From NCBI GenBank assembly GCA_021432655.1, contig MU271250.1, forward strand, positions 62,001-122,723: a stretch of DNA of 60,723 bases, written 5' to 3'. The stretch is from Atractiella rhizophila. Lineage: Eukaryota. The notes below the pieces were generated by a model that saw only the letters and a program-made list of their open reading frames with translations, was not told where the DNA came from and made no database searches. A program made the translations under genes and the position numbers. Of the stretch, positions 1 to 60,723 are shown piece by piece (position 1 is the first letter of the stretch; each line of letters starts with the position of its first letter).

Positions 1-1368
1 AGCGACAAAAGGACAGAGGCAGCGGAGGAGATATGGGAAGTGGACCAGGCATGGGAGATGGAGACCAAGATCAAGAACAGTGAAATAAAATGTAACTATT
101 ATCAACATCACTCGCTCCGGATGAGGTATGAAAACTCGGGAGTGTGCGATTCGTGGGGATGCCAATTTCGATGTGGCCATTATTATGATGAGGGGAGTTA
201 TCAAGCAACCGAGGTACTACTAGACAGGTTTAAGCCCGTCCAAGTTTGAATGAGCAAACAAGACAGCAGGAAAGAGACTTTGCTACGCTTGTACCGTCGA
301 GCTCAGCACTGCGCCTCTTCGTGATTGATCAGAAAGGTGTTTTATTCTTGCAACGCGATTGAATACGCAGAGTGGCCTGACCCGACATCCTGACGACCAT
401 GCTGGGGCTCATGATCATGGAATGAACTGGAATAAAAACGCAGACCGTGATACTTTCTGCTTCTCCCCTTACGCTACCTATCCACTGTAACATTTGCACT
501 CAAGTCACACCATTTCTGGTTGGTTTTGATGATGAAAGAAGGAGCTGTGATATGTGATTGGAAGGCCGATTACAGGCGAGATTGGACCAGGAAAGTGGAG
601 ATTAAAGAGAATAGCAACGTCTGAGTCCCTTCTGTCCTTGAGTATGTCTTTGGGGCTTGTGACCGCTGTGGTTCGTAAAATTGGATTCGCCTTCCTTGGT
701 TTTACATGGATAGGGAGGAGGAATTGTAGCAAGGGGAGGACGGCTGTAGCAACATGAGTATGAAAACTCGTATGTTGCGATACCAGCCGGAGTGCGCACT
801 CTATAGAGGTGCAAGAGATATGAGGAACGATATGAAAGAAGCAGCGAGCAGGGAGGAAAGGGAGAATGATGACGCGATGAGAGGACTCTAGGCTGCCGTG
901 TCGTGCCGTTAATCTTCCTCTATCGCGACCCGACAAGCAGCGACAAGCGATAGCTCTCCAGTCTCCTTCCGCCTTGCCTATTGTCATAGAAATGTTCTTG
1001 GCTGGATGAGACGGCCCTGGATTTGGACGGCACAAATGCCTAGCGCGTCAACCACCACGCTCTCGCAGCTCCTGCGGCCTTGCTGATTGATCCCGGCAGA
1101 ATTATCCGTTCTTGCCATAAAAGCTGTAGGCCTTCCCTTGTTCCTTTTCCCTAGCCCAGGTCTGGTTCCTCTCGCCTCAAAAAGAATCGCACTTCATTTC
1201 TCCTTCCTCCGTTCCAACGTTTACGAACGAGTTCCCAGGCTCAGGTTAGCTTGCTTGCTGTTCATTTCGAGTTTATAGCTCTAGGCTGGTACCCCATCGT
1301 CGTATTCACCTATTAACGTCTAAATCCACCTTCTTTATATTCTTCCTGAAATTCTTCACTTTTCAAAA

Positions 1369-3431
1369 ATGAGGTCATACGCCCTCATCACGCTCTCTGC
1401 TCTTTTGGTACAACAAGCGGCCGCACATGCAGTCGTCACGCAAGTGCAGGGGGAAAATGGAGTAACGACTACTGGTTGGTTTTTTCTTCCAGTCATTTCA
1501 GTCGCCTGCTCATCTCCTCAACAGGGTTTGGAGTCAGTGCGTGATTTCTAGTACACAGCTGTGCATATTTGAAACGAAATTTTCTTCAAGTTGACGGTGT
1601 ATCCCGTGATGGATTGGACGAACAAGACTTTCAAATCGATACCTCAGTCTTCAAGGATCTCGTCAGTAATCCTTGTGGTGCGTGCATCTGCACAAGCTGT
1701 TGTGCTTTGAATGAACTGGCATGCAGGTGAAACAATTGGAGGCGGCAGTGTCGACATTGCGACCAACCTGGCCGCTGTTGAAGAGCAAGGAGGTGGACAA
1801 CTGCCTTCGCTCACGAGCGACCTCGTCATCAATATGAACATTCACCAGGTCAACGCTGACGGTGGTGGACCTTTCTTCGCCATGTTCAACGTCGTCAGTC
1901 ACTACTTAACACCCTGAGTTTCCTAATCTTGTGCATAGGATGGAACTGGTAAGACTTGGGAAGATGCCACAATTACGGTTCAGGCTCCAGGAGCGAGGGG
2001 TCTCATCGAGTGCGTCCTGCTATGTACATGGCAATCTTAGTGCACAGCTGATTTGACGTTTGTAGTGGAGGCGCTCTTGACAGCCCACTTGCAGTTCAGC
2101 TTCCTGAGGGTACAGTGTGCACAGGTGGAACCAATGGCGATGGCTAGTTTTCAGCCAACGTAGCACCGATTTATTGCTGACATAAAGCGAACCATAGCAT
2201 GCTTAATTCGTGTTTCTAATGGTGGTACTGATAGCGTGGCAAATGGCCCTGGTCCATTTGGCTCTTGCTTGGCCGTCCAAGTGAGTGTTCCCTCTTTGCG
2301 CAACCTGAGGCAAACCTGATTCTCATGCTCAAGAACCCTGATGCCAACGCTGCGGCTTCCACGTCCACGTCCACGTCCAATTCCACGACGACAGCCACTG
2401 ACAGTACCACTGGTACTGACAACAACAACAATGGTGGCCGCCGTAACCGTCACAATCGCAACGGGAACAAGCATCGTCGCACGAGGTCCAGGAGATCTGT
2501 TCCCAACCCACTAGGAGGAGCCTGATTGAGAGGAAGCTTCAAAACCGGGAAATTGTCAGGAAGAAGATTCAGGAAGTTGCAAATTCTCTTGCCAAGAGAG
2601 CGCTGTCCCTTTCTTCGGTTGATGTCAGCACTCTCAAGACCGTCATTGGGGCTGCTATCGGTTTGTCTTTTCTCATCCAAATGGATCTTTGCTCAACAAA
2701 GACAAAAGACACTCCTATCGATCTCGCTGCTGGTATTGACTCAACGGATCCTAACGGTGGCAGGGCCAACGTGGACACCACGAAGGCTCTCATCTCAATT
2801 CAAGAAGCTGAAAACATCAAGGAGGTCAGTTTCTTCACTCTCGTTACTATCACACGCTTTAAGACAAATGTATGTAGGCTGTTCGACAGGCTCTCACGGA
2901 TGCCATTGACACTATCGCGACTGACCCTGGCGTGAAAGTAGACAACCCTACGACTTCTGACGAGGATATTCAAGCTGCCCAAGATCGCGCCCTGGCGGCC
3001 CTTGCTGATGGATCGCTCAAGAGTGTCTCCGTCGTATGTTCTTTTCTCTCGTCAGACACGAAACAAATTGACTGGGGTGACAATATAGGCGCCCTCTGGA
3101 ATTACTGGAGGTGACATTCGAGGAGAGCAGGGTCAAAATGCTCTCGGAGTTCAGACGGCCACAGATCTGAAGGCTGCTGCCACTGGAAGCTCCGACTCTG
3201 CAGCAGCAACCATAACATCTGCAGCTTCTGCGGCTACTGTCACTGCGTACGTTTCATCACTATTGTTTTACTTTCCCTCATACTTTTTCCGCCAGTTCTT
3301 CTACCGCGGCCACCCAGAGTGCTGCCTCCGGATCTAGCAATGCAGCAACCGGAAACGATGGTTTTGTTCGACTTGACAACAAAAAGGTGAAGAAGGTGAA
3401 GAGGAGTCCGATGAAGGTTTCTTGGAAGTGA
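1369..3431 (+). CDS. Secreted Egh16/GAS1(MAS3)-like protein (DUF3129) with long Ser/Thr/Ala-rich C-terminal extension; many short introns; apparent -1 frameshift near 2507
   Basis: Signal peptide MRSYALITLSALLVQQAAAHAVV; spliced exons give FQIDTSVFK..NPCG, HQVNADGGGPF, DGTGKTW..QAPG, CTGGTNG, CLIRV..GPFGSC, all typical of the family; multiple GT..AG introns; last exon ends SPMKVSWK-TGA at 3431. Confidence 0.85.
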
Positions 3432-5200
3432 TCATCGTGATCACGTCATGGAATGTAAATAAGGATTTGTGACTTAGACACTCGCTTGGTTGGGAAATGT
3501 AGTCGATTCCTTTGAGGCAGCATTATCATTTTTGGACACATTCAGAATCACTCACAGTGGACAACTCATTTCGACATTTCGAGTTTGAGACCTGAAAATA
3601 TCGCTTGTGCCTGCGGACAACGAGCCTCTCACAAAATGACTCGCCAGTCTGCGTCAGTGCTATTCTCATGAAAGAGGACTATCCTCCTGCATTTGTGTGT
3701 AAGGAAAAAGCCTAACAGGCATTTTGTGAAGAAATTGAGTCCAAAAGTCAAGTTCTGGAGTCTGGCAGATGAAAGTTGATCAGAGGCGCATCCAGCTGAT
3801 TACTCCTACATTGGTCTGATTCAGTCCCATAGATCTTACATTCACATTCCCGCAAGAGCAGAACAGACTCAACTCCGCTGACTGACTGGAAAAGCAGGAA
3901 GGACAAGACGATGACGGAGATCGAGACATTCAGTGGAAGGCCCTAGATCAGCACCAATGGTTTGCAGCATCCTCGGACCTACCTTGAACCTTTCAAGCTT
4001 CAAAGGCGTGGCGCCTCCTCGATAGTCCATGCATAGAATCATAGCTCCTTAATCTTCCTTGTAACTTGCTTCTGTTGACAGATTCTGAACGTTTGAGGCC
4101 TTGGATTACTAGAAGACTGAGCGACAATGGGCAAGAACATCGATGAATTTCCTCTACTCGGAACAAGGCAACTTCTCCGGCACAGCGACAAGAAAAGCAA
4201 TCACTGCCCTGCTGCCTTTTCGGTTTTAAGGCCGGATTCAGATCCAGATTGTGCATTGACGTTACTGTCGACTCATGGAGCTCGAATGCAATTGAGAAAA
4301 AGGCAGCTGTACACAAAAATAATCGTCTTCCTGTCAATGTCAAGGTTTTCGTACCTCTTGTTGAAACGAGAAGAGCGATCTCGGAAGTCTGGAGCCACGC
4401 AATTGATCACAAGTCGACCTAGCCACTACCCCAACACCTTGGTCAAAGCGATTGAAGGGAGCAAAGGTGCTGGATGGGATCGAAGGGAACGACGGCTTCT
4501 TCTCCGCCACTTCGTCGTGCTAGCTCCTCTTTTGCAGCCGGATGCTCCATTATGAGCTCCATTGCCCCCACTTCCCCTCCTCCACGGTCTCGTTGGAAGA
4601 AAGCAGTGACGGTTGTTCGGGTCTGATGACGTTTGAGTTGCCATGTTGACTGTCTTGCCTGTCTTTGGAGGTTGTCGTCCGCCATGAGCCGTGGACCGGG
4701 AAACCAGAGCCTCTTCCTTTGGAATGTGCCACTTGGTGCCTTTGCTGTGATCGGAAGAGGTTCTGATTGGCGAGCAGTGTGAGAAGGGATTACTTCGCAG
4801 TGGCTGAGCTCGTTTGGCGTACGCTGTGTTGAGGTACGTACGTCACGAATTTCCGCGAGCTTCCTTGGTTTTGATGACCAAGTTGAACGTCAACAGTCAA
4901 CACTCTGCACTCTGAGAGGTTGTGCTGGAAGAATATTTCTGCTGATAATTCATGAAAGGGAGATACTTGTACTCTTGGAGGGATAGATGGGCAAGCGCCG
5001 AGACGAGGTCCAAGAACCGAATTGGCGGTGGGTTTGTCGCTCGGACGGTGGGCAGCGCCTTCTGCGGTTGCAGGGCGTGGCGAGGTCACGACTTCTTATA
5101 AGTGAGGCCCTGTAAGTTTCCCACCCCCCAGTTCAGTCTCCCAGGCCTAGACGCCTCACCCATATCCATATAGTACCCATCCATTCGAAGAAGGCAAAGA

Positions 5201-6439
5201 ATGGCAACACACAACATGAAGAGGGGCAACAGCATCAAACTTGATCAACCGACTCCTCTTGTGAGGACTTCATCAAACGACAACTATTATGGTCGTAAAG
5301 GTATCCCTCTCAATCTTTCGCATGGCACAATAGTAACTGACAGAAATGGGATCAGAAATATCCCAGCTTATCGAGCGCACGGTCTTCAAATTATTCCCCA
5401 AACATCGGGACACCGACTCCGCTTCTCCCTTTAGACAGCTCGATCCTAACGCCATTCCCTCCTCTTCGTCGAAGGGAGGAGAGAGTGACGACTTCGCTTG
5501 GAGCTCAAAGTGCAACGAATCAGTGTCCCACTGGCTGGTTCGTCTCACCTCCCGTTTCTGAAGTGTGCAATGACCGAACTAATTTCTTGGACTCGCGACC
5601 AGGCGTGGGTTCTGTATCGGGCGAAACTGCCAGAGTTCATAATTCACCATTCACTCTACCTCCTCCACCGACTGTCCTCCACCTACTCGTTCACGATGTC
5701 GACCACCGACGACCTCCTCCACCGTCGATTGATCTTCACTTCCCTCATCCTCGCCACCAAATATTCTCTCGACAATTCCTACACTAACGCTTCTTGGTCC
5801 GAAGCATCCAAATATCTCTTCTCCGTACGCGAGATCAGCCAGATGGAGCTTGAGGTACTGAGTTGGCTGGGCTGGCGTCTGGGCGAGCCAGATTTGGAGG
5901 CGAAGGTGGGACAGTGGATTGAGAGTTGCAAAAAGGAGGCTGCGGAGGAACCAGAGAGCCCTGTAGAGAAGGCCATCACGAATACAACCAGCCTGTTGAG
6001 AGCCGTACAAAGCGAATATCGACATAGGACGACTCGAACTGTAGCACCTTCTCTCCTCCGTCGACACACGTCCAAACGTGAGCGATTGAGGAATCGCATC
6101 CGTCATTCTCTCTCCATCTCACATGTCGACTCTCCTATTCTTGACGTGTCCTCTTCCTCGTCGTCCGAAAACTCTTCATCTGGAGAAGAAACATCTAGTT
6201 CAGATGAGTACACCTCCCGACAGATGGACTGTTCTCCTTCTCCTTCACCCTCTCCAAGGAAGAACTCGAAGGAGGTCATGGAGGAAAAAAGGACGAGTCT
6301 CACCCTGTCACAGAGTGCAATGATACCTCCACTTCTTGCTCATCTGTCGACTCAAATAATCCTCTCAACCTCTGGTTACGGAACAGCACATGGGCATGTA
6401 CCTGGCTTCAACCTGTTGGTTGACCGGGTGCCTTGTTGA
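5201..6439 (+). CDS. Pho80/Pcl-type (Pho85) cyclin with Ser-rich C-terminal tail
   Basis: Cyclin-box motif HRRLIFTSLILATKYSLDNSYTNASW..FSVREISQMELEVLSWLGWRL in ORF 5498-6439; 5' exon from ATG 5201 with intron 5301-5343 needs a 1-nt indel at the T-run near 5555, so the start is uncertain. Confidence 0.8.
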
Positions 6440-7016
6440 CCGTCCTCTGGCCGCTATCCCACTTTGTCACTCACAATTCCTAGCCTTTCATTTTTGGGGA
6501 TCACCTATCTCCCTTCAGTTACCTACACTTCGTCTTTCCATTCCCTCGCTCTCCCTTTCCCTTCACCTTCAAGCTCCTTCTCTTGTCTGTGATTTCGATG
6601 TTGTCCTTCCCAATTCCGTCAGCTTGATTCTCTACTTTGGACGTGGGTTCTGGTTTGTGTCTCCTGCATCATCGATTCATCTGGACAGTTTGTCTCATCA
6701 CCAGCATTGTATAAATACCTCATGACCATCGACATTAAGCAGTACAATTATTATCCAGACTGCCGTTACCAACCATTCTCCTAATTATGCTGAGATGCAG
6801 CCTGACACCAAAAGTGAGGATGTCATTCATTCAACGATCATGTGAAGGATACGGTATTGCCTATTTCTACACATCTGGATAATATTGTTACTTTAAGAGA
6901 AATCAGGTTGAAAACACGATTGAGAACAGGAAACCTCATGGGATGGAGGAGCGCGGAGGAAAGGTTAATGTGAAAAGATCAAAGAGCAAAGAACATGAAA
7001 AAGCTAAACGAGATAC

Positions 7017-10000
7017 TCATGCTGCTGGGTGACTTGGATACGGTATCGGGGTATAATACACTGGTTGTTGCTGTAGTGGAAGAGTCCTCAAAGCCTGAAT
7101 CTGTTGTTGGGAAGATGGCCCAACTGCTCGTGCAGCTGGTATTTGACCATTGGGATGCCCACTCGGGACGCGCTGAGGTTGAGAAACTGTGATAGGCATG
7201 GGACGCGAGGTGGGGGTGAGTGGATTGGGAGGCGGTTGCATCAAACTGCGTTGTGGAAACGGTTGTTGCATACCGGGGTTGACAGGAACGGTGGGTAAGC
7301 CAGAAAGAATCCTATCAACGGCTGACAGCGGGCCGTCAATGCGACTGTAGCATCTGAGAAACTCTTCTCTCGCCGTCTTGACCTCAACCATCGCTGGAAC
7401 GACGCTTTCTCTGATGTCGTGTTCGATGGAGCCCAACCGTAGTTTATGGCTCTCAAGCATACTCTTGTAGTCCTCCTTCGTCTTTGTGTTCTCCGCCTCA
7501 ACAATTGAAAGGCGAGTCTCGAGATCGGTGAAGCGTTCATTGGCTACTAGACCGGAAGAATCATATTCTTTGACGGGGAGTGGGCCGATCGTCTCGAGAA
7601 GATTTTCGGGCGTGAGAACGTCGTGCAATATGCCAGTGACGACGGGTCTGAGATTGTCGGAGAGAGAGAGGGCTTGCTTAACTTCTTCATTCATACGGTC
7701 CTCGCTTTGAACAAGAACTTCTTCAAGAGTCCTAAGCCTGTCACCCAATTCGGCAACCTTCTGTTTGAAGACTTGGACCTCAGGTGATGACTGTGCCACA
7801 ACGTTAGTCGGACAACACATGTGAGAATGTGATCAAAGTACCGTAGCCGGCGTGTGCGATCTCCTCTCTAACTTCGTCATATCCGATAGAACAGACTGGC
7901 ACTTTTTCAGTTTCACGATACGAGACATAATGCAACCACCCACCGTATAGTTTGCTTTCAGACTGTCAATGTCGGTTTCAATGGCAGACAACAATGACGC
8001 AGACTTCAATGACAAAATCAGCTCGACCGACACTTAATGGTAGGAACTAACCTTTTCCTCTACTCCCTGCACAAGTTTTTCCAAAGAAGTCAATCTCCTT
8101 TTCAAACCAGTCATTTTCCCAGCTTTCCCTCCATCATCACTCCCTTCGTTAGGGGTCTTCAGATGTTTCAACTCAGACCTAATAGCTGTCATTTGCTCCT
8201 CCAACTGCTGCTCAAGCCTCTCCCTCTTCAAGTCATGATCACTGAAGGTGGATTTGACTGCGTCGCCTTCCGATGTGAACTTGTCCACCAGTGTTTTCTG
8301 GTCCGCTTCGATTTTCGACACGGAAGCAATGATCTCATCAGCTTTTCCTACGAGCTTCTCCTCCAATTCGCTGATCAGACCACTCGTCGCTCCTTCTTCT
8401 GCATTTCCTTTCGCACTCGCTGTCATGAGGTTGTCTATATCAGAGCTACACTTCGTTTTAAACTCTGACAGAGCTTCCACCTCTGTGGTTAGGTCGGTGA
8501 TCTGGCGCACAATGTCCTTCGAACTTTGCGTGGACAAATTCCTTTCAAGTTCCTTAACACGATCGAGTAGAGTCGGGCCTGAACTGAAGTTGAAACCATC
8601 AAAATTACCTATGAGCTTGGCATGGTTCTGGACCTGGCCTTTCACGAATTGAAAATCGAGGGAAGAGGCAGGAGATAGAGCAGCGCCGGATTTATTGACG
8701 TTTTCGATTCGTTCAACCTTCAGTTGAAGGAAGTCTATGGATCGTTGAACGTCCCGAATATCACTTTCGGATTTCTGTGTTCGTTGTTCTAACGAGGTGA
8801 TGCGTGCGTCTGTTCTCTGAGTGCGATCGAGCACAGCCGTCAGTCCTAATTTTTGCACGGACAACTTATCCATGGCTTGCTGTGGTTGGTCTCTGGCCTG
8901 ACGTCTCGCAAGTCGCGCTTCATATTCCAGATACGATTGAACCTCCTGGTTGATTTCTATGGGAAGAAAGTTTCGAGCCATAGCGCCCTGCATTTGACGG
9001 AGCAGATCGTCAAGCTGACTCTGGAGCTTCCCATATGTGACAAAGTTGGTGTCAGTTGGTTTTGAACTGGAAGGAGATAGCTGGCCTGGTTGAAGTTGTT
9101 GGGCACCGTTAGCTGGGGTGGAAGGATGATGTGTAAGGGGGTTTTGGGAAGCCTGAGTAGACCCACTTTACAGCAAAGTCAGGGAGTTAGAATGTTGAGT
9201 TCGCACGGACTCACGCTTGAACGACGCTGCGTTGTTGAAGTCTAGCTTTAACTGGACTGGCGACATCATCGGATTGTCGTGGAGTCAGATTTGTTTCCTG
9301 AGAGGAAACTAATTAATGGCTCAAACCAAAAAGACGCAAACCCACGGTGGATGAAGTATCGAATCTACCTTCCACTGCGCCGATTCTCCGATTCTGCATC
9401 ACATACGCCTCCTGGAGTAAGTTGATCTTCCGTCCAGCTTCCCTCCTCAGCTCATTGATCACGGTCGCTGCGTTCTTCAAACATTCAATCGCACGATCAT
9501 CTCTCCTCTTCAGCTCCACATTCTCATCCTCCAACCGCGAAAGCCTTGTTTCCAGTGTCCCTATGAGTTCCGTTTTTTGGTTGAGCTCAGCTTGGAGATT
9601 TTTGAGTATCGGCATGATGACAGCTTCTATATGAGTATGCACAGCCTTTTCAGCGGCAGAAGCAAAGGTTCTATTTTTCGTTTTATTGGCGCTCAGGGTG
9701 ATGTGGACACTTCTTTGGTGTTTCTGGTATTGGATGTCTTCTTTGGACGCCTCGTCAAACTTCGCAGCTGCCACCATCTCGGTCCCTTTCTCCAGTACCT
9801 CCTTCCATTTCGTCTCCTTCGTCAATAACTCAGCCTTCAGATTCGCCTTGTTTGGCGCACCGACGACCGCTAATCGCGCCTCGTGTAGATCTTGTGCGAG
9901 GCGTTCGCTGGAGGATTGGAGGCTACGCGCAGTTTCTTGGACTTTGGAGGTGTAAGTCTTGTATTTAATTCCCGAGGTAAGCTTGTTCTCGTATCGCACT

Positions 10001-10651
10001 CGTTCTACAGCACTGAGATCCGCTGCTCTGCAAAAGGGCAAAATGTGTGAGGTTTGCTATAGAGAAAAGTGTAGGCACGATAGTTTCATCACAAAATACT
10101 ATCTGCCTCAGTACATTAACAATAACTTAAACAGATTCCTAACTGCGATCAAGATCAGCTGGGCGGATCTTGTTACAGACAGCATCCATAAGACTAACTA
10201 TTCATGCAATGCATGTCTTGTGGGTTTTGTTGCCACTATAAGGATACACAGGCAGTAAGAAAGCATATAAATTTCCAGGTGCCAGAAAGTCAGATCGCAA
10301 AACTGCGTTTGTAACAGTGGCCATGTTATAGTAGCAACACTGCTATTTGGTAAAGGCTGAGATTTATAGCAACACATAGAACTCTTTAGAACCGTAGAAT
10401 AGCTAAATTCACAATAAGAAACAGTCATGCTCTAGAAAGTAGTCTACGTCCTTTGCTGTGACAACAGCCTGAAGACGCCTATACCCTATCCAAAGGGTCA
10501 CAAGAAACACGTACACAGCCCATGCCTCATACAAGCTCGAATAATCTTCTTGGACCTGCGCCAATTCCACAGGCGATCTCTTCATCTGCCGTTCTCCTTC
10601 GACTGTGCCCTCCGTTTCCCTCGTCCGCTTGGATGACGACGGTTCTGCCAT
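7017..10651 (-). CDS. Large multi-exon coiled-coil protein with Pro/Gln-rich C-terminus, function unknown
   Basis: Consecutive minus-strand ORFs 9313-10041, 8034-8993, 7833-8033 and 7017-7820 with heptad-like composition joined by GT..AG introns; probable start MAEPSSSKRTRE at 10651. Confidence 0.65.
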
Positions 10652-12154
10652 GTCTCCTTCTCTGGCGCGAACGCACAGATCCTGTGGTCGAGTTTGACAA
10701 GGTTTCAAGCGATGGAAGGTTTGCTGCGGGTGCCTTTGTCTTGACCAGGTACCGTTAACGGGGACGTTTCTGTTGGCAGATTTCGAAGAGCAAATTCAAA
10801 ACTGCCTATTCTGTCAAATCGATGTTGACTTGTCAAAATATGGTTACCTCATCGATTCATCCCAAAGATTATGCAGTATGTGCTCTACTCGTTACTGTAA
10901 TCCGCCACCAAGCATCCCAAACTATCTGCCGGGTCGCCCACCTTGCCGGCAGGTCGACGCTGTCCGGAGGCGTGGCTGAACCTACGGGTTCAAATAGCGA
11001 CTGCGGGATATTCAATGATCTCCTTTCCGAATCTTCCAGCCATCCCATCAAAAGCGACCAATCAGTACATCCAGAGAATCCCTCAGCCACCATATCTGTC
11101 AAGTTGGACTCTATCGCCACCCGCCACTAGAAGGCCAGGACACGCAGAACGCAAGCCGCAATTTGGAAGCGAGCAGTTTGGCCAGGTTTGGCACGAATCC
11201 GAAACGAAAGCATTACCTAGTCCCATACCACCGAACTTGGATCTCGTCCGCTCCAGTTCCAGCTTCCCCAGACTTCTCGACCTTTTTCACGCTCATAGTT
11301 GCTCTACAATACTTGCTTGCTTGGTCTAGTAGTTCACCAGCTGAAGGTATGATTTCAGTTCATATTGATAAGTTGTGAGTTCTTCGGTTAACTGGGCGAA
11401 TTTGGAGCAGTTTGAATATCGCACACGCTGTCACATTGTCAACAACGGCGAGCTGCTAGAATTGACGGAAGGGTTAAATGTCTGGCATGGACAAAGGTGG
11501 CTCATCAGCCAATGGCAACTATACGCTTGCCAAGGATGAGTATAGCAAGCTCGATAATCTTCCGTGAGCAATTTTTTTGGGATTCGTTGTGGGAAAGATG
11601 GGATTGTGGATTGTCTATCAACGTCCTAGGCGACACTGGCAAAGGAAGGTGTGAGCCAATTTCGCAGTGTGGAGGAGCAAGGTGCAAGCTGCATTCATTA
11701 CTTAGGGCAATTGCTGATCCAAGGGCATGTGAACGATGGATGCAAATAAAGAGCGCCATGTCGCATCGCATCGACAAGACAAATTGCATTGCTTTGCAGA
11801 GCGCATCATTCGCTTTCATCATTCGCATTGAGTCCACCATTTTCAGAGGCCATGTTATCACGCCCACGCACCTCCTGACACTGAAGGAAGCATTAGTCCC
11901 CAATCTGGATTGTGACGAGCGGATTGGAATCGTTCGAGGGGTTTTTGGAACAAACTCAAACTTTTCTTCCTTTCCATATGGATTGATCTCCGACCAACCT
12001 TCGAGAATATGACGTCGTTCTTCAGATTCGGATTCAGATTAAGTTTTCTGCATTCGTCACCTAACTTCCGTTACAACCGTCTCAGCTTTTCTTGTCATCC
12101 GCTTCCCTCCTCTTCCCCTGAGAATCACTTTTCATAGCCAATGATGACTCCAAG

Positions 12155-14146
12155 ATGGCTTCGCTTTCATCATTGAGCCTTCCAAAAGGCGACGCCAATT
12201 CTGACGCTGTTTTCCTTTCCAGTGGATACGAAATATTCATGCGACAAAATCCAATCCAGGCTCGTCTGTGCAGTTTCAAGGAAAAAGGTGTGTCAGCTGT
12301 CCTCATGCGGCTTGTTCTCACTTGCAACCCATTTAGTGGACAGGCGACCAGTGGATCCACCTCCTATCGTTGAAGTCAAATCAACGGATTCTCACGATTA
12401 GTGTGTCTGGCTTCTGCTTCCAATTATTGCTAAGATTGCATTCAAGCGAGCTGGGTCAAAACTCACACCTCTTTCTTCATGCCTTCCTCGTTCACCCCGA
12501 CAGCTTAGAGGAAGTGCGATCAGAGAATGGAGGGAATAAGTGTACAGCTGGCACAGTGGTGCAAAGTCCGCACAGGATGAAGGATCTGGATGGCAGTTGT
12601 GAGTCTGGTCGCCATAGTTATCTACATTGGTTATTAACTGTTACTGCGATGCTTAGCTTCTGTTTATTTTGCATTCCCAGACCTCAGTCTCCGTGTTGAA
12701 GGCACCTTCAAACTCAAATTTGTCCTGTTCGAAATGTTGGAGTATGTTTTTGCTCTCTCCTAGACACTACAGTCTCAAGGTAAATGCAGGGAGGGAGCGA
12801 TCAGTGTTGCGTCCTGTTATTCAGCTGATTTCAAAGTTCTCTCGCCAAAACTGTTTCCTGGCATGTCCGAAAGCACTCTTCTCACGAGGCACATTGCCGA
12901 GCAGGGTTTCAAGTTGAGAGTGAGGAAGAAGAACAGAGCCACAACTACGTGAGTAGTTTCCCGGTCTTCTTTAGTGAAGCTGCATGTCTTGACGATTTCG
13001 GTTTGGCCTTAAATCAGCAGACAGAAACGTTTGGCCGCAACTGCAGCTTCCGAAGATCTCAGCCCATCTCAACCTCCTTCTAAAATGTCGAAGCCAAATC
13101 GACGAAAAGCCACAATAACGATGGCGATGCCAACTCCTGCTATTCATCTCAATCCCGATATGCCAATGGCTGGACCTTCTTCCATGACAGTGAACGTACC
13201 ACTGTCAGTTGAACGTGGACATGCTTCTGGGCCTCCATACTCCATCCCTAGCTACCAACATCAGGGTCGAGCCCACGCATCAGAGCGGTGGGCCCATCAG
13301 CCAGTCGGTTCATCTCTCCTTCCTAGCGGGAGGAATAATCCCCAATCTTCTTGGTATCCTCCGCCTACGTCACATCACCACTTCCATCAACCAAGTCCGT
13401 ATGAGCAACCCCAACATTCCCAGTATGCTCTTAGACCCGAAGGACCTCGAGTCCTTTCCGCTCCGATACCAGCGAGAGAAGATTATTTGCGCGAACCCTT
13501 CTACCCACACCGTCCAGAGCTACAGCACCCCGCGTCAGCTCCCAACCACGTTACTTTCAACACTATGCCATTCCACACTGGTAGACGACATTCTTCGACA
13601 AGCCGTAACAACGAGTTTTCTAGCCCACTGCGCCTTCCTTCCATTTTCTCGTCGGGAAGGAGTAATCTGCCGGTTTCAAGTGAAAGAGATCGGCGGGAGG
13701 ATACTTCTGCGAATGAGAACGCGGAAGATAAAAGTCGAAGGGGGAGGGATACTAGCGGTTCTGGCTCTGGAGTGGCGGATAAGGCTACCGTTCCAGTGGG
13801 GATTGATAACATTGACCAAAGGCGGCATTCTTTCTCCCCTACCCTCCGCTTTGGTCACCTCCTTCACTCTGTGAATGAAATGCCAGAATCGCCAACATTC
13901 AGGTCTTCTTCGCGTCCAACGACACAGCCAGCCACGTCAACCTTGCCCGGTCCTATATCAACCTCAAGTGCAAGCGAGGCCTCCATGATACCGACTTCGA
14001 CTTCGACCATTGGAACGGGACTCAATCCGAGTCCTTTCCACCACCGTCTCCCACCACCCGCTCATCTGGAGTCGACTATCTCTCAGAGACATTATAGACC
14101 ACAGGAGGACCAAGCGCCATTGGAATGGGTCAAAGGCTTGTTGTGA
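12155..14146 (+). CDS. Velvet-domain transcriptional regulator (subfamily not assignable)
   Basis: Spliced exons give YEIFMRQNPIQARLCSFKEK/VDRRPVDPPPIVEV, PDLSLRVEGTFKLKFVLFEM and SPKLFPGMSESTLLTRHIAEQGFKLRVR (hallmark velvet motifs), followed by a Pro/Ser/His-rich disordered tail (ORF 13031-14146); start codon uncertain. Confidence 0.9.
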
Positions 14147-14739
14147 CAATTATTTATTTTGCTTCGTTCGCTTTTCAGTCTCATCATCAGTGTAAGTGGG
14201 TGTAAATCGCTCAGTGTCCTCAATATGATAGTATGTTTAAGAGGAATAGTTTGTCGAAGTTGGATAATTATCTGCTTGATATCCTTGTTTTGTGTATAAT
14301 TTCGATTTTTCATTCTAGGCTCCATTTTCTACGATCTTTTGCCGTCCCTTTGGGAATAGAAACCCATATCGTCTCCATCATCCCGCAATTGGTTGGCCAC
14401 CGTTTTGAGCTGAAGCTTAAGCGCTTGAGTTCCACCTTCATTTGAACCCTGTTGCCCCGTTGGTGTTGGTGTTGCCCGATCATGAGTCAACTCCGAATCC
14501 GAGTTCCCGAACCACTGCATGAAATGAATCGCTGATGATGAATACATAAAGCACTGACTTTAAAATCTGAGCCCACCGAGTCGAAAATCGATTTACCTGT
14601 TGTACCCCAGAGTTGAATTCAGTAGAGCGAAAGTGCATGAATTTTGATCTGATTCAGGTTTTCGGTTTGGTCGTTCGTGACATTGTGTGCTTCTCATACT
14701 TTCATGTGAGATCCATGAAGTGCTGAAGTCATCACAGGT

Positions 14740-17700
14740 TTGATGGCGCCGCCTGCTCATTTTTACAACGCTCCTCCAGCGGGAATCGATCCTCTTTCCC
14801 CTGACTACCTCTTCACGCTCTACGCCGCCGAACTTCCTCTTCATCTCTCCAAACACGCTGTTTTTACTCAGGAGTCCATCGATACTTTCAGATCCTACCT
14901 TAAATCCCGCAAAATCCTTCCAGAAATCTATGGCCAATGGCTCAACATCCTAGCCTCAAAATTCTGCAATTCTTCGACACTCGAGCAGCTCACATTACTT
15001 GTGAAAGAGACGATTGAAGCGAGCGATAGGAACTTGGTCGGATGGGGAATGCAGACAATTCGGGTGCTGCTCAGATACCATTTCGAGCAGACGATTGACT
15101 TTCTCGGTGGAGTAGAAGGGGTTTCTACTCTCATTGACGCTCTGCCGGTCGTGGATGTCCGCAATATTTCCTATGCTATCAAGGAAGCAGCCACCCGCTC
15201 TGCTTCTTCGAAGAGCGAGGAATCCCGTATTTCCCGTCGCAACATCGTAGATTCAATTCTGGAACAGCTTCTCCCCTCTCATCTCTCGCGTGGCCCAAAA
15301 GATAACGAGCACAACAAACGCAACCTTTTTGAACAGTACCAGACCCTTCTGGTGGCTTCCAGACCAGAGCGAATCCACGAACTTTTGCCTAAAATTGCCA
15401 GTCATATCAGACCACACGTTTGGAAGGAACTTGTCCGGGAGCATCCGGCGACCATCGCTGAGTTCGTTCTCGAGCAGTTGGAGTGGGAAAGGACCAACAG
15501 GGTTCTGGCTATGCCTCGATTTTTGAAAGATGCCGTTTTCGAATTGGCGAGAGTGGACAGACGCGGGCCGGAACGCTTCGATGTTGAAGGATTGAAGGTG
15601 AATGCCCTGAGTTTCGCACCGTCTTTCGGGCTCTCCTTTCTCCATAAATGGTTGAATATGTTAGAAATAGCGAAAAAGGACAAGAAAGTGGTACCATGGG
15701 AGCGGATGGTCTTGGGTGACCAAGTGGGGTCCAACGTGGACAAATTGGTACATCTCATCTTTCAGTCCATATCGAGAGACTGGAAGGGGAACTACCTTGA
15801 CGACGAAGTTGCCGTCCTCGGTTGGGTGATCCAGAAGCTCGAAAAGCTTTTTGGGCTACTCCGTCATCAGAATTGGGTGGACCCATCAAGCAAGATCGGC
15901 CTCTTCCGTGTTTCCTTCAGTATTTGGGGACAGTCTTCATAGTCCGAACGCCGACAGAAAACCAGCGAACTATTTGCTGTCCTTCTGAAGCATGTTTATG
16001 CTCCTTCCTGTTTCCCACTCACTAGCACTCCTTCCCGGAATCAGATGTCGCTTTTGGACAGTCTTCCTCGTGACAAACGATTCGAAACACTTCGATTCAT
16101 CCACCTCCACCTTCCTCATCCCTATGCAAAGGATATACTTTCCCTTCCGTCTGCCTCGCTCACCTTGGAGCAACAGAAATCCGCCTCGATCGCTTGGTCA
16201 CCGACCATCCTTCTTAAGCTTTCCTCCACCGATGCCATAGGCTGCTTGGAGAGAAGCAGGAAATATTTGGCACAGGATAGCCTCAATATCAGCGATTCGT
16301 GGAACGCAGCCTTCCGCAGTATCCAGGAAGTGATACAACAAAATATGAAAGGAGACGTGGATTCTCTCGGGGTACTTTTGACAGAACTGCGGTTGAAGAC
16401 GGAGAAAAGCACAGAGGAATTGGTGAATCTGCTGTTGAAAAAGTTAAAGAACGAGGCGGATGCAACGAAGAGGGCCCAATACGCCAAAACACTGTTGAAT
16501 GCTTCAGCCTTTTCCGACAGGTGGGACATCTTTGAAAAGAATGTAAGATGGCTTTTGGAGAGATTTTTAAAAGACCAGGTTATCTTCTTTCTATGCTGCA
16601 GTCCAAAGTGATTTCTGACTGAGGAACACGCTGATAGGAAACGAGACTTGCCATTGTTCGGACACTACACCAAGGAACACTTTGCCCCGACATGCTTACT
16701 GGTATACCCCCTCACCAGAGGCACGCCCGTGTTACTTCGGCTGCTAATGAGAAACTCGATATTGATCCGGCGACAGTGGAAGCGGCTAATACCCTGCTTA
16801 GATTCATTTGCATCGACTTTTGCTCACGCTGTATCAAGGAAGCGAACTGGGACAACAGCGAATACCAATCAGGATTTATGAAGATCTTGCGGTCAGTTAT
16901 TGAATGCAGGGCTGCGTATGTCTCCAAATTCGCTAAATGTCCTGGCAAGAGCGAGAACGACATCAAAGGTTTGGCGAAAATCCTGTTGGAAGATATGATT
17001 CCTGTCCTCCTGGATTTTGAAAAGCTCAGGCTATTTGAATTTAGAAATCAGCTTGTTACCTCAAACTGGGGTGAACACTTTGACAATCAGCCGCTCGATA
17101 TCAACTTCACCTTTCGAGACGTCAGGACTTTACCTCACGTCCTGGAATTCTTTGATAAGCTCAATTCACGCCGCGATCCTTTGTGGAGGACAGCCAGACT
17201 TCGAATGCATAAAGATCTTTCCCCACTCCCTAATATCTTCCCTGTTGGTCTAGGACACTGTATTGTTTTAGAAACTTTCGACTGCTCTAGGTTGGAGGAT
17301 GGATCACAAGCCCATTTTGAGCTTGAGTGGACGCCGTGGATGAAGGACCTAGTAGAGCGGATTGTTTTTCAGACAGAGGAAGAGATTGAGCAAGAGCTTG
17401 AGAAAGACCAACTGGAGAAGCTCAACACGAATTCAGATGATTTTTGGCGCTTCATCAAGCTTTATTGTAGCTCCTCGAAAGATCCCGCTATCAGAGAACA
17501 GCGAATCATGAGAGTCCTTCAATACTGGTTCTACATGGAAAGTCCTCGAGAATTTGTGCAGCGAGATTTCAGGGTTGGATTGACAGAAAAGTTCATCAAG
17601 TGGCTTGTTTCCCACGATAACTGGGTCAAGAGGTGCTTCAGTCCACGGATTCTCAAGTTTCTCTTCGCAACACTGCCAGAGCTGCCAGTCGCAGGAAAAC

Positions 17701-20194
17701 CATTGACGGTGATTTCTCGGATCCCACAACTTCACTCCACAGATGCGATCAAAAGTCATCGACTATTACCCCTGAATGATGCATTCCCCCTGACGTGGCA
17801 GTACAGGTTTGGTCAAGTAAGTGCCTTACTTGTTCACCACGCAGACACTGAGAGCCGCCCATAAGTTGAGCGAATATTCGGTAATCGGCATGTTCTTCCC
17901 CTTTTCCCACCTCAGAGCTGTCTATGCAGCGAGTTTCGAAGTTAAAAAACTTCTGGCACTCGAATCATATCTCTTGCTGAAGATTTGTCTTCAAGAAGAC
18001 TATTCTGATTTTCAAGGATCAATTCCGGACCTAGGCGTCCAGCTCGTTTCTCCAGATAACCTTGTTCCCATGCTCAAAGGTGACCCCTTCTATCGCACAG
18101 TAACGAGGATTTTAGGCCAGTTTCATCATCTTTTGCCGGGAGGAAGCGATGACTATTGGAGGCTTCTGGAAGTCCTACTAGATCAGCAGGTTGAAAAGCT
18201 CAAACATGCAGAGGATTCATCTGGGGGAGGATCGTCTAGCAAATCGGCCGACGACAGGAATGGCGAGAGCTCAGACGTAAATAGTCGAAGAAGTAATCTG
18301 AAAGAAGGAACAGACGCTGGAGATGGTGTGGGTGAAGGGGTCGAGAGCGGACCAGAGGAAGCCGAGGGTAATTCAGTGGGCACAACGGGAACGGAGGAAG
18401 AAGACAAGCAGGCTGAAGTTCTCAGAGGTAATCTTTCATCAAATGTAAGGCTATGTTTTTTACAGTGGAATAGCTACGGCAACCCCGGAACTGTTGATCA
18501 GATTATTACGAGCGCTGGCCTTTTCACAATCGCCACAAAAATCTCTTCCAATCATAGCTAGAGTCCTGCGCGAATCTTGCTTTAGCTCCTGGCATCGCTG
18601 GGTTCTTACCCCAACGTTACTGGCCAGACTTCCTAGACAGGTCGCCGCGAAATTGATCAAAGACGTTTACTCCACGATGGAGGGGCAATGGACGATCCGC
18701 GGAAAGAAGAAGGACGAGCCGCTCGTGAAAATGTCGACCATCAAGTTCATTCCTCAGCTTCTCAAAGGCACTGCCGTCCTCCCTCCTCTATCCCTTCTTT
18801 CCTATTTCACGAAGCCCTCGCGCCTCATTGCACACTCTAGTTTATTCACAGCTTGTGCGACCGGATTCATGGACACGTTCTTGAAAAACCAAGACGTTGT
18901 AGGGAGTATTCAAGAAGTCTGGGATTCGTTCAACTACTTCGTTACGGTAGCTAGCAGGTTCAATGAGAACGTCCACGTTACCGAAAATGATTGGGAGGCG
19001 ATCTCAGCTGGCTCAAAAGCCCTCCCTGAATACAATGACTCAAGACCTGTATTTAACCTCTTGACGAGCTACCACCCCGTTAACCTGCCGGAAAGTCTAC
19101 TCAAGCCATGGGGTGACATTCTCTTTCAAATGTTTGCTCGCTCCGCAGAGAACAACAAGCGTTGGATGAAACAGTTTATAACAAAAAAAGGTGGTTCTGC
19201 TGCTCTGCAAGCACTCGAGTTCCCACCTATGTCAGCGCATACAGACCGCCTCAGTTCAGTCTTCGAAACTTGGTATCGCTACCTTCCTGTCGGATTTCTC
19301 AGCCTTGTGACAGCGGATCTGAAAGGAGGTCTTGTGCACAACACTCTCCAGCCTTTCACAAATAGCTTGACCGAGAGGGACGCAAAATGGAGATCGAACG
19401 CAGAAGGCAAGATCTGGAGTGCATGGGACACGCACTATGCTTCCGCTCCTGCCTCAAATTTTGCCTCATACCATTCAATACTTTTGCGAGACGACACGGA
19501 TGCTTCTGTTCTGCCCGCGATGATACACAACATGCTTCTCGATGTCGCTAAGAGCTACCTCGTGAACCAGTATTCGATCAAAGATCAACATCCACTGTCG
19601 ACCTTCAGGGCTATCCTCGGAACTCTTAGGCTCAAGTATTCAAAGAGCGACGACGGCGCGTGGTTCTCCCATTCGCGGCGGATGGTGTCCGAGCTAGCAG
19701 ATGTCGCAAAGTCATTGCCTTTACTACAACAACCAGTGTTTGTCGACACGTTTGATCTGAACCTCCTCCCTTTTCCACGCACAAAACCGTTTTCCGACAA
19801 TCCCCTTCCTTACGCAGTATTCGCACAAGAAGTATCCAAGCTATTTCAGCGAATAGTTTCTCAGCACTCGGGACGACACGTTTACTTCACGCGCGCGGTT
19901 GACTTTCTCTGCGAAAGCTCTTTGTATAAAGAACCCGCTGAAGACATCGCTCAGACTGACTTTTTCCCATTCATTGAAGCGCTTCTGATTGTCTCGGAGA
20001 AGGATGAGGCACAAGTGAAAGCCGGTCTTTCACATATTGTCTCGAATCTGCTAGTGTCTAACAGCACTACTTGGAAGGATGATGAAGGCAACAAATGGGT
20101 GACAAGGAAGGTGCTGGAGAAATGGGAAGAAAATGAAGACGAACTGCTAAGGGAACTGGCTTGGAGTGTGAAAGGGAGGAAATTCACGAGATGA
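14740..20194 (+). CDS. Large (~1700 aa) alpha-helical hypothetical protein with an in-frame TAG at 15940-15942 (possible recent pseudogene)
   Basis: ORFs 14740-15942, 16045-16611, 16692-17864, 17821-18561 and 18494-20194; the last four are linked by three GT..AG introns, while the first two share a frame and are separated by one TAG. Confidence 0.65.
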
Positions 20195-21047
20195 TCCCAG
20201 CAGAACTGCCTCTCTGATGTGCGCAGGAATGGATGCATGGCGTGGAATAAGGGTGTGTTGTAACAAAAGACTTATTAAACTGCATTGATAAGAAATATGT
20301 TTGATTCAATCCTTCACATGTTGAGACTCCGGGTTCAGAGATGTGTCCCGTCCATGCGAGTCCATGCGAAGTGTTCTGAGTCGTCCGTCCATGTTCAACA
20401 TTCACCTGAGGCAGGCCTTCAGCCTTAGCTTCTACGTCCTGTTCAACGTCCACTCAACGACCAAGAACTTGTTCCGTTGTGGATCGAGTATCTCATTCCA
20501 TTCGAAGCCATTCGACATTCACAACCAGCACTAGTTAGTCACGACCATAGTACTGCTGGGGAGCCAGGCATTTGCGGAGTTTACGCTCACGCCTGCTTGA
20601 CCTTTTACGACCTCCTCCTTCGGGAGCGGCAAACCCCGGGACTTGACCGACATTGAGATCGTTGAGACCTCTCAATACTCCGAGAAAGATGCTTGGTTAT
20701 GATGCACAATTTTAGCCTCTCCTGCTAATACCGGTATTCTCCAGCCGGCTGATAACTACATTCTCACAACGGAGCTTGCCTTTATCGTCTCTCTATTTAC
20801 CTTGAGGAGCAAGGAACAATGGCAAGTTTAGAGTCATAGCCCTTTCAAGGCGACAGACTTCACGGCTGCGCTATACTTTTAGGCCCCTCACTGCCAAGAC
20901 AGATGCCCTCTTGAAGTAATTTCGATCGAGTCAGAGAGGGTCCGACGTTGTCTCTTCTTCATAACTTTGGATGTTGGATGGGATGTTTGTGCCTTCCAAC
21001 TCCAAACCGACGCCCACTTCACATCGGAGAAGTTCAATCTGTTATAA

Positions 21048-22812
21048 ATGATGTGGCAATCTACATCGACAGGGGAATACACACGCCGTCTTTCGGAACA
21101 AGAGCTAGGTTTCCACTACGACTCGTTCGTCAACCGCACCGCAGATTTCTCTTGCACTTGCCAAGTTATCACAACTTCGGAACCTGCAGTCTTTACTCCT
21201 TCAACTGTTGAGCGTGCGTGGCGAGCGGTCAAAATTCAACACCCGCTCATTGCGGCTGAGATCACTAACGCAGGTCTCGAAGAAGGTGGATACATATTCC
21301 GAATTTCAGAGCGGCGCGTACTTTCCCCGATAGAGATGCAAGTTCGTTGGATGGACCTTCCAGAAGACCTAAAAAATGCTGATTTTGAAAGAACTCACGC
21401 GTATTTTCAGAAGCGATTTTTACAAAGAGAAGAGCACCTATCTCCATCTTTACTCTCCCAACTATGGATCTTCTCCCATCCTGGATGCGATGGCGAATCG
21501 TCGCGGGAGCGGAGATATACCCTCTGTTTCCTACTCGCTCATTCCATAGGAGACATTTCTTCCGCCTTCACCCTCCAGCGTACCTTCTTGGACGTACTCG
21601 CTCTATGCCATACCAATCGGTTAAAGGAAGAGGAAGAATGGACTGCCAAATTGCAATCTGTCGAGAGTATGCTTTACTTTCGGCCGTCTTCATCAGCAAT
21701 AGTGCAGCGGTGGAAGAAAGCGGCAGCGCATATAATTCTAATGCGTCGTCGGGCTGGATTGATAGTTCGTCTTCTGCTGGTTACTGTCGACAAGGCTCTT
21801 AGTAGGGGAATAGGGAGGTCAAACGCTTCCTACTCTACCAAATCCTTCCCATCGTCTGGTACTTCCAACATATCTTGCTTCACCTTGTCATTTGTTCACG
21901 CCGTCCGAGACCTTTCAAATCCTTCGAAAGTGTAAACTCCTCTCAGCTCGGTGGAACCAAGTGCTATGCATTCTTGGCTCTGTCGCCCAGGCCAAAATTC
22001 TCATCCGCTTATTCCGTTCAGGGCAGATATCTAAACGAGAACTGGATTGGAGGTTGCTACAACCTTGCTGGTTCGCGGGTCCTGCCAGTGTCAGGGAGAA
22101 AGGCGAGGGAGAGGTAAAGCTCGCCATGAGCTTCTACGTCATCTCGACTCCTGGGCTTCCTCGACCGATTCCCCTCCTTCAGGACGAGGAAAGTCGGGGA
22201 GAGATAGGATGGGACGACATCCTTTCAAAAAGCCGCTTTGCACTAAGATGTCGAATTGCGCAGTCCAAATTGGCAGCGCATTTGGGACATCCCCTGGCCG
22301 CTGAAATTGGGAAGTTGTGGTGGGATGGCCGCTTGGGTGGGACTAAAGCATGGATGGAGGAGTGTGTTTCTTACTCCTCCGTTTCGTTATCGGAAAGGAC
22401 GGAAGAGGAAGAGGAAGACGTAGCTCAGCGATGGAGTGGGGGGAAGGTACCAAAGGACCTCAGGGATCTAAACTCTCCGTCTCCTTTTATCTTCACCAGT
22501 GGTGGTTCCTCTTGGGGGGATATTACGCGAATGGTTCCGCGGTCTTTCCCCTGTCAGCCACTGGACCAACATCGGACAGTCGCTTCGCAGGGCGAGATAA
22601 TCACGCTAGATCGGTCCACTGTACGATCTGATTTGAGATTGAGGCACGGAGAATTTTACCTTGGCTCTCATACACTCGATGGAGTGTTAAAGATATGGGT
22701 GAAGTTTGACGCGAATGTATGGGCGCTAGAGATGATCAAGGAGTGGCTGGAGGAGATTGTGGACGCGGCAAAGTGGTACTTGGAGTTGACTGACTTCTGT
22801 TTGCCAAACTGA
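21048..22812 (+). CDS. CoA-dependent acyltransferase (alcohol acetyltransferase / condensation-like fold)
   Basis: AWRAVKIQHPLIAA motif, catalytic HxxxD (LAHSIGD), C-terminal GEFYLGSHT..LKIWVKFD; one intron ~21764-21812 joins ORFs 21048-21935 and 21892-22812. Confidence 0.75.
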
Positions 22813-22951
22813 GAATGGCCTGTGCACGTTCATTATGGATAGACAAATAGACACAGACAAATATAGACAAGGATGTGCACACATTCACAAAGTACGACAG
22901 GGGTCCGTTGATTTCTTTTCAAAAAAATTCATAGTCCATATAGCGCAGAGT

Positions 22952-25092
22952 TCATTGCCCAGCCAATACCTCACAGATTTCGAACCACGTCCCTCCCGCT
23001 CCTTGATTTGCAAGCTTTACCTCCTCCTGCCTCCGAAACGGCACATCAACGTTCCGAACCCAGACTGCTTAAAGGGAGAAAAGCAGCTGCTCACCCAATG
23101 GATCTTGAGATATTCTATCATTTCCCGTCTGATTTCTGCCCTCTCCCCCTTCCCACCGGATGCCCAACCCATCAGTTCTTCTACCACGGTTGTCGTGGTC
23201 AGAGCATTGATGACGGCAGCTTTTGCGGCATCTTTCAGTCCCGGAACATCGTATTCTACCAATGGGCTTGATTAACTCGAGCGGAAGAAGACGAGTCAGA
23301 AGGAATAACACACCCACAGCGAGACAGTATACCTCTTTCGCGTCTTCAGGAGAAAGAGAAACTTGTCGAACGTAGAGGTAGCGTACAAGCGACCAGAAAG
23401 AACAGTAGGATGTCCTCTCGATGGAACGCTCGTCGTACTGTTTCGACGTCCGTAATGAAAGCGGAGATGTATGATGATTACTGTCCCTCTCCTTGCCCTT
23501 CCCGAGCGCACCAGGCAACCTCAGCAATCTCTCGTACTGTAACGAGGAGGAAGGAATGGACATACCGTTGGATGACCGGGCTTGGGGATCGGTGTTGGCA
23601 CAGGAGAAACCATACCTGAAGTCATGAGTGGTGGAGAAGCGAGACTCCTCACGCCTTCCAGTATGCGTCCCACTCCGTCACTCCCTTCTCGCCAACTGTC
23701 TCCATCCAGTTGATCGAGGCCCAAATGCGAAACATGTCGGAAAGTACTGATGTCAGGCCTAGAAATGAGGTCCTTGGATGCTCGTCTCTTCTCTCGTGGC
23801 GGATCAGGTTTAGAGAGCACTACCCTCACAAGAGTAAATTAGGATTAGATAATTGAAGGAAGAACTGAGAAGACGTACTGGTGCCGAACCTGGTGTTCGC
23901 GATGGAAAGGACAGAAGTATGCGCAAATAGCCGCTTCTGCTCATTCGTCCCTTTGTTGAACACGAAAACGACATCTGCGGTGGTAGGATCGTCGAATAGA
24001 GTGTCCAGAACTTGCTGCCTTTCTTCTGACAAATCTTCTGCCTCCAGTCTAGCACGCTGATGCTCAACTACCTCAGTGAGAGATGGAGATGTGGGAAGCG
24101 GGAAAGATTGAACGGCGACAACGAGCGTGCAGCCCTATTTATTTGGAAGGCATTGGTGATGTCAGCATTCTGTACAAAGCGTGCAGCATGGAACAACGTC
24201 CAATGCCCAGGAAAACCGCGCCTATCAGGGACCCTCGCCTTTAAGTTACTTGGAGTTACTTCTGATATAAAGATGACTCTCGTTCTCAGCGCATATCCAG
24301 ACTTTCGTGAGTGAGAAGAGGCTGCAACTATGAAAGTATCACAGGAAGAGAACGAACAGCGAGTGGAATAGAAGCGGTCTCTGGTCCTTAAGAAGAAGAC
24401 AAGAGAAAGCCGACATACCTCTGCCCCCAACACCTCTCTGCGCGCCTCCCAAGCCTTCCGCGTCCACCAAAATTCACCCAACCTTCCCTTCCTATCTCCC
24501 GCGGCCTGGAATTCATGTCGATGGTACGGCTCCGGTTCCAGATCCATGCCCGTTGGCTGGAGTAGAGGGTTTAGGCCCAGGTATAACTGTCCGCATCGGG
24601 GTATACCAAGTTAGACGCTTTTGGAGACGGCAGGGACGGTTGACATACAGACATGCCAACATGAATGTTGCCGGTTGGTGATGCTGAGGGCGAGGGCAAG
24701 AGGGAGGTGTTCTTGGCGCTTGCGTCGGAGTCGTTGTATAGAAGCCAGCGGATGCGCTCGTCCTCCTGTATTATCCTCACCTGTACCATGCACCTTCATC
24801 AAACTGACAGGTCAATGCAAAAAGATTTACCCGAAAGCGATTGAAGAACAGGCGAGACTTGAGTCTCCCACCTTGTATCAGTAACTGTGCTGAGCTGGAC
24901 TTGGGAGTGGATGTAGAGATGCTCGCGGTGGAGCTGGCGGAAGGGGAGGACGGAAGGGGTGGAGAGAAGGTGGAGAGAAGGGACGGGGTGAGCGCCCAGC
25001 GGAAGGTAACCTGTTATAGCTTCAGTTAGGATGGTTTCATGCTCAATACACCATGGGATGGAACTTACAGACCAATTCTCGTCAACGTCCAT
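22952..25092 (-). CDS. BTB/POZ-domain protein with an internal CRIB motif; 5' exons uncertain
   Basis: BTB N-half LFDDPTTADVVFVF..KRLFAHTSVLSIANTRF; C-half IERTSYCSFWSLVRYLY..EVYCLA/EYDVPGLKDAA; ISRPDISTFRHVSHLG lies between them; stop after EICEVLAGQ at 22952. Confidence 0.7.
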
Positions 25093-27170
25093 GATTCTCT
25101 CTTCCACCAGTTGTCTTCGTCAATGTGGGATGGACTAGATGCTAAGGGATGGAGGTGAGCTGAGGTAAAGGATAAAGAGGTTATATAAATCCAAGGTGCC
25201 TAAGGAGGACGGAAAGGGGGTTAGAGATATTACCTATCATCACGATTAATACTATGACACAACATCGTCATCACCTCGCCTCTTTTTCGCATTGCGCCGC
25301 ATTCTTTACATCTGACCGCATTGCAGCCACTTTGCCCTTCCGATGCAATGATCCCTATCTAGTCCTTTAACACTACTCCCATGAACGAGGCAGCTGGAGA
25401 ATGGGAGCTGAATCATCATAACTTGAACTCTACCCGATAACATTAATGTGATTGCTTCTGCTCCTTGAAGTACTTTTACTGTAATAATTAGGGGGAATAT
25501 TTACAGCATAGGGGTTGTGGGTCTTGAGTCGGGCATCGAGTCTGATTTTCTCTGGCACCTGATCACCATAAGCCATATGACCATTGTTCTGGCATAGTCC
25601 AAATGGTTGGAGGTTACCCGACTATATCCTTACAGGTCCCTCGCAGTGGTGCTTACTTGCATCCTTCAACCGATCCCGACCAACCGTCGCCAGACACAGT
25701 TTTCAAGGCAAAATGTACTCTCACTCTATCAAAGGCAAGGCGAGAGCATCCATCATTCACAATCACCCCAACCATAATCAAGGGAGACAGGACAATGCCT
25801 GAGATTGTTATTACTGTGAAGGGTTATGGCAAGGTGGCGGTGGATAATTGTGCAGTCTTCTTCCTCGCAAACGGTGCAGACGTGTTGACAGAGGCGTAGA
25901 TGTCGAAGAATGGATGTCGATAGACAAAGAAGTGTGCTTGCCTAAAAGCTCAGAAGTATTAACGGTAGGGGAACACATCTAACATTTTTCTTTCGGTACT
26001 TGCCCGCTTTCCTATTCATGGACGTGAACTATCCAGCTTCGAATTCTCATTTATCATTCCTGCTAGTTCCTTGCCATACGATCGTGGACAATATGGAAGA
26101 GTTTATCAGAAGCTTTCAGCAATCGTGAAAGGCGTCGGAGTCCTCAACTCAAACATCAGCTGTCATAAGCCATTATAATTCGTCATCAATCCGACACCGG
26201 AGAACAGCACACCAGCTGGCTTGGGCTGGAACTGCAGCATGTGCATGAGGATGTCGGTGTGTGTCGAGCTCATCCTAATACCCGTGAACTGACTGCCTGT
26301 GGCATGAGGTAGCTGTACATGGTCAGCGCAACATCTCGCAATGTGATGGTATCAGGGATAATTGTTGTCGGATTCTCTCTCGTTTCCCCTCCTTCGAAGC
26401 TTCACATCTACTTCATCACTGGAGCATAGTTCAAAGTTATCACCTAAAGTTCCCAAAAAGCGGACGAGAATATCGATCGCCGCCGCAAAAGCGTGTAATC
26501 TGGAGGGAGCATAAAGAACAATTGGCGCTCCTACTTCAAAGGAGCCGTATAAGACTCTCGAGGTCGTAGAACAGTTTGTTCTCATTGACAAAAAGCGCTT
26601 ACCGGACGACAACAAAATCCCGGCGTCGACATTTCCGGGCACTGAAACGCCAATAAATGTCAGTCATCACATCCCCTTCGAATGTAATTTTGCGGTGGAG
26701 GGTCAGGAGCGGAAAGTGTTGGAAGTGCGACGACCCTGGACATTTCTTTGGTGCGCAGTTCTTCTCCCAAGTCAACGCTGGCTCAGCACTGATTGATCTC
26801 ATTGTTCTATCGTCCTCAGCGACTCCGTCCTTCTTCCCGCGTCCCAGGAAGACAAAGCCGCTCTTCCGTTGGAAGATGCCGGCTTATGTCTCCTCGATGA
26901 GCGTATGTTCCGTCCTCAAACATTACTTACACTGAATGGTTCTATCTGGGTGTGATGGGGAAAATGTACAGACATGAGGTCGAACCATGCATGATGTGGA
27001 TATGGGAGCCTCACCGCGAGCCATGCCGAAAATATGAGTATGAATGCTTCTGCTCGTCTTCGTCATAACTAGTCTGTTCGTGTTCTTTGCGCCGCAGCGT
27101 TCGAGCCTTCATAACTTAAACAGATCAAGGAATCTTGTTTTCATTGAATTTTACACGTATTACACGAATA

Positions 27171-28559
27171 TCATTGCCTAGGCTGATTAGGATCATCAAG
27201 TATAGAAAAGAACTCTCCATCATTATCTTCCGTTAAAGGTTTCTGGCTATTTTTCACCCAATGATCCAGCAAGATTGAAATATGATTCGGGTCATTCTTA
27301 CCCCTAGCAATAGACATGTGAAATTTGTCAAAGTTCCAATCCACAGTATATCGAATGCTGGTAGAGTTTCGAAAGTACACCTTACCGTCTTCCGCAAGCT
27401 GGAGGTACAGGAAAATCCATTCTCGCCCAGATGACAAACAACCTCGAATGATTGATACTCTAAAAATCCGGACGATTAGCATCGAAATGAGCTCGGAAAT
27501 CTTGAAACATGACGGACCCAAATTGTTGAGCACACGCATAAAGTTCTAGCTGCGCCTGAGGTAGGTGGTTAACCAGCTTGGTGTCCAGTGTCTTCGCTTC
27601 GAGGACGAAAAATGCAACGGATTTCGGACAGGCACCTTTCAGATTGTCGATTTTGAGAGAAGTACCACTTGTCAAATTTGGTATAACTTAAGAAGAGAAT
27701 AGTAAGTAATTTGGTCATTAGCCCTTATCTTAGTAATGAGAAACATACACGAAGTTTTGGCTTTTATTGAACTCAAGATAATAGTGTAATCTATGTAACC
27801 GTGAACGTTGAAAGGCTTCTGGTGAACAGCCTCTATAGACAATGCCTGACTGTGCATTTCCAAACTGAACATTGTATAGTGGTCGTTGGGACACATGGCG
27901 TGTAGGCGAAATAGAAATGCGTCAATGCGCACCCGAGAAGCTGCTTCGTTCTATGTGACAAGTGCTGAGTAATAGACACGGGGGAGATGTGAAACGGTTA
28001 CAATCGGTGGAACAGAATTCTCAATCATGGTGAGGTGCATTAAAAACTGTTCCGACGACATGTATGCCTGGTTATTCGACGAGGCCACTTTTGTGTCAAT
28101 AATCGATTGGTCTAGATTTTTGGAGCCGAAGGTTAACCCAGTTTTGAGCCCGAGGTAGGTGGCAACCATGTCCTCCTTCGCACAGGAGAACGAGATGTCC
28201 TAATGAACGCGTAAACCGTCAGAGATAAGCCAAATGGAGCATGGAGATAGACGTGGTTGAATGGTACTACGGAGCCACCCAGAACTTACTCAGCGAAGAG
28301 GACATACCTTGCGCGACCCCATTTTCTTACCAAGGTCATCTCGAAGACATGTCAGCCTCTCCAAAAAAGCGTTTTTGGTTTTCACATCAACGTCGCTATC
28401 GTCCAATTCTTCATTTGTTGGGCATGTCAGGAAGATCCCCAAGGCTTGGTCGAGAGCGGTGTAAGTTTGGAACAACTGAACGCCGGTTAATCCAGATGGA
28501 ATTTTGCGCTTCTTGCCTCGCGGAAGAGATGGTGCTGAGGATTGATTTTCGGCGGACAT
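27171..28559 (-). CDS. PD-(D/E)XK restriction-endonuclease-fold protein (Crinkler-associated REase-like)
   Basis: Spliced exons give NEAASRVRIDAFLFR..E..GYIDY..FFVLEAK..HLPQAQLELYACAQ..IRGCLSSGREWIF, matching the E...D...ExK...Q pattern of CR-REase domains; ATG at 28559. Confidence 0.65.
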
Positions 28560-28897
28560 CGAGCAGATTGTGAGGAGGCTTGCGACGGAGCCGAAGCGGT
28601 CGGCTTGACCTTCGGCGAATTTTTGGCACTTTCGACTTCAACTCGACCTACCGTGGTCCCAATGAACAAGTGGGAGAAGTGGTTAGTAGTGGTAGAAAGA
28701 GCTGGCTCTAGACTACTAGGCTGCCACACAGCTAAGGGGGAGAAATTTCGGTTTGAATAAGGCTGCCCTTCCCTTCGGGATTAAGTGATGGCAGACATAG
28801 GTTACAACTTGAACTATTTTATGCAATATTTCAACAGCCAAACAACAGTAAATTCACATATATAAAGATACACAAGGCAAAATTACTACTTCAACAG

Positions 28898-29990
28898 TTA
28901 TAGAGTGGACAATGAGGACTCTGTTAGCAGGTAAGATGAACAAATGGAGACGAACCTAGTGGCTGATAGGAGTAATGTTACTCTCATCAACATCATCAAA
29001 GTCTGGTTCGAGAAAAACATTGGCTTCATCAGCCTGCCCCTTTTCAACCTCTTTACCCTGCCCCTCCCAGACGCCCTGAGAGCATTCTTCTTCAACTTCT
29101 TGATGGGTGAGGCTTCCTCATTCCTCTGACCAATGCTAATGCTGTGTTTCCCATCGTTTTGACTGATCAAAGCATTCGATTTCCTCTTTGCCGCCCAAGT
29201 GCCGATTTTGCCTCCAGTTGTGGAAGCAGAAGATGCAGAGTTAGCAAGGTTGAGTTGAGTGTTGATTGAGATGATCAAAGCATCATCAACAGATGGATTG
29301 CCACGAAGAAAATGGAGGAACCGGGATTGGGCAGAGGCCGTTTTAAGAAACGTTTGCCGCTTCTTTTAGCATGCATCTTGAAGTGTATAACTTGGCCCTG
29401 AAGTGGAAAATGAGAAAAGTGAAGTGGTGAAATGGAATGGAAGACAAACTTCCAGACTGTTTGCAGTCTTCATGCAACATCCTGTTGTAAAGGTGATCAT
29501 AGCATTGTCTTGGGATCCAGTAATACTGTTGACTGAGCCAAGAGCAGAAATCATGCTCAGGGCAGGCTCGATATGTTCAATGTTTCCAATGGGGAAGACA
29601 TTTTCGGCCATCAACATGATAGGTTTCGAAGCAACTACAAGAATATTGCCAGAAAAGTAAACAATTGTATTATCTGGGATCAATGGTGTAGAGCTCTGTT
29701 GCCAAGATTGAATTGTTGCTGGAAGCCCTTCAGTCATCCCTTGCCAATGGGTAAGTATAAAGAAGAAATGAAGAAGCAACACAGGACATACCTTCACATA
29801 CAATTTCAGTATCTGCAACAACCTCACCTTGCCCAGTTCCATCCAGGAAGCATTGGTGTATGCCAAAATCCTTATCCTTATATAAAAAGCACGACGGGTT
29901 TGACCATGACTCACGCATGTACTTTTGAGCTCTTATATCACCGCCCACAACAACCCGGTCAGAATTCTGAGCATACCAACAGAATACGCG
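28898..29990 (-). pseudogene. Helitron-associated divergent gene, putative tandem OB-fold ssDNA-binding protein, frameshifted
   Basis: Beta-rich spliced exons (LPATIQSWQ..LIPDNTIVYFSGNILV; ISALGSVNS; IHFKMHAKRSGKRFLKRPLPNPGSSIFFV), then a frame change into a Ser/Lys-rich tail; the fold call is inference. Confidence 0.4.
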
Positions 29991-29995
29991 TGTCG

Positions 29996-30171
29996 GCGCC
30001 CTTCGAACCGTATACAGCAAAGCCTGTTTGAAAGACAAAAAAAAAAATTGTTTTCCTGACTGAGTCAGGTGACTTTTGACCCTGCGCCCTTCGAACCGTA
30101 TACAGCAAAGCCTGTTTGAAAGACAAAAAAAAAAATTGTTTTCCTGACTGAGTCAGGTGACTTTTGACCCT
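29996..30171. repeat. Perfect 88-bp tandem duplication (2 copies) containing A11 and the palindrome CCTGACT-G-AGTCAGG
   Basis: 29996-30083 is identical to 30084-30171. Confidence 0.95.
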
Positions 30172-30605
30172 TTGGGCGAAGCTTTGGTTACCTACTCAAA
30201 GTAAGTTGATAGAACGTAAAAGTTGTACTGTGGTTTAGTTGGTGTGTGGCAAAATTCAGGTTAGGGATCATGTTTATGTGGGTTCGATTCTCGGTGGGGT
30301 CACATTTTGTCACCCGAAAAGTACAGCGCTGCGAAGTGCCTGCACGCGATTTCTTCAGCGCTTTCTCTGATTTCTCGCATCGTGCGCCAAAAATCATTGT
30401 TTCCTAACTATGAGGGAAAGTGAGCAAATGTTCATGCAAGTGAAACAGTTCTTTCAACACAAATATGCTTCCTAACAATCTACTATAGCATCCCTGAGTC
30501 CATTACCATCAAATCAAATCAAGCAAAAGGAGCATAGGTGTGTGTACTCTAGCTTATGTATTCTTCACTTACATTATTTTGCTATGTGCAGCAAGCTACA
30601 CTCTC

Positions 30606-33600
30606 ATGCCACGTGCAATTCAGAGAAATCAAACAAGAAATCGAGAGCGCCGATCCAAACGGCCCCAAAATCTGCAGCAGGAGGCACCACCACACCAAGG
30701 CCGACCTATAAGGGAGAGGCGACGCCCTGCACGTTTTAATCCTACTCCACCGACTCCACCTCAGCATGAGACGAGACCAACTAGGGCTCCACATCACCGG
30801 CGACGTCGAAGCTCATCACTGTCTAGATCGTCACGACCAGCTCGACGACATCGGAGACAGCGTTCACCCTCCCCTGAGGAGGACAGTGAAGAAGAGGCTC
30901 AACAGCACCCATCCTCTCCTAATCCTGAGGATGGAGACAGCAATGAGGATAGGGCATTAGTCCCGTTGTTGCAAGGCGAACAAAGGCAACATCACTATCC
31001 TGCATTCAACTACTCACCTGATATGGATCTTGAGGCACACCACCTCTCTATGTGGGGATTACTTTGTACACATTGCAAAGCCTTTCATTGGATGGAAGAG
31101 AAGATCGTTAACAGCCCACAATATAATCCAAAGTTTTCATTGTGCTGTCTACATGGCAAGGTGCTGCTACCTGTTCCTCCACCTCCTCCTGAAGAGCTAC
31201 GAAAGCTTTTTACGTATCACAATACAACAGGTAAGTATTTCTATTCAATTTATTGCATATACATATCTGAGAGGAACAATCATTATAGAGTCAAAGCAAT
31301 TTCGAGAGCATATCAGGGTATTCAACAATGCTTTTGCCTTTACATCCTTAGGTGTCCGCCAGGTATCAATTCCTGGACACGGTCCCTACTCCTTCAAAAT
31401 TCAGGGAGAGCTGTGCCACCTTATTGGTACTCTTTTGCCACAACAAGAAGGGGGCGAAACATTTGCACAGGTCTACATTACAGATTCAGCTGTACAGATT
31501 GAACGAAGAGTTGGGAACTCTTCAGTCTTACTGAGTCGTGCTACGCTTGAAGAACTTCAGGCTATGCTCTTCCGTGTCAACCCATATCCGAGGATCTACA
31601 AATTTGCAAAAGAAAGAATGGAACAGGATCCCACCACCACACTACACCTTCGCACAGTAGCTCCACAAGATAGGGACCCAAGACGCTACAACATTCCTGT
31701 AGCCAGCGAAGTTGCTGTGGTGATGGTAGGAGATGGCAACAGAGAAGAATATGGAGTGGCCAGAGATATTATCATCCAGCTCAGGGCAACCACAACCGGT
31801 AGCAACTTACAGCGTGTCAATGAGCTCAACTCAAATTACCTTCCACTTCGTTTTCCTCTTCTGTTTCCATATGGGGACCAAGGATGGCATCCGCAGATTC
31901 CGTATCGAGACCTGCCTGCAGATCTTCCTCCTCGCGAGCGAGAGCACTTCAATGATGATGGCATGCGGGTTGGTAATTCCGGGGTTCGACAACGTGTCAG
32001 CCAAATGGAGTTCTATTCTTACATGTTGCATCAACGAAGTGATATATTCTCACTACCTCTCTATGGTGGTCGGCTATTACAAGAATTAGTAGTTGACGCT
32101 TATGCACAAATTGAAGCATATCGTCTCCGCTACCTTCGGTTCAATCAGTCTATTCTTCGAGCTGAGGTATATCAAGGTCTTACAGATGCCCTTGCGGAAG
32201 GCTATCCTTTAGAAGATATAGGAAGGCGGACTATATTACCATCAAGTTTCACTGGCAGTCCACGTTCAATGAATCAGCTGTTCCAGGATGCGATGGGTAT
32301 AGTTGGTGCCAAGGACCCCCAAATATCTTTACAACCTTCACTTGCAACCCAAACTGGGCAGAGATCACGGGAAGCCCTCCTACCAGGACAAAAACCAGAG
32401 GATCGGCCAGATTTGGTTTCAAGGGTTTTTCGACTGAAGGCTCTGGAGTACATCAAGGATTTAGTGGTACGACAGATTTTTGGAAGGGTTATCGGATATG
32501 TCTGGGTCATTGAATTTCAGAAGAGAGGTCTACCACATGCGCACATCCTGTTGATTCTTCATCCTGAAGATCTTATCAGGGACGAGGCAGCCATCGATCG
32601 AGTAATTCAAGCAGAGCTGCCTGATCCGGACAAGGACCCTGTATTGTTTGAAATAGTCACCAAACATATGCTACATGGTCCATGTGGTGAACATAATCCA
32701 CATGCACCTTGCATGGTTGATGGAAAGTGTGGCAAAGGGTATCCCAAGCCTTTTGTCGAGGAAACAAGAATCAACGAAAATGGTTACCCTACCTATCGAC
32801 GACGTAACAACGGCCGGGTTTTTCGGAAGATGATACGGGGTCAAGAATTTATATATGATAATCGATGGGTAGTGCCCTCTAACCCTTGGGTCCTAAGGAA
32901 GTTTCTGGCTCACATCAACACAGAGATCTGTATCTCAATTCGCTCTATCAAATATGTCTTTAAATACGTATACAAGGGGCCAGATAGAGCACAATTAGTC
33001 TTAGAATCAGATGCCAGTGGAGCGAGAGAGCCAGTGGATGAGATTAAAGAGTATTTAGATGCACGGTATGTTGGTGCTTCGGAAGGTTCGTTTTGTCCAT
33101 TCTCCAAAAAGTTGACAGTTAAGTAGTGTTATAATTTTTAGCGTGCTGGCGGATTTTCCACTTCAAGCTTCATGATCACTCTCCAACTGTGATTCGACTG
33201 AGCATTCATCTTCCAAATCAACAGATGGTCATTTTTAATGCAGAAGACGATCAACCTGAAGATATACTTTCAAGGAGAAACATTGGGAAAACAATGCTTA
33301 GCGAATTTTTCCAATTTTGCCGTGACTCTCCCCAGGTCTCCCGATTGTGGACCTATCCTCAAGCACCTCGACATTTGGTCTGGCAGAGTAGTTCAAAGCG
33401 CTGGAAGATACGTGAGAAAGGTGATGCTATTGGTCGGATATATTATATTGCACCGTCACAAGGGGAGCTCTTTTATCTTCGACTACTTCTTCACAAGATC
33501 CCCAGTCCTAAATCTTTTGAAGATATTCGTACAATTGATGGTCAAGTTCACGAAACATTCAAAGCAGCCTGTGTGGCGTCAGGTCTACTGGAAAGTGACG

Positions 33601-35499
33601 AAGAATGGGATCTGTGTCTGGAAGATGCCAACGCAATCAAACGAGGATCAGCAATCCGTTCTCTTTTTGTCTATATTGTGGTCTTTGGAGTTGCCAGCGA
33701 ACCATTACAACTGTTTCGAAGACACTATGACAAGCTCAATGATGATTGTGCGCATCGTCTGCAAACAGTTTATGGAATCGCTGCACCTTCTGAAGATCAG
33801 ATCCGAGACTTATGCCTTATCGAACTAGAGGATCTGCTACATGGTCTAGGCAAGACACTAGAGGAGTATAGGCTGCCATTACCTGCTCACAGGTTTGGAC
33901 GATGGGGAGGAGAGACAAGAATAATTGGAGAAGAGCTGGCATACAACGTTACAGAGTTGGAGCAACGTCTTGATAGGGATCTTCCTCTTATGAATGAGGA
34001 TCAACGACATGCATACGATACAATCATCGAAGCCTGGCAGAGTGGCACCGGAGGACTCTTCTTTCTTGATGGGCCTGGAGGAACTGGAAAGACTTTTGTT
34101 CAGAATCTTATACTGGCAAGAGTAAGATCATCCAACAAGATTGCACTGGCAGTAGCCTCTTCTGGAATTGCTGCTATTCTGCTTGAAGGTGGTCGTACTG
34201 CTCATACATGATTCAAGATTCCCCTCAATGCAGATGCTCAATCAGTTTGTGGTATTTCGGCTCAAAGTGATCATGGAAAGCTATATGTCAAGGCAGAAAT
34301 TATCCTGTGGGATGAAGCCATTATGAGTGATCGCCTCTCCGTCAGCTGTGTGGATCGGTTGGGGCAGGACCTTAAAAAGGATTCAAGGCCATTTGGAGGA
34401 ACCCTTATGGTTTTCTGTGGTATGATACTTCCTTTTAAGTAGTTCTTTATGAAACCTACTGTTCACAGGAGATGGCAGACAATGTCTTCCAGTAGTGCCA
34501 AATGGAAGCCGAGCTCAGATTGTGGATGCCTGCATCATTAATTCTTACTTCTGGCCGAATGTTCAAGTCCTGCCTTTGAAAACCAATATGCGCCTTCTTC
34601 GAGGCCAACAGGAAATGACACCAGCCGAATTTCAGCATGTGACCAGATTTGCCCAGTGGCTCCTTGATGTTGGAAATGGTCTCACTGATAATCCGTCAGA
34701 CAACGGATGTGGAGCCTTAACGATACCAGATGGATCTATTATTCCATCCCATGAAGAACTAGATGGCCTGTTGCGCTCAATTTACGGACAACTAGATTCT
34801 CTGCGAAATATCCCTGCTCTGAGCTTCCTTCAAGAATACTTCCAGGTTCGCATGATTCTAGCAGCAAAGAATGTGGATGTGGATGGCATCAATGATCGCT
34901 TGATTCAACGGCTCGAATCCACAGGAGATCGGATATATTACAGTGCAGATCAAATTATAGATGATGAGGGAGATCTCAGAAATCGCTTCTCTGTTAAGTA
35001 CCTGAATACCCTGGAGATCTCTGGATTCCCTTCGCATCGTTTACACCTCAAGACCGGTGCACCCATCATTCTTCTACGAAATCTCAATCCATCTGCTGGC
35101 CTGTGCAACGGCACGCGGCTCATTGTCACTCAGCTTCTCCGACGAGTCATCGAAGCAACCATCATTACAGGTGCACACAGTGGAGAATCAGTTCTCATTC
35201 CTCGAATCGGCATTGACAGTGCAGTATCAAACCAGCTTCCTTTTCAATTCCGGCGCTTTCAATTCCCTGTGCGCTTAGCGTTTGCCTTAACTCTGAATAA
35301 AGCGCAAGGACAATCTGTTGGACATGCGGGTTTGTACTTAGAGTCTTCTCCTTTCTCTCATGGGCAGCTTTATGTTGGTCTTTCACGGGTTTCAAACGCG
35401 AACAATTTACGAGTATTGGTCAAAACAAAGCAAGGAGAAGAAAACAAGCAAACAGATAATGTAGTTTACAAGGAAGTGTTACGAGTACTCAATCACTGA
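30606..35499 (+). pseudogene. Helitron RepHel (HUH Rep + Pif1-family helicase), 3 introns, one premature stop and a compensating frameshift pair
   Basis: Zn motif CTHCKAFHW..CCLHGKV; VIEFQKRGLPHAHILL (HUH); KYVFKYVYKG; Walker A DGPGGTGKT; ILWDEA; FALTLNKAQGQS; FSHGQLYVGLSRV; introns 31231-31288, 33086-33141 and 34420-34468; TGA at 34209 in GGRTAHT*FKIP. Confidence 0.95.
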
Positions 35500-35621
35500 T
35501 CATCTCTCAGCATGTTCCTAACAGTATAGTCAAAAGCTGAAGTGGTTCTCCGAGGTACGAGGAGACCACTCAGCTTTTCATTGTTTTTTGAAGACAGTAG
35601 AGTACATATGGTGAGTCTGTG

Positions 35622-35728
35622 CTCGCCGAAGGCGAGGCCCCACGCAGTGGCCGCCGGAGGCTGGGGTCCAAGGGGCGAAGCCCCTGGCGGGGGGGGATGC
35701 CCGAGGGACGAGGGCACTGACACACTTG
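35622..35728 (+). other. Helitron 3' terminal hairpin cluster and CTTG terminus
   Basis: CTCGCC-GAA-GGCGAG (35622-35636), AGGGGC-GAA-GCCCCT (35671-35685), TGCCC..GGGCA (35698-35716), CTTG (35725-35728). Confidence 0.75.
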
Positions 35729-35729
35729 T

Positions 35730-36006
35730 TGCATAAAACTGGGCAGAGAACATGTCGAATCGCCAAAGTTCTGTTTGTTAATTGAGCACTATCCTGGATA
35801 AGAATAAGGAATAACTTATCACAGAAGTAAGGACAAAACTTTCACGTGAGAAGGAACCTGAGTCGAAGAAGAAACTTTTATTGATCCTCTTTTCCTAGTG
35901 AAATACAAAGGAAGGAGGAGGGCTTTTTATATGACAGAGCATTCGGATAAGGAGGGTAGATTATTGTTGCAGAAGGAGCACATGTTCAAATGTGATATCA
36001 CGTACA
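35730..36006 (-). mobile_element. Possible LTR fragment of a second element interrupting the gypsy protease
   Basis: Minus strand begins TGTAC exactly where protease homology (..LPSPV) ends; contains TATAAAA and AATAAA on the minus strand; other terminus not found. Confidence 0.35.
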
Positions 36007-36255
36007 TACTGGGGAAGGAAGTTGAGTGACAGGTAGGTTGTATGCAGAAACGAGTTTTGGAGAAATAAAAGAAGTAGTTGCGCCGCTGTCGACGAGCGCC
36101 GATGTGGCCTGTCGGCGATGGGAATGTGGATGGTGGAATGCGGTTCTGAGTTTCGTCTTCGAACTGACAAGAGATGCTGTTGTCGAGCGTAAGTGGACTT
36201 TGTCGTACATTTTTGCGACTTCTGCGCATCTTTGTCTCCAGGAGGGAAAACACAA
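36007..36255 (-). pseudogene. Retrotransposon aspartic protease, truncated
   Basis: ATSALVDSGATTSFISPKLVSAYNLPVTQLPSPV (DSG catalytic motif). Confidence 0.85.
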
Positions 36256-36385
36256 TTTCGGGAATGGGGAGTCTTGTTCTGACGGGGGAATACTGTGCTG
36301 GGCGGCATTTTGTTGGAAGTGATTTTAGATGATGTAAATGAATTGCAAATCGGTGATGGGGACACTTCTTCCACCCACCGCCGTC

Positions 36386-37518
36386 CTAAAAATCCTCCTC
36401 AAGATCTTTCGATTGGGTAACACCCGTATTCGGCGACTGGTCGGCGAATTGTCCGAATTGTCGTTCTTGGTGCATCATTTTTGAATCAAAATATTCCCCT
36501 TGGGCCCGAAGATATTGCTCCTTGTTCATAGTCGTTCTACACTCTCTTTCCCGGTGTCCTATCTTTTGGCATCGCCTGCAACGGGGAGGTCTAGATTTTG
36601 TCGCGTCGACTTCCATGTCATCGGGGTCTTTGGCTCTGTGAGCGTGTGGAGCGGCGTTTGGTGACGGATCGGCGACCGTTGACAAAGTGGCACTCGGTCG
36701 ATACGATGCGGGTGTTCTGCTTTCTCTGTGCTTTGATGATTTTGAGCTGTCCCTTTTGGCAGAAAACGTATTTTGTGGTCCATCTTTCGCCGATGGGATG
36801 TTTCGAAAGAAGGTTGAATGAGCAGATTCTTTCGCATCAATTCGCCGAGATTTTTCTTTCCAGTCTTCCAGCGATTTTGGGAACTCCCCTTGGGTTACTT
36901 TGAGGTGTAGGGCAGGATTGAGTCCTTGTTTGAAGAAAAAAATGAGGGCTTCATCATCAAAGTCAGCTTGATTTGCCAATTCTTCCAACTTGATGATGTA
37001 GGTTTCTAGGTTCCCCTTTTGTTGGAGGGAAGATATTTTTGTCTGTGCAATGAGCTTGTGGTCTGTCTTGCAGAAACGAGCTTTGAACTCCGACAAAAAT
37101 TGTTCCCACGAAATTTGTTCCTCGTTTTCGACAAGTTGGCACAAAATCCCAGCGGCAAATTTTTCCGCATCTCCTTCTTTCATGTAAGAAAGGGTAAATA
37201 GGATTTTCGATTTTCGGTCGGGAATTGGCCTGGAACAGTAGACGTGTAGACGTAAATTTCGCGTAAAAATGTCGGAGCTGTGTTGGGCACTCTTTTGAAG
37301 ATTGAAGGTGGGGCAAGTTTGATACCTGCATATGGTGCAACTTGGGCAGTTTGGGGTATAGAGGGAGAAGGGTAAGCCTGAGGTATTGGGTCTGTTCGTG
37401 ATAAAAAGGGGGAAGTGGTCCCACTATCTCTAGGAGGGGGTAGTCTGGAGTCTAGCAATTGTAAAATTCGGTCATTTGTGTTTTGGACGTCGGACCTCAG
37501 TTGCGCAATTTCATTCAC
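36386..37518 (-). pseudogene. Ty3/gypsy Gag with CCHC zinc knuckle; -1 frameshift in an A-run near 37205
   Basis: LAPPSIF..FL, (ILFTLSY)MKEGDA, SWEQFLSEFKARF, LQQKG..YI, FFKQGLN, DPDDMEVD, CRRCQKIGHREREC. Confidence 0.9.
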
Positions 37519-37737
37519 ATTCTGGGAGGTTTGTGCATTTTGTTGGTTGAAGCTTGTTATGAGGTCTTGTTCGAGTTTTTGAATTGCTTTTCAGTTGTGA
37601 GGTGTAGAGTTTGGAACATCCTTTCTAAGTGCTGGATGCGTTCTTCGCTCGTCAGCGGTTCGCGCGTTTCCATATCTCCCCAAACCTCCGACATTTTTTA
37701 AGTTTTGCTGTTCTGAAAGGTAGAGAGAGTATTCTTC

Positions 37738-38225
37738 TGTTAGGGCTGACACTATGTGCGGTCGCCGATAGGCGATGCGTCTGTAGTGGAGGTAAATCTA
37801 AGAGAATAGTATGGCATGAGAAGACTAACCTGTAGTGGAGGTAAATCTAAGAGAATACTCTGAGGTCACCACCACTACATCTCGATGTATATATACATAA
37901 GTAAAGGCACTGCCATAAACTGTAACATACGTTGCTTGAAACGTGTGAGATAGCTAGATCAGGAAAGTAATAAAGGGAATACTCGGAAATAAGATATACT
38001 GGGCAGTACTAGTCAGAAAGGACAATAAGGCGAAAATGGAGACGATGCAGACCGGCGAAATGTATAAGGTTTGCTGAGCAGCGATTCGTGTGAGGAATGG
38101 AAAAGCGGCGAACAGCACAGACCTATGCAGAGTGGCGATGGGTAGGTACATGATCACATGACACGGTAAGATGGGTCACGTGACCTCGGATGGTGCATTT
38201 CGGTAATGTGTGGGCAAGCCTGACA
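37738..38225 (-). repeat. 5' LTR (488 bp) with TG...CA termini and an internal 28-bp direct repeat (37781-37808 / 37830-37857)
   Basis: Imperfect terminal inverted repeats TGTTAGGGCT...AGCCTGACA; TATATA box near 37890; located directly upstream of gag. Confidence 0.8.
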
Positions 38226-38495
38226 AAATGCTGGTTTTGTGAAGTTCAAAGAAAAAGTGCACGCTCAGGCAACTCCATCGTATGATCGATATCTTCCCGC
38301 ACTCCTGACATTATCCCTCAGCTGCAAGACCCATTCCAAAAGCTCACCCCACGAACCACAAACCGATGTGCAGATTACCTCCTTAACAAGAACCATCCTT
38401 CTGCAGCAGATCTAGCAACAACTAGGGACAGCTGCTCAAGGTAGTTGAGGGCTTGAAAGGTGGATAGCGTGTTTCAGGTGACTTGATCCATGAGG

Positions 38496-38591
38496 GAATG
38501 CTGAAGGAGAGGTGGATGAATGCTGAAGGAGAGGTGGATGAATGCTGAAGGAGAGGTGGATGAATGCTGAAGGAGAGGTGGATGAATGCTG
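38496..38591. repeat. 22-bp minisatellite GAATGCTGAAGGAGAGGTGGAT, 4.4 copies
   Basis: Four perfect copies plus a partial fifth. Confidence 0.95.
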
Positions 38592-38614
38592 CAGTTGAGA
38601 GCAAGTGAAAAAAG

Positions 38615-39064
38615 TTGAAGAAGGTGATTAGAAAGGGCACTGGAGTCATCACAGCAGAGAAATTGGTGGTGCTAAAGTCAAAAGTCGTGGCTGAAGAGCA
38701 AGAGAAGGTCAGGAAGGAAGTGGAGAAGGCGGAGAAGCTTGAAGAGAAAGTGAGACAGAGGATGGGAAAGATCGAGGCATCGGCGGCAAAGTATGCAGCA
38801 ACGGCTGAGAAGCGACTCCGTATATACCTGGAACGACTGCAAGAGCAGAATCAGCCAAGGGAAGGCAGAAGGGGAGAGGGAGGGGGAGGGGAAGAGGGAG
38901 GGGAAGAGAAGAGGAGTTACCCGGCGGTAGAACAAGAGTTCCGCACAAACGAGATGGAAAGCAAGTATTGTGCGAATGGGAGTTGGAGGTTGAGGAGAAG
39001 GTCCATCAATCCCTCCAAACTGAGCTGTGTATCAGCATTGATCCCAATTCTATCAATAATATGA
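38615..39064 (+). pseudogene. Lys/Glu-rich helical ORF resembling the C-terminal tail of a DNA-transposon ORF
   Basis: KVIRKGTGVITAEKL followed by a charged helix; lies in the TE island; no catalytic domain seen. Confidence 0.25.
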
Positions 39065-40393
39065 TGTCAGAAGGGGAACCTATCATTATTCCTGTTCAAA
39101 AGCAGGACACAGAATCCAACTGCGGTCAATCAGATGAGAGCCAGTGCGACGTAGCTTAAAGGCATTGTCATCAATTCCTATTTTGCATTTTTATAGCATC
39201 AAATACCCATTTATTTGTATATAAGTTGCAAGATCAAATAACGTACATAATAGCACGTCTCCAAAAGCTAACTGAGCCCACGAAAGGCAAAAACGACGTA
39301 CCAAACGGCGCTGGCCCCAGACCCCACTACACTTAAATCTTCCCCAACCCATGCCTCATACTCACAAAAAACAGTGTCCTCCCAGTCCTCCGTCCAACCA
39401 CAACTGTTCAAAAGATATAAAAGCTGAGAGAATCCGAACTTCAGTGACAGAGGGAAGAAGCCCTGTCCATGTTGCTGATGTCAAAAATAACCCTTAGCAG
39501 GCCGGAAAAGGAACACACACCATCAAAAAGAAGCTTCAGAAGGTTTCTAGGAGATTTGGATGAGAGGGAAAGAGAGGGAATGAAGAGGTTAGAGTTTGGA
39601 GGCGGTGGAATGTGCTGGAATATGCGCTGTGCGTCTTTTGAACATGGACAACTAGAGAAAAATCTGCCCTTTCGGCACAAAAATACATGCGTATGTAGCT
39701 GAGGCTACCAATAATGGGGCACTAAAGAATGATTGGCGGACGAGGGAGAATGGCTGAAAAAAATGTCGTTGCATCATAAGGTTCATGGTTGACGGTCAAT
39801 GATGGTTGACCTGGATCGAGCTAAAAATAGGGTTCCCGATGTCTTGATACAGCATGATGGCCTTATAGCTTTGAGTGGAGTCTTTTATGAAGCCCCCATC
39901 ATTTCAGCTACCTCCTGTTATTATTTGTAAATAACTAGGTAAATTTACATTGCTGTTATTTACATCAGGCTTTCACCCTGGGTAAGCATGATGTGACAGA
40001 TAGTTGTCCATTATTGAAATGTTTCCGCATTTCGCAACATTCGCTGGAATATTGGGAAATGCGGTCCAAACGCAACCTTTCAAAATGCTCTCGCATTTGC
40101 AACGATTGTGCAATTTCCTCACCCCTCACCCACAGTTTCGATGCCAATTGCTTCCCAACCACTCGCACTCAGGTCGGGATTTTACAGGGTTGCAGGACCA
40201 TTCTCAAGGTTGGGCTTGGAGACAATCATTGTGTGAGGGATGGCTATGATTGCAGCATGATCCTGAAAAGGGGGGTCTAGTTAGGAAGTACCCTCTCGAA
40301 CTCGTCGAACCTGCAGCGGAGCCAGAGAGTTCTTTATCGCTCAGCACTCGTTTCAAGTCTCGCGTCACACATCTGCTGAGTGTCCGAGTATCC

Positions 40394-43300
40394 ATGAAAA
40401 TGAACATCATTCTTCCGCGACTCTCCAATGAAACGCCTTTTCTAACTCCATCTACATCTGACCTTCCTTCCCCAGCTGCTGCTAACCCGTCTCCCTCCCT
40501 CTCTGCGCAACTCTCATCCCCTCTACCATCCAAGGAACATGTCCTCGCGCTTCTCCGTCCATCCCCTTATGCACGCGGTCACACCTTCCTGCGCCGTCAG
40601 TTGCCCTCCGTACAGAGAGTCATCATACAAAAGATCGTCATCGATTGGCATGGACAATTGGGCGATAGTTATCAAGATCTGTGGGAGTGGTTCATCCCTT
40701 CACATTCAGGAATGCACACTGTGGACGGCGATATTACTGTGAAGAGGGATAGCGACGCGGAGACGGATAGCAATGCCAGCGTGGAAGGCGCAGAAGTCGC
40801 AATGTCGACTTACAGGCTTTTCGCATCATTTCTCTCAAAAGAAGAACGCGCCAAGCTCCACCCCCCCTCGCTCGATTTCATCGATTGCCTGATCCCCTTT
40901 CTCCTGCGCGACCATTCTCTCTGTGACATTTATCGACATCTCTTCTTCAACACTGACTACGTGCACGGTGTGGGACTATCAAAAGGTCACAACGAGTGGG
41001 AGGAGCATACCAAGGTCCTCTTCGCCCTCCTCGCCCGTTCGAGGACGGACGAAGGACGAGCGGAGGTTTACCTCTCCACTCAGTATGCGCGGTGTCAATA
41101 CCTCTTCTTCTCTAGCCTCGCACCTCATAAAGACCAACAGCAACTCGATGGTCAGCCTCGAAAGGTAAGCAGGACGGACCTTCGGAGAACTGCGCTCCAA
41201 TCGCTCCTCAGCAAATTGCTGCGGACCCATAAGCCGTCCGTACACCTCTTTTCCCCAACCATTTCCCTCCCTGTACTCAAGGATGGGGACGGAAAGGGAA
41301 ATGAGGCACCGCCGGCGCAGGGTAGGATCTGGACTGACCTACCGTCAACTTCTTCCAGAGTTTACCTCAGGAGGTTCTTAGAGGAGATTGATGCCTTTCT
41401 GTCGGCTGGATTGGAGGAGGATGGGAAAGAGAATGAAACGAGGAAAAGAGAGCCGAGAGCCATCTTTTGGTTTTTTCGTGTGATAGGAGAACTTAACGTT
41501 CGGGGAGATGAGGAAGGAGACGGGGAGGAAGACTGGGAGCTATTGCAGAAGCTGCTAGTCGATGGATCGTTCTCCCTCTCCCTCGCGCGTGTCATTGTTT
41601 CCTGGATTTCTGGCTTGCCAACGCAGAAGAAAGAAGCAGGTCTGTCGCCTCGTACCTTTCCTAACAAATAGGCTGACATCGCATGAATGTGCGAAGCGGC
41701 GCGCTCTTTTCTCCTCAAAACTATCACCCGCTGGTCATCCCAAGAACATCTATCCCACACTTCATACCAACACCATCTATACCTCACCACTCTCCTTCTC
41801 CTCCTACACTCTTTACTCCCCCGTCCTTCCTCTCCCTCCAAAACGATATCTGCCTCCAGCCCATTCGCCCGAGGCATGGCAAACCACCTCTCCTCTACGC
41901 GACCCGACATCAGACAGTGCGGTTTACTGGTTGGCGAAATGATTACTGCTCGCGAATCCAGAGCATACGGTGAAGGCGAGGAGACGGACGGGAAGGGAGG
42001 GACACCAGTATTAAATTTCGGGCAAGACTTAGGAACATTGAGGGAGGTTAAGGAGGCGGTGGAGGGGGACCTGGCTGCCGCGGTGGAAGAAGAGGAAGGG
42101 AGGAAGTGGTGGACTTCTTTCTTGGAGGACAGGTTCAAGGGGGATCGAGAGAAGAAATTGGTTATCGTCCCTCCTCCTGGGAGGAAGATGGAAGGTTTCA
42201 AGCCTTCAGAATGCAGACAAGAACCGGTAAAGAAGCCGCTCATTGAAGTCCTCAACGACTCCCAAAAATTGGAACGGCTCGAATCCGAGGATGCAACACT
42301 GTTCCAGACGCTCCTCCCGAAACAGCGCAATAGAACTCTCCAGCCTCCCGTCTACATAGCAGACCTCTCCGCCTACCTCAGGAACACCATACGGTCTCAA
42401 GGGATGGAGGATGAGAGCTCGAACGAGATCGAGCGCGTAGAGCTTGCCCTCGAGTATGGTGAGGGATTGGTGAGACGTAAACGCGGCTGGGGAGAGCTTG
42501 GTATGCTGCCCTTCTTCCGTCTTCTCTCCTCTCTCTAGAAGTGTGATAGATGATTGACCTCGGCGGCATGGGTAGAGGAAAACGCCGTGGATCTGGCCAA
42601 TTCAGTGTTAGGCACTTTGAATAAATTTGAGCTTGAGGGCTTCGAGGAGAAGAAGAGGGACATACTAATTGCACTTGTAGCATCATGTCCAAAGCTTGTC
42701 GCTCCGTTGGTCACACTCTGCCTGATCGGATCTACCACCAGTTCTAACATTACTCTGGGTACAGAACATTGATAGAGCATTATTTCCTCCCCACCCACTC
42801 CACCGCGTCCCGCACAACCATCCTTGCTTCCCTGGCCCTGGGCACGCGAGAGCTCGCTGGTTTCTCGTCGGCCCCCAATCCTTCTAACTCTCACAATCAA
42901 GCGAAAGTCCTCCCTGAAAACCTTCATCGCGCGCTCGTTGACCATGCCGTATCCTCCGTCCGCACCGGGGCGGGGAAGGCGATCCCTGAGGCGAGACGAG
43001 ACGAACTGGTTTCTCTTTCCGCTTCGTCTCGATCTCCTACCAAGTCAGTCGCGCAAGGAAAGGTGAAAGCGCTAGAGAAGGAGGCAACATATCATCTCAT
43101 CGCAAAAGACTTCTTCCTTCAGCCTCTCCTCAACAGGTACTGGAAGTACATTCGAGACATGACGACCACGACCACGAATAGCTCACGTAACCCCCCACTC
43201 GTGAATCCTATTGACCTGAAACGCTTCATTCCCACACTCTCCATCCTCCTTTACGCAGCCCAAACGTCTTACGACTTCTCGATCAACCTCCTCCCTTCAA

Positions 43301-43581
43301 CCCTCGAATTAGTTCTATTCCTCGCCACGCTTCTGCCCGAAGAAATCGAGGAAGAAGCGCTGGAGTGCACTCTTGTGGGCTTGAAAGCCGCATATGAACT
43401 GGATCAAGGAAGGAAGCTTGTGAGAAGTGAAGGTGGCGCGAGGAGGCTGGACGACGTAAGAGTGTGGGCAGAGGAGGTTTTTGTGCGGGAGGAACAGACT
43501 GGGAGGAAAAGAGGCAGCCTGGCTGCAGCTGTCGTACTGCAGGTTGGAGCAGTATTTGATGCTTGGAGAGAAGCGTCGTGA
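40394..43581 (+). CDS. TEL2: Telomere length regulation protein Tel2 (TTT complex)
   Basis: GMANHLSSTRPDIRQCGLLVGEMIT; PVYIADLSAYL; ELALEYGEGLVRRKRGWGEL/EENAVDLA..NKFELEGFEEK..LIALVASCP; RTTILASLALGTRELAG; FFLQPLL. Confidence 0.9.
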
Positions 43582-44000
43582 ACGTTTATGTGGTCCCTTT
43601 ATCCCACGTAGGACATTCATCTTGTGTCCCATTTCACCACAATCCAAGACTACCAAGCAGTTCGCCGTGAAACACTCTTGATTAATGGTACGATAGTTAG
43701 TCCTTCTTACTTTTCATCTGGTGATCTATATTGTGCGTTTGGGTGAGCTTTTGACCTGTCGTTTAATTTGGAAGACAGCAAGGGTGACTATTGGAGACAA
43801 TATAGCAACGAGTCGCACTTTATTCCGGCCTATGAACGCCGTATGTTGACTCATACATATTTAGCGGTATGAGATTGAGCACCCAAGCTAGCTCCAATGC
43901 AACCTGGTACGCTGATTTCCCACACACACTCTCAACTCGAGAGTATAAGGATCCATTTCATTGATAATTCGATAAATGAACGAAATCTACGAAGGAAGCT

Positions 44001-44787
44001 TCACTTCCCATTCAAGGTTCTCCAATTCTTTTCTAGTAGACCTCTTTGAAAAATCAGTAACCAGGAATGAAGGGAAGATAGGAGGGATGCATACAGGCTG
44101 AGGTCATCAATCCAATGTCCCTCATGCCACCAGTGCTCCGGCCGCACGCCTTCAATTTGGAATCCCATGCTCTTATACAGAGCGATCGCGCCTTCGTTCC
44201 AAGAGAAAGCATTGCCGTCAATCTTATGACAGTTACACCGGATGAACGCCTGCTCCAGTATCCAGCTCAAAGCCTCTTTCCCATAACCTTTCCGCTTCAG
44301 AAATTATTAGTCTTGTCTCCAGGGATAGGAGAGGAAGGAAACATGCTTGAAAGCTACGTGTTGCAGTTAAGTAAACCATGTTTCAAGTAAGTTAAGGGCT
44401 CACGCGGTTCCGATCATCAACGCAAATCTTGCTCTACGATGGACTGGCGCGACTTTCGACAGAGTGACCCATCCGACTACAGTGCCTGGTTTCGTCTTAT
44501 TCTCCTCATGCGGCAAGCAAACGGCGAGATTGTACTGCGTTGCGCTTTCAGTCTGCTGCAACATCTTTTCCCATGTCTTCTCGGATGGTGGTCTTTAAGC
44601 CAGACACCCCACCATCATCAGAAGTGCACGGGGATCAGAGGGATGAGAGAAGAACGAACGCAGGATCTCCTAGTCCCGAAAAGGTTGAGGCATCATCGAA
44701 AAGCTCCAGAAAAGTTTTGGCGTCCTTTGAAGGATCAACAGGACGATAGACAAGACGTTCCGACTGATGCTTCACTTGAACAAACAT
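44001..44787 (-). CDS. GNAT acetyltransferase, RimJ/RimL type
   Basis: SERLVYRP at the N-terminus; GKGYGKEALSWILEQAF; NEGAIALYKSMGFQIEGVRPEHWW..WIDDL; introns present. Confidence 0.85.
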
Positions 44788-45272
44788 GATTATTGTGGCT
44801 TCTAAATCACGAACAGAGCCTTTTTTATCTCTCCAAGCAAGGCGGTTCGACGAACGGCTCCGCAAAGAGATCGAGTCAAACGAAAGTCCTGCAACGCAGC
44901 ATGGAGCACACTGACGTGCTCAACTCGTGGGGACGATAACATACTTCCCTTATTCCTCTGTGCCGGTTTATACTTCAGACTCCTTCCAGCACGTCTCAGG
45001 CATTGTGCAATAAGATGACTACAATTTAGCTTCCAGCGAACTTGATGATCATGCTCCTGTAGATCCTGAGGTGTTATCCTCTCGCTACAGCCTCTGAGAT
45101 GTCCCTCTCTCAGGTTGACTGTTTCGTTCATGACAGAAGGATAGAAGACACTGCAAAGGCGAAGAGCACGCTGCAGCTAATAGAGCGGTGAATGATTATA
45201 TCAAGTGTATAGAAACGTGATCTACCAGCAAGTTTGGGATACTTTTTTGTACGCCGTTATTGGGAAGCGCAC

Positions 45273-45611
45273 CTAAATGGTAAATCCTAGGCTTTCCATA
45301 CACTCTCTATGCTTCCTCACCAAATCTCGACAGTTGTCTCCCTCAGCATTTCCTAATTTTTTGATCGGGTCCAGCCTCAAAAAGAACTCGTCACGAGCGG
45401 ATTTCGTCTCCGGGTGGGCGCAACAGCTAACACAACCCGCGTTAATAAGTCTCGCGTGGATGAGAGAAAGGGAATACAAGCGGCTTGATGCCTTTTGGGT
45501 TCTTGGGGTTGAATGAGGGGTCAGACAGATTGCCTCGCTATGGCGCTTCGGGAACCGGCTCCACGGCTCCACGGGTGTATTTCCCCATCCAAATCATGAG
45601 CTGACGGTCAT
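45273..45611 (-). pseudogene. COX17: COX17 copper chaperone pseudogene
   Basis: NPKNPKGIKP/CCAHPETKSARDEFF..CRDLVRKHRECMESLGF; stops in exon 1 (TGA at codon 6, TAG later), an 8-bp CCGTGGAG duplication, and loss of the first CX9C cysteines. Confidence 0.85.
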
Positions 45612-46971
45612 TTCTGGTGGACTGAGGACGCTGGATGCCGAACAGAACAAAATGGAGAACACGTCGCTTTTGCAATGAGCAAATGAAGTGAGCTTCAGTA
45701 CAGCAACACAGTCAACATCCAAGGTCGACTGCTGACCTTAAGAAAAGCCCAAGCGGCAGAGGTCCTGACTGAGCCAAGCCAAGCCAAAGCCCTCTGCTGT
45801 CAGTGGCCCTCTACCAATTAACGCTTGCAGTACCAGAAAGATAGATTGTAAAGTTGTTGGTGTATGACGCCGCAGCAGCTGGGCGACACAACCTTGATAT
45901 TCCAGACTTTAACATATCCTGATATCTTTGGCTTGCGTTTTCGAGCCGACTATGTTGTCAGGAGCGGGAAATCGCCATCAAGATCTGACAGACCTTTCGT
46001 ATCCACATTTCAAGTAAGAATTGTAAGAAGGCAAGCTGCGGAGTCAGGGAACAAAGACAAAGTACCTCTTGTATGGGGGCTCGGCTGGGAGTGGTTGTTA
46101 ACCAAGCTCTATCGGAGTAGAGGACTGAATCAGATGCACCAATCCACGATCACCACGATTGAAAGGAGCCTAGAAAGGGTAACTAGCGTCACAAAGAAGT
46201 TAAAGTGATGGCCAAAGATAAACGCGAAGTTCCTGCGAGTAGTGTTCTCCCGTTTGCGACCCTAGTGCGGCTTTTTGTCACTAAAAAAGTGAGGTTTTTC
46301 ACTTAGAGGCAGTGGGTTCACGGCAGCCGTCGTCGCTTGCGGTCATATTATCGAACGCCGCTCCTCAACGCTGTTTCCGTTGAATGCCGTTCCGAACCTA
46401 CTACTCGCCACCCATTCATCTTCCGTAGTGTACGATGCCGAATCTTGGTTGCGTCAGTGGCTGCCAGCTCAAGGAGAAATGAGGACAACATCTTTCAAGT
46501 GCGTCCATCGGTTCACGGTCGACGCCTTTTTGTATTCTTTCTGGGCTCTAAGTGTGCCCATGGGTAAATCTAGCTACATCTCACACAATCTCACGCCCTG
46601 CCATATCCCGTTGAAAGGGGATTGGAGCGGGTGGAACCGATGCCCTGAAAGTGGGATCCAGGTGGGAGGTTGATTGCCTACTAACCTGCCGCTCTGTCGC
46701 ACTTTCTGCGGTGCTGCTGACCTACTCGGAAAGCTCCATCTTGTTGTGTGGCTCTTTGGCGGCGGATGAAGTGCTCCTTCCCAGCTACTTTCCCCGTCGG
46801 CCGTCTCCTCTGCCCCTCCAGAGATAGCCAATTCATTTATCGTGCTTCGCTCTTTGTTCCCTCTCAGGGGAAAGTGAATAAAAGCAGGCGGAGTCCCTGT
46901 GGGCTTCCTCAATCCACATAAAGCCCACCTCATTACATCCATAGTGAAACAAAGGCAGCAAATAAGTTGAA

Positions 46972-48168
46972 ATGTCAAGCAAGAAAATCTTCACCGTCAT
47001 TGGGGCAACCGGAACACAAGTGGGTTTTTCACTCTCATTTTCAAAGTTGCACAAGCAGCCAGTGACCCCAACTTTCAGGGAGGAGCCATAATATCCCACA
47101 TTTCCAAGAACAAATCGATCCATCTCCGTGCCGTCACCCGCGACACCTCCTCATCCTCCGCATCTTCGCTGAAAAAGTCATATCCCGAGGTTGAGCTCGT
47201 TCAGGGATCCCTCGACGACGTCGCCTCCCTTAAAGCAGCATTCAAAGACGCGAGCTACGTTTTCGTTGTTACCGACTTTTTTTCATGCGGCCTCGATTTG
47301 GCGAAGGAGATTCAGCAAGGCAAGAATGCAGTCGATGCCCTAGTTCAAGTCCCAACCCTCGAAAGACTCATTTGGTCTGGTCTCCCCGATGCGAGGACGC
47401 TCAAGGTTCCCTTTGTCAACGTATTGCATTTTAATGGGAAACCTGACATCAAGAACTATATCAAGGAGAAGGGTTTGTGGGAGAAGACCACTGAGGTTTG
47501 TAATGGTGCTTTTATGGAAAATTTTTTCAAGTTTACGGACGTCTTCACACCAAAAAAGGTTTGTCACCGCTTGTGTTATTATCGAAGGACCGGGAGGCTG
47601 ACGGTGTTGTTGCTTCATATGTAGCAAGCGGATGGAAGTTATATCCTTCGCCTCCCACTCCATCCTCACAGCACCATGCCTTACGCATCAGTATCCGATG
47701 ACTTTGGCCCTCTTGTGGAAGCAATTGTCACATCTGACAAGTACTACAGCCAAAACATCAACCACATCGTCGAGGAACTCAACCCCTTGGAATTGCTCGA
47801 TGTCTGGGCGTCAAGTATGTCGTTTCCCTCCAACTTCTGTTGCGACTGAAGGATGTTCCTCTGTAGATTTGAACCTGCAAGCGAAGTTTGTGGAGGAGAC
47901 AAACGATGAGACGGTTGCGAGGTTCGAGGGACTCGGGTTCCCCAAAGCCATGGCCGTCGACATGATGGAGAACTTTGCCTGTTTCAAGGAGAATCCCGAC
48001 TGGTATGAGCAGAATGTGCCAGGTGTTATTAGGACCACTGATGTAAGCGTCTCTTACCTATTTCTACAAGCGAGTCCATTGACAGGTTGTGGAAAGGTTC
48101 TTGGAAAGCAGAATTGCACCAGCTGGGAGGCGTTTGTCAAGAAGAACGATTGGTCCAAGGTCCTCTGA
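46972..48168 (+). CDS. NmrA-like NAD(P)-binding protein
   Basis: MSSKKIFTVIGATGTQ/GGAI, LRAVTRD, VELVQGSLDD, YVFVVTDF, EIQQGKNAVDA, IWSGLP, HFNGK, SWEAFVKKNDW. Confidence 0.92.
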
Positions 48169-48329
48169 GATTCACCCATTGGAATATTGTGGGCTGAGCA
48201 GAAATCGTGTTCCCTTTGTATTGCAATGTAATAGTCAATATAGTCGCGGCTATGAAGTTTGGAATGCTGTGGCTGAAATTGGAGATCATGGTTACAGTAA
48301 TATTTTCACACAGTATATCCAACATTGTT

Positions 48330-51090
48330 TTAAAGGAAGACTTCCAAGTCCCATTCAACGACCGATATCGGATATGGTTTCGGTGTGACGAGGTCGAAAT
48401 TCTGAAGGACTTCTGGATGAAGGATTCCAAGGTTTCCTATGTCAAGTGTCTGTCCCTCACTTGATCGATAGATTATCTTCGCCGCACGGCCAGGAAAGTA
48501 CATCGGCTCTACAGAAGCCAAGATCAACTCAGTCGTTTGATGCTGTATAAGTACGCACCGGAAATCTCTTCAATCCAGTATCCCGTAGTCGCTCCGTTCC
48601 TCTCTTCCAAAGCCAGACGTTTGATTCCAAGGACAAGCATGACACGCTCCATAAGTCCTTGAACGATCTCGAATCCGGCGCCTTTCAACCCCCTGAAAGC
48701 AGCAGCAGCGCGGCGTACATTCCGGCATCCTGTCCCCTTTCCGACCCAATCGACTTGCTTACGCTTCGACTCTTCGCCCATCAAAACAACATCTCCAACT
48801 TCGAAGACTCGGTTGGGAAGAGGCAGATCACGATTTTCCCGAAGCGTTTTGAGGAGACCCGGGATAAGGGAGGTCCGGACTGATTGGGTTTCGATAGACT
48901 TTGGATTGGCGATGGAGACAGCGGAAGCGACATCCGATTTCTTCAACCAGGCAAAATTTTCGTCCAGAGAGCACTGAAAGGTCTATGTCAGTATTGCGAG
49001 AGGACTATCGCTATGCCATACCAGAATCAGTGGTTTCCCTTCGATCCAGCTTGCGCTTGCACACTCTCTCCTGACAATATCTGAAAGCTTCTCTACCTCA
49101 TTCCGTATGCCGACAGTGCTTGTCTTTGGAAACGTTCGCGGTAGCTCGTTTACGCCGTAGGCGATGGCGACATCCTCTAAAATATCGCACTCGTGAAGAA
49201 TATCAGGTCGAGTCGGAGGAACTGCGACGGTCAGAGTCTCTTCTGAACCTATAGGGTTGTCGATCGGGGTATTGGTTTTGGAAACGGTGGAGGTAAAGCC
49301 CATTTTACGAAGTAGTGCATCGATTTGCGAAGCATTGAGGTGGAGACCCAAAGAAGCGTTCACGTATGAAGGGTGGAGCGTGAAGGTTTTTGGCGTGAGA
49401 TTAGGGGAATAGTAGGAAGAGCCTGTGCTCTCGTAGGTGATCTTCACTGGTTCCACACTGATCTCCATGAGCAAGATCTAATTAGAAGGGAGTGTCATAC
49501 GTGAAAGGCTTCTTGCAGTATTCGCTGAACATAGTGACTAAAATCTGCATCGCGGTTTCAAGCTTCGTTGGATCCGTGGCCGTCATGTCGACGAAGACAC
49601 TTTTCGTTTTGAGTGTGATCTTTGTCCGCTCTGAGTTGATGATGGGGGGCATGGAAAGCACTTGACGCGTAGAATCGTAAATGATGGGGTAGACGGGAGA
49701 GTCGCGAATAATTGGAAGATATGGCCGAAGGTGGTCCTCAGATTCGTAGAGCTTCATCAACTTGACAGCAGTGTACTCCTCCGTTTTGTTTAATGGCGCA
49801 AATTTGATTTGATCTGGTGGTAATGCTTCGTAGGTAATTTTACCTGATCTGGTCGCAGAGTCAGTCACTTTTGTTTATCGAATATCCTGGCGCTTCGTCA
49901 CTGGAAAGAGGGAGCATTCATCATCCATGCGATAGGCAGAGAGTTGAGCAGCAGAATTATCACTACAACTACTCCGTTACGAGGACTGCATAAAACTGAT
50001 ACGAAGAGCGTGCGTCCCTGTGGCGGGGGTAAATGAATACACCGAGAGAGAGGTCCGAGGAGCTTCTACCTCTGGTGGTATATTTTTTCATAAAAGAGTG
50101 GGGCGGGGGAGGTGGCAATTGCCATGCTAACGATAAATGTTTGGATACTCGTTGCACTTCCAAGATATCACAGAATGTGTCCCTACGAAGTGGATCGAAC
50201 AGAGGGAAGCGTAAGTATGATGCTTTCCGTTAATTTCTCACTTGGATAAGATGAAAAAAGAATTTCAGCAAACTAGAGCAGTTGAAAAAAAATGCCTGCC
50301 TCGAGCAGTATAAAGTGTCTTTTGATCGCGATGTCAGATAGAAGGGAAATCTTCTCGGATGATCTCCACCTACGTCTAGGATTCAAGGATCCAGCAAGGA
50401 GATAGTGGTTTAACAAGAAAGAACAAAGCCAATAAAACGCAGGTAGCTTTTATGGAAGGAAAACATTCGGTCCAACTTATCAGACAGGATAAGTAATTGA
50501 CCTGTGCAGTAGCTACCACTAGTGGCATCATCAGAGCTAGAGCGCACGTTGATGAGATTTTTCAAAAGTACACGCTGCACCTTGATCTCCATCGCACGGC
50601 AAAGATCAGACACTTACGGAAAGCTATCTAAGTCATGTGTACCAATTGCTACCAATTTCCTTCCTCTCGCCATATTTCCATGCAATTTGTCCTGCAAATC
50701 GATGAAGCTCTTGTACCTCGCCTCATCAAACTCTAGGTCTCGCAATATGGCAGCTGCAAAGTAGGGCCGGATACGTTCGCATTCCTTGCTGACCTCTACT
50801 TCATACCCTGAACCGTTGGAAGGGAAGGGGAGAAGAGTGTACGAAACTGGGGCGAGTCGTCCATTGTACATGTTCAGGCAGCGCGCGATCCCCTCGAGAC
50901 AGAGCAGATCGTACCGGTTTGCAGTGACCTCTATCTTGAGAGAATGGGGAGGCGGATAAGAGGGATCTAAAGAGGTATCTTCGTCTAGCTCGATCCCATA
51001 CTGGAAACACAGCTCGTCGAACTCTTCATGGGTGTACTCCTTGCCGAGAGTCTTGTAGAAAAGGTCCTTTGGGACAGTGATTGTGGGCAT
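48330..51090 (-). CDS. FRS1: Cytosolic phenylalanyl-tRNA synthetase beta subunit
   Basis: MPTITV, EFDELCFQYGIELDEDT, ANRYDLLCLEG, FIDLQDKLH..RKLVAIGTHDLD, SMPPIINS, PPTRPDILHECDILEDVAIAYG, NPKS.E..VRTSLIPGLLKT, GILHPEVL. Confidence 0.97.
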
Positions 51091-51251
51091 GATTGGACTG
51101 ACACGCAAGGTAGAGATTGATTGAGACGGTCGATCAAAGCCCAAGCTGCTGGAGTCACGAACAGGTCATCTTTTCTGGCTCTCGAAGCTAAGCTTCAAGA
51201 TCACTTCATCTTGGTCCGCCAACATCCCTACCATTTCATTGCATTTGCGCC

Positions 51252-53179
51252 ATGGAAGAAGCGGCGAATGCACTGGACGCACAGCTTGAAGCCTCCCTCG
51301 AAAAGAAAAACGAAAAGCCGACAAACGGCACCTCCACTGGCCCAATCTCTCCTTCAGACGAAGATCTCAAAAACTCCATCATAGAATTACGTGCCTCTCC
51401 TCTTACTTCCACCCTCGGCATCCCAAAACTCCTCCCCAAAATCTTGGAAAAGCACCCCAACTGGACGGTGTCCGAGAAACGGCTCAGAAAACTCATCGGT
51501 GGCGACAAAGAGCATCTTGGGCCCGTACCAGAGACTTGGGACTATTGGGATACTGTGGGGGAACAGCGGAGGACTCTTTACTGGAAGGAAGGGAAGGGCG
51601 AGCTAGAGAGAGAGGACAGGCTTGAGCCGCCGGAGGAGAGGGGAAATATTGTCGCCCACGGCCTCGTCAATGAGGAGTTGGAGAATTTCACAAAAGAGCT
51701 AACGAAGGGGAAGGTGGTCAATGTTTTCGAAGAAGGGAAGGGTCGCGGTCTAAGAGTCGCAGATGGTGTTGAGGTGGATGAGGAGGAAGTACTCTTCACT
51801 GAAGATGCTAAGGTGTGGGTGCCAATGAGTCGGAATCTAAGCAAAGGTATCATGTTAGGCGAAGTCTGTGCTTCTTGCGGGTTCGTCTTCCCCTTCTCTC
51901 GTCGTGGGGCTAGTTCTTGAAACAAAGGAGCAGAAAGATATTCGGAAACCCTCGCTCCAAAATCCTTGTTTCCTGTCAATACCACTCCCGCTCTCCCAGC
52001 TCTACCACAGGTCCGGCACCGTGCCACACACGCTTCTGCAACCGTGTATGTCAAGCTAAGAGCGCGAAGGAGCACGGACCTTTTATCTGTCCTACCCGAA
52101 ACCCAGAGTACGCGTTCTTGTGTCGTTGGGCGGAGGATCAAGATTGGAGAGCGCCAATTGTGGTCTTTAAGATTTGGGCGAGCATCATCATGCGTTGGAA
52201 GGAAGGGGGCATTGTGGAAAGGGGCGATTGGGACGCGTTTACTATGGTTAGCGAGCGAGTGAGGCGGTATGTTTTCTTGCGTCGTAGGCAGCAATCGCAA
52301 GCTGACTTACCCGACGAAGAATGCGAGAGATGGGCATATTTGCAGAATATCAATTAGGCAACCTCTGGAAATCCTGCTTTCTCTTCCTCCTCAACGCCCT
52401 CCATCTCCCTTCCGCCGTCCCAACCTCCGACGCAAAAAACACTCCAGCAGCACAATACTTCCAAGCGTTCTTTGGACAAACTTCTTTTCCTTTCAGCAGT
52501 TTTCGCAGTATCTTTACCTATTACACCTTTCAACGCGATCTTGGTCTAGTAACGCTGAACCAAGAAGATGACGGTGGTCTATACGCATTGCACTCCTCCC
52601 TTAATCACTCCTGCGACCCTACTGCTGCCGTTCGGCGCACATCACCCAAGCTCTCCTCCTTAGGCCAAGAAGCACGTCCGTCTCGCGTACACATAGTATC
52701 CCGGAAAAATCTAGGTCCTGGCACTCCTCTCACCGTGTCTTACGTAGATCCCAAGGCATCCCTGCTTGAGCGTCGCAATCTCTTAAGGCGGCATTACATC
52801 TTTGAATGTGACTGTAGGGCTCACGTATTCATTCCATCGACGATGCTGATAGGTGTCAATGGATGCGATAGGTGAGCGCTGCGAGCGCGAAATATCGGAG
52901 CTGGAGGTAGACGACGAAGAGCGCGAGAAGTTGCGGAGGGGTGAGAACCGGTTATGGAAAAACGACGCGCTACAGAACCTCAACCTTGCGATGGCGAATG
53001 GTAACGGCACCGATGGCGTAAGATTCATCAAGCTTGGAGAGGAGGGGAGCGAGGAAATCACCCAGCAACAGTTGAAAGAGTTGGGCTTGGGCGATGGTGA
53101 TTTCAAAGCTGTCCAGACAGACGGGGTTAAGCAGACTAAGGCTGACACAACTCCTAATGAGGAAGGGCCAAAAGGTTAA
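51252..53179 (+). CDS. SET/MYND (SMYD/Set5-like) lysine methyltransferase
   Basis: KGRGLRV..EEVLFTED; MYND-like CASCG..C..C..FCNRVC..H..C; GLYALHSSLNHSCDP; LTVSYVD; post-SET YIFECDC/ERC. Confidence 0.88.
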
Positions 53180-53715
53180 CCAACCCAACTACGTACTGAA
53201 CTGTAAGCTGTTTGGACTGAAATCTATTTGAGGCCAGACTGTCATGGGAGAGGGGTGTCTATTCTGGCTTAAATGGCGAGATTACAAGCGTTTATTGTAA
53301 AGAAGAGTGGATATGTCAATTTAGCTGAGGCAGAATGCGTTCCTCACTCATTGTAATTTCGATTTCGCGAAGTCGTAACCCTCTCGCTAGCCTCTGCCCA
53401 GATTATTCACAAGAACCTGGTAGCACACATTATGGCATTGTTTGCCCTTGCGACGTTTCGACGTTGGCTGGTTTAAAGGTGATCATTGCTGTAGTCTGGT
53501 GGTGTGGCTTGTGTAACTTCAAGTTTAAAGTTCCTTTGGTTTGCACTAGTTGTAAACGCAACCGCGTCTCTGGCGTCTGGCGTCGGCGAAGGAACCCTCA
53601 GGCTCTTACTCCGAGCAGCGGTTACTTTCACTTCTCGTCGTACCATTAGTGGCTTCACATGGGAGGGTATGTCAGTTAGTGGGACTGACTCAGAACTAAC
53701 TTGCCACATTTTAGG

Positions 53716-54207
53716 ATGGCAGAGCTACCAACGAACGGCATCTTCATTGCTCTGTTCCTCCGTACCGATCCACCTCAGCCTGACGATTTCCATTGGGCAC
53801 TGATCATCTCGACCACTGATGCTCAGGCAAGAGCCATCAATTATAAGTTTCACATATCAGGCTCGAATGGACGATGGATGCCCGATCACCAGCGTACCGC
53901 CAATTTCCTGAACTCGTTTTTGCTTGCTGGCTGCTTGCACATAGGGACTTTTCGAATTACCGACAAAGACATCCTTGAGCGGCTCATCACCGCCGACGAT
54001 CAATTGGTTAACTCCTTCCTGCCACCATACAATTGCGTGCAGTATATATTGAATGCCATCTCTCGTGTTGCGGCAGGTGGATATCTGCAACTTGCCAGTA
54101 TTGAGGCGTTGAAGCAAGAAGCTCTCCAATTTGGGAACACAAATAGCTCCTCAGCAATAAGGAACGAACAACCTCGACCAATTGGTGTGTCTGCAACTTG
54201 TACTTAG
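53716..54207 (+). CDS. Small intronless protein with HWAL..FH..NC motif (putative permuted papain-like/NlpC-P60 fold)
   Basis: Clean 163-aa ORF: IALF..DDFHWALII..KFHI..YNCVQYILNAI. Confidence 0.65.
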   Translation: MAELPTNGIFIALFLRTDPPQPDDFHWALIISTTDAQARAINYKFHISGSNGRWMPDHQRTANFLNSFLLAGCLHIGTFRITDKDILERLITADDQLVNSFLPPYNCVQYILNAISRVAAGGYLQLASIEALKQEALQFGNTNSSSAIRNEQPRPIGVSATCT

Positions 54208-54425
54208 CATATGTAGATTTTGGTAAACCGCTGAAAGATGAATTCAATAAATTGTTTTTGAGGAAGGTGATGGTGAACTGTAGCAGTGTATCGAAAGATA
54301 CCAATTGATACGAACGAAGGAGGTGAAGTACACACGGCAATGAAGTTGGGCGGGGTCACATGATCGGAATCTCAAACAGCTGGTTTGTCCGTTTGTCGGA
54401 GTCCTCCAACACTTAAGAACTTAAG

Positions 54426-55800
54426 ATGACACCAGAGTTGGGCCTGGCAATTTTTGATGCCATCGATGACGCCAGCTCCATTCTCATTGCAATAGGGAAG
54501 AAGGTCAAAGAAATGCACCAGTTTCAACCCAAGTGCAAGATTCTCCAGCAAGGCGCCCAGCAACTGCTGGCGGTCTGTGAAAGAACAAAGATGCATTGGT
54601 GGATCTTGCTATGGTTATTGAAGTCAAGGAATGCCTTCAGAAGATTGACACTTTCGTTGAATCCTGTGCGAAGTGGTACATACTAGATGTTGGCTTGGAG
54701 GTTGTAATCCACCACCGATTCCCAGCATTGAGAGGGAAGACCAAGAGGCTCATTGATCACTTTACCTTCGAACTGGTCCTCCCTAATTCCTTGCATAATG
54801 CTGGTTGCAAATCAGTTTGCCAACTGTATCGTAGGTCGAGACATTCGCTCGCCAAAGGGCGGGATTCGCCAATGTCCTAGCTCGCGTTCCAGAACCGGGA
54901 CTTGAAGAGAGAGTCTCTTTGCAAGCTCAAGCCGTCGTGCGGAAATACATTGAGGAAGAACATCAGAGACAGACTGGCAAGATCGGATCCATCCCACCAG
55001 CGACATCCAACATCAAACCATATTTCGAGGAAAGCGATCCCCAACTCAACATCACTTTCGGTGAGCAGACGAGAAATTCCCCTTTGACATGTTGACGGCA
55101 GTCATGCTGAAAGACGCGGCCGCAGAGGACATACGGGTATAAATACGCAATGGTGGGAACCCTGGAGCTCTGTCGGGCAGCAGTGCATCTGAACTTGCCC
55201 TCAACCGCGTCATCACAAAGTGCTGGTGCCTGCGAGCCGATATCCGACCATCAGCTAAGGACTTGACTAGAGACCTTCAGACTTTGTACCTGCAGAGTTC
55301 CTTCGAGACTTTGCGTGCACCAACAGATGCTGCAAAACAAGTAGAAGCCGACAATGTTCGAGTGCAGCTGGCGGCACGAATCAAGCAAGCAAGGGATCTG
55401 AACCCTCCTGGCACGGGAAAACCTGTTTCCATCCCTACCAGTCTCCTCGTCCCAAAGGATAACTTTCTGAAATTTCTGGAACTTGACGAACGGGATTCGG
55501 TAAGGTCTTACATCATTGGGGCTCTTGTTTTCTGCGGTCTTGTCGATCAGGAGAAGGATGTGTTGGGCATTACACTGGACATGGACCTTGTGATAGCGGA
55601 TCCAAAAGGCAAGAAAGCCCTTCCCGGCTTTTAGAGGGTTAGGTCATACTGATGATCAGTCTAGAAGCTCAATATACCTTCGCCCTCAAGCACCTACTTC
55701 CAGCTGTGGAAAGCGGATACAAAGAGGCATACCATGAGACCTGGAGGGCACAAGCGGCTCTTTCGAGGCTGTACAAGCAGAGATATGAGAGATTCGCAAT
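54426..55800 (+). pseudogene. Degenerate N-terminal helical bundle + protein kinase C-lobe + SEL1/TPR-like gene
   Basis: N-terminal AIFDAIDDASSILIAIGKKVKEM..KCKILQQ; kinase-like KFPFD..VITKCW..IRPSAKDL; C-terminal AQYTFALKHLLPAVESGYKEA; several stops and frameshifts. Confidence 0.5.
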
Positions 55801-56199
55801 GGCGCCGTGAGTTTCAAGTTAACTGCACCAGCATAACTTGTGTTGTTGTCTCTTCAAAACTCCATCCTTTTACACCTTGGAGCATCAGGACTTCTTCAAT
55901 GTCCATCGCCTCCCTTGAATGTACACTGGTACACTAGAGGAATGCTGACGTTTCAAAAACATTCCAAAATAGAGTTTGACCCCCTACCTGAGGCTTGTCG
56001 GACTGTCAGCCAGGTTCTGGCCGCCCTTGGGCGTACTGGTCTCAATGAATGTGAATGAATCAGGTCTTCATTTCCCTTCTCGGTCTCGTAGTCCTCTAGA
56101 GCAGCCAACTGGGACGCGATGTAAAATCCATCCATCCAGCCGATCAGCCCCAACACCTAGCTGCCTCAGTTCCAGCGCTAGTGCTATTGCTCATCGCCG

Positions 56200-57671
56200 T
56201 ACTACCTTTTTATTCCCAGTCTTTGAACTCACCATCTCCAACTCTCTCCTCCACTAACGAACGCCGCCAAAATGGCCATAAGGACCTCAACGATATCTGA
56301 GATCTGGTCGGCATAATAGATGTGCGAAGCTAAGGAAGAAATGGCGCTCTTGATGTGCCCAGCGAATTCGAGAGAGCTCGAAGGGGCAAACACGCGACTG
56401 GCTTGCGTGTGACGTCAACTATTCCGATAGCAGGAACGGCAGTGTCCCCTGCCAGGATGGTTGTGATCATTGTCAGGATGGGGGACCTAAATTCTTCTGT
56501 CCTATCCTTTTTTCGGACTTGCTCCGGCATCTTTTCTTTTGAATCCCTATGCTCAAATAGAGAAAGCCATTCTATCAGAACCTTCAGCGCCTGGGCTTTG
56601 TACGGCAAAGAGACTGTGTTGATGATTCCTGTGGCGAGCCACCGAGAGAATTCACTGGCGGCTGCATTAGATAGGTTCGCGAAAGACGCTTTGCTCCATC
56701 GCAGGATCGCGCCAGTGGTGAGAGAAACGAGGTTACGTCCATGTGAGAGATGAAGGAACGATCTGAGAATATTCACGGTTTCTCGCATCACTCAGATGTC
56801 ATCTGCAGCAACAGACTTTTCAGTCGTTCGAGAAGATGTAAAGACTTTGCTATTTTTGTTTTCAGGCACAATGCTAGGTAAATTCCAGTTTGTATAGACC
56901 GCTTGCCAATAGCCGCTGGGGAAGTGAGATCTGAGACATCTTGCGGGAGGGCTGATTGAGCAGAGGTGGATGCTAACTGGCATGGCGGAATAGTTACAAG
57001 GCTGTAAAGCACAGTGGTGAGACGAGGTTAATCTTCTCGCGGCATTGCGGTTCAGCGTATGTGGTCTGACTGAGAGTTGCCCCTTGTAAGACTTGCAAAG
57101 CTGACAACTTCGACCTGTGCACATCGAATCAGCTTGGGGATGACAACAGAACTGACAACATACCTAAAACCGGTGGAAGGTGCAGAGAGCAAATGGGCAA
57201 AGCGTCCGAAACAGGACTTGTAGTTTGCTCCGGTAGACTCAAGGAGGAGGAGGAGAGGTGACCCAGGATGAGAACACAAGAGAACTTTAAAATCAAATGA
57301 GGCCATTGTTCAAACATCGCAAGCAAAGACGTACAAGATTGGCTGCTCTGGCGACTATCTCGTCATCTTTGGAAAATGCGCTCTTCATGAGAGTGTCCAC
57401 AATCTCCAGCACCTCAGTCTCCCAATAAAAAAGCCCAACTCCGACTTCGTGAACCAAGCTTCTGCAAATGTCCAATGTCACTGCAACCGCGTTCCTTTTT
57501 GCTCTGTTTACAGCCTTTCCATTCTTCTCCACTAGGGCTTTTCCAACCTTTGCTATTTTGTTGGGCCGCTGCGTTGTGTAGAAAATGAGTTTGGAAAGAG
57601 CATTGGAGTCTGAGGGATTGTTGGGCGGAGGGATTGTTGGGCTGTTGATAAGTTTGAAGGTGGGACAGCAT
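56200..57671 (-). pseudogene. EFR3: EFR3 N-terminal fragment, frameshifted and 3'-truncated
   Basis: NALSKLIFYTTQRPNKIAKVGKAL..VTLDICRSLV and SSLASHIYYADQISD are Efr3-like signatures; frameshifts and a ~16-bp tandem duplication near the start. Confidence 0.8.
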
Positions 57672-57976
57672 GCGGAGAGCAGCAGCCTGTGGTTGTGAAT
57701 CTGCTTTATGAATTAAGAAAAGAATAAGGAATAAAGCGAGAGAGTGAGGAATCTGAAGCAGGGATCGGCTTGGTGGCTGAAAAGTAGTCAGATTGCGTAC
57801 GCACGTGAAGGAGAAGGTATGTCAGATGCAGATGGGAAGGGAAGGCTGAGACGAGATATGAATTGTGCATAGAATTATTTGACATTGCTCATGAAAGTGA
57901 CAGCACATGCAGCACACTGATGACCAAAGTGAGACTAAAAAATCCCGAATGGTACGAGAGAAAGATGAAGAAACAT

Positions 57977-59410
57977 CTACAAATCCTTAGGCAAAGAAAA
58001 ATAGCTCGAAAAGGTAGAATCATCCTTGAGGTGTGTAGACACGACATTGTAGATATGCAGGAGCAGCAGTGGAAATCTTCGACTAAAATATGCAAGGTAA
58101 CCATCCGGGAGCTCACCGAGACTTTTTCGTACATTATCGGGCAAATCTTGAAAATGATATTTCTGCCATGACACATATTATCAGCTCGAGCATAATCATA
58201 CAGAAAATGACAAACTTTGTTGCGGAAGACTCGTAGAAGATCCCGTACGGAAGTGCTATCGTATTTCCTATATTTTCCTAGGTTTTCGATCAATGATGGA
58301 TCAAGGGCTTTGTACCAATCGAGTCCAATGATTTCCTTTGAACGACTCTCGAGAGCAACGAGTATTGGATCTGGCAATTCGCGATCCATAGGCTCGAAAA
58401 TATCGCTGGCATCGGAAATAAAGAGCAGGCGTCGAGATGCCGGCCAGAAGAGAGGATGCAGAAGAACAGAATCTGCGTTTGGTCTGTGTCTGTCGATTAG
58501 CAATTAAAGACAAAAAGAGGCGAATCGAACCGTTTGCGAGCTTCCCCGTCCAACATTTGTAGGATGATGTCCTTTGCTTCCTCCTCTCCAAAAAGTTTAT
58601 CCATCGTCACTTTCTCATGAAGAATATTCATTTCCCTCTCATACTTCGGACCGTATGGATGTTCGCCGCCCGTTAAAACATAGTAGAAAATGCACCCCAA
58701 TGAAAAAATATCGATGCTCGTCGTTAGTCTTCGAACAGAAATTTCGTTTCCTCCAGCGCTCCCGGACAATCCTACTGTAGAGTCTCTTGTTGAGCTCAGC
58801 AGCTCATCATTCATGTTAACATCTCCACGTAATACCTCCGGTGCGCGATATCCATAACTGCCCGCAGCGTGATTGGCAGTCTGAAGGAAAGAGGACTCGT
58901 CGATATCCAGTTTCTTGCATAATCCGAAATCAGATATAAGCATTCTGATTCCACCTCCACTCTTTTTCTGTCTCGACACAAGGATATTCTGTGGCTTGAT
59001 ATCTCGATGGATAATCTTGAGCTTGTGCAGATGGCGCAGCCCCTCCGAAATCTGACGCAGAGCTTTTTCGTGGTTCGAAGAGGGTGGTTAGCTCCGGATG
59101 AGACGCAGGTTGCTCAACGATTTCGGCAAGTGATGCAGGACAAAGCTCAAGAGCAATGTAAAGAAAAGTGTCTCGCTGCTCTTTGCAGAAATATCGGATG
59201 ACGTGAGGGTGATCGTCGCTCTCCTCGAGCACCTTGACCTCGTGCTGAGCGATTGTGACAAAATCTCTCGGCAATCGCTTGACTGCGACGTCTCGCCCTT
59301 GGAATTTCCCTTTCAACACCACAGTGCCATGACTACCCCAACCCAAGATCTGTTCTCCTACGATCAAAGAGCCTATGCGACTTCCGTTCCCCCCCTCTTC
59401 GTCCTTGAAG
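57977..59410 (-). pseudogene. IRE1: IRE1 cytosolic kinase + KEN RNase portion (no luminal or TM domain); +1 frameshift at A-run ~59065
   Basis: ILGWGSHGTVV..GRDVAVKR, ESDDHPHVIRYFC, LYIALELC, HRDIKPQN, ISDFGLCKKL, RAPE, HPLFW, KYRKY..VRDLLRVFRNK/KYHFQDLP. Confidence 0.93.
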
Positions 59411-60568
59411 CCCAGCTCCAACTTGTTGACATCTTGTAATGCGGCTTTCTCAGCCGCTGTCGTCTCGTTCTCTGATGCGGCTGCGCGGCGCTCCGCCTCC
59501 TCTCTCTCGTTCCCCTCATCCTCCGTACCCTTCTTCTTCAACGCCTTCGCTCCCTCAGGCAGCCAACCATCCACCTCCCTCAGGTTCAAGCTGGGTAAAC
59601 CCAAAGCGTTGGCGGTAGCGGAAGCGGAAGCGCCGTTGGGCAGGAGAGTGTTGATACCATGAAGCTTGGTGGCGTTGAAGATGAGGTTATTGCAGTCCTG
59701 AATCTCATCCGCGAACGCAGCGAAAGCGGCCGCCTCTTTCCCCTGGGCATGCAGCTCCTTCTTCTTCTGATCCTCAAACTGTGCCTTCTCAGCTTTCTGC
59801 TTCTCCATCCGCTGATTCCAATCCTCTTGCATCTTTTGCAAATACTTTTCATTCGCGGATCTGAAGTTGGCTACACTCTCCTTTTTCTTGGTGTACAGAT
59901 TGTCAATCTGCTTCTGTAAAGCATTTCTCTCCTCGAATAACGCGTCTTTCTCTATCTGTTTGGTTTCCGAACGCTTCAAGATCTCGTCCAATTCCGCATG
60001 GAGAGACTGCATCTTGTCCCACGAAGACTTGATGGCGGGATCATTAAGGGAGGCTTTCAGAGCATCGATCTCTTTCTTCGTAGCGTCGATCTGCTCTTGT
60101 TGCGTTGCAAACCCTTCGACAACCTTTCGGGAGCGCATGTGGGAAGATATTTCAGTGAGGGTCCACTCTTCCTCAACAGGCTTCACAGTTGCAGATTCGA
60201 TCCTCTTTTCCAGCGATCTTATACCCGTCATAAATCCCCAACACAGTCAGGACAGGTGAGGGAAAACACACTTGATTTGATTATCCACCTCCAGCGTGGT
60301 CTTGAATGGCACCTTGCTCCTAGCAGCAGTAAGATCTAATATCTGTGCCAGGCTATCGTCAGCCGCGACCTCAAAGACTGAGTGATCTACCTGCCCTCTT
60401 GCGGTTGATCTCTAGCAGGTTCTTGATCTGATCCAGAATTTTCTTCCTGCCACCCTTGTTAGCTGCTTGGTCTCCCCTGACGGCGTCCAGCTCAGAGCGC
60501 AGCTGAGCCCATCGTTCTGCGTCGACGTTCTTGCCACAAGAAGAATCGATTTGGACACGAATCTCATT
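59411..60568 (-). pseudogene. BFR1: BFR1 (nuclear segregation / ER mRNP protein) fragment, 5'-truncated by the telomere and fused in frame to IRE1
   Basis: LRSELDAVRGDQAANKGGRKKILDQIK / DLTAARSKVPFKT..VDNQIK / SLEKRIES..EISSHMRSRKVVEGF..QID..LFEERNALQ..AFADEIQDCNNLI..LKKKG; two introns retained; junction position approximate. Confidence 0.8.
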
Positions 60569-60628
60569 CTATAAGAAAGAAGAGTTAGCATGCGGTTACA
60601 AACTGCCATTCGCTGAAAAGACCTGGAT

Positions 60629-60723
60629 TTAGGGTTAGGGTTAGGGTTAGGGTTAGGGTTAGGGTTAGGGTTAGGGTTAGGGTTAGGGTTAGGGTTAGGG
60701 TTAGGGTTAGGGTTAGGGTTAGG
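60629..60723 (+). repeat. Telomeric repeat (TTAGGG)n, ~16 units, chromosome right end
   Basis: Perfect TTAGGG array with the G-rich strand running to the end of the window. Confidence 0.99.

Follow-up and report, generated by a model that had tools for sequence, protein, structure and literature searches.

The stretch of DNA analysed here (the window, 60,723 nucleotides from Atractiella rhizophila) ends in telomere repeats, and on the minus strand just inside them lies a chimera in which a copy of an internal part of BFR1 (native residues 77-394, introns retained) is fused in frame to a copy of IRE1 that starts in the cytosolic linker, takes in the kinase and the KEN RNase and ends in a stop at 57977. 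A frame of 438 codons (58930-60246) passes without a stop from the Bfr1-like coiled coil into the N-lobe of the IRE1 kinase, much as the original prediction for this DNA had described. If the four introns are removed and one base is skipped at 59064, the read-through remains open for 793 codons and ends in the TAG at 57977-57979. The features are collected in Table 1.

Table 1. Features of the chimera and of the surrounding tract, from the telomere inward (positions in the window)
Feature	Position	Strand	Evidence
Telomere repeat (TTAGGG) x15.8, reaching the window end	60629..60723	+	Period 6, 100% matches; CCCTAA on minus strand
Last 60 bases of BFR1 intron (CTAAC branch site, ...TATAG acceptor), abutting the telomere; end-healing site	60569..60628	-	Sequence; X3 contig
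BFR1-copy exon (NEIRVQ...NRKRA), native residues 77-135	60391..60568	-	tblastn of P0002 residues 77-134 onto 60568-60395; gene model
BFR1 intron, kept	60336..60390	-	Gene model P0001; X3 joint 60337/60395
BFR1-copy exon (DLTAARSK...NQIK)	60272..60335	-	Gene model, contigs, read-through
BFR1 intron, kept, 54 nt, GT..AG	60218..60271	-	X3 joint 60217->60272 skips 54
BFR1-copy exon to ...ALKKKGTEDEG (native residue 393/394)	59512..60217	-	Alignment to P0002; X3 record 22
BFR1::IRE1 joint, in frame, shared sequence at most 1 nt	59511..59512	-	Contigs of runs X1, X2, X3
IRE1 cytosolic linker and kinase N-lobe (GWGSHGT, VAVKRL)	59065..59511	-	Profile, homolog alignment, tblastn
Run of five A, one A surplus (frameshift)	59064..59068	-	Contig depth, runs X1, X2, X3
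IRE1 kinase C-lobe (HRDIKPQN, DFG, APE)	58531..59063	-	Pkinase 2e-27; yeast Ire1 1.8e-41
IRE1 intron, 47 nt, GT..AG	58484..58530	-	X5 joint 58483->58531
Kinase end and first KEN/RNase exon, to ...RNK	58216..58483	-	Collinear with 2rio_A residues 288-377; Ribonuc_2-5A
IRE1 intron, 53 nt, GT..AG	58163..58215	-	X5 joint 58162->58216
Last KEN exon (KYHFQDLP...) and TAG stop	57977..58162	-	Aligned to 2rio_A residues 379-429; read-through
EFR3 N-terminal fragment, same duplicated tract	57293..57712	-	PF21072 4.4e-6
Inner boundary of tract with other copies in the same DNA runs	56281..56281	.	X1, X2 contigs

Composition of the telomere-proximal tract

The BFR1 piece is identical at 270 of 318 positions (85%) to P0002, a 535-residue paralog from the same species, with which it is collinear apart from a single gap of one amino acid. 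In the public annotation a partial gene, P0001, is called on this part, and the paralog of that gene model shows 86% identity. No Pfam model exists for the Bfr1 family; P0002 matches proteins named Bfr1 or “multicopy suppressor of BFA” in a collinear alignment that covers 98% of its length (best E value 2.4e-116), as well as Atlas Bfr1 clusters (0.97-0.98), which upholds the predicted Bfr1-like nature of the N-terminal part of the chimera. The accompanying suggestion that BFR1 had been internally deleted is not supported, as the piece follows native residues 77-394 with no more than the one-residue gap; it is instead truncated at both ends. The copy resembles Bfr1 (a nuclear segregation protein or multicopy suppressor of brefeldin A) closely over residues 77-394, but it lacks the first 76 and the last 141 residues of the native protein and is changed at positions that are invariant in the family.

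Upstream of the first BFR1 exon, 60 bases of a BFR1 intron remain before the telomere repeats begin, and the promoter, the start codon and residues 1-76 are therefore missing from the window copy. The loss of the promoter and first exon had been foreseen, and the cut can now be placed inside the intron: an RNA contig of run X3 departs from the window at 60569 and continues into the upstream native exon (..EIERLQNKS of P0002). An in-frame TAG stands directly upstream of the first BFR1 exon, and the first in-frame methionine of the read-through is at about residue 108.

The IRE1 part is matched by the domain profiles Pkinase (2e-27) and Ribonuc_2-5A (PF06479, 7.6e-21), and in a comparison with the PDB its best solved relatives are structures of yeast Ire1 (1.8e-41), with other kinases at about 1e-11 to 1e-13. 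The motifs VAVKRL, HRDIKPQN, DFG, APE and RNKKYHF are all found in the read-through, and the KEN part is collinear with residues 288-429 of 2rio_A, in which the second His of the yeast HH pair is aligned with the His of RNKKYHF. It had been stated from the letters of the sequence that the kinase and KEN motifs were complete, that a His occupied the expected catalytic position, and that one extra A was the only clear lesion of the IRE1 part; all three statements agree with these results, and the two further apparent frame changes are introns, which spliced contigs skip exactly.

Homologs of IRE1 align to the window from about 60 residues ahead of the kinase, and tblastn of three IRE1s (two full-length, P0132, P0121) matches the window from the linker on and finds no luminal sensor or membrane span upstream of it; their place is occupied by BFR1 sequence. 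Set beside canonical fungal IRE1, which consists of an ER-luminal sensor, a membrane span, a linker, a kinase and a KEN RNase, and beside the yeast Ire1 structures, the window copy is collinear through linker, kinase and KEN, with intact motifs and with both introns spliced in related RNA contigs, but it has no luminal domain, membrane span or signal peptide, and its frame is broken at 59064.

Past the IRE1 copy, on its downstream side, the tract runs on into an N-terminal fragment of EFR3, whose profile match (positions 16-114 of 545) scores 26.2 bits, slightly below the 27-bit cut-off; from this fragment toward 56281 Pfam finds no more of EFR3, and the Atlas leads for 56330-56791 are generic HEAT/ARM-like ones. 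In both DNA runs, X1 and X2, there is a contig that matches the window from 56281 on and has 255 unlike bases before that point, while X1 record 2 and X2 record 9 cross 56281 as the window does. No copies of the tract were found elsewhere within the window by blastn or tblastn. From 56281 to the telomere, diverged copies occur elsewhere in the same DNA runs, in which paralog contigs have about 91-98% identity to the window tract: in X1 some places are covered both by an exact and by a diverged contig (records 3 and 4, or 6 and 7, among others), and in X2 record 12 another copy runs into GTTAGG repeats at about 58299, within the KEN domain. The region adjoins the telomere and has diverged copies, and is a subtelomeric duplicated tract.

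Frameshift and relaxed constraint

The surplus A, which had been predicted in the homopolymer near 59065, breaks the kinase frame ahead of the catalytic loop and of the entire RNase. Paralog contigs omit the base at 59064, and they account for 281.9 of 394.1 depth in X1, 313.5 of 313.5 in X2 and 8.02 of 8.02 in X3; the remaining X1 depth belongs to DNA contigs that are exact copies of the window, and these retain the extra base. The spliced RNA contigs are of the unshifted type.

The window copy and native Bfr1 differ at 46 amino acids, of which 28 are derived in the window, 9 are derived in the native protein and 9 are uninformative (binomial p=0.0026), so that derived changes in the BFR1 part are about three times those of the native gene. 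Two of the window-derived changes, L94P and K98E, fall at positions invariant in 13 of 13 outgroups. The BFR1 part thus shows relaxed constraint.

In the IRE1 part, 4 of the 140 columns that are at least 95% conserved among 120 fungal IRE1s have changed, and at three of these the window residue occurs in 0 of the 120. R671I and L397P lie at positions that are invariant or nearly so in the 120 IRE1s, the former within the SDR motif, which is otherwise 98% conserved. Four such deviations are inside the range of real IRE1s, at least 4 being carried by 8 of 115 homologs. The listed differences from the paralogs in the kinase and KEN coding sequence (58258-59329) comprise 6 synonymous and 4 non-synonymous changes, which alone do not demonstrate neutrality; the 24 that were classified among 40 listed differences (336 in total) comprise 10 non-synonymous, 11 synonymous and 3 non-coding changes, too small a sample, in which several paralogs are mixed. 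The CpG observed/expected ratio is 1.09 for the IRE1 part and 0.79 for BFR1, with 0.76-0.84 over the remainder of the window, which gives no clear signal of a repeat-induced or CpG-decay signature.

One observation runs against the view that the copy is dead, namely that the 793-codon read-through is stop-free apart from the extra A and retains all kinase and RNase motifs; the partial gene called in the public annotation also counts against it. In a rough neutral simulation the BFR1 part, with 47 changes, stays free of stops with a probability of about 0.17, and the IRE1 part, with 20 changes, with one of about 0.5; for both jointly it is about 0.08, a value that is unremarkable yet not comfortable for the reading as a dead copy.

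The copy carries a disabling lesion and shows relaxed constraint in comparison with an intact paralog, and it is a pseudogene in this sense, of the unprocessed kind because its introns are retained. With the promoter, the start and the first 76 BFR1 codons missing, and with an extra A before the catalytic loop, no Ire1 enzyme would be made from it. The locus is very probably a chimeric pseudogene without function, one element of a patchwork of gene fragments that lies at the end of a basidiomycete chromosome. The original prediction had itself preferred a rearrangement product, and the telomere cut, the frameshift and the relaxed constraint bear this preference out; the chimera is most likely dead.

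The joint in the sequencing data

The matches of the two parents to the window break at an identical base, 59512. On one side, the paralog IRE1 contig (X1 record 7) agrees with the window over 59216-59512, and its next 1219 bases upstream are unlike the window and would represent the native linker, membrane and luminal part; on the other, a native-type BFR1 RNA contig (X3 record 22) matches 59512-59715 and then has 18 letters encoding SWGGLG, the same as in native P0002. The joint had been placed at about 59410, some 100 bases from its actual position at 59512/59511, and what lies between the two points is the cytosolic linker of IRE1 itself. Among the matches listed (120 at 240-767 aa and 120 at 768-2190 aa) no full-length IRE1 comes from this species; identities to IRE1 are highest, at 58-80%, for proteins of other fungi, and it is therefore the contigs that point to an intact native IRE1.

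Sequence support across the junction, which the prediction had been made to depend on, is provided by exact contigs from both DNA runs: X1 record 6 bridges the joint over 59216-59557 (342 bases) and X2 record 14 over 59216-59706 (491 bases), each with 0 differences. The chimera is real, and that its joint is in frame is a one-in-three accident.

The depth of these contigs leaves some room for the view that a genuine rearrangement is carried by only some of the nuclei or some of the culture (for example, in one haplotype of a dikaryon or as a recent somatic event), rather than fixed in the species. Contigs specific to the chimera have about 0.56x the depth of the single-copy flank in X1 (105.5 vs 187) and about 0.08x in X2 (10.4 vs 125.7), both runs being labelled as one sample, and the runs also differ at 55487 (T in X1, 187/187; C in X2). 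Contig word depth is, however, a poor measure of copy number, and the copy is several percent diverged from its paralogs and has accumulated 28 derived amino-acid changes, so that the fusion is not recent. Partial presence is therefore somewhat unlikely; it is compatible with the explanation as a chimeric pseudogene, which it would refine.

Depth below that of the flank, together with the existence of several similar copies of the tract and the position of the joint at a contig end, where assembly is weakest, might also be taken to mean that the BFR1 and IRE1 loci were stitched together artificially. This is highly improbable, since the exact contigs that cross the joint were built separately from two runs, and since both breakpoints coincide and the parents share at most one base there, which leaves no repeat on which a k-mer graph could mis-join. 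The assembly was probably built from these very DNA runs, and for that reason the bridging contigs do not constitute independent proof of the joint.

Expression and origin of the chimera

The spliced contigs of the RNA runs X3 and X5 carry the paralog (native-type) sequence, and those of X3 end at 59504 on the IRE1 side and continue as native BFR1 from 59512 on the BFR1 side. No RNA contig among the pieces listed bridges the joint, which answers in part the question of junction-spanning transcripts raised by the original prediction, contigs being unable to show that a transcript is absent or a locus silent. The chimera is probably not expressed.

It had been proposed that the fusion, if expressed, might act as a soluble, stress-independent Ire1 RNase on mRNPs, an idea that finds no support, as a start and promoter are lacking, the kinase frame is broken and no bridging RNA contig was seen. 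More broadly, a cryptic telomere-proximal promoter could drive transcription of the chimera, or of a sister copy that lacks the extra A; translation from an internal methionine would then yield a soluble coiled-coil-Ire1 kinase-RNase able to oligomerise in the absence of ER stress. The in-frame joint, the intact catalytic motifs and the absence of stops other than the frameshift speak for such a protein, and the several copies of the tract could differ from one another. Against this, neither promoter nor start is present and the first in-frame methionine comes late; the frameshift is in the exact copy, and the listed contigs that bridge the joint are all of this exact, frameshifted type; and the BFR1 part shows relaxed constraint while R671I and L397P affect (near-)invariant IRE1 positions. 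An expressed chimera is accordingly very unlikely. Slightly less probable again is the specific case of a sister copy, at another chromosome end or in another haplotype, that is free of the extra A and whose transcription from the telomere inward gives a constitutively oligomeric soluble Ire1. If this were true, its coiled-coil-driven Ire1 would cut RNA independently of ER stress, a subtelomere-born fungal rewiring of the RNase L kind.

RNase L, a soluble vertebrate protein, carries ankyrin repeats in place of a luminal domain before its kinase-like domain and KEN RNase. The chimera, if made, would similarly place a cytosolic oligomerisation or ligand module ahead of kinase and KEN, but RNase L is a selected, expressed gene whereas the window copy is truncated and frameshifted, and the N-terminal module of the latter is a coiled coil without homology to the ankyrin one. 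None of the 397 proteins compared matches both the BFR1 and the IRE1 halves. P0269 (942 aa), the top match on the IRE1 side, aligns in two stretches and was considered as a Bfr1 fusion, and it was rejected as a tandem-kinase IRE1-like protein.

The explanation as a non-functional pseudogene includes a copying step at the DNA level, since two BFR1 and two IRE1 introns are in place where the spliced contigs skip. Retroposition or template switching on mRNAs, for which no supporting point was found, can be set aside as scarcely credible, given that all four introns of the copied parts and the tail of a fifth are retained and that the tract runs on through an intergenic region into EFR3. A genomic rather than cDNA copy of the IRE1 locus, from the linker through the kinase and the RNase to the start of the neighbouring EFR3, was, on this explanation, joined end to end, essentially without homology, to a genomic copy of an internal BFR1 piece, and the broken end was then capped by new telomere repeats inside the BFR1 intron. 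The repair may have proceeded by end joining or by template switching during break-induced replication, followed by telomere healing.

Chromosome ends of yeast, other fungi and human carry subtelomeric patchworks made up of duplicated gene fragments and chimeric pseudogenes. The window tract resembles these patchworks in that it adjoins a telomere, consists of pieces of unrelated genes (BFR1, IRE1 and EFR3) joined without homology, recurs in the same genome as diverged copies, one of which has its telomere at a different point, and is truncated, frameshifted and decaying; it differs in the particular gene pair, in the joint that keeps the frame and in the near-intactness of the IRE1 part. The portions of the literature available to us contained no account of this locus or of IRE1 pseudogenes at the chromosome ends of fungi, and none of how the genome was sequenced.

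The locus provides a clean, base-resolved case of chromosome ends building new gene architectures: DNA copies of three unrelated genes were put together without homology and capped with a telomere, and at one joint, which happens to keep the frame, a signalling enzyme has had its sensor module exchanged. Relics of this kind supply raw material for domain shuffling, but the chimera in the window bears no sign of use. Where several chromosome ends carry IRE1-like fragments, both the counting of copies and the assembly of the real IRE1 locus may be confused, and the partial gene model at this locus should carry a pseudogene flag.

Parentage and structure of the chimeric reading frame

Four minus-strand pieces were obtained by reading stop-to-stop from the telomere inward (see table), and their coiled-coil parts had no Pfam match. 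A homolog search with the 438-aa frame gave the partial gene model P0001 (313 aa) at 100% identity and a paralog, P0002 (535 aa), at 86% identity, both listed under Atractiella rhizophila as hypothetical proteins. To judge by its relatives, P0002 is a Bfr1 family member: it has 30 protein matches at E<=0.001, among them a Rhodotorula toruloides protein named 'multicopy suppressor of BFA' (45% identity at 98% coverage, E 2.4e-116) and several whose UniRef name is 'Nuclear segregation protein Bfr1', and Bfr1 clusters adjoin it in the Atlas at 0.97-0.98, which is a lead only. The N-terminal part of the chimera, which the original prediction had called Bfr1-like, is collinear with residues 77-394 of this native protein, with 270/318 residues identical and a single 1-aa gap. 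By similarity to solved structures, the identity of the IRE1 half is unambiguous, the closest relatives being yeast Ire1 (2rio, 1.8e-41) and then human IRE1 (~1e-29), with kinases other than IRE1 at 1e-11 to 1e-13; both KEN exons are collinear with the yeast Ire1 chain 2rio_A (residues 288-377 and 379-429).

Features of the window's telomeric end
Feature	Position	Strand	Length	Remarks
Frame 1	60371-60568	-	65 aa	
Frame 2	58930-60246	-	438 aa	Pkinase N-lobe, 6e-07, below cut-off (Pfam)
Frame 3	58497-59087	-	196 aa	Pkinase, 2e-27 (Pfam)
Frame 4	57889-58503	-	204 aa	Ribonuc_2-5A, 7.6e-21 (Pfam)
IRE1 intron	58484-58530	-	47 nt	spliced contig joint
IRE1 intron	58163-58215	-	53 nt	spliced contig joint
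BFR1 intron	60218-60271	-	54 nt	spliced contig joint
BFR1 intron	about 60336-60390	-	about 55 nt	spliced contig joint
EFR3 N-terminal fragment	57293-57712	-		PF21072, 4.4e-6, just below cut-off
Telomere repeats	60629-60723			(TTAGGG)15.8, window's end

The contigs of runs X3 and X5 are spliced and therefore represent RNA of this organism or of a very close one. The four introns that they define are all GT..AG on the minus strand and are consistent with P0001, and because the spliced contigs skip the IRE1 introns, two of the three apparent IRE1 frame breaks are introns. When the four introns and one base of the A-run are removed by script, 793 codons are open up to the TAG at 57977, residues 1-316 being Bfr1-like and 317-793 IRE1.

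Run exhaustively over 1.84 billion representatives, HMMER produced 2037 matches at E<=0.001, the best 150 of which are each Bfr1-like or IRE1-like; the sole match suspected of being a Bfr1-IRE1 fusion was rejected as a tandem-kinase IRE1. Among 397 retrieved proteins, the Bfr1 part has 54 matches and the IRE1 part 341, with no protein matching both, and the literature listings searched showed nothing relevant.

The joint between BFR1 and IRE1

The window's Bfr1 part terminates in ...ALKKKGTEDEG, which in the native protein is followed by SWGGLG. In an RNA contig (X3 record 22) the match covers 59512-59715 and gives way to 18 letters that code exactly for SWGGLG; X1 record 7, a 1516-nt DNA contig of the paralog, differs from the window at 26 places over 59216-59512 and carries 1219 unlike bases upstream of that match. 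Since both stop matching at 59512, the two parents share one breakpoint base, and the roughly 100 bases at 59411-59511 that had been taken as Bfr1 are instead IRE1's own linker. With no more than 1 nt of overlap between the parents at the joint, the joining presumably took place without homology. The predicted chimera itself is confirmed by exact contigs, which span the joint with 0 differences in each DNA run, over 342 nt in X1 record 6 and 491 nt in X2 record 14. Both runs may belong to the data from which the assembly was made, but even so a k-mer graph would have no shared repeat at the joint through which to connect the wrong sequences.

Decay of the chimeric copy

The chimeric copy is most likely dead. 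Its first BFR1 exon starts at 60568, with an in-frame TAG just upstream, and is separated from the telomere by 60 bases that contain a TATAG acceptor and a CTAAC branch site. An X3 RNA contig departs from the window at 60569 and runs on into the upstream native BFR1 exon; this departure, taken with the branch site and acceptor, places the telomere addition inside a BFR1 intron, with promoter, start and the first 76 residues lost. The extra A noticed in the homopolymer was followed into the contigs, where the base at 59064 is missing from paralog contigs (281.9/394.1 of the depth in X1, 313.5/313.5 in X2 and 8.02/8.02 in X3) and is kept by the remaining X1 depth of ~112, close to the depth of the contig that bridges the joint (105.5). 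Because the extra base tracks the depth of the exact copy, the frameshift, which is present in contigs assembled separately from the assembly, is a property of the window copy and not of the native gene.

Substitutions were also evaluated. When 46 Bfr1 differences were polarised with 13 outgroups, 28 proved window-derived, 9 native-derived and 9 uninformative (p=0.0026); among the window-derived ones are L94P and K98E, both at invariant positions, as well as three changes of R to W. The IRE1 part deviates at 4 of the 140 columns that are >=95% conserved in 120 fungal IRE1s (L397P, R605K, R671I and P679L), three times with a residue found in 0/120, a mild count, since 8/115 real IRE1s show a deviation of that size. 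Transitions are abundant among the changes that set the window apart from the contigs, and the window more often has A/T where the contigs have G/C (in X1, A>G 57 and T>C 52 vs G>A 36 and C>T 30); this bias, in a count that mixes several paralogs, fits a possible GC-to-AT decay of the window copy.

Against decay stand the otherwise open read-through and the intact kinase and RNase motifs. In a rough simulation, the odds of staying free of stops are ~0.17 over the 47 changes of the Bfr1 part and ~0.5 over the 20 of the IRE1 part, and the kinase/KEN coding differences listed comprise 6 synonymous and 4 not, with 24/336 differences classified. Neither the odds nor the counts demonstrate selection, and both are compatible with past constraint or with gene conversion from the native gene. 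The speculative reading of the original prediction, a functional Ire1 RNase, is unsupported, and its cautious one, a rearrangement product, was right, given the telomere-truncated BFR1 copy, the frameshift and the decay. The locus is a chimeric pseudogene, unprocessed and set within a subtelomeric patchwork, and a fresh example of a known phenomenon.

The subtelomeric tract and its proposed origin

The window ends in telomere repeats and therefore extends to the chromosome end. In both X1 and X2 a contig match begins at 56281 after a stretch of unlike sequence, and this point marks the inner edge of a duplicated tract. From there to the telomere, exact and diverged contigs coexist within the same run at several places; inward there is a single contig type, with ordinary genes (Phe-tRNA synthetase beta, NmrA-like, COX17 and GNAT). 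The EFR3 fragment adjoins the IRE1 piece downstream of its stop, so IRE1 was copied along with a neighbour gene. A diverged copy of the IRE1 3' end (X2 record 12; 57861-58299, 22 differences, 9 gap positions) runs into GTTAGG repeats directly after ~58299 and therefore represents a second chromosome end, where a still shorter piece of IRE1 was capped within the KEN domain. Neither a luminal domain nor a further copy of BFR1 or IRE1 lies in the window. The contigs reveal an IRE1 paralog that lacks the frameshift and has sequence upstream; the matches listed (240-2190 aa) include no annotated IRE1 named for Atractiella rhizophila, and owing to these copies the native gene may lack an annotation or have been assembled poorly.

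The patchwork could have begun with a break at a chromosome end whose repair copied or captured parts of the IRE1-EFR3 and BFR1 loci, through end joining or through template switching in break-induced replication, routes that are proposed because the homology at the joint is 0-1 nt. New telomere repeats would then have healed the end, and the tract may later have spread or eroded among chromosome ends. The introns still in place rule out retroposition.

X1 and X2, labelled as one sample, disagree at 55487 (T in 187/187 in X1, C in X2), and the depth of the chimera-specific contigs (59216-60094) is ~0.56x the flank in X1 and ~0.05-0.08x in X2; heterozygosity, mixed nuclei or library bias are possible causes. 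Both runs also hold a contig that matches just a 223-base BFR1 stretch, 60144-60366, with unlike sequence beyond either loose end, which may be an additional BFR1 fragment or a more diverged copy. The EFR3 fragment, whose frame has no Met, may reach down to 56281, and a frame at 56330-56791 (-) has a HEAT/ARM-like resemblance only. In the EFR3 region small indels set the paralog contigs apart from the window at 57250, 57264, 57328 and 57612, the last a 12-base length difference between copies that coincides with 1.9 repeats of the 16-base unit GAGGGATTGTTGGGCG at 57612-57642.
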